A stretch of 64,000 nucleotides of DNA from the NCBI RefSeq assembly GCF_009914755.1, contig NC_060925.1; one strand, 5' to 3'. Numbering within the stretch: the stretch's first letter is position 1; the number at the start of each line of letters is the position of its first letter. A program made the position numbers and the translations under genes. The DNA is from the human T2T-CHM13v2.0 reference genome, Homo sapiens. Below, piece after piece: positions 1-64,000 of the stretch. The notes under the pieces are model-generated. The model saw nothing but the letters and a program-made list of their open reading frames with translations, ran no database searches and was not told where the DNA came from.

Positions 1-697
1 TCATTTATTTTATGTATTAAATTAGACAAAGAAATAAATATGCAACTGGATAAAAACAATCACATTCTTATACTACCTGAACACACAGTAGTGGTAAAAA
101 AAAAAAATAAAATAATGAATTGTAAAATGGGCCCCAGGATTTAATGCAAACATCACCCTGTACAAGAAAAGTTTCAGGCTTCTAGCTTCACCGAATCTAG
201 TACTAAATGTGCTTCTTTATATTCCTCAGTGTCTTCCAAGTCTTTTTCACTTTCTAACATCTGTTGAAGATCCAAATATGCAGCTTCCAACCTGCGCTGG
301 CAATCTGGGATCATCATCTGGGATTCTTGTAGGATCTCTGCCTGCTTTTTAATGGCATAATTTTCACCATCTTCGGCTCTCATTTTTTCGATCTTTTCTT
401 CTTGTTATTTTGCTTCTTTTCCATACGTCAGTTTTTCTTTGACCGACCTGCAAACCTCTGATGGCTCTCTATTACCAAGCAATTCAACTTTTTCTTGTAA
501 TATCATGACTTTTCCCTTGCTTCTTTGGAGCACTTCCAGCATCACTAGTGGCACTCCGTATGGGTCTCGTGGTGTTATTTAAGATTTACATTCAAGGTTT
601 ACAAGATTGCACACTTCACCACACTAGTCTTGATCTTGGTTGGCCTCATGCAAGGGTTGGCCGTGGTCCCTTGAGCACTGCAAGAAGAAGGAGCAGA

Positions 698-700
<3 letters not shown>
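1..700 (-). pseudogene. TBCA: Processed pseudogene of tubulin-specific chaperone A (TBCA), with a 164-nt extra segment at the exon1/exon2 junction
   Basis: ORF 174-383 (MRAEDGENYAIKKQAEILQESQMMIPDCQRRLEAAYLDLQ...VLDSVKLEA) is the TBCA C-terminal part with no introns. 384-447 continues upstream as SVKEKLTYGKEAK*QEEKIEK with a premature TAA at 405-407. 612-664 encodes TANPCMRPTKIKTSVVK (TBCA MADPRVRQIKIKTGVVK) with ATG mutated to ACG at 664-662. The 3'UTR runs to an AATAAA at 9-4; the poly(A) tail would lie just outside the window. Confidence 0.96.
448..611 (-). mobile_element. Internal fragment of a Tigger2-like (TcMar-Tigger) DNA transposon encoding the transposase N-terminus, embedded in the TBCA retrocopy
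   Basis: Minus strand reads ...SATSDAGSAPKKQ/KVMILQEKVELL (one frameshift), a CENP-B/pogo-type N-terminal motif matching my recollection of the Tigger2 consensus. No terminal inverted repeats (TIRs) or TA TSD. Confidence 0.8.
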
Positions 701-988
<288 letters not shown>

Positions 989-2509
989 AATCGAAGGACA
1001 GGCAGAGACACCAGTTTCTTATTCAGGTCCTCATAGCAATTTGACCAGTTCTGGTCTTCTCAGGGGTCGTTTTTAAAGGGAATGGAAATATGTCCCTGCT
1101 TCGACCCTAAGCAACTACCCTTGACTTTGACTTTGGTGTCCAAAAGCTCCATGTTGATTTGTTAAGTAGGGCTGATTATGTCTCGCCTTCTTCAGGGACA
1201 GTGGTCCTCAAGGTTGTTTTGGCTTTCGGACAACTTGGATAGGACAAAAGGACTGTCCGCCTCCTTATCACCTCCTTCGCATTTGCCGTTCTTAATAGAA
1301 CCCCTTCTGAGATAGGGAGGCAGTTGTTTCTCCCGGCAACAGGATGCTAAGGGAGGGGTAGCAGAATTAATTGTATCTTCCCACCAGGAGGAAGGAACCA
1401 CAGTGCTGTCATTCTAAATGTTGGTATTGCGTCTCTGGGTCTAGCCTGCGTGTTGAGAGCCATCACCTGGAAGAGGAGGATCCTAAGCTGAGAGAGGGAA
1501 ATTCTTAAATCAGCTCATGCTGGACTCGTCTTACGTTGTTTTACCCTGAATCTGGAAAGCATAGCAGAGTCATGGGGTGGGACTGCCTGAAACGGCGGTC
1601 TAACCACTGCTGGTATAGAAACTTAGATCTTGCCCATCACCTTACCCTTGACCTTCCCTCTTCTTCCATAAACCGTCTGTGGGATGAGTGTGTGTTGTGC
1701 GTGATTCAGCTTACACCAGACTTGTCACCTGTCATTCAACAGGGTCTGTAACTGTTGCTTTAGTTTCAGAGGCACCCGTTTTTCTTGGGTGTTTGGAGGC
1801 GAGTCTGGAAGTATGTTTCAGGGAAGGGACCAGATATGTATTTCAAGGTTCAGCATGTTAAGTTGTGCTTGCTCTCCAGGCGCTCAGCTCAGCCCCCATT
1901 AAAAAGGCTGAACTGGAGAATTGTAACAACATACAGAGGGGTCCTGAGAGCCTGCCCCACACTGCGACCATGATGGTCTGTTACTGGAGAAGGTTTAAAA
2001 TGTAGCATGCAGTCTAAGCATGATTTTAACTCGAGGCAGTGGTGTGGTTTTAGCACCAAGCTAGAAGGAGATGGGTTATTAATCCTTTTGACATTCCCTT
2101 TGAATAGCATCATATTTCAATCCTGTTAAGCTGTGGGGCCGTTGTTTATCGGACTCCCTCCAAAAGCAGGACCTCTGCTGTGCTGAAGCTGCAAAACACT
2201 GCCCAGCTCTGTGCCTTTCGGTCGACAGTCGGCTTCAGCCTTCTCAGCTGACCCCTCCACCTCATCAGCTCTGAGATCAACTCAGGCAGCTCCCAGCTGC
2301 CTCAGCTCACCCATCTGTCACTGGCCAAGGAAGGGTCAATGGGCCTGGTGCCCTTTAGTTGGAATGTCGAGAAAAGGAAGAAGGAAAACTGCATCTAGAA
2401 AATACTTTTTTAAGTTGGAGGGTAAGGTAGTCAGGCATGCTGAAGAATCCAGGATTCTAAATGTGACTATCTCCATGCCTTCAGCTGTCTGTGTTGATCT
2501 CCTCAACTG

Positions 2510-3050
2510 AAACATTCATTCATTCATTTATTCATTCATCAAACATTAATGAGCACTTCCCAAGTATAATATGCAAGGTGCCACAGACACAAGGATGAAC
2601 ATAGAAGATGAATCTTCTGCTCTTATCAAATGACCATCTAGGAGGAAGGGGCATTGGCCAGAGGAAAGTTGGTGTCAGAGTACAGGATCTGGAAATAGAT
2701 CATCTGGGCTTTGAAGCCTGACTCTGCTACTTATAGGCTGGGCGACTTAGGGAAAAGTCATTTCACCTCCATGAGCCTCAGTTTTCTCCTCTGTAAAATG
2801 GGGCTAATAATGGTGCCCTTCTTACAGAGCTGTTGAAAGGACTCAATGCATCACTGCAAATGACACACTTAAGAGGCATTCGGTAATTGTTGGGTTTGTT
2901 ATTAACTAATTTCTGTGTAATCTATATTATACAAGGGCAAGCACAGGGTGTTAGGGGAACATATTACAGGGGAAATTTGCCTTATATCGGAGGTCATGGA
3001 AGGCATCTCCAATGATGGCACATTTAAGCTGGGAATTGGAGGTCAGTCCC
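2510..3050 (-). mobile_element. L2 3' relic interrupted by a MIR
   Basis: (CATT)n-caaacattaatgagcac L2 tail motif; resumes ~2900 with ggaaggcatctcc...catttaagctg. Confidence 0.6.
2670..2895 (+). mobile_element. MIR SINE
   Basis: core gcctcagttttctcctctgtaaaatggggctaataat. Confidence 0.85.
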
Positions 3051-3556
3051 TACTCTCTTGTCCCTAAGGGTTGACTGCTCACTTCAAAGTCTGCCAAGAT
3101 GAAGCTTAATTGGATCTCTGTCTTCTCTCAGCTTAGACAGGGAGGCTTTCAGGCAAGGTGTATACCTTGAACATCTTTCTAGAACTTTCTACTGCAATGA
3201 TGCTATCATATTGCTTTGCCCTTCATTGAACAACCAAATAAGTGAGCAATCAATCGATACCTCCACACAGACACTGGAAGATTTGAAGATTTGGGTCTGC
3301 TACAACATGGCCCTGGGGATAGCTCCAGCTGGCCTTATAGATCTGTAAGGTTCTCCTTATTGCCCTGCCTTAAAATTGTCTCAGGAGTTAGCAGTTGGTT
3401 GAACCCAACACTCTTGGACTGTCAGCAAAAAGAACACTTGCCCACAGGCTGCCCTCTGCCCAGAAGTGAAAGAAATTATAGGAGAAGAATAGAATGCAGG
3501 GAAGAAGGGTCTCAGGTGACTTTGGAATGCCACCTCTTTCCCCAGACTACATTCCA

Positions 3557-3851
<295 letters not shown>

Positions 3852-4673
3852 TCTCCACCCTGTCTTCTATACCACTCTCCCTCACTGGCCATAGCTTTTA
3901 GGGGTGCTATACCTCCCACTACAGCCAGCATACATATGTCTTGATTTATACAGAAGGTGTGATCCTGAAAATCTGTTTATAAATCTTGCCTGTTTTGGTG
4001 AATACAGTAAAAAGCCTTCCAGGAGACGTGTTGATACACAACATGTTATATATAATTCAGTTTTCCTTTAGCTACTATATTAATTTTGTATGCAGAGTAT
4101 TTTTAAATTGCTATCCATGCTGTGCTTGCTCCTGCCATGTGAACCTGAGACCCCCAGAGGACCATCCACTCATCTCCTTCCCCCTAGTGTCAGTATCTCA
4201 GCCCTTTATTCATCCTGAAAGTATTGGTGAGCAACCCTCTGTGCCAAGTCTTGTGCTAGTGAACTCTGGGAACAAGTGAACCACGCAGCATTTACCTCCA
4301 GGGAGCTCATAGTCACAAACAGGGAATTATTACACGGTGTGCTAACAGATTGGCATAGGCAATTAGTGGGAACACCAGCCTGAGGGCATCCAGGGGAAGG
4401 ATGCAGACGTTCTGGGCAGAGGGGACAGTTTAACCCCAGTGAGGAGGTGGGAAACTGTATCGTTAAGTGGTTAATGCTGCTGAGTGTAAAGGGTTAAACA
4501 GGGAGTGGGCTGGTGGAACCAGGTCATGGAGGATCTTTGCCCATGGAGATGGGCAGGAAGAAGCCAGGAAAGGAGTCAGGCAGGTGAGGGGTTTGGCAAC
4601 ATTGCATGTTTCCTGCCTATTGCATCCTCTTGGGAACAATTCTGCCATTTACAGCAAGAGCATCCCCATAGGC

Positions 4674-4860
4674 CACTGGTTCTCCAACTTAAGCATGCTT
4701 CAGAGTCATCTAGAGGGTTTGATAAAACCCAAATGTCTGGGTCCCACTCCCAGAGTTTCTGATTCAGCAGGTCTGGGGTGGGACTGAGAGCTTGCATCTC
4801 TAACAAGCTCCCAGCGAGGCTGATCCTGTTGCTCCAGGGACCACACCTTGAGAACCACTG
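4674..4860 (-). mobile_element. MER5A hAT-Charlie MITE
   Basis: TIRs cactggttctc...gagaaccactg; internal tctgattcagcaggtctggggtggg. Confidence 0.85.
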
Positions 4861-5056
4861 GTTGGGCATTGATGAGGTCAACCAGGAGAAGCAGTGTCCC
4901 CTAGAACTGGCAGGAGAGAAAGGACAAGGCTAAGAAACAGTGAACAGGAGTCAAGTAAATGCAGCTGCCAACAGGCGGGGGTCCTTGAGTTCACATTCTT
5001 GGTTCCAGGTGACGTTTCCTGGGAGTCAACAACCCTTCTCCTATGAAAAAGAAAAG

Positions 5057-5430
<374 letters not shown>

Positions 5431-7444
5431 TCAAAGCACATACTGGCCACAGCTATGTTGAGGAAACAATGACCTCCTGTCCGTAAGCATGCACAACTTT
5501 GTTTATTTTTAATCATCTCTGTTCTTCTGGAGAGTAAGTGCCTCACATTGAAAGCTTTATTATGGAATCCCATTTCTCATTGATTTACATTCTCCTCTCT
5601 CATGGCTCTGTGATCAACGGGGCTGCGTCGTCAGTGGGCAGCAGCTCACCATGCCCCCATCTCTCTTCCTATTCCTGCCTCCCACCCCTTTAATTTAGTG
5701 AGCCATAAACACTTCAGTCCACTGAAAGAGTATTGGTTTAAAGGGGCCTAGAGACAAAGCTCTTTTTTGATAAAGGGAAGACCTGCTCTTAAGCTTTGAA
5801 CTTCACGTTTTCCTATGTTAAAACTGTGGTCTCAGGGGCCTAGCCCCACTGCCCTATGACTGTGGCCTCTGGCCTGGTCCCCTGGCTATCACATGCCTTT
5901 AATTCCATCTCGAGCTCCTCACACATCTCATTCTAATGTAGCTCTTGCCAAAGGATCCAGCAGAGAGGCTGCTTCCCAGAGCATAGAGCCCTTGGAAGTA
6001 GGAGAAATGGGGATCACTGAGGTAGAGTAGCCGGAAAAACTGAGTCTCCCTTCTCGGGAGTATAAGGCAAGATTGGCCAAGCCTTGGCCAGGTTCCTGAG
6101 GTTTGCCTATGTCCTTAGTTCTCCAGTATTCTACCCAAGGACTGTTCAGAGTCTCCTATGCTGTGGCTCTTCATTCCTAGGGAACGGGTGTGAATTTCCA
6201 TCTGCAAAATTAGTGACTTTTTTGGTCCACATGTTAAAGGTTCTCCTCTGGCACATGCAGCTTTGATTTCAGCTTCAGGTCCCCATTTAGCCAGAATGGT
6301 GGAAGTGAGCCGCCACCAGCCAGTTCAGGTGGGGGTGGGGAGGGGAATAAAGTGCCCAGGGGTGGAGACCCAGGTGGGGTGGGATGGGGGCATCTGCCGC
6401 TTGATGCCATCTGTGCACCCAGACATCTGCTAAGACCTCCACCGTCCCATCTGGCCCTCGGCCGTGAGCCACGCAGATTCTGCTGATTTGCCGTTGGGGT
6501 CAGGTGGCTTGCTGCTTCGAGGCTGTCCCGTGCATATGGAAATAATTCCACTGCCCCTCCCATGTGGGCCTTCAGCAAACTCATCTCCCAGGGCCCAGCT
6601 CAAATGCCATCTTGCCACAGAGCCGCCCAGTGTTTCCCCTTTGGAGCTATTCTTTTGTAGCTAGGAGACCCTCATTGGTGAAAGCACTTAGCATGAGCTG
6701 TCTCCTGGCAGAATCCTTTGTGTAACGTCTACCTCTGCTGCTAAAACACCGCCTCCTCAGCGCCAGCACCAGCCCGTTTCATATCCCTGCTCCCAGAACC
6801 CTGAATGGATTAAAAGCATGGGTGGGAAAAGTTTGCTGAATTAAAATGCAAAGAATGTCCAAACACCTGAAGTTGGCAAACCCCAAGTCTGGCAGGAAAT
6901 CGCAAACAAGCTCCGCTGGTCTAACCACTAGTTCTCCTTGGAAAAAGAGAAAGTGGACAAGTTTAGCTGGCTCCTGGGAGAGCTATCTTCATTGATTTGG
7001 ACTGACCAGGGACAAGGACATAAAGGCTTCCCAGGTGAAATGGCAAGAGTTGCAGAAGGGAAGCCTTATCCACCTCTGCTCTTCCAGCGTCTGGCTGTAG
7101 CACATAGGAAAGCCCCAGTAAAGAACTCCTGGATACCTTCAACCAGAGCAGAAGTGAAACACAAACCCCCAGGGAAGTCCCAGACTGAAGGTCCAGGATC
7201 ATGAGATCCTCCAAGGACAATGAGGAGACAACAATTTAGCTGGCTCCTGGGAGAGCTGTCCTCGTTGATAAACTGAAAAGTCAGGGATGATTTTGTGGAT
7301 CTCAGGTGGCACCCAGGTGGGACCCAGGGAGGACCTGGAATGCTCTTGGACTCCATGCCTGGAAGGTTCTGTTTTCCCATGGAGATAGGTTTTTCCCTTT
7401 CCATTTAACCAGAGGCTCAAAAGAAAGAGCTTAGTGATACTCTG

Positions 7445-8200
7445 TGTTCATTTCAACAAATATGCATTGAGCATTATGCCCGGCCTTAGGCTAGGCGCTG
7501 GGAATACGATGGTGAGTGGAAGCTGACTGGTGGCTGCTCTCTCAGAGGCTACAGTGGGACAGGGACATACCATCCGAAGACTTAGCATCAAAGAAATAGC
7601 AGAGTTATAGGCTGTAGAAGTTACAACAGTAATAAAAACAGGCACTGCAAGAGAGAAAGAGAGCGATGAGGAGCATGAAGCTTGTTTACATTGGGTAGTA
7701 GAAAGGCTTCTTCAAAGAAGTGCCATTTGAGCCGAACCATGCATGACAAGAACGAACCAGCCAGCGGTGTGCTAGTAAATGTTTGACAGCCATCTCTTCA
7801 AACAAACAAAAGAATCAGGTCTGATTTGCGGAGTTTGCCAGTGTCCATGGTGTAAATGCTCACCATGGCTAATTTCAAACTGTCTCTGTGATGTCATGCT
7901 GATATCATGGGAAGAGATGTGCACAGTCAGCTCTCATGAGCTGGCATAATGAGTTGGCCCGACACTCACTAGAGTGGGCCAGACAAAGCTCTAGAGAGTG
8001 CGCAGTCCAGGCAGAGGAAATTGCACGTGCAAAGGCTGTGAGGCAGGAATAAGTATGGTGCGTTCAAGGAACAGAGAGGAGAACATGACAGCCTCCATCA
8101 CAAGCAAGGGGCAGAAAGGGTTATGCTGAAAGAAGGCCAGATCACATAGGGCGTTATGAGCCATAGGAAGGACTTATGGTCAAGAAAGTCTTTGAAAACC
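7445..8200 (-). mobile_element. L2 relic interrupted by MER63
   Basis: ttcatttcaacaaatatgcattgagc at the start; ccaggcagaggaaattgcacgtgcaaaggc after the insertion. Confidence 0.7.
7761..7972 (-). mobile_element. MER63-type hAT-Blackjack MITE
   Basis: ccagcggtgtgctagtaaatgttt end; internal tccatggtgtaaatgctcaccatggc and gggaagagatgtgcacagtcagctctcatgagctggc. Confidence 0.7.
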
Positions 8201-8297
8201 CGAAATGGCAATGCCTGTGTACTAGGATGGCACTGCCAGCAATATCATGGGAAGGAGGAGGACTTGCCCACGTCATTCTTGAAAATGTGCTGTAACT

Positions 8298-8532
8298 GAT
8301 CACGAGGTCAGGAGTTTGAGACCAGCCTGGTCAACATGATGAAACCCTGTCTCTACTAAAAATACAAAAATTAGTTGGCCATGGTGGTGTGCGCCTGTAA
8401 TCCCAGCTACTCAGGAGACTGAGGAGGAGAATCGCTTGAACCCGGGAGGTGGAGGTTGCAGTGAGCCGAGATCACGCCACTGCACTCCAGCCTGGGCTAC
8501 AGAACAAGACTCTGTCTTAAAAAAAAAAAAAA
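8298..8532 (+). mobile_element. 5'-truncated AluS
   Basis: Starts abruptly at gatcacgaggtcaggag; intact right arm and poly-A. Confidence 0.92.
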
Positions 8533-9172
8533 TAGTCAGAGGCTGTGCTCACTGCTCCAGTTTATTTGTTATTCTCCCAGTCTCTGATGGAGTGAGTCAT
8601 TGGTTTACTACTTAAGAAAATCAACTGTTTCCACAGGGAGAAAACAAATATTGTAGTGACAAATGTGTCCACACACCCACCTTCTGCTTGAAAATGTCAG
8701 TGGCATGGAAGTTGAGCATGTATGCCTCTCTCGTGTCTAAAAAGGCAATGGTGTGGCTTGCCAGAGGCGTCCAGGACACAGAAAAGACTCTGGCCAGGGT
8801 GGCTTCCTTGCAGCTGTGCAGTCTCTATTTTAACAGTCCTGGTCACGGAGCCAGAAAGGATCCAGTGAGAAAGAAGTGAGAGCAATAGCCACCTCTTAGC
8901 ATGGAATAAGCCCCTCTAGGAGTTGGATAAAATGGATCCAGATACATTCTTGGATGGTTCTTGTCTCCTGGCTCTGCTCTCAATGGGAAACTTCAACACA
9001 ATTCAGAGGAGCAATGTGAGTGGGCTTCAAAGGGAAGCCTTGCTAAATGAAGAAGCCGGAGAAGATTTCAATTAAGCCTGCTTAGTTCTGTATTGGACAT
9101 TTCAAAAGATGTGGCCCCCACCATGCTCATTAGTGATGAGTGTATAATGTAAAACATATGACATTAGTATAA

Positions 9173-9478
9173 TTTTTTTTCTGAGACAGGAAGTCGCTCT
9201 GTCACCCAGGCTGCAGTGCAATGGCATGCTCACAGCTCACTGCACTTAAGCCCAACCTCCTGGGCTTAAGTGATCCTCCCACCTCAGCCTCCTGAGTAGC
9301 TAGGACTGCAGGCATGTGCCACCATGCCTGGCTAATTTTTAAAATTGTTATTATTCTTAGTAGAGATTAGTTCTCACTATGTTTCCCAGGCTGGTCGTGA
9401 ACTCCTGGACTCAAGCTGTCGTCCTGCCTTGACCTCCCAAAGTGTTGGGATTACAGGCATGAGCCACTGTGCCCAGCC
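9173..9478 (-). mobile_element. AluJ
   Basis: Full dimer; TSD tagtataattttt on both sides. Confidence 0.93.
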
Positions 9479-9558
9479 TAGTATAATTTTTAAAAACAAG
9501 AGCAGTACCCTGCACACACTCTCCACCAGGAGTCCACACTCAAACAAGAGAGGCACAG

Positions 9559-9919
<361 letters not shown>

Positions 9920-10369
9920 TTACGCACTTCCCCTCCACCTCACCTACATGTATCTGTGCACACCCCACCTAGCCTCTGGTCTCAGTATCTCTGCCTCCCT
10001 GATTGTCAGCATACCCTGTGTGTGTCCCCTCTCATTACTGGAGCGGAGGCCCCTTTCCCTACTTGTTGACGTGCTAAAGCACATCTTCGCCTCTGGTCCT
10101 TTCTCATATGAGTACATGGGTCTGCTTTCTGGTTACTCATCACCAGTGCTCAGAGTACAAGCCAGAGGACAAGAGGCAATGAGTGGGGCAGAGGGGCTAT
10201 GTTCTTTGTTTACATCTCATTTCTCTTTGGGTCTTAAGTTTGCTGTTTTGAAAAGGCCCCATGGCCTGGGCAGCTCAGGAGGTTGAAGAAGCAAACCTCC
10301 GTGCAGGAGTTCTGAACTTAGAAAACTTGGATGGGCTCTAGGGTTTCTGGAAAATGCTGATATTTTTGC

Positions 10370-10374
<5 letters not shown>

Positions 10375-10414
<40 letters not shown>
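10375..10414. repeat. (TG)20 microsatellite
   Basis: Perfect dinucleotide run. Confidence 0.98.
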
Positions 10415-10415
<1 letters not shown>

Positions 10416-11059
10416 ATTTCTCTGTGAAGAGGGTTTGTGGCTTTCACCATGTCCTCAAAGAGGTTTTATGGCTTTAGCAATTCGCAAAAAGGTTATCAAC
10501 CAAGTGCCAAGATCCCCTCCACCACCAAACAAGATGAAAACCCAAAAACTTTGCTCAGGATCTCAGAGCTTCACTGACTCTCCATGAAACCCCACTCACA
10601 ATCCCTGTTTTGTTTTTTCTCAAGGCAGGAATTGGGAACGTGGTATGTATCGTGGGTGATACACAATACACAGAGTATCGTGTATCGATAGATTAGAGTT
10701 GGTGATACACCGAACTCAACTCACAGTCTTCAGTCTTCTGTCTGGTATTCTTTTTGAGAGTCACCTGGCGGCAAACCATTGTAATTGAAATGTAACGTGG
10801 CCCTTTCGCCATGCTCTGTGAAAGTGTTTAACGTGTGCCTTTGGTCTGTGCCCACCTTTTAGTATCACCGTCATTTCTTACTGTTTTTTCTTTCTTCCCC
10901 TGAAAAGTAGAAAAACAGGAATTAATACCTGAGATCTGTCCTAACCCACTATCCCCCTCCATTAAAGAAATTTTGGGGGTAATTTTTGGCTTACGATGTT
11001 CTAGAAACTGGCTGTGCTAAGCACATAGGATTTTGTAAAAATAATCTGACAGTTAAAGA

Positions 11060-11180
11060 CTATTGTTTATTCTCATGTTACAGATAAGGAAACTGAGGCT
11101 TTGAGAGGGTAAAAATTTTCCTAAGGTCAGGTGGTATGTAAATAGTAGGGCAAGGATTTGAATTCAGGTATATATTGGGT
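11060..11180 (-). mobile_element. MIR
   Basis: ttacagataaggaaactgaggct...ggatttgaattcagg. Confidence 0.75.
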
Positions 11181-11261
11181 CTTTGAGAGTACTCCCTGAA
11201 AACTACAGGTTCCTTACACTGCACACATCATGGAGGAGATTGGTCAAGAGTAGGTTGACCA

Positions 11262-11955
11262 GGCTGGGCGAGGTGGCTCACACCTGTACTCCCAGCTGAT
11301 ATGGTTTGGTAGTGTCCCCACCCAAATCTCATCTTGAATTGTAGTTCCCATAATCCCCATGGGTCATGGGAGGGACCAGGTAGAGATAATTGAATCATGG
11401 GAGCAGTTTCCTCCATCCTATTCTCATAATACTGAGTTAGCTCTCACAAGATCTGATGGTTTTATAAGAAGCTTCCCCCTTCAGTGGGCAGTCATTCTTC
11501 TTCTCCCTGCTGCCATGTGAAGAAGGACATGTTTGCTTCCCCTTCTGCCATGATTGTCAGTTTCCTGAGGCCTCCCAGCCATGCTGAACTGTGAGTCAAT
11601 TAAATCTTTTTCTTTTATAAATTACCCAGTCTCAGGTATGTCTTTATTAGCAGCATGAGAATGGACTAATACACCAGTGCTTTGGGAGGCGTAGGCAGGA
11701 AGATCACTTGGGGCCAGGAGTTGGAGACCAGCCTGGACCACATAGTGAGACTCTGTCTCTACAAAAGCACAATAAAAATTAGCCAGGCATGGTGGCACAC
11801 ACCTGTAGTCCCAGCTACTCAGGAGGCCAAACCAGAGGAGTTGTTGAGCCCAGGAGGTCAAGGCTGCAGTGAGTTGTGATGGCGTCGCTGCGCTTCAGCC
11901 TGGGGCAACTCCAGCCTGTGAGACTTTGTCTCTAAAAAAATGAAAAATAAAAAAG
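11262..11955 (+). mobile_element. AluJ split by a THE1 solo LTR
   Basis: First 35 nt at 11262-11296, remainder 11674-~11955; Alu TSD aagagtaggttgacca / aagaatagattgacca. Confidence 0.9.
11297..11673 (+). mobile_element. THE1C/D-type MaLR solo LTR
   Basis: tgatatggtttgg...ggactaataca, 377 bp; 5-bp TSD ccagc/ccagt. Confidence 0.92.
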
Positions 11956-13352
11956 AATAGATTGACCAGTCCTTCAGAGAAAAGGAAGCAAAAGGGCCAG
12001 GAGAATGTGGCTTACATATGAGAGTCAACTGGGCTTTTCTCCTACCAAGTCCAGGATTAGACAGACTCACCCACCCAGCGTCAGCTCTTGGAGGAGCAAG
12101 AAGGCAGCAGAAGAAAGTAGTAGGCTATGAATCTCTTGTTCCAAACTTATCCTTCAAGTAAGTCCCTCTACCTCCCCTGGGATGGAGTGGAAATAGTAAG
12201 GAGAGACACCTAGAAGACTGTACCAACAGACGGTCCTCTCTGTGAAAGGAAATATCAAGAATAGGGAAGAAGTGTCTCCCATTCAAGGGGATTTTGTTAC
12301 CCAACCATAAGGATCCTGTTATGCAGGGGCTCTGCAGTACACAGTCCCCATGGACAAACTTCTAGACCTTCCATCATACCATGAGGTCAAATATAACATC
12401 TCTGGAAGGGACAAAATGAGCCAGGCCAATTTGGAATGCCATTGGTGTCACCAAAACCCAGCATTATCACAGGATCCACTGTGTGCGTTAGAAAAATTGA
12501 GTTATTTTTCTGTATAACCAAAATGTGTGCCCAGGGGGCACAGAGGAGTGACTTGACTCACACCTTGTAGGAAGCTGGTGTGGACCTTGGCTCTCAGGGA
12601 TGACCTGTCAGGCCACTCTGAGTGACAGATCTAAGGCTTCATACTCTCTAGGACAGGCCGTGTGGACATGACATCACGGGCTTCAGGGATGAAGTCTCCA
12701 CATCCTGCATCTGGACGTCTTTTCCATTTACTCCTCCCAGATCCTCTTTCTACCCTTGTGTTCTGCTCCCTGCCACAGGAGGGAACCTGTACAAATGACA
12801 TCGGGGTTCAGCCAGTGCAGAGACATGGCAGGAGGGCAGGAGGAAGAGGAGAGTGAGGTCAAGTTATCCATTGCCCTGGCTCCTTCCCTGTGTTGTGGTC
12901 AGGGACTGCTGGCTATGTCTCTCCACCAGAGCTTTCTGCAAGGCAGCCTTCTCTGTATAACCCTTTCCTTGGTTCTCCTTCTAGGTGCATAGGTGGACAG
13001 TGTTTATAGCCCCCAGTTAGTGCACTATCTAGCCACATGGTTTCTATATTAGTCATTTGCCATAACAAAACACCACAGACCAGGTGGCAAACCACAGAAA
13101 TTCATTTTCTCCCAGTTCCGGAGGCTGAAGGTCCAAGATCAAGGTGCCAGAAGGGTTGGTTTCTCTGTATGCCTCTCTCCTTAGCTGGCAGATGGCCTCC
13201 CTCTTGCTGCCTCTTCCCATGGTATGCATATGTGCACACTCATCCCAGGTGTCTCTTCCTCTACTTATTAGGACATCAGTCAGATTGGATTACAGCCCCA
13301 CCCTCACAGCCTCATTTTAACTTAATTACCTCTTTAAAGGCCTTATGTCCAA

Positions 13353-14690
13353 GAGAGAACTGTTATACACTGTTGGTATGAATGTAAACTAGTATAACTA
13401 CTATGGAGAACAGTATGGAGGTTCCTCCAAAAACTACAACTAGAACCACTGTATGATCCAGCAATCCTACTACTGGACATTGATCCAAAGGAAAGGAAAT
13501 CAGTATATCAAAGAGACACCTGCACCCCCATGTTTATTGCAGTACTATTCCCAATAACCAAGATATGGAATCAACCTAGGTGTTCAACAGCAGATGAATG
13601 AACAAGGAAAATGTGGTGTATATACATAATGGAATACTATTCAGCCATAAAAAGAATGAAATCCTGCCATTAGAGGCTACATGGGTGGAACTGGAGGACA
13701 TTATGTTAAGTGAAACAAGCCAGGAACTGAGAGTTAAACACCACATGTTCTCACTCATGTGTGGAAGCTAAAAAAGTTTATCTAAAAAAGTGAAACAGAG
13801 GATGCTAGAGGCAGAGAAGGGGAGTAGGGAAGGAGGCATGGGGAGGCATTTGTTAAAGACTACAAAGTTACAGCTAAATAGAAAAGGAATATCTTCTAGC
13901 GTTCTATACCAGGGTTCTCCAACTCCCGGGGCCACAGACTGGTACCAGTCCATGGCCTGTTAAGAACCCTGGCCACACAGCAGGAGGTGAGTGGCAGGTG
14001 GGCAAGTGAATGAAACTTCATCTGTATTTACAGCCACTCCCCATGGCTCACATTACCACCTGAGCTCCGCCTCCTGGAGCTCAGGATCATCAGCAGCATT
14101 CGATTTGCATAGGAATGTGAACCCTCTTGTGAACTGTGCATGCAAGGGATCTAGGTTGTGAGCTCCTTAGGAGAATTGAGAATCTAATGCCCGATGATCT
14201 GTCACTGATTCCCATCACCCTCAGATGGGACCATCTAGTTGTAAGAAAACAAGCTCAGGGCTCCCATTGATTCTATATTATGGTGACTTGTATAATTATT
14301 TCATTATATATTACAATATAATAATAATAAAGTGCACAATAAATATAATGTACTTGAATCATCCCCAAACCATCCCCCCACCCCGCCAATCTGGGGAAAA
14401 CCTGTCTTCCATGAAACCAGTTCCTGGTGCCAAAAACGTTGGGGACCGCTGTTCTGCACCACTGTAGGATGACTATAGTTTACAATAATATATTATACAG
14501 TGTCAAATAGCTAGAAAGAAGACATTGAATGTTCCCAACACAAAAAAAAAATAAAGATTTGAGATGATGGATATGCTAATTACTCTGATCTGATCACTAT
14601 ACATTATATGTATCAAAACATCACTATGTACCCCTTAAATATGCACAATTATTGTGTGTCAACTTTTAAAATGAAATTAAATTATTTTTT
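13353..14690 (+). mobile_element. 5'-truncated L1MA-type LINE-1 3' end, split by MER1A
   Basis: atgatccagcaatcctactactgg, atgtttattgcagtactatt, atggaatactattcagccataaaaaagaatgaaatcc; degenerate TSD aaaggccttatgtccaa / aaagacgttacttcaaa. Confidence 0.9.
13910..14451 (+). mobile_element. MER1A hAT-Charlie DNA transposon
   Basis: TIRs cagggttctccaac...gttggggaccgctg; 8-bp TSD ttctatac / ttctgcac. Confidence 0.9.
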
Positions 14691-17079
14691 AAAAGACGTT
14701 ACTTCAAAATATGGTTACAGTTGGAGGTACTGAGGGTTGGGACTTGAACATATGAATCTGGGGGGAAAGGAGACACACTCAGCACATAACAGTTTCTCCA
14801 CACCTTTTAGTAAGCACTTTATCCTCATTTGAATGTGCCATCTGTTTCCTGTTGCCTGACTGACAAAGGAAACCCTTTGAGCTGTTTCTCTTGTAGAGAT
14901 GTATACTAAATTGCCTACTTTCACCCACCTCCCCGCCACCCCACCAGGAACTGGAGGATGGTGTGTAATTTGGGCTGAATCGTCTGTAGAGTCATCATAT
15001 CCGTATTTAGATGAAATCTTCACTCTCAGCCTCTCTTTGTTACCATGCTCTTGTCTCCCGGAAACTTCAGAGGCCACAGATGGCTTGGTGTATTCTAAAG
15101 TCTAGTTCTCCTTCCCTAATGGTTTCAACCTGTGTGTGTTGGCATTCGAAAACCTTTGCCTGGGTGTCACCAGGTTAGGATCAATGTGTAAAATGGATTT
15201 TCAGTACAACTGAGGGTGCAAACTATGACGGTGAGGTCTGCTGGGTGGCATTGTGTCAGCACAGGGCATGGATCACCAAAGGTGGGAGGGGACATGCTGG
15301 CTTCTCTGAACCAGGTGAGGATGCTGCATTTGGAGGTAATAAATGCGTGAGAGGATAAAGGCAATAACAGATCCACTCCAACCACGGCACCTAGTGAAGG
15401 GCCAGAGAGTGGCCTTTCTGTCACAATAACCAGAGATGTAGTATCTTCTCAAGTGTGGGAAACCACTGTCCTGTCCCGAGAGCTGCACCAAGCTGGGAGT
15501 TTCTCTCCGGCCATCAACTTTCTTGTCTTAAAAGGTCTCTTTCTGGAATTCTCCAGAGTCATTTGCTGGTGGTGTGGCTCTTCCTTTAAAATCTTTATTT
15601 CCTTTCATTTCCCAACGTACTCTCCAGCTCACCCTGTAATGCTACAGAGGAGCCCGGGGATTTCTTTAGCGTTTTGAAGTCCTTGGCTGCCATTTTGGTT
15701 GCTTGAAGATTTTGCTCCAAGACCCACTGCTCTGCATATTTGTTTGTTTGTCGTGTCAGTCATCAGGAAACCTAGACCATATGTTTCTGACTCATTTACG
15801 CCGAAGTCATCAAACAACACTTGGAGTAGTTGTTTTAAGTCCATAAAGGTTTTACATCCTTAGGTTTCATTTCTCGGCACTCTTCTTTAATTAAATATAA
15901 TTTATCCAGCGTTTACCAATGCTACATGCCAAGCACTGCACTGGCTCTGGAAGTGCAGAAAAGAATAAAACACAGATCCTTCCTTCACGGAGTTTGCAGC
16001 ATGAATCACCCGGCCAAGCATTAATGAGATTAAACCAGAACGGTAAGAAAGTGTTCATTGAAATCCCAGGTCTGTGAGTTTGAGCAGTTTCTAGATCTAG
16101 CCAGGGTGACACCGGCCTTCTCCTCACTGGCTCGGCTTTTGGATTTTCCTCTTCCCAGAGGTGGATACTTTAGTGATGCACCCATAAAGTCTTGATTCAC
16201 TCCGTTTGAAGCCTTTTTTACCCTGATGGACCTGGCTGTGCCTTTCCATGGATGAGGAAATCCATTGCTCCCCTGGAGAGCCCAAGTTTGCATGGATGCC
16301 AGAGGTGTGGTTGGAATCAGGACTTTTCACTCTGAAGTTCCAGTAAGGAGAACTCAGAGGTGATTAACAGGAACAAGTGATATTTTGCACTGCTGATTCT
16401 ATTTCACAATCTCAGATGCTAATCCTCGCCAAGGAGCCGATTTAAATCCCAGTCTCTTCAGCACCTGTTAATTTCACCAAAGCACAAAAAAAACTTTTTT
16501 CTAGATACGGGGGCAATATTAGGATTTTGTTTTCCTAAGTGGTTCCCATGGACTTTTCTTTTCTTCCTAACTGTGCCAAGTATTAAGAATTGCATGAGGT
16601 TGACATCAGAGAGTTTTCACACAGTCTTTGGACAGAGCTACACAAAGGTACTTTTTAAGCCTCAGTCAGTGGCATACAGAGGCCCACAGCTCTGCTTACA
16701 CATGGTGGCATGAACAGCCCCGGCTTCAGATCCCTGAGTAGCACAATGCAATCAAGAGCAGCTAATTCTCACCCTTTGGCATCTCTTTTTGCTTGAGTAT
16801 TCAGCTGGTAGCAGCCAGCAAGGATTGTTTATTAAAGATTTTATTTTGGCCCTGCAGTGTTGGGTTATATGCAGACTGTCACCTGATTTTGGTTTATCGT
16901 TTTGTTTGCCCTCATCAGGTCCTTGAGTTTAGAGATACTTTTTGAGCTTTAAAATAAGCAAGTCCATGAGTGGTCTCAATGACCAGGACTGTGTTTTATT
17001 TCCTCCTTTCCTCAGAGTCCCTGGCTTGGCTCCTAGGAGGTGCATGGTACCTGTTGGATGATGATGGTGATGACAAAGA

Positions 17080-17305
17080 CAATGAGGGCAGATACCACGG
17101 TTTTCATGCTTAGTACCCACCAGGCATGGTGCTAGGTGACACACCTGCGTCTGCTCACTGCATCCTCACCACCACCCTAACGGCACAGATGAATCGGAGG
17201 CACGAAGCCTTTGTTATTTCCCCAAAGGCACACACCAGCAAATAGAGAGCTGAGATCCAAACCCCTGTGAGTCTCACTCCGGAGCCCAAACTCTTGGCTT
17301 GAATT
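17080..17305 (-). mobile_element. MIR
   Basis: cttagtacccaccaggcatggtgctagg...cacagatgaatcggaggcac...agagctgagatccaaaccc. Confidence 0.7.
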
Positions 17306-18269
17306 CTAGAATGAAAAACCCAATTAATAAAGTGCAAAATGTTTGTCTTTCCAGTTACGTGTCTTCCCTATCCAAAGGCATTTAGAAGGAAGAATTCAGC
17401 AAAACAGCTTTTGTGAGTTAGTGAAGCCTCCACAAATGTTGAACTCCTGAGTCTCGGTCAAGAAAAACTTAAGACTGAAAATTCCAATGAGGCAGCTCTG
17501 AAGAGATGGTTCTCAGCCTGCCAGTGGCCCAGAAGAACCTTCCAGAAAGACTAAAGTGCCCTCTAAGAAGGACCAAGTGCTTCTGCAGGAAGTAAACTCT
17601 GTGCCAAGCAGACGGTCCACCTAGGAAAGCTTTTCGGTTGGCTCAGCAGAGAAAACCAGGGCTGGTCTTCCTTCAGCAAGTTGGTCATCTTCACACCAAC
17701 TCTCCTGTGAGAGGCCACTGCTCCAGGATACAGTATGAAGAGTGGGCGTAGTTGAGGGATGGTATGAACTCATGTTGTTCCTGTCCTCCCCATCTAAGGG
17801 GAGACAAATGACACCTGAGGTCAGCAGGAAAGTGAGCTCACCTGTGTGAGTGTCACCAGGTGCCTTTTCTTATGAATATTTCCTACTAACTGAGATCAGG
17901 TTTTCTGCTCTGCAATTCACAGATGAGGAAAACAAGGCCCAGAGAGGTTAAGATACTTACCCAAAGTAAACAGAGAATAAGAGGTGGAATGAGAGCATCA
18001 TTCAAGGGAAGTTTCTGGTCTTCACAGTATCCCTGCTGTGTCTGAGATCACGTGTCATACGCCGTCACATAATTCCCGTCCACTGATGTATGCCACACCC
18101 CAGGCTTCAAAGAGAACGTGCTGGACACTGCCTCTGCCCTGGTGGAATTCATATTCAAGAGGAGAAACAGATAATAAACAATGAACATTGCAGGATGAAT
18201 GCCTGATTTACAACTGCAGTAAGCGCCAAACAGAAAGGCTGGTCTCTGAGAGCATCTTCAGAATTTACC

Positions 18270-18943
18270 CATTTCCCCCAACTCCATTGCTACTTCCCTT
18301 CTTCCAGCCACCATCAACCCTCTCCTGGATTCTCAAAGCTGCCCCGTGCTGGTCTTCCTGCTTCTCCTCTGGCCAGCCAGAGGGATCTTTTAAACTGTAA
18401 ATCAGATGACATCACTGTACTGCTCAAAACCTCCCAGAGGCTCCCTCTCAGAGAAAAGGCCGATGTCCTACCGTGGCACGTGGGGCCCTAAAGGCCCTCC
18501 AGCTTCTCACCAGCCTCACCTCTCCCTCCTCAACATCCCTCTCACCACTGCGTTAGAGCTTAGCCATACCAGCTCCTATATACTATTCCTGCACACTCCA
18601 CCCTGGGTCCCACCTCAGGGCCTTTGCACTAGCTGTTCCATCTTTCAGGGCTCTCTCCCCACCCCCCGGTACCAGCATGGATTGATCCTCACTTCCTGCA
18701 GGGTTCTGAAGGGGAGAGTCCTTTTTCCATTGCCCCAGCCCTCGCTGTCTCCCTTTCCCTGCTTCATTTGTCCCACAGCAGTGATCAGCATTTGACCTTT
18801 TGTGTATTTGTTGATGTCTGTCTTCCTCCAGTGGAATGAAAGTTCTGGGACAGCGAGGTCTTGGTCTATTGTATGTTCTGCTCTATTCCCAGGACTGGGA
18901 ACAGTGCCTGGCATATAGTAGAACCTTAATAAATAATTATTGA
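18270..18943 (+). mobile_element. L2a 3' end
   Basis: cagccagagggatcttttaaac, cctcagggcctttgcactagctgttcc, acagtgcctggcatatagtag...aataaataattattga. Confidence 0.85.
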
Positions 18944-18947
18944 GGGG

Positions 18948-19403
18948 GGCTGGGTACAGTAGCTCACATCTGTAATCCCAGCACTTAGGGAGGCCAAGGT
19001 GGGAGGATCACTTGAGGCCAGGAGTTCAAGACCAGCCTGGGCAACATGGCAAGATACCACTATCTCCACAAAAAAATTAAAAAACAAAAATAGCTGGGCA
19101 TGGTGGTGTGTGCTTGTAGACCCAGCTACTTGGGAGACTGATGCAGGAGGCTCACTTGAGCCCAGGAGTTGGAGGCTGCAGTGAGCCATGATGGCACCAC
19201 TGCCCTCCAGCCTGGGGGACAAAGCCAGACCTTGTCTCTATTTTCGAAAAGAAGTATTATTGAAGGAATGAGCCAGGCATGGCAGCATGCACCTGTAGTC
19301 CCAGCCACTTGGGAGGCTGAGGCAGCAGGATCACTTGAGTCCAGGAGTTCGAGACCAACCTGGGCAATATAGAAAGACTCTGTTTCCAAAAAAAAAAAAA
19401 AAA
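18948..19403 (+). mobile_element. AluJ (18948-~19250) followed by a free right-arm Alu monomer (19270-19403)
   Basis: Dimer then agccaggcatggcagcatgcacctgtagtccc...poly-A; flanking attgaaggaat / attgagggaat. Confidence 0.88.
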
Positions 19404-19499
19404 TTGAGGGAATAGGTGTGTAATTGAGGGCCACATTTGGTTTGGGGATGGTCACATTTCGTTTGGGGATGACAGTTGATTTCTCTGGGAGAAGAAAGG

Positions 19500-19999
19500 C
19501 ACGACACGCAGGTTCTAGCATGGTTCCCCACGCCCTTCCACTGGTGTTCACATCCTTGTGTAGTCCCTTCCTTTGGGTGGGGTGGGACCTGTGATGTCAC
19601 TTCCAAGATTAGGTTATGAAGGACAGTGATTGCTGTCTTGCTAGTGCACTCTCTCCCCATCTCTCACTTGCTCCCGTCGATGAAGCAGTGTGCCATGTTG
19701 TGAGCCACTAAGAGGCCCACACAGTAAGGAACTGGGGTGGTCAACAGTCTGCAAGGAAGTGAGTTCTGCCAGCCTTCAGGTCAGTGAGCTTGGAAGCAGA
19801 TCCTCTTCCGCATGGAGCCGTGCTGTGACGGCAGCCACAGCTGACACCTTGCAGCCTGTGAGAGACCCCGGGACAAAGGACTCAGAGGGCCCAAAAGTCT
19901 GCGACCAGATCCTGGTGCACAGAAACTGTGAGACACTCAGTGTTGCCTCAAGCCATTAGGACCGGGACAGCTTGTTACACGCAGTAGATAACTAATACA
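19500..19999 (+). mobile_element. MLT1F-like MaLR LTR
   Basis: gatgtcacttccaagattaggttat...cagaaactgtgaga...gcagtagataactaataca. Confidence 0.75.
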
Positions 20000-20089
20000 G
20001 GAGAGGTTCCGGCCATGGGGAGCTGCATTCTGAGTACAGAAGGAGCATGGTGCAGGCAATTGAAAAGGCAAAGAAGCCAGAAACCTGGA

Positions 20090-20400
20090 GCTTCACGAGC
20101 AAGGGGAAGAAGAGTAGGGGATAAGGGGAGAAAGGGTTTTAGGGGCCAGGTGCTGGATTTGGGGTTTAACCTAAAAGCTAATAGAAGCCACCAAAGGGTT
20201 GAAGCAGGTAGCAGGGAGGCAGTCTCTAATTTGCATGTTGCATTTAAAAGATCACCCTGGACACCATACAGAGAAGAGATTAGAAGGGCAGAAGGAGCAG
20301 GGAGACAGGAGGCTGTGAGAGTCATCTGTGCCTGAGATGCTGATGGCCTGGTCCAGGGTGCTGGCAGTGGTAGCCAGGGAGAGGGAGATAGCAGGAAGCT
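20090..20400 (-). mobile_element. L2 relic
   Basis: ttgaagcagg...catttaaaagatcaccctgg...gatggcctggtccagggtgctggcagtgg. Confidence 0.65.
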
Positions 20401-21006
20401 GATCCTCAGGTTCCAACAGTCCTTGTCTGTGTTTTGGCTCAAACCCCAGGCCACTGAGATGCTGTGTGGGTTCAGGTTGATGCCAACAATGCCGAAATTA
20501 CACCATTCTCATCACAGAAGTTTTCGATGCTTTCTGAAAAGCAGGAGTGCTAACCCTATCTGACTAGAGAGAAAACCAGGCCCTGGGAAATAGAGCATTT
20601 TGCAATCATTTGAGACCCCTCCGATCTGCCAGAAGCCCATGCTCTGGAAGCTGCACACTTCATTTCATGAAAGGTCACTCTAGGCTCTCCTTGGCCCCAG
20701 TCCCTGACAGTTGCTAAATCATCTATTATTACCCGAAAAACCAAAGCTGAGCCTCCACAGGGAAAGAAACAATGAAAGTCAAAAGTTGGGGGCAGAAACC
20801 GCTCAGACCTGGGCAGGCTGGAACATTCCCCTAGTGCAAGCCATAGGTAAAAACCAACCACAGCAGCTATAGAATTAATACTGTCTTCTCACCCCCCACC
20901 TTTTCCCTGTGCTTTCTCACACACCACAATAAAGAGCATCTGTGTTTTCCCAGCCCTCGTTGTGCGAAGTATGCTCCAAGATGACACATTCCCTATAGAT
21001 GCTCAT

Positions 21007-21400
21007 GTATCAGTTGTTTTTTAATGCCGCACTGCTGTGTAACAAACAACCACAAGCCCTCAGTGGCATAGACAGTGAGTACACAATGCTCCTATGTCTG
21101 GGTGGTCAGGGGGCCACTCTAATCTGGACTGAGCCTGCTCAATACCTGTGGGTCATCTGGCTACCTGCTGGGGTGACTGGGGCCACCAGGCTCTGCTCTG
21201 TGTGTCTCTCCTCCTTCATTACGCTAGCACAGGCTTGTTTTCATGGTGATCCTGAGGTGCAAGAGAGGACAAGCTTAATTGCACAAGCGCTTTTTCAAGC
21301 CTCTGCTTGTTCCATGGGTGCTAGCATCTCATTGGCCAAAGCAAGTCATGTGGCCACGTCCAGGTGTGAAGAACTGGGGGCCTTTTGCAATGCTCCTGGT
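21007..21400 (-). mobile_element. MLT1H-like MaLR LTR
   Basis: tgctgtgtaacaaacaaccac...ttcaagcctctgcttg...cattggccaaagcaagtcatgtggcc. Confidence 0.7.
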
Positions 21401-21506
21401 AGACACAGGCACCTGATGATCTCAGATCTTTAACAGCACAATCATTTCAGTGCTGATCACTGTCATTTACGGAGCTGGCACTGTGCCTGGTTAGTTTACT
21501 TTAACT

Positions 21507-22127
<621 letters not shown>

Positions 22128-22713
22128 TTAGCCACATAACTGGGTCTTGCTCTCTGGGCTGACTGATGGAGACTGCCTGTGGTTTGGGTGCAGGTCCCTG
22201 CAGTCTGGTTACCATCATACTGGTTCCATTTTGTTCCTGCCACCTGGTCCACCTCCCAGGTAGTGGCTGACACTCCCCTCTGCCTGGATCCTTGATGGAC
22301 AAATCCCTTCTCAAGAGGCATCTGATGATACCCTCTTCGGAGCAGGTGAAGAGTATTAGAGTATCCTTGTTCTCAATTAGCTGGATAATTGGCTCTGCAC
22401 GGAATTTCTCACTGGCTGTGTTGGAGAGGCATTATTAAAGAAACCCAAAGCAAAGAAAAAAAAAATCCCTAAGCAGCCAGTATGTTTGCATGGCCTCCTG
22501 GTCTACCCTGGAACCTCTAGGCAAGTGTGCAGCATAATTAAGGCGGAAGTCCACGTGGGGGCCCTGGGTTGGGAATGTTTGTGGAGAGAGCAGACACCTG
22601 CTCTGCTAATGCGTTGCTCTTCCCCACTTCAAGCAATCCTGTCCTCTTGTGAGCTGCTCCTGAAGGCTGTCATGGTCCTTAAGGAAGCTGCTGGACATAA
22701 GAACAGCTGCTGA

Positions 22714-23235
<522 letters not shown>

Positions 23236-24185
23236 AGACGCCCTGGCTAGTGTGTGATCTGCCACCTTGCAGGGCCCTAACAGTGTAGCCCCAGAATAGT
23301 GGCTGGAAAAGGCCAAAGGCTTAGGGCAGGTTGCTCTTGAACTTCACCATATGCTTGTCTCAAGGGGCCCCATCCCAGCCTGATGGGAGGGGCTGGGTCC
23401 TTGCCTATAGTGCTTTACCTTCACGAGGGAGGTTGGCCAAGTTTACAAAATGAGGTGACACTTGGCACCAAAGAATGGCACAGCCTGGCAGCGAAGCTGT
23501 TTCCTCCATTCGCAGCAGAGCTGTTGGAAGCCGGCAGCGCACACATCATCCTCAGAAGGGACTCCTCCAAAACCTCAGCGCTCCGAAAACAGGCTGCGTG
23601 TGTAGCTTGATGTTCGGGGGCTGGCAGATGAGCCAGTAATGGATGTTTCCTATCCTGAGAGCACATTTTTCTCCGAGGACCATATCACCTCTTAGGGCCT
23701 AATACAGGTTGATATTTTTCCTTTACCCTGAAAGTCTCTGCAGCAAATGTGCAGTCAGAACCATTTTTCTGATTGAACTAAAAGTATCGCAGCTTCATTT
23801 TCTTTTCCCTTTGGGTTAAGTCGGTATTTAAAAGGCCTCTCCGAAGAGTGAAACTATCTCTAATTTAGAAAGCTCCAAATCTCCATCACAGAGACGCAGG
23901 CCGCGGTGGTTGACAAGGTTCCGGGCTCTTGTTTCTAAACATTGAAGCCATCTCTACACTTAAAATGGACGCTGGAGTGTTTCTAAGGATGGGGGTGAAA
24001 GCGGTGCAACTGAAGGTCTTTAATCAACTGTGGTCAGCAAATAAAAGGAAGTGACATTTCCCTTGAAATATTGAAAGGCTTGGATTTCTTCATCAGAAGT
24101 GTTTTAAGAGCAAACTCTCAGGTTCATTCAAGTGGGGCACTGCCTTCCAAATGCCAATATCCACTACTTAAGTGCAGAGAAAAAT

Positions 24186-24242
24186 GTGTATATATGTGCA
24201 TGTGTATGTATGTACACGTGTGTGTGTGTGTCAGTGTGTGTG
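24186..24242. repeat. Imperfect (TG)/(TA) dinucleotide tract
   Basis: tgtatatatgtgcatgtgtatgtatgtacacgtgtgtgtgtgtgtcagtgtgtgtg. Confidence 0.8.
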
Positions 24243-25399
24243 CATTGGAAGGGCTTCTCAGCTTCCCACCCAGGAGTCTCTGTTTGCAAAATAAGTGTGT
24301 AGGTCATGATTATTTCACATTTAAATTAATGGAAGTGGATTTCTCTAGACATTTATCGTTCAGGCAATGCAGCGTTCTCTCCAAAATCCCTGCTGCCTAA
24401 GTAGAAATTTTTCAAGTCATCTTCAGCTCTTTCCTCTCCCTCACTTGAGGGCATGCAGTCAGTTGAGCAGATTTTCTTCCCCTTTCCAATCTTTTTTCAC
24501 ATCTGTCTGTTTCATTCCGTTCCCACTGCCGCCCAGAAATCAGGCCCTCATAATCCTTCCCTTGGACCATTGCAGTAACCTCCCTGTCGGCAGCCTTGTG
24601 CTCTAATCCATCCTGGATTCAGCTGCTAGATGAATTCTCTGGCGGCAACTCTCTGAGCAGGTAGCTCTTGTCATCAAAGCCCACTGCTCAGCCCTCAGGC
24701 GGAGCACCTGAAAGGCTGGCATTTCACCATGTGCCTGAGCCGTCCTTTCCTGTGTTCCCTGCTGTCCCTAGTTAACCTACATCCTCCCCTCTAGGGCCCT
24801 GCTCTGCAAACTGTGCTCTGTGAATCCTCTGCAATCCCAGACATGGCTCTAGCCACCACAGTTACTGACCCACTTGGTTTTGTTAAATCCATTTACCAGT
24901 CAAAGTTTCTATGTCAGTGTTTGTCAAAGAAGAGGGTGCCACTGCCGGGGGAATGTTCCCTGGCAGTTCCCTTGGAGCATCTTATGCTTTCTGGCCTCTG
25001 AGACTTGACTCACAGCAGTCCCGCCCTCTGGAATGCCTTCTCCTCCAGCCCTGCCCTTCAAGGCCCAGCTGGGAGGCTCCCTTGCCCATGGAGGGAGAGG
25101 TAACATCCTTGGACACCTGGCCAGATGTGAGCGCTCTCTCCCCTAGGCATCTCTGATTTATCTGTGTCGTCCTTGGATGTGCATGCTTGCAGCCTACAGC
25201 ATTATTGTCTCATAACCTCCCACTCCCCCCTACTCACTGGATGTGGACTCTGTAGGCACAGGGATTCGTGTGTTCATCTCATGTGTCCATTCAACAACCA
25301 TGTACCCTGGCATGAGCTTTCCCATACCAGGTGCTGGGAATGTGTTGATGAACGAGAAAGACACATCTCTACCCTCATGGATTCTGTATTCTAGCTGGA

Positions 25400-25745
25400 A
25401 AGAGGGTCTGGAGGCCAGAAGTCCAAAATCAAGGTATTAGGAGGGCGATGCTTCCTCCAAAACCTCTAGAGGAGGCTCCTTCCTTCCTTTTCCCAGCTTG
25501 CGGTGGCCCCGGCATTCCTTGGCTGTGGCAGCATCCGATCTCTGCCCCTATCTTCTGTGGCCCCCTCCCTGTGTGTCTCTGTGTCCTTTTTCCTGTCTCA
25601 TAGAAGAACACGCCCATTGGATTTCTGGCCCATTCTAATCCAGCATGATCTCATCTTGACCTTTACCTTAATTATATCTGCAAGGACCCTTAAGCCAAAT
25701 AAGGTTCCGAGGTTCAGAGTGGACATGAATTTGGGGCTGACATGA
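25400..25745 (-). mobile_element. MLT1C-like MaLR LTR fragment
   Basis: tctggaggccagaagtccaaaatcaagg...ggcattccttggctgtggcagcat...ttaattatatctgcaaggaccct. Confidence 0.8.
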
Positions 25746-27289
25746 AAGTGGAACCTGAGGCCCAAGAGGCCCCTGGGGCTGACACCCCTGTGGGGCTGAC
25801 ATGGAAGGGGAAACTGAGGCCCAAGAGGGCAGTTTGTCCTGGACCTCACAGCTGGGCTTGGCCAAAAAAAGGTCGGGCCTTGATGCAATGTGGATGCGCT
25901 TCCACTGCACACCGACCCCCACCCCTGCTGCACCCGAAATCCAAGTTTGATGGCTACCATCTTGCCTGCTGTTCCCAGCCTGCTCTCTTTGGTTCAGAAT
26001 ACAAGGAGAACAGAACCTGGTCAGAGGCCATCAAGAGGGACGCTTCCCCCATTGAGCCTGGCCTCTATCACCTGTGGTGACTGGGGTAGCACCGCCAAAG
26101 ACCGCCGGCATTGGCTGCTGGTCACCAGCGGCAGGGCAAGCACAAAGAAGCAAATTACCCCCAGGGAGTCTGATTCCTGTCCAGTCGCATTTTCGATGTG
26201 CTTCATGCTGTCTCTTCCAGCTGTTTGCACCACCACTTCAAATGGTTGATTCTGTTGCTCTGTAAAGAAAATGTCGCTCATTTCCGTTAAGTGCCCATCT
26301 CCCTGGTTTATGTTGCCACCACATTTGTCCTCCCGCTTGATGTGAACTCAAACCGTGGTAGGCGGTGTGCCCTCGGGACTCCACTCAGCATTTTGTATGG
26401 CCCCTTAATCACCTGCTTTTCAGAGAGTACAGACCAGATTTCCCCCAACCTGGCATGTGGACGTCCTTGCGGGGACTTTTCCATTTTGGAGGGTTTCCGC
26501 ATATCACAATATCCTTTTTGTAATAAAAGGAAGAGAATTGCTGACAATTTTCACAAATTTAGGCTCTTGCGAGAATAATTTTCTCTGAATTATGTGTGAT
26601 TCTCCTTTTTATGTGTCCCTAACATTTAGTTTGCTTTTGGTGCAGCCGCTAAGCTGACTGTTAAATATTTGTCTCTCCTGCCACTTGGTCTTCAAGCTGT
26701 AGGTGTTTAGCACACGCGGGCAGTGCCAAGGACCTCACATGGCGAATGTCACTGGCCTTCTGGATCCCCACAAACCAGAAGCAGTGAAGGAGGAGACAGA
26801 ACTGGGGTTTAATTTAACTCCTAAACTACTGAATCCGCACCCTTTCCTTTCTGCTTTTATCTTAGGGCTACGTGGAGGGCTGGATCCTTAGGGGACATCA
26901 TGAAAGCAAGAACCACCCCACTCCGCCCCAGTTGCGCCTGTTAGGATGGGTTGGTTGGTTGACATGACATAAAAAGAGAAGGTAGGGGGTTTGAGGTCAA
27001 CATTTTTCAACTTCACAGTCTGAGTTGAGGGCTGGGATTGTCTGAGTCTCTAAGGGTGCAGGCTTGGTTTCCAAGAACAGCGGGAACCTGGTGTGGCTCC
27101 CATCATAATCTACCCACAGTCGCCATAGGACCAACCCACACTCAACTTTGCACATGTACTCTCTGCTTGCTGGTCTTTCCACAGACTCAGCTTCTGCAAG
27201 GCAGGGATGATGCCCAGCATACAAGGTAGTAGGCAATGAATAAATCTTGGTCAAATTAATAAAATAATAACCAATTTTGATTATGATTA

Positions 27290-28050
<761 letters not shown>

Positions 28051-28653
28051 GGCAGCAAGCTAACAAGCCACCTTCTCCACCCTGTGTAGATGACACAGCT
28101 AATGCTCAGGGGATTTAAGGGACACGTCTCAAGCCAGCCAGCAAATGAATGGGAGAGCAGAGCCCAGGCCTGGGATTCCGGAGCTTGTGCCACTTGTCAA
28201 CATGACAAGAGGACCCACTGGGGGATGGCACTTCTTGTGAATGCCACCCTTAGCGCCTACTTGGTGCAGCTTTAACTTGGAGAAAGAAAGATCCCATTCC
28301 CCTTCCTTGCTGTTGAGAACATAGTCATGGGGCAAGACTGGGCAGCCCCCTTATTTCAGTCTGAGCTATCCTTGGGGTTCCCAGCAAGATCCCAAATACC
28401 TCCAAGTCCCTAATGCGTCTTTCTTGGTTGTCAAATGCCACCGTGAGTCTGATTCCTTTCTGTGTTTTTCGTTCTTGCCCCAAAAGGTTCTTGTCTCCTT
28501 CTGAAACCTGCCTCATGGAGGCCAGGAATAAATTTAATTTAGGGCATCTACCTGTGCAGTCAGTAAATTACTTCTGCTAGCTCGCTCTGACAAACCATCT
28601 TCTGTCGCTGACCTTTCCTGCCTCATATTCTTGCAATATTTTTCTTTGCTTAA

Positions 28654-28962
<309 letters not shown>

Positions 28963-29170
28963 TGAGTGTGGGTGGAGACCCTCCAGCCTGTTTGCCATCA
29001 GGTGACCTGATGACCAGTTCTGGCTTGGCCCCTGCCCTTGTTTGTACCCTGTATACAGAGTCAGGCATTTCTTCTTGCAAAGAGCACTATCTATTTAGGG
29101 TGCTCTGGGCCACAGGAGGCCTGAGCGGTGGTATTGATGCTGCCTCTAACAGAGAACCATGAAGCCCTGT

Positions 29171-29547
29171 TGATGTGGCTTGGCAGTGTCCCCACCTAAA
29201 TCTCGTCTTGAATTGTGGTTCCCATAATCCCCACATGTCATGGGAGGGACCCAATGGGAGGTAATTGAATCATGGGGGTGGTTACCTCCATGCTATTCTC
29301 GTGCTTGTGAGTGAGTTCTCACGAGATCTGGTGGTTTTATCAGAGGCTTTTCCCTACCTTCAGTCTGCACTTCTTCTTGCTGCTGCCATGTGAAGAAGGA
29401 CATGTTTGCTTCCCCTTCTGCCATCATTATAAGTTTCCTGAGGCCTCCCCAGCCATGCTGGACTGTGAGTCAATTAAATCTCTTTCCTTTATAAATTACT
29501 GAGTTTCAGGTATGTCCTTATTAGTAGCATGAGAACAGACGAATAGA
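29171..29547 (+). mobile_element. THE1C/D-type MaLR solo LTR
   Basis: tgatgtggcttggcagtgtcccc...gacgaataga, 377 bp; perfect TSD cctgt. Confidence 0.92.
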
Positions 29548-29919
29548 CCTGTGCAACTGTGAAACTGGCCAGACAAGAACCTTGAAGGCAGCCTTGTTCG
29601 TGTTCGAGGTCTGGTTGTGTTGAGTATTTACCTCAAGGATGACATTTCAATGCTGAGAGCAGGGGTACAAGTCAGTACTATCCATTTGAAAGGTATCTTG
29701 GTGATGTCTTTTCAGATTTCCAACACATTTCTGGGTTTTCAAAACTAAGCAGGTTCTGCAGAGATTTCTATATAAGACCACCTAGTGCAGCATTGTTTAT
29801 TGTAAGGCAAATTGAAATCCTAATTGTCAATCAACCCCTCAGCTCTTTGAACTGGATAAATAAGTAGAAATACATATACTCTGGGATACTGTGAGGTTGT
29901 TAAAAATGGTAAGGAATAG

Positions 29920-30225
29920 ACCGGGTGCGGTGGCTCACACCTGTGATCCCAGCACTTTGGGAGGCTGAGGCAAGTGAATAACTTGAGGTCAGAAGATCGA
30001 GACCAGCCTGGCCAACATGGTGAAACCCCCTTCTCTACTAAAAATATAAAAATTAGCCAGGCATGGTGGTGCATGCCTGTAATCTCAGCTACTTGGGAGG
30101 CTGAGGTAGAATTGCTTGAACCCAGGAGGCGGAGGTTGCAGTGAGCTGAGACTGCACCACTGCACTCAGCCTAAGCGTCAGAGTGAGACTCTGTCTCAAA
30201 AAAAAAAATAAATAAAAAATAAAAA
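29920..30225 (+). mobile_element. AluS inserted in an old L1M relic (~29780-30340)
   Basis: Full dimer; TSD aaaaatggtaaggaat / aaaaatggtgaggatt. Confidence 0.9.
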
Positions 30226-30890
30226 ATGGTGAGGATTGATCCACATGGACATGGAGAGATGACCAGGAAACAGTTACATTTAAGCAAATTTCCATGTGCG
30301 TTTTAGTATGTGATGATCCATTTTGTAGAATAAAATTATATATCCATCACAGGGCAAATGTGATATTGTTATTAAAAGAAATTAGGTGCTTCACAAATCT
30401 TAAACATTACAGCATTCTCAGGTCATTAAGTTATTATAATATTCTATCTAATTAACATAAAAAATTCAATTTAAAACCCAGAAGAAGAACATCATTCAGG
30501 GTCAAGGTTTGTTTGTTGGATGAGAAGAAATATACATTCGTTATAACCGTGTTTTGTTTTCAATAAATATGAAAAAGTATTCCTTTCAAAACATTACACT
30601 CTGGATTGGTGATGTTCTTTTCCCAATGAGCATACCTTTGTAAAATAAAATTTACTTTACTTTGTCTATTACTTGGTATCTCTCTGTCTCTTTTACTTTT
30701 GATTGTGGAGAATTTCAAACATGCAGGGAAGTCAGCAGCCCAGTAAAATGAATGCCCTCGTGGCCTATGGTCTCAATAACCATCAACCCTTGGCCAGTCT
30801 TGCCCTATCCACACCTAGATTCCCTTCCCCAGCCCCTGTTCCTACGTGAGTTTGAAGCAAATCCCAGGCATCATTTAAACACCTCCATTT

Positions 30891-31200
30891 AGCTGGGTGC
30901 CATGACTCATGCCTGTAATCCCAACCCTTTGGGAGACTGAGGTGGGAGGGTCATTTGAAGAGTTTGAGACCAGCCTGGGCAACACAGTGAGACCTCATCT
31001 CTACAAAAAATTTTTTTAAAAACTTAGCTGGACGTGGTGGTGTGCACCTGTGTTTCCAGCTGCTTGGGAGGCTGAGGCAGTAGGATCACTTGAGCCCGGG
31101 AAGTCGAGGCTGCCCTGAGCTGTGATCGTACCACTGCACTCTGGTCTGGGTGACAGAGTGAGACTCTGTCTCAAAATAAATAAATACATAAAAATAAAAT
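30891..31200 (+). mobile_element. AluJ
   Basis: Full dimer with (TAAA)n tail; TSD ...ctccattt. Confidence 0.9.
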
Positions 31201-33249
31201 CTCCATTTCCTCCTCCTGACCCTGCGGCTGCACCATAGTCAAGGGGTGCATCTTCCAATGTTGACCTATTGCAAAGAGATCCTAATCCTGACTCCCAGAC
31301 CTTCTACCTGCTGTCTGCCCCCACACTGTCCCCAGAAAGGTCTTCTTACAGCCTAATCTGAGCCCTACCTTAACTGAAGCCATCAGAGCCCCCCAACTGT
31401 GACAGTGGACCAAGCAGGCAAAGCAGGAGTGCCAAGATATCAAAGTCCTCAGGTCCCGGGGCAGCAATGAGTGGGACCTGGGGTGGCCTGAGCTTGCTCA
31501 TCACGGCCTGTGGCCTCATCGAGACTCATGAGTTTAACACGAGGGAGCAGTACAAAGATGATCACATGCCTCTATGGCCACGATGGGGAATGAGGAAGAG
31601 GTACTGGAACATTGGAACTCTACTGCCTGGGACAAAAGGCCCTTCACAGTTGGCTGTCCATCTGCCGGGCTCAGCATCCATTTGCTCCCTCTCTCTCCTG
31701 CATTCGTCTCCTTTTCCACCCGAGTGCTCCTGTGGGTAAACATCAGTGGGGTGGAAGTGGGAGTGCAGTGACTCAAAACCACGTCGGAGTGTGGCTCCTG
31801 ATCCCAAAAGCTAGTTTTCCTGGGATACGGCTTTGACTGATCCAGAGGGTTTATTCAGCCAGTTTTTCAATAGATACTTTACTGGGCACCTCCTATTTCC
31901 CAGACACTGTTGTGGGCACTGGGAACCCAGAGGTGATGAAAAGAGACAAAACCCCTGCCCTCATGAAGTTTCTGTCCACACATGAGCGTGGACAGATGCC
32001 TGCAATGACGTCCACCGAATATGGCAGAATTGGGGACCAGCTCTGTACTTTCAGCTTCGTAATTTTCTGCATTCATTGATTTATTTAAAAGGAGTACGTT
32101 TCATTTTTACAACAACAACGTGATTTTTCTTAAAAGCCACAAACAAAGAAAGCACACAGGGCAAGATGCTACCAGTGATTAATTCCGGGTGGCGAGCAGG
32201 TGCACAATTATTTTCTTATTCTTTCATGCGCTTTTTAAAATCCCCCAACCAATTTTTTGAATTAAAGGGAATAAAAACAGGATAGGGAAAAAAAAAGTGA
32301 ATTCTTTGAAACTGGCAGTGAATCTGCCACAAAGTCAGGAATGATGGAAAGATTTTTTCTTCTTATTCTCTGCACAGTAACCACAATATCGATGCCTCAC
32401 TCCAGGGCACAGATGCATCTGCGGGAGAGCTGGGATTAGAGTCCCCTTGCACTGTGGGGCTTTCTCTAAACCACCTTTTTTGTGGCCTTAATTCCATGAA
32501 TACAAACAATAATTACCAACCTAAGTAGATTACTCAGCATAGCTTACATGCCTCTGGGTCCTCGAATGAGTCACATTATTGACTGCTCACAATTAATCTA
32601 AAAAATTAAACCAATTGCTCTCCTGGTTCCTTCTCCGTTTTGTGCCTGGATGACACTGCCACCAATTTATTGCCTGAGCTGTTATTCCTACTTGGTGTTC
32701 CCATTTTTCTCCAGAACTGAAATGTTCCATTAAAACTCATTTGTTTCCAACCTGGGTCTTTTGGAGTGTGTTCCCCATCCCTTCTGCGGGTTGCCCCGTT
32801 GGCTTTGATGGGCTGCGGTGGAATTGAGCCTCTATTTATAATTCTTCCATGGTCTGTCTGGTTTTTCAATTACTTCACAAACTCCCTTCTGCCCTTCCTC
32901 ACTCTGGTTCATCAATTTTCACTTCCCCTGTCAAGTCGGAAAGAAGTCAGTGCTACTGCGTGCACCTCCCAGCATCCCAAGTATGAGTCAATGGGAAGAA
33001 AATGACCAGGAAACTTGAGGAGACAGAAAAAGGCACTCAGAAGTACCAGGCACATAAGAGATGGTTGTGAAAAATCGGTGTAAACAGGACTTCGACCTTC
33101 ATTCCTCTTGTAATTTACCAGAGGAAAGAAGATCACCATACACTGAATTTTAACTCAGGGGCCATTGGGGCTGATTTGTTACATAGCTATAACTAACTAA
33201 TACATATTCCCTCTCACTCACTGGGTGCCTCCTGTGTGCCAAGTATTCT

Positions 33250-33740
33250 CATTTCAAATGTTATCACCAGTCTGGAATATTCTTCTCCCTCCTCACTCAC
33301 CTTCATCTACTCTTCATTGCGTCAATGCAGACATCACTTCATCAGGGCAGCCTACCTGGGACCCCCTCCTTAGGCTCCTGGTGGCATTCTCTACCTCTCC
33401 TTTGTGACATTTACCACTGTTGTCATCTGACATTTATTTGTGTAATTCTTTATTCATTATTCATTATTCCACTGACTAACCATAAGTTTCATGAGGGTGG
33501 AGCTGTCTTTTTTTTTTTTTCTTTCTTTCTCCTTTTATATCTCCTGTCCCTCTCATGGTTCCCAGCATATAGCAGACACTAAAATATCCATTCAGGAATA
33601 AATGTAAGCCTTATAACAGCCATGTTATCACTGTTCCCCTTTTACAGGTGAGGAAACAGAGGCTAAGAGTGCAGGAGGGTGTTGCCCACGTTCATTGCCC
33701 AGTGAGGTTGAGTCGGGACTCAAACTCAGAACCCCAGAGT
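33250..33740. mobile_element. L2 3' end (+) followed by MIR (-)
   Basis: cataagtttcatgagggt...cccagcatatagcagacact; ttttacaggtgaggaaacagaggct. Confidence 0.65.
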
Positions 33741-33794
33741 CCCAATTTTTCCTGGTTGCTTTCCCCAATACAGTCAACCTGAGCCTCCCTTAGC

Positions 33795-33948
33795 TCAGCT
33801 CTTAAAGTGCTGTCAAAGCCACCTGGGGATCTTGTGAAATGCAGATCCTGGTTCAATAGGTCTGGGGTGGCTGAGCCTCTGCAAGTCTAGCAGGTTTCCT
33901 GTGATGCTGATGTTGCCAGTCCCTGGACCACCCTTTGAGTAGCAGAAG
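33795..33948. mobile_element. MER5A1-like MITE
   Basis: cacctggggatcttgtgaaatgcagatcctggttcaataggtctggggtgg...ggaccaccctttgagtagc. Confidence 0.75.
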
Positions 33949-34751
33949 GGAGGCCCTGCTAATTAGGGGAGGGAAGCGGATGGGCTCAAAGCCACTGAAT
34001 AGCGTCATGGGTTGCATCTAGGTTGCACTAAACACTGTTATCTCTTGGCTTCAGTTCTGCTCCCAAACTGTGAATGTCTGTGTTGGTGACAGTTTACACA
34101 TTCAAGCCAGTCAGAGGTTGGGGAGGAGTCCTGATGCCAGCCTCACCTCATCTGGCACTGGCTCTGTGAATGAGGCTTCAGATGCTTTGGTTCTGCAGGA
34201 AAGGCCACCAACAGGGATTCCAAAAGGGCCTATGACAAGCCCTTGTGTGGAGGTATCCAGGCTCTTGCCAAGGAAGCAGCTCCCAGGTGGGCACAGACAG
34301 CTGGTGCTTGGGAGAAGCAGATGTACACCCCGCAAAACAACCAGGAGAATCAGAGCACACAGGGGACCTGTGCAAGCTGATAGAGGCTCTGGTCACCAGG
34401 GGCGACTAATTGTCCCTGTTCCCCACCAGAAGGAAGCGTCCCCTGGGAGACGCGTTCCCAGCATCTCAGCAGGTGTGGAGCGGCTTCCGGGTGTGTGCTC
34501 TCCCCCAGGGATCCAGGTGGGTCATCCATGCTTCCCTCAGTCTTGATTTTCTTTGCAGAGCCTGTCCAAAGTCATCCTTCCTCGAGTGTCTGTGGGCTGG
34601 GTTGGGTTGTACAAAGACCTTTCAAAGCTGCAAGCCCTGCAAAGATTATGGTGTCCCCTACATAGAACAACAACAAAAGCGATGAATACTTAGGTAGCAA
34701 TGAATTGCAATTCCTAGAAGGTCAGACACTGGCTTAACTATCTACCTGTAC

Positions 34752-34925
34752 TTGTAGTTCTCAAAGCAGGCTCCCCAGACCGGCAACATCTGCATCCCCG
34801 GGGAACTTGAGAGACATGCAGATTCTCAGGCCCCGCCCCAGACCTGCTGAATCAGAAACTCTGGGAATCTGTATTGCAACACGCCCTCCAGGTGCCTCTC
34901 ATGCACTCTCAGCTTTGAGAACCTG
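34752..34925 (+). mobile_element. MER5A inserted in a MIR
   Basis: gttctcaaag...gcagattctcaggccccgccccagacctgctgaatcagaaactctggg...tttgagaacctg. Confidence 0.85.
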
Positions 34926-35494
34926 TATTAACTCACTGAATCTTGAAGACAGCCCTGTTAGGTACAAAGAGGTGAAGCTACCTGTCCAAGGCCATCCCTC
35001 TGTGGTGATGCCAACACTCAGACACAGGCACCTGGCTCCAGAAGCTGTGCCTTGAGCTACTGCTTGCACTTTGACAAGTGCTCAGTGGAAACCATAACAC
35101 CTGAATGAGGATGTCAAAGAAATTACATTTTTTCCTATGATGTCTCTTTTGAGGTTTTTAAATATATATATATGGAGAGAGAAAGAATATTGAATTTTCC
35201 CCGAAAAAGTGTTTTTCTCTCTTGCTCATGTTCAGTACATCTGTTGGATAACCCAGCACTGGGCAGGGAGATGCAGATGCGGAGGAGAACAAAACAGGCC
35301 TTGGACGTGAACCCAGGGCTTCCTGAATCAGGATGCTTGCCAGTGTCCCCGGCCCCTCCTGATGAATTAGTTCAGCGGTCCCCAACCTTCTTGGCACCAG
35401 GGATGGGTTTCATTGAAGACAATTTTTCCATGGACAGAGGCCAAGTGGAGGATGGTTTTGGGGTGATTCAAGTCCATCACATTTATTGTGCACT

Positions 35495-35800
<306 letters not shown>

Positions 35801-35967
35801 TGTGTATTTTATTTCTATCATTGCATCGTAATATGTAATGAAATAATGGTACAACTCACCATTGTGTAGAATTCGTGGGAGCCCTGAGCTTGTTTTCCTG
35901 CAACTAGACAGTCTCATCGAGTGGTGATGGGAGATAGCAACAGATCATCAGGCACTGGATTCTCCTA

Positions 35968-36441
<474 letters not shown>

Positions 36442-36819
36442 TCACTCACCTGCCGCTCACCTCCTGCTGCCCAGTTCCTAAGAGGCCATGGGTTGGGGAA
36501 CCCTGAATTAGTTAATTGGATGAATGAATGATGAACTAAGTCTGTAGTAGCCCCAGAGATGCTGACTCAGGTCACCTAGGATGGGGCCCAGGGACCTGAA
36601 TTTTAGCAGCTTGTCCTCAGAGGGTTCAAATGCAGCCGGTTCCTATAACCATCACATTACAAGACACTTGGCTTCCCGTATTGGAGGCTTTTTCCTGGCA
36701 GGAGCATTGCTTTTGCAGAGGCCTAGGATACACCCATGAGGACAGCAGCCTCGCCTTACACTTAAGTGCACCCGATCCTGCCTCTGGCATCTCACAAACG
36801 TCACTCCCTGGAACAAATT

Positions 36820-36930
36820 TGTGAAGGCCTCCAGACCACAGTGTCCTCATCTGTAAAATGGGGGTAGTAGTAATCCTTGCCTCATAAAGTTCTTGGCAAG
36901 GATTAGATGAGCGAGCATGTGAGTTTGGCC
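36820..36930 (+). mobile_element. MIR core
   Basis: cagtgtcctcatctgtaaaatgggggtagtagtaatcc. Confidence 0.75.
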
Positions 36931-37791
36931 TCCGTTTAAACACTCCATAAAGTTTCCTTTTAGGATAACAGCAGGCCGTTTTAGAACCTTCCAGAGGTTA
37001 CTTATTCAGATATCCTTAGGTGACGATTGGGAAGCTGCCGTTTCTTGAGAGCCTCCTGGGTGACCCTGGCGTGACCCTTGACCCTATCCTTGAGGCTTTC
37101 CTGCCCGTCTCCTGCCTCGAATGTGCTCCGCAGCACATGGATCAGGATGGGGAAGGGGCTGTGTCACTGGATACCTTCGGCCCCTGCCCACGTCTAGGGC
37201 CTGTGAAAACGAGGAGGGACAGCAAAGAAATGGGGAAAAGGCCAGGCTGTCTTCGGCTTCACAGTGACCCAAAGAGACTTAGTGACCCTTGCTATCTGGT
37301 TGTGTTCCTTGGGCTCCAACTGAGCATCCATAGGGAAGCAGAGATTTATCCAAGACGTGCACCTGGGAGCAGTCAGCTCTGCAGAGCCCCTCGCTATCTT
37401 CTCACCCAGAATAGCCGGGCTTTCTTCCCTCCCACACTAATTGGTTCCATTCGATGCTTTTATAGGCGACCCTAATGGGTTTTGTGAGATGTCGTATTAA
37501 GTCTGTGGTCCATAGAGTAATGCCCTTCGCTGTCAGGGAATGCAAGGGAAGAGCAGGGAATTCCAGAATGGGAAGGTGTGTGAATGTAGACCTTCAGGTT
37601 GGTCACAAACAGTGTCTTGAGATTCCACTGGGGAAGCGTTCACTTTTAGAATCAGGCCAAGCTGAGGGTTCTCTGTCCTCAGGTATTTTCCTTTGTAGCA
37701 GTCACTGGCTCGAAATGGAGAATGAGAGAAAAAGGAGCTTGTTTCAGGCCAGAGACCTCACTAACCGAATAACAACACTAAGGCCCTGCAG

Positions 37792-38399
<608 letters not shown>

Positions 38400-39977
38400 T
38401 AAAGTATCTTTTTTATCATGATAGTTCACGCTTATTCATTGATGGGCTGCCTTCTTACCACATGTCCTTGACATGTTTTAATTCCTTAAGTCCTCATAGT
38501 AACCCTAGTACATGTACTCCTGTGATTGCCATTTTACTGATAGGGAAACACAGGCAGAGTCTCATGTAATCTGCCTTCTGTCACCCAGCCAGAAAAGGGC
38601 AGAACTAGGATGCAAGCACAGGGAGTCTGAAGCCAGGGTACCCATTCTTGAGCACCCTGTCACGCTACCTCTCATTATCAGGTTCTGCAATACTTTATCC
38701 TTGGAGCAAGCAAGGTGAGGTGCCTACATTTTCCCATGCAAGTGCCCCAATCTGTCCCTGAGAATTAAGGCCCAGAGAGAATGATGCTTTCTCAGACCCT
38801 CAGGAACATTCCTTCCTGATTTGCCAGTAAGTGGCAGAGCTGGGACCAAGACCCAGGTGGCTCTAATCTCATCTTCATTCTCCTCATTCTCCAAGATGGT
38901 GGCCCTCCCTCTTGTGCCAGGGACTCCCAGATGCCCACTCTTGGGCACAGCAAAGAACCCAGATGCTCAGGCCTCATGGATTCCAAGGCCCCAGCAAGTG
39001 ACATCCCTATTAGCCGGGGAGAAGGCCCTGGCTATTGTTCTGTTTGCTTTCCTTTGTGATGTATTGTTACATAGGAAATTTATTTCTTAACAATTTCACT
39101 TACAGCCCTTAAAACAAAATGGGGCTCTGGAGAACTGCATCATTAGCATTGATAAACATTTTACAATACCATCATGAGCAAATGGAAGTGTCTAATGAAA
39201 AGAAAAGAAGCACTGCCGAGTAATTAAAGAGGCTGCTGGGTTTTTATTATTATTTTTAGCAATTATGACTAAAAGCCTTAATCGTGCAGCACCCATTTTC
39301 CCATCTGTTTTGAACTCAGTTATTTAAGGAAAAAACATCATCATCGTCATTGTCAGCCCCAGGCCAACAGTCAAGATGCCCAAGCCAGCTTGGCTGGGCA
39401 GTGGGCTAAGGGTGCCCAGCCCCAAGGCCCTGTGACTTATCCCCGGTTCTAGAAGCCTTGCTCCAGGGCCCACCCTTGGAACTTTTTTGGTTCCCCTCCT
39501 CTCTTTTTCTCCCATCCTCCCTTTCCCTTCCCACAGAAGGTTTTGCTTCTGGGTCGGCACTGAGCCTTCTCCATCTATTATCTCTTGTCACTATGCAAAA
39601 CAGCTGCCTGAAGCTACCATAATCTTTGCAGGCCACATATGGTAGATGTGGCTCAGAGACCAGAGAAGCTGAGAAGCTCGAAAGAGGACACACAGCTAGT
39701 GGGTAGCAGAGCCTGGGCTGGAACCTAGGTCCTTGGACTGTGCTGGGAGGATGGAGAAGATGCCCTCTGCTGCACAGTGCCTGAGTGAGTCTCAGGTCTG
39801 TTCGGCACCTTAAACAAGTGCCTTAATGTTGCTGAGTATTCATGTCCTGGTCTGTAGAAGGAGGATGACAACAGTAGTACTAACCAAATGAGGGGGGTTG
39901 GGAGCGTTCCGTGAGATCACATACGTCAGTTACACAAAGCACAGGGTCTGTGCTCAAGAAGCGACAGACTTGCTGGC

Positions 39978-40880
39978 CACAGTTCCCAAATGGTGCGGCT
40001 AAGCCGCCCTGGGGTGCTGCAGTGAGGTCAGCTGTGGGAAGTCAGCTGTGGGATAGTGCAGTGCTGTGGGATAGTCTGAAGTTTCAAGGAAAACACAGCG
40101 ACACCTGTCGGACCCTGGGTGAACTACTGGCTCAAGGTAGTCACAGTTTCAACATTCCATTCCGCTACATTCCCTTTGATGACAGCATTTGTTTGTGAAA
40201 CTGGGTATTGGCCGTTGCTATGATTAAAAAGCAAGTACCACCAAGACCAGTGCAGAATGGGAAATAAAGGTGTTGGAGTCCAGTCCTAGTTCAAGGTTGG
40301 AGGATTGGTGCAGTCCCCAGTAGGCACACAAGTTCCATTTGTAAGTACTTGTGATTATTTAAGAACAAAATGAAGGCCGGGTGCAATGGCTCATGCCTGT
40401 AATCCCAGCACTTTGGGAGGCCGAGGCAGGTGTATTGCTTGAGCTCAGGAGTTCAAGACCAGCCGGGCCAATATGGTGAAACCCCCTCTCTATAAAAAAT
40501 ATATAAATTAGCTGGGTATGGTGACACATGCCTGTAGTTCCAGCTTCTAGGGAGGCTGAGGTCAGAGGATGCCTTGAGCCCAGCAGGCAGAGGTTGCAGC
40601 GAGCCAAGATTGCACCACTACACTCCAGCCTGGGTGACAGAGCAAGACTCTGTCTCAAAACAAAAGGAAAAGAACAAAATGAAACTTATTTTTTTTCTTT
40701 CAACATATATGTATTATTTTTTCAACTGGCTATTACAATGTTAGAACATAAATACTTAGTAAGTTGTTTGGCCCTACCTATTTAGTAAACGAAGTGGTTA
40801 GGGATTTCTTTTGGCCCTACGGTGCCATGAGAAAAATTACTGAGACTCTAAGAGTGCCATAAACTGAGAAAATATCAGGA
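39978..40880 (+). mobile_element. Charlie4a DNA transposon split by an Alu (40375-40670, +)
   Basis: gaaaacacagcgacacctgtcggac...gaactactggctcaaggtagtcacagtttcaacatt...aaattactgagactctaagagtgcc; Alu TSD aagaacaaaatgaa. Confidence 0.82.
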
Positions 40881-42207
40881 CACCTGCCCTGTGGCACACT
40901 CAGTGACTCAGTGTTCGTTTCAAACTCCTTTAACCGATAGGTATTTTCTGAATGAACAGGGAAATGGAAGCACATCTTCCCTCCTTCCCCTATGTTCACG
41001 GAGCAAGCAGAAGAGTTTGCTGCATGAGATTTGGGAAGAAATTCAAAAATGTAGCTCCAAACAGCTCCCTGGGTGGTTCAGACATGAGCAACCACTTTCT
41101 TAGAAGACAAGTGCGCTGAGTGTTTCTCGGGGATCTGTGGCTGCAAAGCGGATCAGCTCTGATTTCAGCCCCAGACTTTCTGACAGAGGGACTTTCCGCC
41201 CACTGCCCCAGGCTTGGTAATTAAGCAGTCTGAGTGATTGCAGAATTCTCGCATGTTCCCGGCAGCCTGTGCTTGGAGTTACCATGAAAGCAAGTCAGGA
41301 CAAGTCCCAGAGAAACTTAGCTGGTGAAGAGGAAATGGCATTTATTTCAAATACACAACCCAGAGTTTGAAGTTGATGAAATGGGAACAGAGAAGTTCTT
41401 TCCCGTTGCCCCACCCGCCGTGCAATATTGATTTGCAAATTTTCCAGCAGCCACCGCCGCTGCAACACTTCAGCAATAGTTGAATTAATGACCGTGGCAG
41501 TGCAGCCTCGTGCCGTAGGGTGGGACCTCCTGGAGCCTTCAGAGTCGGGCAGAGATGCTTCCTGGGAGGTGTCCGGATGACCTCTCTTTCGGGGAGTGGG
41601 GGAGTTCTGGAAGTTTCCATACAAGGAGCAGTTCAAGTGTTGGAGGCCCCCGGTTCTCCCAGGGCCCCTTTGATGTTCAGCGTGGGGACTCGGGGGTCAT
41701 AGCAGCTTCCTGGATGTGTCTGAGTCATCAAAGCTCTGCTTAGTAACCTTAACCTTAGTGCCTTAACCTTGCTAAGGCACAGGTTTCTCGCATCTGAACC
41801 ACCTGCGAGCTGTTTGGGAGCTACATTTTTGAAGAGGAAACTCCACTTTTATTCTCTGGGGTTTGGCCCCCCGAACAGCCTCTCCAGATGGGATCTCCCT
41901 CCTTGCCCAATCTGCAGCCCACGCCCCAGCCAGTCCAGACTGCTGTCGGTTCCCGGCACACCATAGGGCTGCGCACAGCTCCTGCCCTGGCTTCGGCCCT
42001 TCCCTCTGCCCAGGATGCCCTTCATCTGGATATCTACGCCTAACAGGTTCAACTCAGGGGTTCCCTCCTGCCGGGTGAGCAGTGGGAATCACAGTCCAAG
42101 GAACTTTGGTCTTGGAAGTATCTGAGTTCCAGTGCTTACTAAGCCCTCGAGCCTGCCCCAGCTACTTTCTCCTCACCCGTGGAATGAGGATAAAGTAGCA
42201 CCTAACT

Positions 42208-42706
42208 CAGTGTTTCTCAAACTGTACAGTGCGCCTGAAGCACTCCGGGATCTGGATAGACTGCAGATTAGGACTCAGCAGGTCTGGGGTGGGGCCAGAG
42301 AGTCTGTGTTTTTCTTTTTTCTTTTCTTTTTTTTTTTTTTTTTGAGACAGAGTTTTGCTCTTGTTGCCCAGGAGTGCAATGGCACCATCGGTTGACTGCA
42401 ACCTCCGCTTCCCGGGTTCAAGTGATTCTCCTGCCTCAGCTTCCTAAGTAGCTGGGATTGCAGGCATGCACCACCACGCTCGACTAATTTTTTTTTAATT
42501 ATTATTTTTAGTAGAGACGGGGTTTCTCCATGTTGGTCAGGCTGGTCTTGAACTCCCGACCTCAGGTGATACACCCGCCTTGGCCTCCCAAAGTGCTGGG
42601 ATTACAGGCCTAAGCCACCACACCCGGTTGAGTCTGTGTTTCTCTAACATGGTCCCCTGTGATGCGGATGCTGCTGGTCCAGAGTCCACACTTTGACTAG
42701 CAAAGG
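42208..42706. mobile_element. MER5A1-like MITE split by AluSp (42310-42628, -)
   Basis: cagtgtttctcaaac...ccacactttgactagcaaagg; Alu TSD gagtctgtgttt. Confidence 0.82.
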
Positions 42707-42975
42707 CTGATCTCATCGTGTTATATGTGACATGGCATGTACATGACATGTAAAGTACACAGGCCTTGCCTGGTTCATGCAAGCCCACCGTGATAACTTT
42801 TCTTGTGTGTAATGTGAGGCTTCCAGGGCACACCAGTCTCCTTCATGGAACAGACCAGACTGCGTGTCCCAAGCATCTCACTGTCTGAGGTTTGAGGAGC
42901 ACTTTTAGTTCCGCCTCCTTTTACCATGCCTCCCCATAGTCCCGTTGGGCTTTCCAATCTCTGTGTAGGTTGTAA

Positions 42976-43376
<401 letters not shown>

Positions 43377-44169
43377 GGTGCTGTTGTTTTCAAAGACACG
43401 TTTATTCTTGAAGGGAACACAAAAGAGGTATAGGATCTCCTTCTTCTTCCAGGCAGCCCTGCCCTGGTTTCCAGCCACCTTGGGTGTTTAGGCTGGACCC
43501 CGAAACCACCCCCATACACAAAGCCTGAGTGTCAAAGCCTCGCTGGTAGCCAGGCTCAGAGAGAATGTGCTAAACCCCACACACCTAACGGCCGTTTTCA
43601 CATGGCAGCCCCCCACGCTGAGATCCATATACCCAAACATCAGCGAGGCTGCAGTGAGAAGCAGCAGGAGACACACAAGCTACTTACCGGCCAGTTTCCA
43701 TTACTCTCCCGACCTGTTCCAGATTTCCAAAGCGGCATGCCGGGTAATAGCCACTCTTGCACGGCAAAGGAGAAATGTCCACGATAGTCCAAGAAGCGCC
43801 GTCCCTGGCCCTGGGTTTGGTAAGTTGTAAAAGGAACTTGCTGCTAAATAGCCACTTAATCCCCAGAGCCTTTGTGATTTGTAAGTTTCAGGCTTGAGCT
43901 TGAGGTTGGTGACAATCTCCACCTGTGGCCATAGAAGAATAAAAGCTTTGGGGGGAATGTGGAGCCCCCGCAGGAAGATGAGTTACCTCCAACAAATAAG
44001 TGTTATGGGACATCTGGTGGAAATGCACCCTAGAGATAAGACAGGCCGTCGGTCCACCTGCAGTCAGCCATTGTTAGTTTTATTACCTCCGGTGGATGAG
44101 GCCAGGTGAAAAACAGAAGTTCCCCACAGCCTCCAGAGAGAAGAAATGGAGTGTGTTTCCTGTACATCT

Positions 44170-44706
<537 letters not shown>

Positions 44707-44859
44707 CTAAGACAGTTCTATAAAAATAAAGAAGAAATCATTGTTCAGCCCAGGATGTGCAAGGGTGAAGGAATAGTATATTCACTCAAATCATCTGAAG
44801 TGCATTATCCAGAATAGATTCTGGCTACAGAATCTGAAGAGACATTGCCATAGCTCCCA

Positions 44860-45310
44860 CTTCATTCATTCATTCATTCATTCAACAAGTCTCTCTTGAG
44901 CACCAGCTGTATGCCAGGTGCTGTTCTAAGGGCTGAGGATATAGAGAACAAAACAGACCAAAATCCTTGACCTGAGAGAGCCGACTTTCTTATGAAAGAG
45001 ATCGGCGATCGAGATCAATAAGGACGTAAGTGCATTGCACACCTTGAAGAGTAGGCAGGAAGGTGGCAAGAGGGAATATTGCAGGGAGGGAGGCTGCTGG
45101 GAGCAAATGTGACAACTTTAAGTTGGGAGATCAGGGCCAGCCTCACTGAGGAGGTAACATTTGAGCAGAGATGTGAAGGAGATCAACGAGAGCAGTGTGG
45201 ATCTCTGGGGAAGGCACGCACGGAGACCCTGAAGCCTCAGGGTGCTCCAACATGCAAGGAGGCGGATGGTGCAGGAGTGATCAGATGGGACCTGTGGTCA
45301 GAGAAGACCT
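44860..45310 (-). mobile_element. L2a 3' end
   Basis: (TTCA)n caacaag...tgagcaccagctgtatgccaggtgctgttctaag; gcctcactgaggaggtaacatttgagcagaga. Confidence 0.85.
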
Positions 45311-45524
45311 GAGAACAAGCCTGAGTGTAGAATTTGCCACTCAGCAGATGGTTTTCGAATGGGTGGATCCATTCAGGGATCCTCCACGGTATGCACAGAG
45401 AAGTAAAGAGATCCAGCTTCCAGGAAAAGAGCAGAAAAGCAGATATACAGGGAGAAGCAGGCACAGAAACCACAAGGCTCTAAGGGGAGAGGGGTTGGGA
45501 GAACAGTGATGCAGTCACTTTGTG

Positions 45525-46080
45525 CATCTGTTATCAACTGCTGTGTAACCAGTTACTGCACACTGGGCAGCTTATGAGGACAGACACGTATTACCTCGCA
45601 GCTTCTGGAGTTCAGAAGTCTGGCCATGGCTGAACTGGGCTCTCTGCTCAGGGACTCACGGGGCAGAAATCAGGTGCTGGCTGAGCTGCATTTCTTCTGT
45701 AACTCCAGGTCCTCTTTCGAGCTCATGTGGTTATTGATGGAAATCTGTTCTTTGCAGCTGTAAGACTGAGGCCACTGTTCTCTTGATGGCTGTTTGCCAG
45801 GTGCTGCTCTAAGTTCCTGGAGGCTGCCTGCAGTTCCTTGACACATGGGCCTCTCCATCAGCTCTTGGGCTGCCAATCTCCTAGGCAGGGCCCCGGCTCT
45901 TTTAAGGACTCACCTGATTAGGTCAGGCCCACCTGGATGCTTTTTTTAAATAAAGAGCTCAAAGTCAACAGTGGTAATGTAAGAATAGAAGCGAAATCCC
46001 ATCACATTCACAGGTTCTGCATGCACTCAAAGTGGGTACACCAGGAGAGGAAATCTTGGGGGTTTAGAATTCTACCTACT
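45525..46080 (-). mobile_element. MLT1E-like MaLR LTR
   Basis: ctgctgtgtaacc...tttgcagctgtaagactgaggcc...tgattaggtcaggcccacc...tagaattctacctact. Confidence 0.75.
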
Positions 46081-46699
46081 GCCCTTCAGTCCAGCACAAT
46101 TTCTGGTTTCTGGTACTCGAGTGGCAGGGGCTACCCTTTCTCCCTTGGGCCCCACACCATGCACCCAGCTCCATGTGATAAATGACCATTCTTGCTTCCA
46201 CAGGCTCTAGTAGATCTCAGCTAGAGAATCCCAAGACTGTGATGGGATGGGAGTCCCAAAGGCACCACCTCAATTTCAGCATGATTTGCCTGTGGTGTGC
46301 AGGATCCTTCTCTCCCCAGGAGCGGAGAGAGGGAAGCGATCATGCTGAAATGCTTTTGAAGCTGCCTTTGTGCACCGTGGCGCAGATGACACAGCAGTGC
46401 CCTGAACCCTGGCTGCTGCTCCAGCACACTCAGTCTTAATGTATTGACATTGGCAGCCCTTGTATATCTCGTCATGCCAATAAGGTAATTGAAATGGAAT
46501 TGTCTCCAAGCATCCAATTAATCAGCAAATAAATCATAAACCTGTGGCTGTTCATTCAGGGAGGCAAAGAGGCTTCTCCTGGCTTTCTGACCACCGGAGT
46601 TGATTGAGCTCAGACTTTATGCACTTCTAATGAGCTTCAGGAGAAGAGAGGTAAGTCCAGGCAGGTAATGTTTAGAGCGTTACTGAGGCCCTGGGAACT

Positions 46700-47260
46700 G
46701 TGTACAAGGTCCTTCATGTATGAAGGCTCATTCTTCCATCAAAGAGGTTTATGTACTGGATTTTTTTCGTTAAAAAAATCCCCGTGAAGTGAGGATGACG
46801 ATTCACATTTTACAGGACAGGAAACTGAACCTCAGAGAGGTTAAGCAACTTGCTGAAGGCCACACAGCAAGTAGAGGGCAGAGTCCGAGTTGAAAACTAG
46901 ACCCGTCTGGTCAAGTGCAATGGCTCATGTCTATAATCCCAGCACGGTGGGAGGCCAAGGCAGGAGGATTGCTTGGGGCCATGGATTCAAGACCAACCTG
47001 GGCAACCTAGTGAAACCTCATCTCTATTAAAAATAAAAATAAAAATTAGTTGGGCATGGTGGTATACACCTGTGGTCCCAGGAGTCCTCAGGAGGCTGAG
47101 GTAGGGGGATCACTTGAGCCCAAGAGTTGAGGTTGCAGTGAGCTATGATTGCACCACGGCACTCCAGCATGGGCAACAGAGTGAGACTTTGTCTCAAAAC
47201 AAAACAAACAAAACACTAAGCCCATCTAGCGTTAAAAGCCATGTTCTTTTTAATCGATGC
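46700..47260 (-). mobile_element. MIR split by an AluJ (46909-47213, +)
   Basis: cattttacaggacaggaaactgaacctcagagaggttaagcaacttgc; Alu dimer. Confidence 0.8.
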
Positions 47261-50199
47261 TGTGCCAGATATGCAGATTTAAGTCACAAATGGTTTCCAT
47301 TGTCAAGCCAAATTTTAAATCCGGGACTGTGTGAAGTGAGAAGCTATTGGAGTGGATGGCCTCTGGCTGCTACCCCATACCCCAGCTTTATTAGGTGCTG
47401 GCATCGGAAGTACAAGCAAGAGACGGGCAGTGTCCTCTGGTGGATTTCCATTCCTGTGGGGGAAAATCCTCCTGTTCGTGTGATAACTTCGCACCTCCTA
47501 AAAGCCCTTTGATGCCCAAAACTCCTTCATAAGCTCAAGTGTTTCCTCCCCTTGGCCGGGTGGGGAAATTCTAAGGAACCATTCTCAGGCTAGGCTGATG
47601 AAGGGAGGGATGTCATTTTCTCACTTGAGGACGCTTTCAAGACGTTTCACATGACGAGAAGTCTTCACACCACCAACTTCCCCTTTTTTTTTTGTATTGT
47701 TTGAAGTTCAAACTGGAGAACTAACTGTGGTAACGGGTCAAGTCAGCCCAGCCAAAGGAATGACGGATTCAAAAAAAGTGGAAAGCTTCGAATTTCCTCA
47801 CTTAGAATAAAAAAATGTTGATCTGTCTGCCCACGTGCAAACAGAGAGCCTGCGAGGAATTCATCTGCACCCTTCAGGAGGGTTTGCATCTGCTCTGGGA
47901 TTTCTACAAGCAGAAAGGAGAATTATTTTCGTGATTCAGAGCAATTCTTCAGTGGGAAATGTCACCCTGAATCCTTTTGGCTCTGGTTTATTGGGGCATT
48001 TGCTGAGCAGTTGAGAACGGGGGAAAGAAGGAGTCCTTTCCTTTCTAGGAGGCACCTGGATACATCTGCAGTCAACAAGGGACCATCTGCCTTGCAAAGC
48101 GGGGTTTTTGTGGATCAGACCCAAGCCGAGTGTGTGCTGGGGCTGTGGCAAATACCCTGCAGCCCCTAGGAGGCAAATTGGTCCCTCCACAGGCAGCTGT
48201 GGCTTAGACATCCCTGGAGCTCAGGGAACCAACCGTGGTATGACACGTAAGAGCTCCAGAGACACCGTGCTGTGCGGGGAGCTGCAATCCCAGATGCACA
48301 GGCTGTGTTTCTGGGCAGGACGCCTCTAAACCGATGCAGAGAAAACTTGGTGGAGGGAGTGGAATTTGACTTCCAGTCAAATGTCATCCTGACATCCAGT
48401 CCCATGCACAAACTATGATGCTTTTTCCTTTAGCACCTTTGGTCCTTGTCTCCTCTTCACTATTACATGTGCCCACTTCTCTTCTCTGGATTATGACAGC
48501 TGCCAACTGCTGCCTTGCTAAAAGTCTCGCCCACCCCAATTCCATCCTATCCTCTGCCTCCACCCCCCCAAAAAAATGAATTACATTGTATGGTTCTCCT
48601 TCTTTAAATCCCTCTATAGCTCCTGTCTCCTTGGCGTGGTTTGAGCCCCACAGACCTCTCGCGCTCTGGCCGCCCGCACTCCCATCTCAGGTTTCTACTG
48701 CTGTGATTCTGAGCTGCACCTTGGGCCATTCCTGGGATCAAGAGGGTCTCTTGATTTCTTGCTCTTTGTTCATTCTCCTTCCTTTGCCTGGAATTCCTTT
48801 AGCCCTCCTTCTTGCCAGCCCCCAAACAGGAAAGATTCCACCTTTGCTGGGCTTTGGGGATTCCAATTACTAACTGTAGGAATAACAGGGCATTTGGAAA
48901 TTCAGTTTTATCATTTCCTGGGGAATGAAAGACACTTTCCCTCCATGGTGCCTGTGGGGGTGGCAGGTCCTGCCCTCTGTTCACAGACCTGGAGGGGAGT
49001 GGGAAGGAGCTCTGTGCTTTGAACATGCTTCTCTGGGGGTGCAGCCTCCAGGCAGCTGGGGCAGGATCATGCCCTCACTCTCTCCCTTGTGCTACCATGG
49101 AGGTCCTGTGTGCTGACCAAGCACTTGTCCCAAGTTGCTGGAGCGGGTCGTTTATTTGCTCTGCATCCGAGGCCTGAATATGATTGGTGCTTCACTTTTA
49201 AATGCGTGCATGAATAAATGGACTTGTCTTTCTCCCCTGTGACATAATCCAGAAGAGGAACTCTATCTTGACCATCTTTGCCTCCCCAGCACCCAGCACC
49301 ATGCCTGAAGCACACAGTTGCTCAATGTCGGGCATGAGGATGCTAGAGGAGGGGGCAGCTGGTGGCACAGGTGGCTATGGTTGCCTCAGCTCAGGCAAAT
49401 CCCATGGGCATGTGGAGACCCAGAGACCTACAGTTTTTTTCTTGGGTTTGTTGGCTTTTAGAGTTCTAACAGTTCCAGCCTCTTCTCTTGGGCCTCCTGG
49501 AAGGGAATGTCTGTCAGAATCTCCCATCAGGTCCTGAAATTTGAGAGCACAACTATTTACATATTGAAAAGGTCAGGATAGCGTGTGACAGTTTTACTTT
49601 GATTGAACTAGTATCTTTTTATTTTTCTCTTACATGAGGCTGAGCTACTTGCTGAACTGAAAAGGAGAGGGAGGGAGAAGGGGCACTTCCCCCCGGGGTT
49701 TCAAGACCTGCTGAGCTTCATAGCCAAGAGGTTCTCACTCCCCACTCAAGTGTCAGCTTTCCAGAATGGCCCCTTGAAGACAAAAACTCTTTCAAGGCAT
49801 ATTAAACAATAGCAAACTCTGATAAAATTCCATTCTGGTGGCATGTTTTATGAGAAACTGATGAGGGGCCCTGAAATGCATCTCAACCTTGATGTTTGAG
49901 CCAGAATCCAAATATTCCCTTTCTGTTAACCAATTCAATGTTGCTTCTCTCTTGTGGTTGTTTTTTTTTGGGTTGTTTTTTGTTTTGTTTAGGATTTTCC
50001 TTGTGGGAAGCCACATTCACCTTCTTGATACTATGAAATGGCTATACAGAAAAATAGAACCATCCCCAAGCAAAGATTCCTCCCCCTTTGGAATTGTCCC
50101 AGTGTGGACAGCACTTCCCTCCAACTTTGGATGAACAGAACAAACGAAAGGAGGAACTGTGAGTGGGGTCCTCTCCAACTGCTATAATGTCAGCTCCAG

Positions 50200-50525
50200 G
50201 AAAGCAGTGACCTTGTCCGTCCTGTTCACTGCCTGTTCCCAGCATCTAGAAGAGGGCCTGGCTCATAGTAGGCACTGAATAAATATTTGTGAAGAAGCTG
50301 CTAGATTGCAGGCTTTGTGATGGCAAGGACTCTGCCTAGGTCTGTGTTATTCATGAATGTGTCCCTCCCACTTAAGAGCACAGCAGGCACAAAATAGAAG
50401 CTTATTCATTCATTGAGCAACTACCATATGCCAGAGATGACTCAGGCACTGAATAAATACTTGTTGGATTAACTAAGTGCATTCTTGCGTACGTGCTTGA
50501 ATGAATGAAGGAATGAGCAAATGAA
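50200..50525. mobile_element. Cluster of L2 3' tails
   Basis: Repeated cctggctcatagtaggcactgaataaatatttg, ggcactgaataaatacttgttgg and (TGAA)n. Confidence 0.7.
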
Positions 50526-51167
50526 AAAAAAACCAATGAGTCAGTTCATCCGCCAGCAATAACCAATCTCGCCTCTCTGTGCTGCAGTCTTGGGACAATA
50601 AGCCTGGAGGTTTCTCTCCCTGTGCTTTTTCTCGCTTGTTGTGATATCCCTGCCTACCAAAACTCCCAAGAAGTGTCAGCTCCAATGATGTTTCTTTGAA
50701 TCACCCCATCTGGCAAGATGCAAACACTCTTGCTTTTGAATTGCTTTGTCACTTTCTGTCTTAGCTGTTGAGCACAGTTCAAAACCCATTTGCTGAGCCT
50801 GTCCTGTGGACAGCCATGGTGGCAGGAGCCAGGGATGTAGAAGTGACCCTGGAGTCACCAGGGTTCAGTGTGTGTCTTGCCTGCCTGGATTGTACAAGCA
50901 CCCACGGCTCAGAGACGGAGACTTCCTCCTCTCTGTAACTGCACTTGGCACCTGGTAGTGAGTCTGGTCAAACAGATGCTCCTGCACTCACACAGTGAAT
51001 AGACCCATAAGATGTGCCGCCTTTGAGATCTTTGCTTTGGTGGATTTGAAATATGGGAGGAAGAGCTGAGCTGCACTGTGTGTGGGCCAGAGTGGTGCGT
51101 CGCAGGCATGAAGAGGCCAGGAGTAGGGAGAGTTCCATGGGGGTCAGGATCAGAGAGGTCCATAGTA

Positions 51168-51489
<322 letters not shown>

Positions 51490-52199
51490 TCATTAATTGG
51501 TCACTGCAACAGTGAGACTGAGGACTTCTTTGATAGAAGCCCCAGTGCTTTCTAAATTGGCTTAAGCAAAAAGAAACAAAATGAACCCTTCATTGGTTCC
51601 CAGACATGATGAGTCATATAGGTCATCGCTGGCATTTGGGAGACCCAGCAGTGGCCAGAATCTCTCCCTCTCCTCGGGTCTCAGATCTGTTGTCCCCCAA
51701 GTTGCTTTGGTTCCCAGCAGATTGTCTGGTGGGGTCCTCCTCACCCTCCACTACTCCCTGCTGTCTTGAACCACTTTATTTAGCGTTGGCAGTGGTGGGA
51801 GGGAGCCGCTTTCCTGACAGCTCCAACAAGAGTCCTGGAGTTGATCTCAGGTCGCTTATGGCCAAGAGATTGGAAAATGCTGATTATCCCAGTGGAGACA
51901 GGGGCCCATCCATGGAACAGAGGGGATCAATCTTACCTCAACTGCAGACACCAAGAATGAGGTTTCCTGAAGCAAAACCAAGACTCTGGTACCTGGAAAA
52001 GAGGAAAATGCAAGCTGGACGGACAAAAACCACTCTTGGCTACTGTACAGGCTATCAAGAGAAACTAGGAGCCACTCCAATGACAGAACATTGCTTGTTG
52101 AGGGGAGACGGTCAAGGCTGGCTTTATCATGGCCATCACCAGTGCCCTGAATGGTTCCTTATGTGTGGGCATCATTAACCTGGCCATTTGCACACATTA

Positions 52200-52415
52200 T
52201 TAATAACACTAGCAGCATTAATAATGGCTACAGAGATGCTTTATGTGTTTTCCATGCACTGGCTGAGTATCTTACTCAGTATTATCTTATTTAGTCTTGA
52301 CTGCAACTCTGTAAGGTAGGAACTATTGGCCCCATTTTACAGAGAAGGGAATCAAGGTCCAGTGAGGTTAGGTGGCCTGTCCAGAATCACATGGCTAATC
52401 CCTGATGGTGCTAGT
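52200..52415 (-). mobile_element. MIR
   Basis: cccattttacagagaagggaatcaaggtccagtgaggttaggtggcctgtccaga. Confidence 0.75.
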
Positions 52416-52453
52416 TTTTTTTGTTTTGTTTTTGTTTTTTTGTTTTTTAATTA

Positions 52454-52772
<319 letters not shown>

Positions 52773-53999
52773 AAGTGTAACATGCATCCAGCAAAGTCCA
52801 TAGTTCATAAGTAAATAACTAGAAGGATTTTCACAGGGACCAAACTCAAGCAAGCAGCACTGACATCAAGCAAAAGAGGAATATCACCAGCACCCGGAGG
52901 CACCTGTGACCCCTCCAAGTCACTACCTGTCCCCAAGGTCATCACTGCCCTGGCTCCTTGCAGCAGTGATCCTGCAGCTGACCCAGAACCGCCTGAGCCT
53001 GGAGCTACCCATGGGCAGTGGTAACTTACTACAGATAGACCTTGAAGTTCAAGTGGCAGGAGATGATATAGATGAAAGGAAGTCTTGCTAGGACCATTGA
53101 ATCGCCTTATGACCTAACCAAAAGGTCTGGCCAAAAATCCAGACAGATCCTGATCTGGACAGTGCCCTGCAGGCCAGCACCCAGCACCATCCCAGTGCCC
53201 CGGACCTGGGAGTATACAGCGCCAAGACCGATCTGCAGCCTGGCAATGTGAATGGGGCGTTTATCATTAAAAGAAAAAAAGGAAAAAAAAAAAAAAAAGG
53301 AAAATCACATGCTTTCTTTAACAAAAGGGCTTCTCTGCAACTGTTTTTAAATGGTACGCAGCTCAAAATAGATAGGAATGATAGTACAAGAAGGTAAATA
53401 AAGAATCCCCTGGCACAATCGTGGGCCTTTTTTCTCTGCTGGTTGCAAAGCCAAGAGTAATTAGCACCGTGAGAATGGGGGGAAGTGATTGCTGCTCCTA
53501 CAACACTCTAATTAACAGTTACTAATAGTCATAATAAAACTGAAAGGAGGCTTTTTAAATCTCGCCATTGAGTGAGTGCTTGGTATGGCAGAGTGCTCAG
53601 CATTGGGGACCCACTGCTTCTCGGGGCTATACACTTGGCATGGGTTCATTTCTCTAATGTTGTTAGGTTGGTTGGGGGAAAACAGTGGTTAAATATGGTG
53701 GAAGAGTGGGGAAGAGATCTTAATCATCACTAGAATTATTACCGCTAATAAGATCAACGACTGATCCATCCGGAGCTTCGTTTAGACAAATGCAGTCTTA
53801 GACACTGTTTCCTTTAACCCTCAGGATAAATATTTGGCTGATGTTACTATCGTCTTGATTTGGCACTGCTATATTTTCTGTTGGGGACAGTTTTCATTTG
53901 TCACGAGTGGGCTTTCAAAAGACTGTTCTGGGCGAACCGTTCTGCTGGGCACTTGGCATCCCCGGGGTAAATTGGTGGTCTCTTGCTCTCATGGAATTT

Positions 54000-54013
54000 A
54001 TGACTCAGCAGAA
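54000..54013 (+). promoter_or_regulatory. Perfect antioxidant response element (NRF2/BACH-small MAF site)
   Basis: ATGACTCAGCAGAA matches RTGACTCAGCA plus AT-rich flank, in non-repeat DNA; motif match only. Confidence 0.4.
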
Positions 54014-54849
54014 ATAAAATATAACAGAAGCTGGCTTTGAAAGAAAAATCACATTCATTGTGCAATATGATTTATCATGAACTTTAACTGGTTGGGTTTT
54101 TAAATGCCATTTATGTCCACCTTAAATTAAGTTATCCAAGTTCAAAATCACCCACAGCTTTCGTGATGGGCATGTGTTCTGTGAATGCAGTCACTTTGTG
54201 ACCCATTAGTGACACTCCAGCTTTACAGTCACTAAGGATAGATGGTGTTCTCTTGATTCCCCTACCAAGTTCGTCATCTTTCCTCAAAAATGCAGGTGGA
54301 GTTTCTGGAGTGGCGAAGACCACAGAGCCATGTATTTACTTATTTAACATGTTACTGAGTGGCCTCTTCTCCACCACTCAATAACAAGAGCAAGTATTTT
54401 GGAAGGATTAAAAGTGCGGAGGACTCAGTCTCTGCTGCAGGTTTCTTGAGGGAGAGGTCACTGGCAGACAATTACTTCAAACACCGAGAAACAGACAACA
54501 TGGCTAGCACCAAGTCTCATAGGAGTTCAGGGCAAACTTAGACTTTCCTGCAGGCCAGATGATCCGGGAAGGCTTCTCAGAGGAAGTGGCACTGGAAGTA
54601 TCCAGAGGCCATTGACAAGCAGAGGGGAGGCATTCCAGGGAGAAGCTGGAGTTGGGGAGCTGGGGTCAGGGAGGGAGGGTGGAGAGGGAGATGGTGAGGA
54701 AAGCAGCTCTTGCAGGTCCTTGAGTGTCAAAATATGGGGTGTGGGTTTTAGTCAGTGGAAAGTGGGGTGCCATGAGTCTCTGTACCAGAACAAGGTCAAA
54801 GTAGTCGTCTAGAGATGTCACTGCTGTAAATGATTTCCTTTTCAGTTAT

Positions 54850-55925
<1,076 letters not shown>

Positions 55926-56379
55926 TATATTTGCTCCAGTGACAACATTTCTGTTTTGAGAATTGTTCTCTAGGTTTCCAGCTTGATCATTTCCCTGATT
56001 TCCAAACATTTCAACTTTTAGTCTTTTCCCCTTGTGAATAGAGTGGTGTTGAGATGACCCAGGGATCACCTTTGAGGAGCTAAGCTTTCTGGACATCAAG
56101 CTCTGGCTTGGAAAACTGGCCCATCCTTGGCTATCTCTTTCCTGTGAGTTGGATGGCAGCTTATCAAATTCTACCAGAATTCTATCAGAAAAGCAGATTT
56201 CTGCAGATTCTGCTAGATTTTCTCCCAGAAAAAACATCTTTTAATAAAAATGAATCTTCATGAGCCTTCAAGGACACATCAGCAAAAAGCCCACTTCTCT
56301 CATCTTTACTGGCTGTCTTTAGCTCACAGGAATGCAAGGAACTTAGCTCATTCATTGGCGTTTCCTCTGGGGATATAGA

Positions 56380-56830
56380 GTGGGCATCATCGCATGGCTG
56401 GGAGTTCATGACCTGGGTTAAGCCACTCACTAGTTTTGTGATTTGGGGCAAGCTGACCTTCTTCTGCTGGGAGGAAGGGAGTTGTACACTTCTTTTTTCT
56501 ATTATCTCTTTGTGCCTCCGTCGTCTCATCCGTGAAATGGGGATAATGATTGAGCCTCCTTGTAGAGTTGTTGAGAAGGTTCAATGAGGCAATGCGTGTA
56601 AGTCATTTGTAACAGTCACTGGCAAACAGCAAATGTCTCAAAGCTTTTCACCTACATGAGTTTTGTTGAGGTTGGTGTCTCTTGGTCTCAATCTCTTCTA
56701 AGAAATGGAGCTAATAATAGTTGATGTTACAAAAGCCCTGTGCTGAAGACTAAATGAGGCAATGTATGTGAAGCTCTTGGTGTAGATCTAGGACATAGCA
56801 ATTGTTCAATAAGCATCAGTCATGTTGTCA
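56380..56830 (+). mobile_element. Two tandem MIR relics
   Basis: ctcatccgtgaaatggggataatg...aatgaggcaatgcgtgtaag; second aaatgaggcaatgtatgtgaagctc. Confidence 0.7.
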
Positions 56831-57819
56831 CTACCAAGAGTGCTGATGCCAACTTCCAGTGCCCCTGGATAGGAAAGTACTGACCTGACCCCTTACTTCA
56901 AAGGGCTGTGGTTATATCCCAATTCAGTTAAGTGAGCCACGAATTTGAGAAGAAAGTTTTGCAAACATCAGAATGGTCTCCTAAACTCTGTAAGAAAAAG
57001 ACCACAAAGTAATCAAAAGGTACATGTTCTAGTCTCTGCTCTGACTCTAATTTGCTGTTCTGCCACAGGCAAGTCACTCTAGTCTCTGGGCTTCTGTTTC
57101 CTGCTATTAAAGACCCTATCAAGGGTGATAAATAAACGTGGTCCACATGCTATTGCTTCCCGCAGCAGACATTACTAATTGATCCCAGAACTCACATCCA
57201 CTGAGACCTGTTTCAGCCTCAGACTCCTTCTCAACACAGTGCTATGGGCAGCAACTAGCAATCAACTGCAATTGACTAGGGAGTTGAAACCAATTTGATG
57301 TTCCAGGTGGAAATCTCAATTCTGTTACAAGCCTTTCTCCCATACTACCATAAACACAGGCAAATAGGCTAAGATTTCTTTTTAAAATTCTGCATCAGTT
57401 ATAGCCACCGAATGTTTTTACTAGGCCAGGTGCTGAGAACACCCTCAATGGAGCAAAAAGCATTCTTAAGCCACTCTTAAACCTCCTTCAGGAGAGGGCT
57501 TCAGTTCCACACAAGGAGGCAAATGAGAATCAAGGAATTAGTTGCATGGGGAAGCAACAGACACATCAAAAGAGAACCATGATGCAGCTTGCTCCTCTGG
57601 CTCGGCCTGTGGTTACAGGAGGAAGGCAGGCTACAGGGCAGAGGAGTATTCCCAGTAGGTTGGTTTTTCTGCACAGGGGCCCTTCTGTCATGGTGCTCAG
57701 GACCTGTGCGTCCTCACACAGGCACCAGGCCTCCCATTCAGATTGAAAGCTAACAGACTTGCCCAGTCCTCTCCATTTCCTGCCTCTCCTGGGAGCCATT
57801 CTCCTTGGCCCATCCTAAG

Positions 57820-58235
57820 GGGTCTTGGGAGTCGTATCACCTCTCTGGGCCTCAGTTTCCTCATTTGTCAAGCAGTGAGAGTAATAATGCCTCCTTCTTC
57901 ATGCCTACCTTCCTCATGGGCCATTGTAAGGACCCAAATGAGGTCATAGTTCTGTATCTTGTTTTTGGTTGGTGGTTACACAAATCTATACATGGGGTAA
58001 AATGACGTAGAACAAAGACATACCCATGACCAAAAAAAAGGTGGGGGGTGCATGCAAAAACCAGTGACATCTGAGATACTCCACCAATGTCACTTTCTTG
58101 GTTTTGATACTGTGGTAATGTAAGATGCGGCCATTGTGAGAAGCTGGGTAACGGGCACAGGGTACCTCTCTGGGCTATTTTGGCAACTTCATGTGAACAT
58201 ATTATTTCATAATGAAAGTTTTTTTAAAAAAAATG
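57820..58235 (+). mobile_element. MIR core followed by old L1 (L1MC/ME) 3' end
   Basis: ctctctgggcctcagtttcctcatttg; ttttggcaacttcatgtgaacatatt. Confidence 0.65.
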
Positions 58236-59419
58236 AGAGCCTTGAAAATGCATCAGACAATTTTGAGACAGTATTCATGGGGTGCGGCCACAGACATGGA
58301 CTCCTCTGCCTCATTCCCAAGAATTCAGGATATCAATAAAGGAGAGCAGCCACGGCTCCTGAATTTCCACAGCACTGTGGGCTGAATAGGTCACCCCATC
58401 CTGCAAGCCAATTTTTTACCTGACTTAACGGAAACGAAGTTTTACGTGCTCCCTATTCCAGGTACGAACACTGAGGCTTCAGTCAGCAGGAAAATATGCC
58501 TAGGAGTGCTCATAACTTGCCATCTTTTTTCTTTCAAATTCATAATCTGGGATGCTCATTAGCTTTCTGTTTCAGAAATAATTTCTTCTTTGATTTTTGT
58601 ACATGACAAGTTTCTTTTCTAAAAAAAAAAAAAAGACCTTTAAAACCCATTTGTCTTCCATTTTCTCTACATAGCCTGAGGACCTGAAAGAACTGATTAA
58701 TTCCTAGACTTGTTAATTACTCTTGCATGGAAGCAAACCTCTAAACTCTAATCTCCTGAAGATGGCTCACATTTGAGCCCTGTGCTGCTAGTCAGGCGGT
58801 AGGCAGGAGTGTCTATGCTTTAGAAAACACATGATTTCAGGGATCAGTTTGGGAGGGTTCTCCCATCATGAGGCTATCACCAGAAATACGCAACAGATTC
58901 TGCTGGGTGAGTGTCAATGGCCAGATCCAGTGTAACCCCTGATGTTCCATTTGTGCTCCCACCTACAAGTGAGCAAGGGCTGATCACTGTAGGGCTCAGA
59001 GTGGGAGATGGAGAATGGTTCCCTTGTTACGTGGCGACGTCATTTATAACATGACCTAGACTCTGGGCCTCCTTCCTTTGGAGAGGAGATGGGAGGCTTT
59101 GAGTATGTTCTTGTCTGTTTTGATTTTTTTAAAAAGCTTTATTGCCTAGGGGAAATCATAAATCATACATGCTCATTTTATGTTCACCCTAAATTCCACC
59201 ACCTAAGGATGATCGCCATTAACACTTTGGTGAGCTTCCCCTAGATCTTTCCAGGCCTTTAATTACATGTGGATGTTATGTATACATGTGTACTTAATAC
59301 GTACATGTGAATTGAATGTGTACTTGCATGCTGTTCTGTAACCTGCTTTTTCATTCACGTTGTTAGAGGCAAGACAGTTACCTTCCTTGTCATTGAATTC
59401 TACCCTTCTTTCATCACCA

Positions 59420-59690
59420 TCTAACTTGTAGCTAACATATCTGTAGCACTTACTCAGCGCTAGGCATTATCCACAGAACTTCTCATAGCTTACCTCGTTA
59501 AAGCCTCATAACACCCTGACAAGGTAGGCACTATGACTGTCCCTGTTTTATTGCAGAGAATACTAAGACACAGTAAGACCTTGGGTAGGACCTTGGTAAG
59601 AGACTTGCCCAAGGTCATACCTCCAGGGCTTGGACTTGAATCAGGCATCCTGGCACTAAGGTCTTTGCTCTTAACTGCTGGGCTACAACT
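59420..59690 (-). mobile_element. MIR
   Basis: cctcataacaccctgacaaggtaggcactat...gacttgcccaaggtcatac...ggacttgaatcaggc. Confidence 0.75.
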
Positions 59691-59899
59691 GGTGTTCAAC
59701 CCTGAGTCCAGGGGTTGCTGAGCTCCTCTGGCTATGGAATGGCAAATGCTTGTCACAGGGAGCACCGTTTCTCCTTCATGTTTCCAAAACAGGCATCACT
59801 AGTGATCACAGCACCTTTTCCCAACAGTCCTAGACTGGCATAGGATCCTTCCCTATAGATATGCCATCACAGGCAGCCACTGCTGAGCCTTTGGGATGG

Positions 59900-60300
59900 T
59901 GTCTCAGTCTGTTTTGTATTGCTATAAAGGAATATGTGAGGCTAGGTAATTTAAGAAGAAAAAAAGTTTTATTTGGCTCACCCTTCTGCGTAATGTACAA
60001 GAAGCATGGTGCCAGCGCTTGCTTCTGGTGAGGGCCTCGGGCTGCTTCCACTCATGGCAGAAGGTGAAAGGGAGCTGGTGTGTGCAAAGATCACATGGTG
60101 AGAAAGGAAGCAAGAGAGAGAGGTGAGGTGTCAGGCTCGTTTTAACAACCAGCTTTTGTGGGAACTAACAGAGTGAGAATTAATCTATTCATGAAGAATC
60201 TGCCCCTATGACCCAAACATCTTCCATTAGGCCCACCTCTAATATTAGGGATCCAACTTTAACATGAGGTTCAGAAGGGACAAGTATTCAAACCATAGCA
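59900..60300 (-). mobile_element. MSTB-like MaLR solo LTR
   Basis: tgtctcagtctgttttgtattgctataaaggaata...caaaccatagca; degenerate TSD gatgg / gacga. Confidence 0.88.
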
Positions 60301-60421
60301 GACGAGTCTGTGAGATGATGCCGATATGCCTTCCCTGATCCATCTAATGCCGTTCTCTCCTTCTGCGCATAAGGAAACAGGCCCCAAGAGGGAACTGACT
60401 TGTCTAAGTGAAGGGCAGAGC

Positions 60422-60792
60422 TGTCTTCATCCATTTGTGCTACAAAACAAAATACCTGAGACTGGGCAATTTAGAAAACATGGAAATTTATCTCTCATAG
60501 CTCTGGAGGCTGGGAAGTCCAAGATCAAGACACCAGCAGATTCAACGTCTGGTGAGGCTGCTCTCTACTTCCAAGATAGCGCCTTCTTGCTATGTCCTCA
60601 CATGGTGGAAGGACAAAAAGAGCCTAGTCAGTTCCCTGGAGCCCTTTCATAAGGGTACCAATCCCATTCATGAGGGCAGACCCCTCATGACTGAATCACT
60701 TCCTAAAGGCCTACTCTTAATACTATCACATTGGCAATTAAGTTTCAACATAGGAATTTGGTGGGGAGGGGGGACACATTCAGACCATAGCA
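60422..60792 (-). mobile_element. MSTC/MSTD-like MaLR solo LTR
   Basis: tgtcttcatccatttgtgct...cagaccatagca; perfect TSD agagc. Confidence 0.88.
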
Positions 60793-61224
60793 AGAGCCAA
60801 AACCAGCGCTTAGTTTTATTAATCACAAAGCCCATCCTTTTTCCACCACCACACCACTGTCTGTTCAAATCTAACAAAACAAACACCAGCTACCATTGGA
60901 GACACACTCTGATCAGTTTCAGTGCAGCCCAGCTGTGCATTTGGACCACTCAGAGGTAACCAGAGAGCTTGGCATTGAGGATGGACCACAAAGGATCATT
61001 TTATCTCAATGCACTTTGTAGAAGATGTTGCCAAATACTGAAGAGTGCATTGGTGACATCAGTGCTTTTAATTTATACAGTGGTCACAGCTCAGGGGTCA
61101 GCAAATCGTGGTTGAGGTCAATTGCCGACTGTTTACTGAGAGGATCCATCATTGGAGGGCACTGAGGGAGCTCCAGGAAGCATGCCTTCATGCAACAAGC
61201 ATGCATTGAGCACCTCCTGTTTAT

Positions 61225-61316
61225 TTTTCAAATTTATTATTATTTTTAAATTTATTTTTCTTTCAATAGGTTTTTAGGAAGCAGGCGGTATTTGGTTATA
61301 TAAATAAGTTCTTTAG
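61225..61316 (-). mobile_element. Extremely 5'-truncated L1 (L1PB-like 3' terminus)
   Basis: T-rich tail plus tttcaataggtttttaggaagcaggcggtatttggttatataaataagttctttag; perfect 18-bp TSD tgagcacctcctgtttat. Confidence 0.85.
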
Positions 61317-61464
61317 TGAGCACCTCCTGTTTATGAGGAGAAACTAGGTTTACAAATGAGACAGTGACAAATGCCACAAGGTGACACTGGTGGGGTTTTA
61401 TCTGGGGAGGATGCTTCTTTCCATTCCCAGTTTGGTTTCAACTGAGAATTTAAAACATGAGAGA

Positions 61465-61630
61465 GGCTGGGTGCATTGGGCTCACACCTATAATCCCAAC
61501 ACTTTGGGAGGCTGAGGCTTGCATATTGCTTGAGCCCAGGAGTTTGAGACCAGCATGGGCAACATAGTGAGACCCCACCTCTAATTATTTTTTTTACTTA
61601 AAATTAAAAAAAAATAAAATAAAATAAAAC
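61465..61630 (+). mobile_element. FLAM/Alu left monomer
   Basis: ggctgggtgcattgggctcacacc...gagaccccacctct then A-rich tail. Confidence 0.85.
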
Positions 61631-61850
61631 ACAGGAGAAAAATGGAGATCACAATCATTACCAATTGAACTGAATGGAAACAAACTTAGTTTGGGGCCAA
61701 TTCTTCACCCCAGGGGCAGGCAGAGCTGAAGGACTGCAGGCCCCTAGCCCTCCACCCATAGAGGCTACATCTTTCCCTGCACTCACCTCTAGGGAGGGAA
61801 CACACTAGAATGCATATGCCCAGTGGGCAAGCAGGCCTGTTTCCTTCTGC

Positions 61851-61951
61851 AGCTCTGGAGGCTGCGAAGTCCAAGATCAAGACTCCAGCAGATTCAGTGT
61901 CTGGTGAGGCTGTTCTCTGCTTCCAAGATAGCGTCTTCTTGCTGTGTCCTC
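61851..61951 (-). repeat. 101-bp local copy of part of the MST LTR at 60499-60599
   Basis: 93/101 identical, no indels, same orientation, offset 1352 bp. Confidence 0.85.
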
Positions 61952-62310
61952 CTCCTCCTTCTCCTGAGACAGGAGTGAGTGAAGGGGAAGAGGGTGCCGC
62001 AAATGTGGGTGACCAGAGCTTCCTCTATGGGACACTTGGCTAGGACTTGGAGGTTCTTTCCCTAACCAGCCTGTGACCAATCGAAGTAGGCTGTGTACAT
62101 TTCAGAGAGGGAGATCCATGTGGGCTCCAGCCACGGGGAAGAGTTCTTGGCAGAGACCCCCTGATCTGAGTGCTAAGAGTTGGGTGGGTTGGGGTGGACA
62201 GCTGCAGGGCCCACCCTGGGCTTTCTGCCCAGGGTGCTTTGGGAGAAAGACAATGATTTATGTGGGATACAGTGGGGAGGCCAGTGGAGGGATTTTGTTG
62301 CACATAATCA

Positions 62311-62658
<348 letters not shown>

Positions 62659-62789
62659 TTAAAAAATTCAAATTCATTAATCCAGATTTTTTTATAGTCA
62701 CGTTGTTCGATGATGTTTGTGGCTGAGGTTCATGCTTCCTAACATGGGAAAATGTGTTCTCATGCAAGGAGAGGGAGAGAAAAGTGTGC

Positions 62790-63313
<524 letters not shown>

Positions 63314-64000
63314 CTATTGCCATGCTTGTCCCTAAATTCCCTTTCACCTGTCTCCCTGCCCTTTGCTGCCCCTGACCCCACTCCACCCCAGAGGATTTTT
63401 ATATGAGGTACAGTCCTAACTCTGGTGGGGAAATGTCTATGAAAGCTTTACTGTAAAAAATATATAAATCTTAAAAGTCAACCTATATGTCGTGTGGTTG
63501 TAGATTTTTTTTAAAGGAAGGAGGAGAACAGCGCTCCTGGGAAGTTACGATCTCCAGAAGCAACTAACATTCATTACAAGGAAGGTCTCAGCGCTGATTC
63601 CCACAAGTGGCAGAGAAGAAAATGAGATGCAGGCTCTGGATTTGCATAATCGCCGACTGTTTCCTGCTCATTTGCCACTTTGCAGGGGTTCAGTGTGGAG
63701 GGCAGCCCCTTCCTGGCCTGGACACCCTCTGTGCCCAGGGCTCCACGGGGTCCCTCTTGGAATGGTGCTTTAATGATCACTCAGATGGCATTTAGCCTCC
63801 AATTAAGAGCCGGGAAGAAAAGCACTGGCCAAGTGGAGTGAACATTCCGGGGAATTCACCCACTTAGGAGAAACCTGGAGAATTAGCAGGCACACAAAGC
63901 CACCTCTTGACTGGAAGCAGATGCCTTGAAGTCTCCCAGACGCCCCACAGGCTGCAAAGGAAGTTGGCCACAGAGCTGACCTGTGTCTAGAATGGTACCA

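What the first reader, a model, noticed from the sequence alone, without database searches (positions are those of the whole stretch)
405..664. The captured exon both poisons the canonical frame and offers an in-frame transposase-TBCA fusion start
Seen: reading from the TBCA start, the cassette gives AAG TGT GCA ATC TTG TAA, a stop at 601-599 after 21 codons, and 164 nt is not a multiple of 3. An ATG at 506-504 (context GTCATGA, purine at -3) lies in the transposase frame. It reads MILQEKVELLGNREPSEVC-R-SVKEK... straight into TBCA exon 2, in the same frame as ORF 174-383, broken only by the TAA at 405-407. Inference: the parental isoform was either a poison (NMD) exon tuning TBCA dosage, or a uORF/re-initiation transcript making TBCA with its first 17 aa replaced by 19 transposon-derived aa. 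Re-initiation would help explain how a PTC-bearing mRNA survived to be retrotransposed. This is the best candidate for undescribed biology in the window.
Basis: partly seen in the sequence, partly recalled or inferred. Interest (0 to 1): 0.7.

Follow-up and report, generated by a model that had tools for sequence, protein, structure and literature searches.

The report
TBCA retrocopy preserving a transposon-derived exon
This dead, reverse-transcribed copy of the tubulin chaperone gene TBCA has kept an extra exon spliced in from an old Tigger-type transposon in TBCA's first intron, and the apparent transposase-TBCA fusion start seems to be an accident of later decay, not a lost protein.

Summary
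On the minus strand, TBCAP2 carries a 164-nt insert (window 611-448) exactly between TBCA exon 1 (ends 612) and exon 2 (starts 447). Read from the former start codon (ACG, 664-662), it gives a TAA at 601-599. An ATG at 506-504 is open and in frame into exon 2.

The insert comes from a sense-oriented Tigger-type transposon copy in TBCA intron 1 on chr5. That copy and the pseudogene share a 13-nt tandem duplication whose 22-nt junction occurs exactly only at these two places in the genome. The insert begins right after a pyrimidine tract plus AG in the parent. TBCAP2 is therefore an L1-made retrocopy of a minor, stop-bearing TBCA splice form.

The fusion idea fails:
- The parental copy has a TAG 14 codons after the same ATG.
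- 18 of 26 other copies are out of phase.
- 5 of 26 unrelated decayed copies also show an open in-phase ATG, so this is chance level.
- The open frame depends on a scrambled block found only in the pseudogene.

One gap remains: no GT donor follows the insert's end in the parent or in any of the 26 copies. This is a new example of a known kind and of low interest. The closest analogue is POU2F1 exon Z.

The parts
1011..1020 (-). 5' target-site duplication of the retrocopy (AAGAAACTGG). Its partner AAGAAATTGG lies just beyond the poly(A), outside the window at about -26..-35.
   Evidence: The two copies match at 9 of 10 bases and flank the whole retrocopy.
991..1010 (-). The most 5' piece of the TBCA 5' UTR in the retrocopy. 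It is cut off from the rest by an Alu and overlaps the Alu's own target-site duplication.
   Evidence: The sequences left and right of the Alu both align to the same parental stretch, CTCCGCCCCTCCTTC.
698..990 (+). Alu element inserted into the retrocopy's 5' UTR after retroposition. It is antisense to the pseudogene.
   Evidence: read directly from the sequence. The name Alu is recalled, and no repeat library was run. One search shows a match to an Alu-like repeat in the TBCA locus.
612..697 (-). TBCA exon 1 equivalent: the rest of the 5' UTR plus codons 1-17 and 2 nt of codon 18. The start codon has decayed to ACG (664-662), and the terminal CG has become TG.
   Evidence: The parental exon 1 lies at G000:C5:78258191-78258310.
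448..611 (-). 164-nt cassette: an exonized piece of a Tigger-type (pogo-like) DNA transposon from TBCA intron 1. It runs from 29 nt (consensus numbering) upstream of the transposase start into about codon 41.
   Evidence: The parental copy is at about G000:C5:78231630-78231780, minus strand.
577..602 (-). 13-nt tandem duplication (GTAAACCTTGAAT GTAAATCTTAAAT), shared only with the TBCA intron 1 copy.
   Evidence: The 22-nt junction is found exactly only at the window and at C5:78231749-78231770 in the whole genome.
599..601 (-). TAA that closes the TBCA frame 21 codons after the former start. It is present in the parent and in the transposon consensus.
   Evidence: In one search, 22 of 26 copies have a stop at the same codon when entered in phase 2.
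568..570 (-). Position of the transposase's own start codon (ACCATGG in the consensus and in the parent). It has decayed to ACG here.
504..506 (-). It is an internal Met (about codon 22) of the transposase, at the start of its CENP-B-type DNA-binding domain.
459..473 (-). Scrambled block specific to the pseudogene. It removes the TAG that closes this frame in the parent.
   Evidence: the parent is consensus-like here and the pseudogene is not.
342..447 (-). TBCA exon 2 equivalent, with an in-frame TAA at 407-405 where the parent has CAA (codon 32).
1..341 (-). TBCA exon 3 (341-255) and exon 4 with the 3' UTR (254 to about -8). A 15-A poly(A) follows at -9..-23, outside the window.

Best explanation
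TBCAP2 is an L1-mediated processed pseudogene made from a minor TBCA transcript. In that transcript, a sense-oriented Tigger-type DNA transposon in intron 1 had been spliced in as an extra exon between exons 1 and 2.

The exon was entered at a pyrimidine tract plus AG. This signal belongs to the transposon family's consensus and lies 29 nt upstream of the transposase start codon. The exon puts a TAA into the TBCA frame after 21 codons, so the transcript was non-productive for TBCA.

The copy was dead on arrival or soon after. It has decayed neutrally since: the start codon is lost, codon 32 is a nonsense codon, and an Alu has inserted in the 5' UTR.

The ATG at 506-504 that now runs open into exon 2 is a by-product of decay in the pseudogene. 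It does not record a transposase-TBCA protein.

Shown here: the origin of the cassette, the acceptor, the stop, the hallmarks of a retrocopy, and the closed or out-of-phase frame in the parent and in the family.

Inferred: the isoform was a low-level splicing by-product in the germ line. This fits published work showing that sense Tigger exonization is suppressed by SAFB proteins in somatic cells, and that many SAFB-suppressed splicing events become active in testis.
For: Origin of the cassette:
- It matches TBCA intron 1 (C5:78231654-78231780, minus strand). This lies 26 kb below exon 1 and 40.7 kb above exon 2.
- The match starts at the first cassette base, whereas other genomic copies match only from about 21 nt further in.
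- The parent and the pseudogene share a 13-nt duplication that is absent from 26 of 26 other copies.
- The 22-nt junction of that duplication is exact only at these two loci genome-wide.

Splicing:
- The parent has ...ttttttgtgtttAG directly before the first cassette base.
- Exon 1 ends at its true donor, AAGCG|gtaagg.
- Exon 2 begins at its true acceptor.

Retrocopy hallmarks:
- All exons are contiguous, with a 15-A tail and a 9-of-10 target-site duplication.
- The chrX and chr4 retrocopies carry the plain exon 1|exon 2 junction.

Stop codon: the TAA is present in the parent and at the same codon in 22 of 26 copies.

Fusion frame:
- The parent has a TAG after 14 codons and no ATG that is open in phase.
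- 18 of 26 copies have 58 nt from the ATG to the end, which is out of phase.
- 5 of 26 copies have an open in-phase ATG by chance.
- The open state needs the pseudogene-only scrambled block.

Transposon identity: pieces of a longer copy hit HTH_Tnp_Tc5 (29.7 bits) and DDE_1 (39.4 bits). CENP-B_N scores 21.0 bits against a cut-off of 21.2.

Decay: 36 of 327 CDS bases differ with no indels, and dN is 0.084.

Literature: PMC10901741 (abstract and passages read).
Against: - No GT or GC donor follows the cassette's last base. The parent reads ...GTCTGTGG|CTGCAT, and 0 of 26 other copies have GT after ...CAG.
- Alignment to the present parent cannot fix the 3' boundary, because the scores for many end points are flat at 26-28.
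- The exon therefore either used a donor mutation since lost from the human parent, or was longer, with the pseudogene later losing bases at the junction. Either reading needs an extra event.
- No transcript data were available, so it is unknown whether the exon is used today or was ever used at more than trace level.
- Pairwise dN/dS is 0.30, lower than a naive neutral expectation. The counts are small (14.5 synonymous and 20.5 nonsynonymous changes), and the parental branch is under constraint.
Confidence: 0.85

Rival explanations
1. The Tigger exon was a regulated poison exon or uORF switch of ancestral TBCA. After the short upstream ORF ended at the TAA, ribosomes re-initiated at the exon's ATG. 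This made TBCA with its first 17 residues replaced by 19 transposase-derived residues, as happens with POU2F1 exon Z.
For: - The architecture exists in the pseudogene: a stop, then an open in-frame ATG.
- The parent and the pseudogene have the same 59-nt distance from the ATG to the inferred end, which is in phase by length.
- A real precedent with a Tigger2 exon is published (PMC9090674, whole text read).
- The stop lies only 21 codons from the start. From recalled knowledge, nonsense-mediated decay is weak at that distance.
Against: - The parental frame closes at a TAG after 14 codons.
- The family consensus is out of phase (18 of 26 copies).
- The open frame needs a pseudogene-only block.
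- 5 of 26 unrelated copies show the same feature by chance.
- The first strong start after the stop in the parent is the transposase's own ACCATGG, which opens a short ORF ending inside the exon.
- No donor is present today.
- Nothing on such an isoform was found in print.
Confidence: 0.06
2. The captured exon was longer than 164 nt, or ended at a different base than it appears to. The transcript used a real GT further downstream. One candidate is the weak GCG|GTTGCC, 5 nt on in the consensus. The pseudogene later lost the intervening bases, so the present cassette length and frame are not those of the mRNA.
For: - No GT follows the present end in the parent or in 26 of 26 copies.
- The consensus has an imperfect tandem CTGCAG CTGCGG at the boundary, which is a slippage-prone context.
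- The pseudogene shows other small indels and a scrambled block nearby.
Against: - The deletion would have to end exactly at the first base of exon 2.
- The candidate donor is poor.
- The last 11 cassette bases match the consensus at 10 of 11 without gaps, and the exon ends in CAG, the usual last three bases of an exon.
Confidence: 0.25
3. The cassette entered the pseudogene after retroposition, either as an independent transposon insertion or by gene conversion, and was never part of a TBCA mRNA.
For: The missing GT donor.
Against: - The boundaries coincide to the base with the exon 1 donor, the exon 2 acceptor and the parental AG.
- The fragment is an internal 164-nt piece without transposon ends.
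- It carries the private duplication of the TBCA intron copy.
Confidence: 0.01

Closest known systems
POU2F1 exon Z (POU2F1Z isoform), a Tigger2-derived exon (PMC9090674, whole text read)
   Same: In both cases an intronic Tigger-type element in a host gene is spliced in as a cassette exon. The exon brings a stop that turns the upstream coding region into a short ORF, and it carries an ATG in the host frame.
   Different: - In POU2F1 the splice sites, stop and ATG are reported as conserved from macaques to humans, and the protein is reported as made.
- Here the frame is closed in the parent gene, and no donor is present today.
- The only record here is a dead retrocopy.
- Exon Z comes from positions 2150-2461 of Tigger2, whereas this cassette comes from the start of the transposase ORF.
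Processed pseudogenes as records of past splice forms. This general idea is recalled. The reviews in the listing were seen only as listing and abstract starts.
   Same: An L1-made retrocopy with a poly(A) tail and a target-site duplication that keeps an exon combination other than the main mRNA.
   Different: The retained exon is a transposon-derived, stop-bearing exon whose donor can no longer be found in the parent.
SAFB-suppressed exonization of sense-oriented Tigger and L1 elements (PMC10901741, abstract and passages read)
   Same: A sense-oriented intronic Tigger element supplies splice sites. Such events are reported as suppressed in somatic cells, and many are active in testis, the tissue where heritable retrocopies arise.
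   Different: TBCA is absent from the 7 supplementary files that could be searched (one PDF was unreadable). That paper stresses gene-trap use through the transposon's poly(A) site. Here the exon was spliced onward to exon 2.
Known cryptic exons of TBCA: a branaplam-induced 34-nt pseudoexon (PMC8894458, passages and supplement) and a SNP-dependent 58-nt exon (PMC8801146, one passage with its Table 2)
   Same: Both are cryptic exons of TBCA. The 58-nt one was placed in intron 1 here. The 34-nt one maps there only through recalled hg38 gene coordinates.
   Different: They differ in length and place. The 58-nt exon was located at C5:78212991-78213048, 18.6 kb below the cassette. The 34-nt exon maps near exon 1, a placement that rests on recalled hg38 coordinates.

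Membership tests
L1-mediated processed pseudogene | Exons of a multi-exon parent gene joined without introns | tested here: met
   Exon 1, the cassette and exons 2, 3 and 4 are contiguous. The parental exons are spread over 84 kb of chr5.
L1-mediated processed pseudogene | Poly(A) tail at the mRNA 3' end and flanking target-site duplication | tested here: met
   There are 15 A's about 9 nt after the AATAAA-bearing end. AAGAAACTGG and AAGAAATTGG flank the copy.
Exonized transposon (cassette exon) | The source element lies in an intron of the parent gene, in sense orientation, and is the actual donor of the sequence | tested here: met
   The source is the intron 1 copy on the minus strand. It shares the private 13-nt duplication, and the junction 22-mer is exact only at these two loci.
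Exonized transposon (cassette exon) | AG acceptor with a pyrimidine tract at the 5' boundary | tested here: met
   The parent has ttttttgtgtttAG|TGCAAT. The AG is kept in 21 of 26 family copies.
Exonized transposon (cassette exon) | GT (or GC) donor at the 3' boundary | tested here: not met
   The parent reads GTGG|CTGCAT, and 0 of 26 copies have GT after the CAG. The state at the time of retroposition is unknown.
Exonized transposon (cassette exon) | Transcript evidence in the parent gene | not testable with these tools
   No RNA data or human gene annotation outside the window were available. Paper searches found nothing.
Poison exon coupled to nonsense-mediated decay | In-frame stop upstream of later exon junctions | tested here: met
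   The TAA is at 601-599 in the pseudogene and at the same codon in the parent. Three junctions lie downstream.
Poison exon coupled to nonsense-mediated decay | Conserved, regulated inclusion that tunes gene output | not testable with these tools
   No cross-species or expression data. Loss of the donor in the human parent argues against maintained use.
uORF-switch transposon exon of the POU2F1Z type | An ATG in the exon that is open and in frame with the host coding region in the host gene itself | tested here: not met
   The parent has a TAG after 14 codons and 0 open in-phase ATGs. 18 of 26 family copies are out of phase. The frame is open only in the pseudogene.
Tigger / pogo-type DNA transposon | Transposase with a CENP-B-type DNA-binding region and a DDE_1 catalytic domain, present as a many-copy family | tested here: met
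   Pieces of L007 hit HTH_Tnp_Tc5 at 29.7 bits and DDE_1 at 39.4 bits. CENP-B_N scores 21.0 bits, just under its 21.2 cut-off. There are 693 first-look candidates in the genome. The exact family name (Tigger2-like) is recalled and was not tested. Terminal repeats were not examined.

The most novel reading that the evidence does not exclude
Early anthropoid TBCA carried a genuinely used Tigger-derived exon in intron 1. It was entered through the transposon's own acceptor just upstream of its start codon. It acted as a germ-line dosage brake or uORF switch on this tubulin chaperone. The human lineage later disabled it by destroying the donor (CAG to TGG, with no GT). TBCAP2 would then be the only surviving record of an extinct regulatory exon.
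Probability: 0.07. Interest if true: 0.45.

Novelty: new member of a known kind. Interest (0 to 1): 0.2.

Why it matters
- It corrects the picture of TBCAP2. The pseudogene runs from about window 1010 to -23, not -15..448. It contains an Alu, exon 1 and a 164-nt transposon-derived exon.
- It is a clean, datable example of a retrocopy that records a splice form the parent gene can no longer obviously make.
- It shows that an apparently meaningful 'stop then in-frame ATG' arrangement arises by chance in about one in five decayed copies of the same element. That is a useful caution when reading pseudogenes for lost isoforms.
- It does not reveal new biology of TBCA.

Tried and rejected
- **Separate micro-exon for the last 28 cassette bases.** I searched the whole 92-kb TBCA locus. 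Only chance 8-12-mers turned up, so this was rejected.
- **Fixing the 3' boundary by alignment.** I aligned the pseudogene tail to every possible end point in the parent. Scores were flat at 26-28 and gave no decision.
- **Donor GAG|GTCTGT, 8 nt before the end.** Rejected, because the pseudogene keeps the next 8 transposon bases (7 of 8 match the consensus).
- **Upstream acceptor of exon 2 as the source of those 8 bases.** Rejected: 5 of 8 match against 7 of 8 for the transposon, and no AG is present.
- **Known TBCA cryptic exons.** The 34-nt and 58-nt exons are different exons.
- **TBCA in the SAFB paper's supplements.** Absent from the 7 searchable files. One PDF could not be read.
- **Paper searches.** 'TBCA' + 'Tigger' returned 2 papers with irrelevant titles. 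'TBCAP2' returned 1 unrelated paper. 'tubulin folding cofactor A' + 'alternative splicing' + 'isoform' returned 4 unrelated papers.
- **Pfam on the 49-aa pseudogene ORF (405-554).** No family was found.
- **Splice-site scoring.** No scoring tool was available, so donor and acceptor strength are judged by eye.

Full report
**What is in the window.**
Read on the minus strand, window 1-720 is a copy of the TBCA mRNA. ORF 174-383 matches residues 40-108 of human tubulin-specific chaperone A (PDB 1h7c) at E = 1.8e-33.

The window's own genome could be searched. It places the parent gene on contig C5, minus strand:
- exon 1 at 78258191-78258310
- exon 2 at 78190834-78190941
- exon 3 at 78175854-78175938
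- exon 4 at 78173840-78174089

The parental exon 1 ends ...GTGGTGAAGCG|gtaagg. The parental exon 2 begins ...tttttatag|GTTGGTC. In the pseudogene, exon 1 therefore ends at window 612, where the final CG has become TG. Exon 2 starts at 447 (GTCGGTC). The 164 bases at 611-448 lie exactly between them.

**Check of the observation.**
- The former start codon is ACG at 664-662.
- Reading on gives AAG TGT GCA ATC TTG TAA, with the TAA at 601-599 as codon 22.
- 164 is not a multiple of three.
- The ATG at 506-504 sits in GTCATGA.
- It reads MILQEKVELLGNREPSEVC, then R-SVKEK in the TBCA frame. This is the same frame as ORF 174-383.
- The only interruption is the TAA at 407-405, where the parent has CAA.

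**Where the cassette comes from.**
A search with window 405-720 found 693 first-look candidates, of which 40 were scored. One hit lies in TBCA intron 1 (C5:78231654-78231780, minus strand). That is 26 kb below exon 1 and 40.7 kb above exon 2.

That hit is the only one that starts at the first base of the cassette. All the other copies match from about 21 bases further in.

I aligned 26 other copies. The parent and the pseudogene share a 13-nt tandem duplication (GTAAACCTTGAAT GTAAATCTT.AAT) that none of the 26 has. They also share two derived substitutions. The 22-base junction of the duplication occurs exactly at only two places in the 3.1-Gb genome: the window and TBCA intron 1. The six two-mismatch hits equal the reversed-pattern control of seven. 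The cassette is therefore a copy of this particular intronic element and no other.

**What the element is.**
Longer copies keep open pieces that hit three Pfam families:
- HTH_Tnp_Tc5 at 29.7 bits
- DDE_1 at 39.4 bits
- CENP-B_N at 21.0 bits, just under the 21.2 cut-off

This is a pogo/Tigger-type transposase. The name 'Tigger2-like' is my recollection and was not tested.

The element lies in the sense orientation of TBCA. The majority sequence of the 26 copies has a pyrimidine tract and AG, then 29 bases, then ACCATGG, which opens the transposase ORF. The cassette runs from that AG to about codon 41.

The ATG at 506-504 is thus an internal methionine, about codon 22. The true start is ACG at 570-568 in the pseudogene and is still ATG in the parent.

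**Splicing at the 5' side.**
The parent has ...ttttttgtgtttAG directly before the first cassette base. 21 of 26 family copies keep the AG. The exact use of the exon 1 donor, this acceptor and the exon 2 acceptor leaves splicing as the only reasonable origin.

**The retrocopy as a whole.**
The 3' UTR is followed by 15 A's and then AAGAAATTGG. Upstream, AAGAAACTGG lies at 1020-1011. Together these form a 9-of-10 target-site duplication.

Between 990 and 698 lies an Alu on the plus strand. It has its own duplicated flank, because both flanks align to the same parental 5' UTR stretch.

TBCAP2 therefore spans about 1010 to -23. The RefSeq span of -15..448 covers exons 2-4 only.

Two other retrocopies, on chrX (L010) and chr4 (L011), have the plain exon 1|exon 2 junction. 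A fourth, at chr5:158.9 Mb, is truncated at its 5' end. So one of three informative retrocopies records the cassette form.

The coding part differs from the parent at 36 of 327 bases without indels. dN is 0.084, dS is 0.28 and pairwise dN/dS is 0.30 on small counts. With the lost start codon and the nonsense codon 32, this fits a dead copy that is tens of millions of years old. I did not date it more closely.

**The stop.**
In the parent the same reading gives CGT GCA ATA ATG TAA. 22 of 26 copies would give a stop at that codon if entered in the same phase. The exon is non-productive for TBCA by the transposon's own sequence. 'Poisons the canonical frame' is correct for the parental transcript too.

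**The fusion frame.**
From the ATG to the cassette's last base there are 59 bases in both the pseudogene and the parent. That is the right phase for exon 2. But the parent reads ATG ACA TTA CAA GAA AAA GTT GAA TTG CTT GAT ACG TAC CTG TAG, which is closed after 14 codons. No ATG in the parental exon equivalent is open and in phase.

Among the 26 other copies:
- The distance is 58 bases, the wrong phase, in 18.
- Six have a phase-2 length.
- Five have some ATG that is open and in phase to the end (L030, L035, L038, L039, L043). That is about one in five by chance.

The three-way alignment shows that between the ATG and the end the parent is consensus-like apart from one extra T. The pseudogene has a block at about 473-459 that matches neither.

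Whichever way the single-base gain is placed, the transcript at the time of retroposition did not encode a fusion. It was either out of phase (58 bases), or in phase but closed by the TAG that the consensus carries one base out of frame. The open frame is a product of pseudogene decay.

In the parent, the first well-placed start after the stop is the transposase's own ACCATGG. It opens a 31-codon ORF that ends inside the exon. Re-initiation there would not give TBCA.

**The unexplained point.**
The last 11 cassette bases (GAGGTTTGCAG) match the family consensus GAGGTCTGCAG at 10 of 11. The consensus continues CTGCGG, and the parent reads GTCTGTGG|CTGCAT. None of the 26 copies has GT at that place.

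A GT eight bases earlier (GAG|GTCTG) was not the donor, because the pseudogene keeps the following eight transposon bases. No separate micro-exon exists in the locus. Alignment cannot choose another end point.

Two readings remain:
- A donor-creating change in the ancestral parent (C to G would give CAG|GTGCGG) that was later lost, together with CAG becoming TGG.
- A somewhat longer exon, with a small deletion at the junction in the pseudogene.

In the second case the present length and frame of the cassette are not those of the mRNA, which weakens the fusion reading further. Primate orthologues would settle this, and I could not reach them.

**Why such a transcript was retrocopied.**
No special rescue is needed. 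Minor and aberrant splice forms are retrocopied in proportion to their germ-line abundance.

A published study reports three relevant things (PMC10901741, abstract and passages read):
- SAFB proteins bind sense-oriented Tigger elements in host introns.
- Their loss activates cryptic splice sites in those elements.
- Many SAFB-suppressed events are active in testis.

TBCA itself is not in the 7 supplementary files I could search, and one PDF was unreadable. That start-proximal stops escape nonsense-mediated decay is established knowledge that I recall and did not look up.

**Comparison with what is known.**
Exon Z of POU2F1 is a Tigger2 fragment that brings a stop and then an in-frame ATG, so the upstream ORF becomes a uORF. 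Its splice sites, stop and ATG are conserved from macaques to humans (PMC9090674, whole text read). TBCA fails the defining test of that type, because the frame is closed in the host gene.

Two cryptic exons of TBCA are in print. One is a 34-nt branaplam-induced pseudoexon (PMC8894458, passages and supplement). The other is a 58-nt SNP-dependent exon (PMC8801146, one passage with its Table 2). I located the 58-nt exon at C5:78212991-78213048, 18.6 kb below the cassette. The 34-nt exon maps near exon 1, a placement that rests on recalled hg38 gene coordinates. Both differ from the cassette in size.

Searches for 'TBCA' + 'Tigger', for 'TBCAP2', for 'TBCA' + 'poison exon', and for 'tubulin folding cofactor A' + 'alternative splicing' + 'isoform' found no description of this exon.

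**Verdict.**
The 'captured exon' and 'frame-poisoning' parts of the interpretation are supported. The transposase-TBCA fusion is not.

The locus is a new example of a known kind: a processed pseudogene that keeps a transposon-derived alternative exon. It has one unresolved detail, the missing donor, and it corrects the annotated extent of TBCAP2. Interest is low.

Noticed in passing
window 448-1020 (minus strand), and beyond the window start to about -35: The RefSeq span of TBCAP2 (-15..448) covers only exons 2-4. The retrocopy actually runs from about 1010 to the poly(A) at -9..-23, with target-site duplications at 1020-1011 and about -26..-35.
   Followed up: yes
window 698-990 (plus strand): An Alu-like element (name recalled) inserted into the retrocopy's 5' UTR after retroposition. 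It has a flank duplication of about 15 nt, and both copies align to the same parental 5' UTR stretch.
   Followed up: partly
L005 about 1500-1630 (G000:C5:78231630-78231780, minus strand): Since the retrocopy was made, the parental Tigger copy has lost 12 bases just after its start codon. The deletion is in frame, and the pseudogene still has those bases. The parent has also changed the exon-final CAG to TGG.
   Followed up: partly
loci L002-L008 and L029-L048 (26 copies of the Tigger-type family): The family consensus carries a pyrimidine tract plus AG 29 nt upstream of the transposase ACCATGG start, and 21 of 26 decayed copies keep it. It could be a built-in acceptor that lets the element ride on host transcripts, or it could be coincidence.
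   Followed up: no
L021 (G000:C5:78212991-78213048, minus strand): This is a 58-nt stretch flanked by a ...cacatttctAG acceptor and a TAG|GGaaga downstream flank. One G-to-T change would make it a strong donor. It fits the published SNP-dependent cryptic exon of TBCA (PMC8801146).
   Followed up: partly
L010 (G000:C23:32639738-32640295), L011 (G000:C4:102224333-102224745 and upstream), L013 (G000:C5:158892456-158892610): These are three further TBCA retrocopies. The chrX copy is young (exon 1 is 98% identical to the parent), and it and the chr4 copy have the plain exon 1|exon 2 junction. The chr5 copy is truncated at its 5' end.
   Followed up: partly
G000:C7:98288002-98288036: Two overlapping two-mismatch matches to the duplication-junction motif. 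This may be an independent tandem repeat of the same 13-nt unit in another copy of the element.
   Followed up: no

What the first reader, a model, noticed from the sequence alone, without database searches (positions are those of the whole stretch)
448..611. TBCA retrocopy preserves a transposon-derived cassette exon spliced exactly between exon 1 and exon 2
Seen: on the minus strand the TBCA coding sequence runs 53 nt from the mutated start (664) to 612 (...GTG AAG TG). A foreign 164-nt block follows (TGCAATC...TTTGCAG), then TBCA resumes with no loss or duplication at 447 (G TCG GTC AAA GAA). The block has no TIRs, TA duplication, poly-A or TSD. From memory: TBCA intron 1 falls after coding nt 53, and the block matches the internal 5' part of Tigger2, where my recalled consensus has ...TTTAG immediately before TGCAAT, a natural splice acceptor. 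Inference: this is not an insertion into the pseudogene. It is a retro-copied alternatively spliced TBCA mRNA containing an exonised Tigger2 from intron 1, i.e. a fossil of an ancestral germline isoform.
Basis: partly seen in the sequence, partly recalled or inferred. Interest (0 to 1): 0.8.

Follow-up and report, generated by a model that had tools for sequence, protein, structure and literature searches.

The report
TBCA pseudogene preserving a transposon-derived exon
A dead retro-copy of the tubulin-folding gene TBCA carries, exactly between exon 1 and exon 2, a 164-base piece of an old Tigger-type transposon that still sits in TBCA's first intron, so it was copied from a rare spliced transcript that included that piece: a neat but not unprecedented case.

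Summary
On the minus strand, window 1-1010 is a full-length processed TBCA pseudogene with a target-site duplication, the parental poly(A) site and an A15 tail. A later Alu sits in its 5'UTR.

Window 448-611 lies exactly at the exon 1/exon 2 junction. That junction was confirmed on the parental gene on chr5 and on two other TBCA retrocopies.

The block comes from one particular transposon copy. This is a Tigger-type element of about 0.9 kb in TBCA intron 1, in sense orientation. Block and intron copy share a 13-nt tandem duplication, and the 23-mer across its junction occurs only at these two places in the genome. They also share two derived substitutions.

The predicted GT at the 3' end was not found. 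The last 25-28 nt align poorly to today's intron copy. Their last 11 nt match the family majority 10 of 11, ending where CT follows. How the 3' junction formed is therefore unresolved.

Verdict: a retro-copied, premature-stop ("poison") TBCA isoform with an exonised Tigger element, confidence about 0.85. This kind of fossil is already known, so interest is modest. RefSeq's TBCAP2 span stops at 448 and misses the block, exon 1 and the 5'UTR.

The parts
1011..1020 (-). Upstream copy of the retrocopy's target-site duplication (AAGAAACTGG). The downstream copy (AAGAAATTGG) lies just outside the window, at window -24..-35, directly after the A15 tail.
   Evidence: Read; 9 of 10 bases identical.
991..1010 (-). 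First 20 nt of the retro-copied TBCA 5'UTR, cut off from the rest by an Alu.
   Evidence: Local alignment to the parental 5'UTR, TCTCTGCCTGTCCTTC against TCTCCGCCCCTCCTTC.
698..990 (+). Alu element on the + strand, antisense to the pseudogene. It inserted into the pseudogene's 5'UTR after retroposition. Both flanks match the same stretch of parental 5'UTR, which is the Alu's own target duplication.
   Evidence: Window 695-990 matches about 25 Alu copies in the TBCA region at 74-84%. Flanks read.
665..697 (-). Rest of the TBCA 5'UTR.
   Evidence: Alignment to the parental sequence upstream of the ATG.
612..664 (-). TBCA exon 1 coding part, 53 nt; start codon decayed to ACG.
   Evidence: With the 5'UTR part: 78.2% identity, 18 transitions and 1 transversion, which looks like CpG decay.
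448..611 (-). The 164-nt block: an internal segment of the Tigger-type element of TBCA intron 1 (C5:78231629-78231779). Sub-parts: 577-602, a 13-nt tandem duplication shared with the intron copy; 476-611, well aligned (91.9%); 459-475, a scrambled stretch; 448-458, which matches the family majority GAGGTCTGCAG at 10 of 11.
342..447 (-). TBCA exon 2.
   Evidence: 90.7% identity to C5:78190834-78190940; the parental splice sites were read.
255..341 (-). TBCA exon 3.
   Evidence: 92.2% identity to the parental exon 3.
1..254 (-). TBCA exon 4 with stop codon and 3'UTR. It runs about 8 nt past the window edge to the parental poly(A) site (AATAAA plus 12 nt), followed by A15.
   Evidence: 88.1% identity to the parent. 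The alignment ends at the parental cleavage site and the A-run follows.

Best explanation
Window 1-1010 (minus strand) is an L1-type processed pseudogene of TBCA. It was reverse-transcribed from a minor TBCA mRNA in which part of a sense-oriented Tigger-type DNA transposon in intron 1 had been spliced in as a cassette exon between exons 1 and 2.

The exon used the transposon's latent acceptor, a T-rich tract followed by AG directly before TGCAAT. In both the parent and the pseudogene it puts a stop codon five codons into the insert. The source transcript was therefore non-productive, a likely target of nonsense-mediated decay.

Shown: the retrocopy hallmarks; the exact junction position; descent of the block from the intron-1 copy; the acceptor AG.

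Inferred: that splicing (rather than another joining process) made both junctions; that the transcript was present in germ-line cells; and an age of a few tens of millions of years.

Not resolved: the donor. The block's colinear end in the transposon is followed by CT, not GT.
For: 1. Retrocopy hallmarks. The exon 1/2, 2/3 and 3/4 junctions are intron-free. The parental poly(A) site is followed by A15. A 10-nt target duplication matches at 9 of 10.

2. Position. The block sits exactly between the last base of exon 1 and the first base of exon 2.

3. Source. The only genomic match covering the block from its first base lies in TBCA intron 1 on the TBCA strand. It is 26 kb downstream of exon 1 and 41 kb upstream of exon 2.

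4. Private shared characters. The 13-nt tandem duplication is in the block and the intron copy but in 0 of 28 other copies. The exact 23-mer occurs at 2 places genome-wide. Two shared derived substitutions are each present in 1 of 28 others.

5. Divergence. Block 476-611 against the intron copy gives K2P 0.087. The flanking exons give 0.102 and 0.082, and the 3'UTR part gives 0.132. This fits one copying event for all parts.

6. Acceptor. In the parent AG stands directly before the block's first base, with 15 pyrimidines among the 20 nt before it.

7. The block is internal to an element of about 0.9 kb that continues on both sides in the parent. The intron copy is therefore the donor of the sequence, not its recipient.

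8. Context from print. Sense-strand intronic Tigger elements carry cryptic splice sites and purine-rich enhancers whose use SAFB proteins suppress in somatic cells. Such sites are most used in testis (PMC10901741; abstract and passages read). The block is 37% A and 60% purine.
Against: 1. No canonical donor. After the colinear end the family majority reads CTGCAG|CTGCGG and the present intron copy reads CTGTGG|CTGCAT. The only consensus-like GT nearby (GAG|GTCTGT) lies 8 nt upstream.

2. The last 28 nt of the block align to the present intron copy no better than shuffles do: 2831 of 5000 shuffles reach the score. Against the family majority the fit is only modest: 129 of 5000. About 14-17 nt (window 459-475) look replaced.

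3. No transcript or junction data could be consulted.

4. No other primate genome was available, so the presence of the block in orthologous pseudogenes and the ancestral state of the donor are untested.

5. TBCA does not appear in the 5 supplementary files held for the SAFB paper.
Confidence: 0.85

Rival explanations
1. A Tigger-type transposon, or a fragment of one, inserted into an ordinary TBCA pseudogene after retroposition and happened to land at the former exon 1/2 junction.
For: The block belongs to a multi-copy DNA-transposon family.
Against: The block starts about 400 nt inside the element. It has no terminal inverted repeats, no TA duplication and no flanking repeat. It carries the private 13-nt duplication and two derived bases of the one copy that lies in TBCA intron 1. 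Landing at the exact junction base would be a chance of 1 in several hundred.
Confidence: 0.01
2. The retrocopy is chimeric. While copying mature TBCA mRNA, the L1 reverse transcriptase switched template to intron-1 RNA (pre-mRNA or lariat) and back again. No spliced exon ever existed.
For: The 3' junction has no GT donor. The family majority reads GCGGTTG a few bases past the block's end, and GCGGTTG is also the sequence of the mature exon 1/exon 2 junction. That offers microhomology for a switch.
Against: Two switches would have to restore the exact exon 1 end and exon 2 start. The 5' junction coincides with an AG preceded by a pyrimidine tract, as a spliceosomal acceptor would. A switch at GCGGTTG would leave 5 more nucleotides than are observed.
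Confidence: 0.05
3. The block was copied at the DNA level from the parental locus into the pseudogene, by gene conversion or repair synthesis.
For: None specific, only the shared sequence.
Against: In the parent the segment lies 26 kb and 41 kb away from the exons that flank it in the pseudogene. No flanking homology could have guided a conversion tract to the exact exon junction.
Confidence: 0.01

Closest known systems
Processed pseudogenes that record alternatively spliced transcripts ('genomic fossils'; Shemesh, Novik, Edelheit and Sorek, PNAS 2006)
   Same: A retrocopy whose exon composition differs from the main mRNA, read as a snapshot of a minor transcript of the parent gene.
   Different: I saw this paper only as an entry in two reference lists. 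It is not held, so its content is recalled. Here the extra exon is transposon-derived and carries a stop codon, and its source copy can be pinned down by a private duplication.
CDC14Bretro, a retrogene spawned by one particular splice variant of CDC14B (PMC2422853, abstract read)
   Same: A primate retrocopy derived from a specific, non-default splice isoform of its parent.
   Different: CDC14Bretro is a functional, selected gene. The present copy is dead: start codon lost, several stop codons, an Alu insertion. Its distinctive exon is non-coding.
Exonisation of sense-strand intronic Tigger and L1 elements, suppressed by SAFB proteins and relaxed in testis (PMC10901741; abstract and passages read)
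   Same: A sense-oriented intronic Tigger-type element, A- and purine-rich, with a cryptic splice acceptor inside the element. A germ-line setting is the plausible place of use.
   Different: That work describes present-day human cells, mostly with terminal exons and premature polyadenylation. Here an internal cassette is recorded only as a DNA fossil. TBCA is not named in the 5 supplementary files held.
Mutation-activated pseudoexon in a Tigger2a element of CFTR (listed in Table 2 of PMC7951965, passage read)
   Same: A Tigger2-group element supplies splice sites for a new exon in a host gene.
   Different: That is a disease allele with a newly created 5' splice site. I did not compare the sequences, so whether the same part of the element is used is unknown.

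Membership tests
L1-mediated processed pseudogene (retrocopy) | Parental introns are precisely absent. | tested here: met
   The exon 2/3 and 3/4 junctions, and the exon 1/block/exon 2 junctions, agree with the parental splice sites.
L1-mediated processed pseudogene (retrocopy) | A poly(A) tail at the parental polyadenylation site. | tested here: met
   AATAAA, then 12 nt, then A15. Similarity to the parent stops at that point.
L1-mediated processed pseudogene (retrocopy) | A flanking target-site duplication. | tested here: met
   AAGAAACTGG and AAGAAATTGG, 9 of 10 identical, directly before the 5'UTR and directly after the A-run.
Exonised transposon (cassette exon from an intronic element) | The source element lies in the right intron, on the gene's strand. 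| tested here: met
   C5:78231629-78231779, minus strand, inside the 67,248-nt intron 1. Private duplication shared with the block.
Exonised transposon (cassette exon from an intronic element) | AG, preceded by a pyrimidine tract, directly before the first exon base. | tested here: met
   gtattttttgtgtttAG|TGCAAT; 15 of the 20 preceding bases are pyrimidines.
Exonised transposon (cassette exon from an intronic element) | GT (or GC) directly after the last exon base. | tested here: not met
   The colinear end is followed by CT in both the intron copy and the family majority. The nearest plausible donor, GAG|GTCTGT, is 8 nt upstream. Only the present-day human sequence could be examined.
Exonised transposon (cassette exon from an intronic element) | Transcript evidence for the junctions. 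| not testable with these tools
   No transcript, junction or annotation data for chr5 were available. Literature searches for TBCA with Tigger and with cryptic exon gave nothing on this exon.
Tigger2 (pogo-type DNA transposon) | A multi-copy interspersed family with a pogo/CENP-B-type transposase N-terminus. | tested here: inconclusive
   691 candidates, 40 scored, at 83-91% identity. The longest open frame across the region (L006, 114 aa) matches Pfam CENP-B_N at E 2.8e-4 and 20.9 bits, just under the 21.2-bit cut-off.
Tigger2 (pogo-type DNA transposon) | Match to the curated Tigger2 consensus, including its terminal repeats. | not testable with these tools
   No repeat library was available. 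The element's 3' end in the parent reads ...GGGTCAACTG, which fits my recollection of the Tigger2 terminus, but that is recall only.

The most novel reading that the evidence does not exclude
The retrocopy may be the only surviving record of a lost TBCA poison exon. At the time of copying, the intron-1 Tigger element would have carried a working donor, for example a C-to-G change giving CAG|GT at the block's end, either as a segregating allele or as a lineage-specific state. The parental gene has since lost it. In favour: the intron copy differs from the family majority at 4 of the 12 positions around that boundary, against 7 of 131 upstream (Fisher 0.007, chosen after the fact). On this reading the pseudogene preserves a splice-activating variant that selection later removed, not a standing low-level isoform.
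Probability: 0.2. Interest if true: 0.5.

Novelty: new member of a known kind. Interest (0 to 1): 0.3.

Why it matters
This is a clean worked example. A private duplication ties the extra exon of a pseudogene to one particular transposon copy 26-41 kb away from the flanking exons. That removes the usual doubt between 'insertion into the pseudogene' and 'copied from an isoform'.

It has three practical uses.
- It corrects the annotated extent of TBCAP2. RefSeq stops at window 448, whereas the retrocopy runs to about 1010.
- It predicts testable junctions in TBCA.
- It fits recent work on Tigger exonisation being relaxed in testis.

It does not reveal a new mechanism. Pseudogenes as records of minor isoforms, and exonised transposons, are both established.

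Tried and rejected
1. A separate source for the last 25 nt (window 448-472), such as a second micro-exon. An ungapped scan of 80 kb around TBCA intron 1, both strands, gave at best 17 of 25 matches, one of them upstream of exon 1. A genome-wide pattern search with up to 3 mismatches found only the window itself and one 3-mismatch place on C6; I estimate about 0.4 such hits by chance. Rejected.

2. The tail as retained 3' end of intron 1. The parental intron ends ...ggcttttttatag, which is unlike the tail. Rejected.

3. An inversion, or a copy from nearby sequence, as the origin of the scrambled 14-17 nt (window 459-475). I compared by eye with the reverse complement of the parental segment and of a downstream stretch. 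I found only short resemblances, which I do not trust. Left unexplained.

4. Four ways to reconcile the 3' junction. None can be chosen from human sequence alone.
   a. A donor created by a variant at CAG|C, since lost.
   b. The donor GAG|GTCTG, followed by an 8-nt tandem duplication and 3 substitutions in the pseudogene.
   c. The weak family-majority donor GCG|GTTGCC, followed by a 5-nt deletion.
   d. A longer exon ending at AAG|GTGTTG or TTG|GTAAAC, followed by a deletion reaching exactly to exon 2.

5. Finding exon 1 with the genome search and a 103-nt query failed; only the window itself was returned. A local blastn on the fetched region found it.

7. Literature. TBCA with Tigger: 2 papers, both irrelevant. 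TBCA with cryptic exon: 4 papers; one lists a different, 58-nt SNP-dependent exon in TBCA. Tigger2 with exonization: 3 papers. Shemesh 2006 is not held.

Full report
WHAT IS THERE

Read on the minus strand, the left end of the window holds a TBCA cDNA-like sequence, in this order:
- 5'UTR, split by an Alu (window 698-990);
- 53 nt of exon 1 coding sequence, with the start decayed to ACG (664-612);
- a 164-nt foreign block (611-448);
- exon 2 (447-342), exon 3 (341-255), and exon 4 with the 3'UTR (254-1 and about 8 nt beyond the window edge).

Just outside the window the copy ends at the parental polyadenylation site: AATAAA, 12 nt, then A15. A 10-nt direct repeat brackets the whole, AAGAAACTGG at 1020-1011 and AAGAAATTGG after the A-run, 9 of 10 identical. 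This is a full-length L1-type processed pseudogene. It lies on chr1 inside a KAZN intron, on the opposite strand, according to the hub's gene table. RefSeq's TBCAP2 span (-15..448) covers only the part downstream of the block.

THE PARENT GENE

The held genome contains the window's assembly. The pseudogene sequence finds TBCA on C5, minus strand:
- exon 4 at 78173840-78174082, exon 3 at about 78175836-78175938, exon 2 at 78190834-78190942;
- exon 1 at about 78258191-78258275, found by local blastn on eight fetched 10-kb stretches.

Exon 1 ends ...GTGGTGAAGCG|GTAAGG, 53 nt after the ATG. Exon 2 starts ...tttttatag|GTTGGTC. Intron 1 is 67,248 nt long. The block therefore sits exactly at the exon 1/exon 2 junction.

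The two other TBCA retrocopies that cover the junction, on C23 and C4, have the plain junction. A third, partial copy on C5 at 158.9 Mb covers only the 3' part.

WHERE THE BLOCK CAME FROM

A genome search with the block returned 691 first-look candidates. Of these, 40 were scored, all at E below 1e-28. Thirty-eight of them cover only block positions 11-31 to 126-141, mostly from 22-24 (the other two are the window itself and the place named next). One place matches from position 1: C5:78231654-78231779, on the TBCA strand, inside intron 1.

I aligned the block, this intron copy and the 28 other best copies. The reason for the difference is a 13-nt unit that stands once in the family but twice in tandem in both the block and the intron copy. 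It is tandemly duplicated in 0 of the 28 others. The repeat finder sees the same tandem pair at window 577-602.

The exact 23-mer across the duplication junction, including a C-to-T change in the second unit, occurs at exactly two places in the 3.1-Gb genome: the window and the intron copy. With up to 3 mismatches there are 35 places, against 73 for the reversed control, which is chance level. One other family copy, on C7, shows an independent tandem.

In the in-register part, block and intron copy share two further derived bases, at window 584 and 526, each carried by 1 of 28 others. The block has 5 private changes. The intron copy has 3, plus a 12-nt deletion.

The element in intron 1 spans about 0.9 kb (roughly C5:78231290-78232180). 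It continues about 400 nt upstream and 330 nt downstream of the exonised part. The intron copy is therefore the source.

Divergence of block 476-611 from the intron copy is K2P 0.087 (91.9% over 123 columns). The comparable values are exon 2 at 0.102, exon 3 at 0.082 and exon 4 with the 3'UTR at 0.132. Exon 1 with the 5'UTR gives 0.283 from 18 transitions and 1 transversion, which looks like CpG decay. With neutral rates of 1-2 x 10^-9 per site per year (recalled), this means a few tens of millions of years.

THE 5' BOUNDARY

In the parent the block's first base (C5:78231779) is preceded by gtattttttgtgtttAG. Of the 20 bases before the AG, 15 are pyrimidines. This is what a spliceosomal acceptor looks like.

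THE 3' BOUNDARY IS NOT CLEAN

Up to ...GAATTGCTTG the block aligns well. The remaining 28 nt behave differently:
- Against today's intron copy they align no better than shuffled versions: 2831 of 5000 shuffles reach the score.
- Against the family majority the fit is modest: 129 of 5000.
- The last 11 nt match the family majority GAGGTCTGCAG at 10 of 11, at an offset one base from colinear (15 of 20000 shuffles reach this).
- The same 11 nt match the intron copy at 8 of 11 at the colinear offset (1858 of 20000).
- The 14-17 nt in between (window 459-475) look replaced.

The block most likely runs to the CTGCAG position of the element. What follows there is CTGCGG in the majority and CTGCAT in the intron copy, so there is no GT. 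The only consensus-like donor nearby is GAG|GTCTGT, 8 nt upstream.

I see four reconciliations. Each needs one extra event.
(a) A donor-creating variant at CAG|C that has since been lost.
(b) Use of GAG|GT, followed by an 8-nt tandem duplication and three substitutions in the pseudogene.
(c) Use of the weak GCG|GTTGCC of the majority, followed by a 5-nt deletion.
(d) A longer exon, followed by a deletion ending exactly at exon 2.

The intron copy differs from the majority at 4 of the 12 positions around this boundary, against 7 of 131 upstream (Fisher 0.007). I chose that comparison after seeing the data, so it is a lead only.

A separate origin of the tail was looked for and not found. The tail is not the end of intron 1.

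CONSEQUENCE FOR THE TRANSCRIPT

Continuing the TBCA frame, the insert gives a stop after four codons in the pseudogene (...VVKCAIL*) and in the parent (RAIM*). Its length is 164 nt, which is not a multiple of three. The source mRNA was a non-productive 'poison exon' form.

WHAT KIND OF ELEMENT

The longest open frame across the homologous region of another copy (L006, 114 aa) matches Pfam CENP-B_N at E 2.8e-4 and 20.9 bits, just below the 21.2-bit cut-off. That fits a pogo/Tigger-type transposase start. The element's end in the parent reads ...GGGTCAACTG.

COMPARISON WITH WHAT IS KNOWN

- Retrocopies that reflect particular splice variants are established. The abstract of PMC2422853 describes CDC14Bretro as spawned by one CDC14B variant. 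The 'genomic fossils' paper of Shemesh et al. 2006 treated this genome-wide, but I saw only its reference entry and recall its content.
- Exonisation of Tigger-group elements is known. A Tigger2a-based aberrant splice site in CFTR is listed in Table 2 of PMC7951965.
- PMC10901741 (abstract and passages) reports that SAFB proteins bind sense-strand intronic L1 and Tigger RNA. Their loss activates cryptic splice sites in these elements. Such sites are most used in testis, where SAFB is low in post-meiotic spermatids.
- The TBCA element is in sense orientation, and the block is 37% A and 60% purine. This offers a ready explanation for germ-line inclusion. That link is inference: TBCA is not named in the 5 supplementary files held for that paper.
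- A published SNP-dependent cryptic exon in TBCA (PMC8801146, Table 2) is 58 nt long. By my rough coordinate conversion, which rests on recalled hg38 gene coordinates, it lies about 19 kb away. It is a different exon.
- Searches for TBCA with Tigger and TBCA with cryptic exon found nothing on the present exon.

RIVALS

- Later transposition into the pseudogene is excluded. The block is internal to the element, has no terminal repeats or TA duplication, and carries the private marks of the intron-1 copy.
- Template switching by the reverse transcriptase would need two switches that restore both exon ends exactly. It would not explain the AG with its pyrimidine tract. I keep it at about 5% because the 3' junction lacks a donor.
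- A DNA-level patch has no homology to guide it.

VERDICT

Two points remain open: the donor, and whether the isoform still exists. This is a good, well-anchored example of a known kind. It is worth a small annotation fix and a junction look-up, and it is not a surprise to specialists.

Noticed in passing
window 698-990 (+ strand): An Alu inserted into the pseudogene's 5'UTR. Both of its flanks match the same stretch of parental 5'UTR, which is the Alu's own target duplication. Together with the block, this may explain why the annotated TBCAP2 span stops at 448.
   Followed up: partly
L051/L052 (G000:C7:98288001-98288036): Another copy of the same transposon family carries an independent tandem multiplication of the same 13-nt unit: two overlapping 2-mismatch hits 13 nt apart. 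The unit therefore seems prone to slippage. The exact 23-mer shared by the block and the TBCA intron copy is nevertheless unique to those two.
   Followed up: no
L007 1476-1500 (C5:78231629-78231653), the intron-1 element at the block's colinear 3' end: The parental copy differs from the family majority at 4 of 12 positions here, against 7 of 131 upstream. It also has a 12-nt deletion inside the exonised part. This could be erosion of a former donor or chance; the comparison was post hoc.
   Followed up: partly
TBCA intron 1, elsewhere (literature: PMC8801146, Table 2): A 58-nt cryptic exon in TBCA that depends on a common SNP (rs75503375) is in print. By length and by rough position it is not the Tigger-derived exon recorded here.
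   Followed up: partly
L032 (C23:32639774-32640295), L033 (C4:102224333-102224745), L035 (C5:158892456-158892610): Three further TBCA retrocopies or fragments. The C23 copy is 89% identical to this pseudogene over exons 2-4 and still has an intact ATG and the canonical exon 1/2 junction in the stretch I read.
   Followed up: partly
window about 96-123 (minus strand, 3'UTR): The T-run in the 3'UTR is 11 nt longer than in the parent. This is ordinary homopolymer expansion.
   Followed up: no
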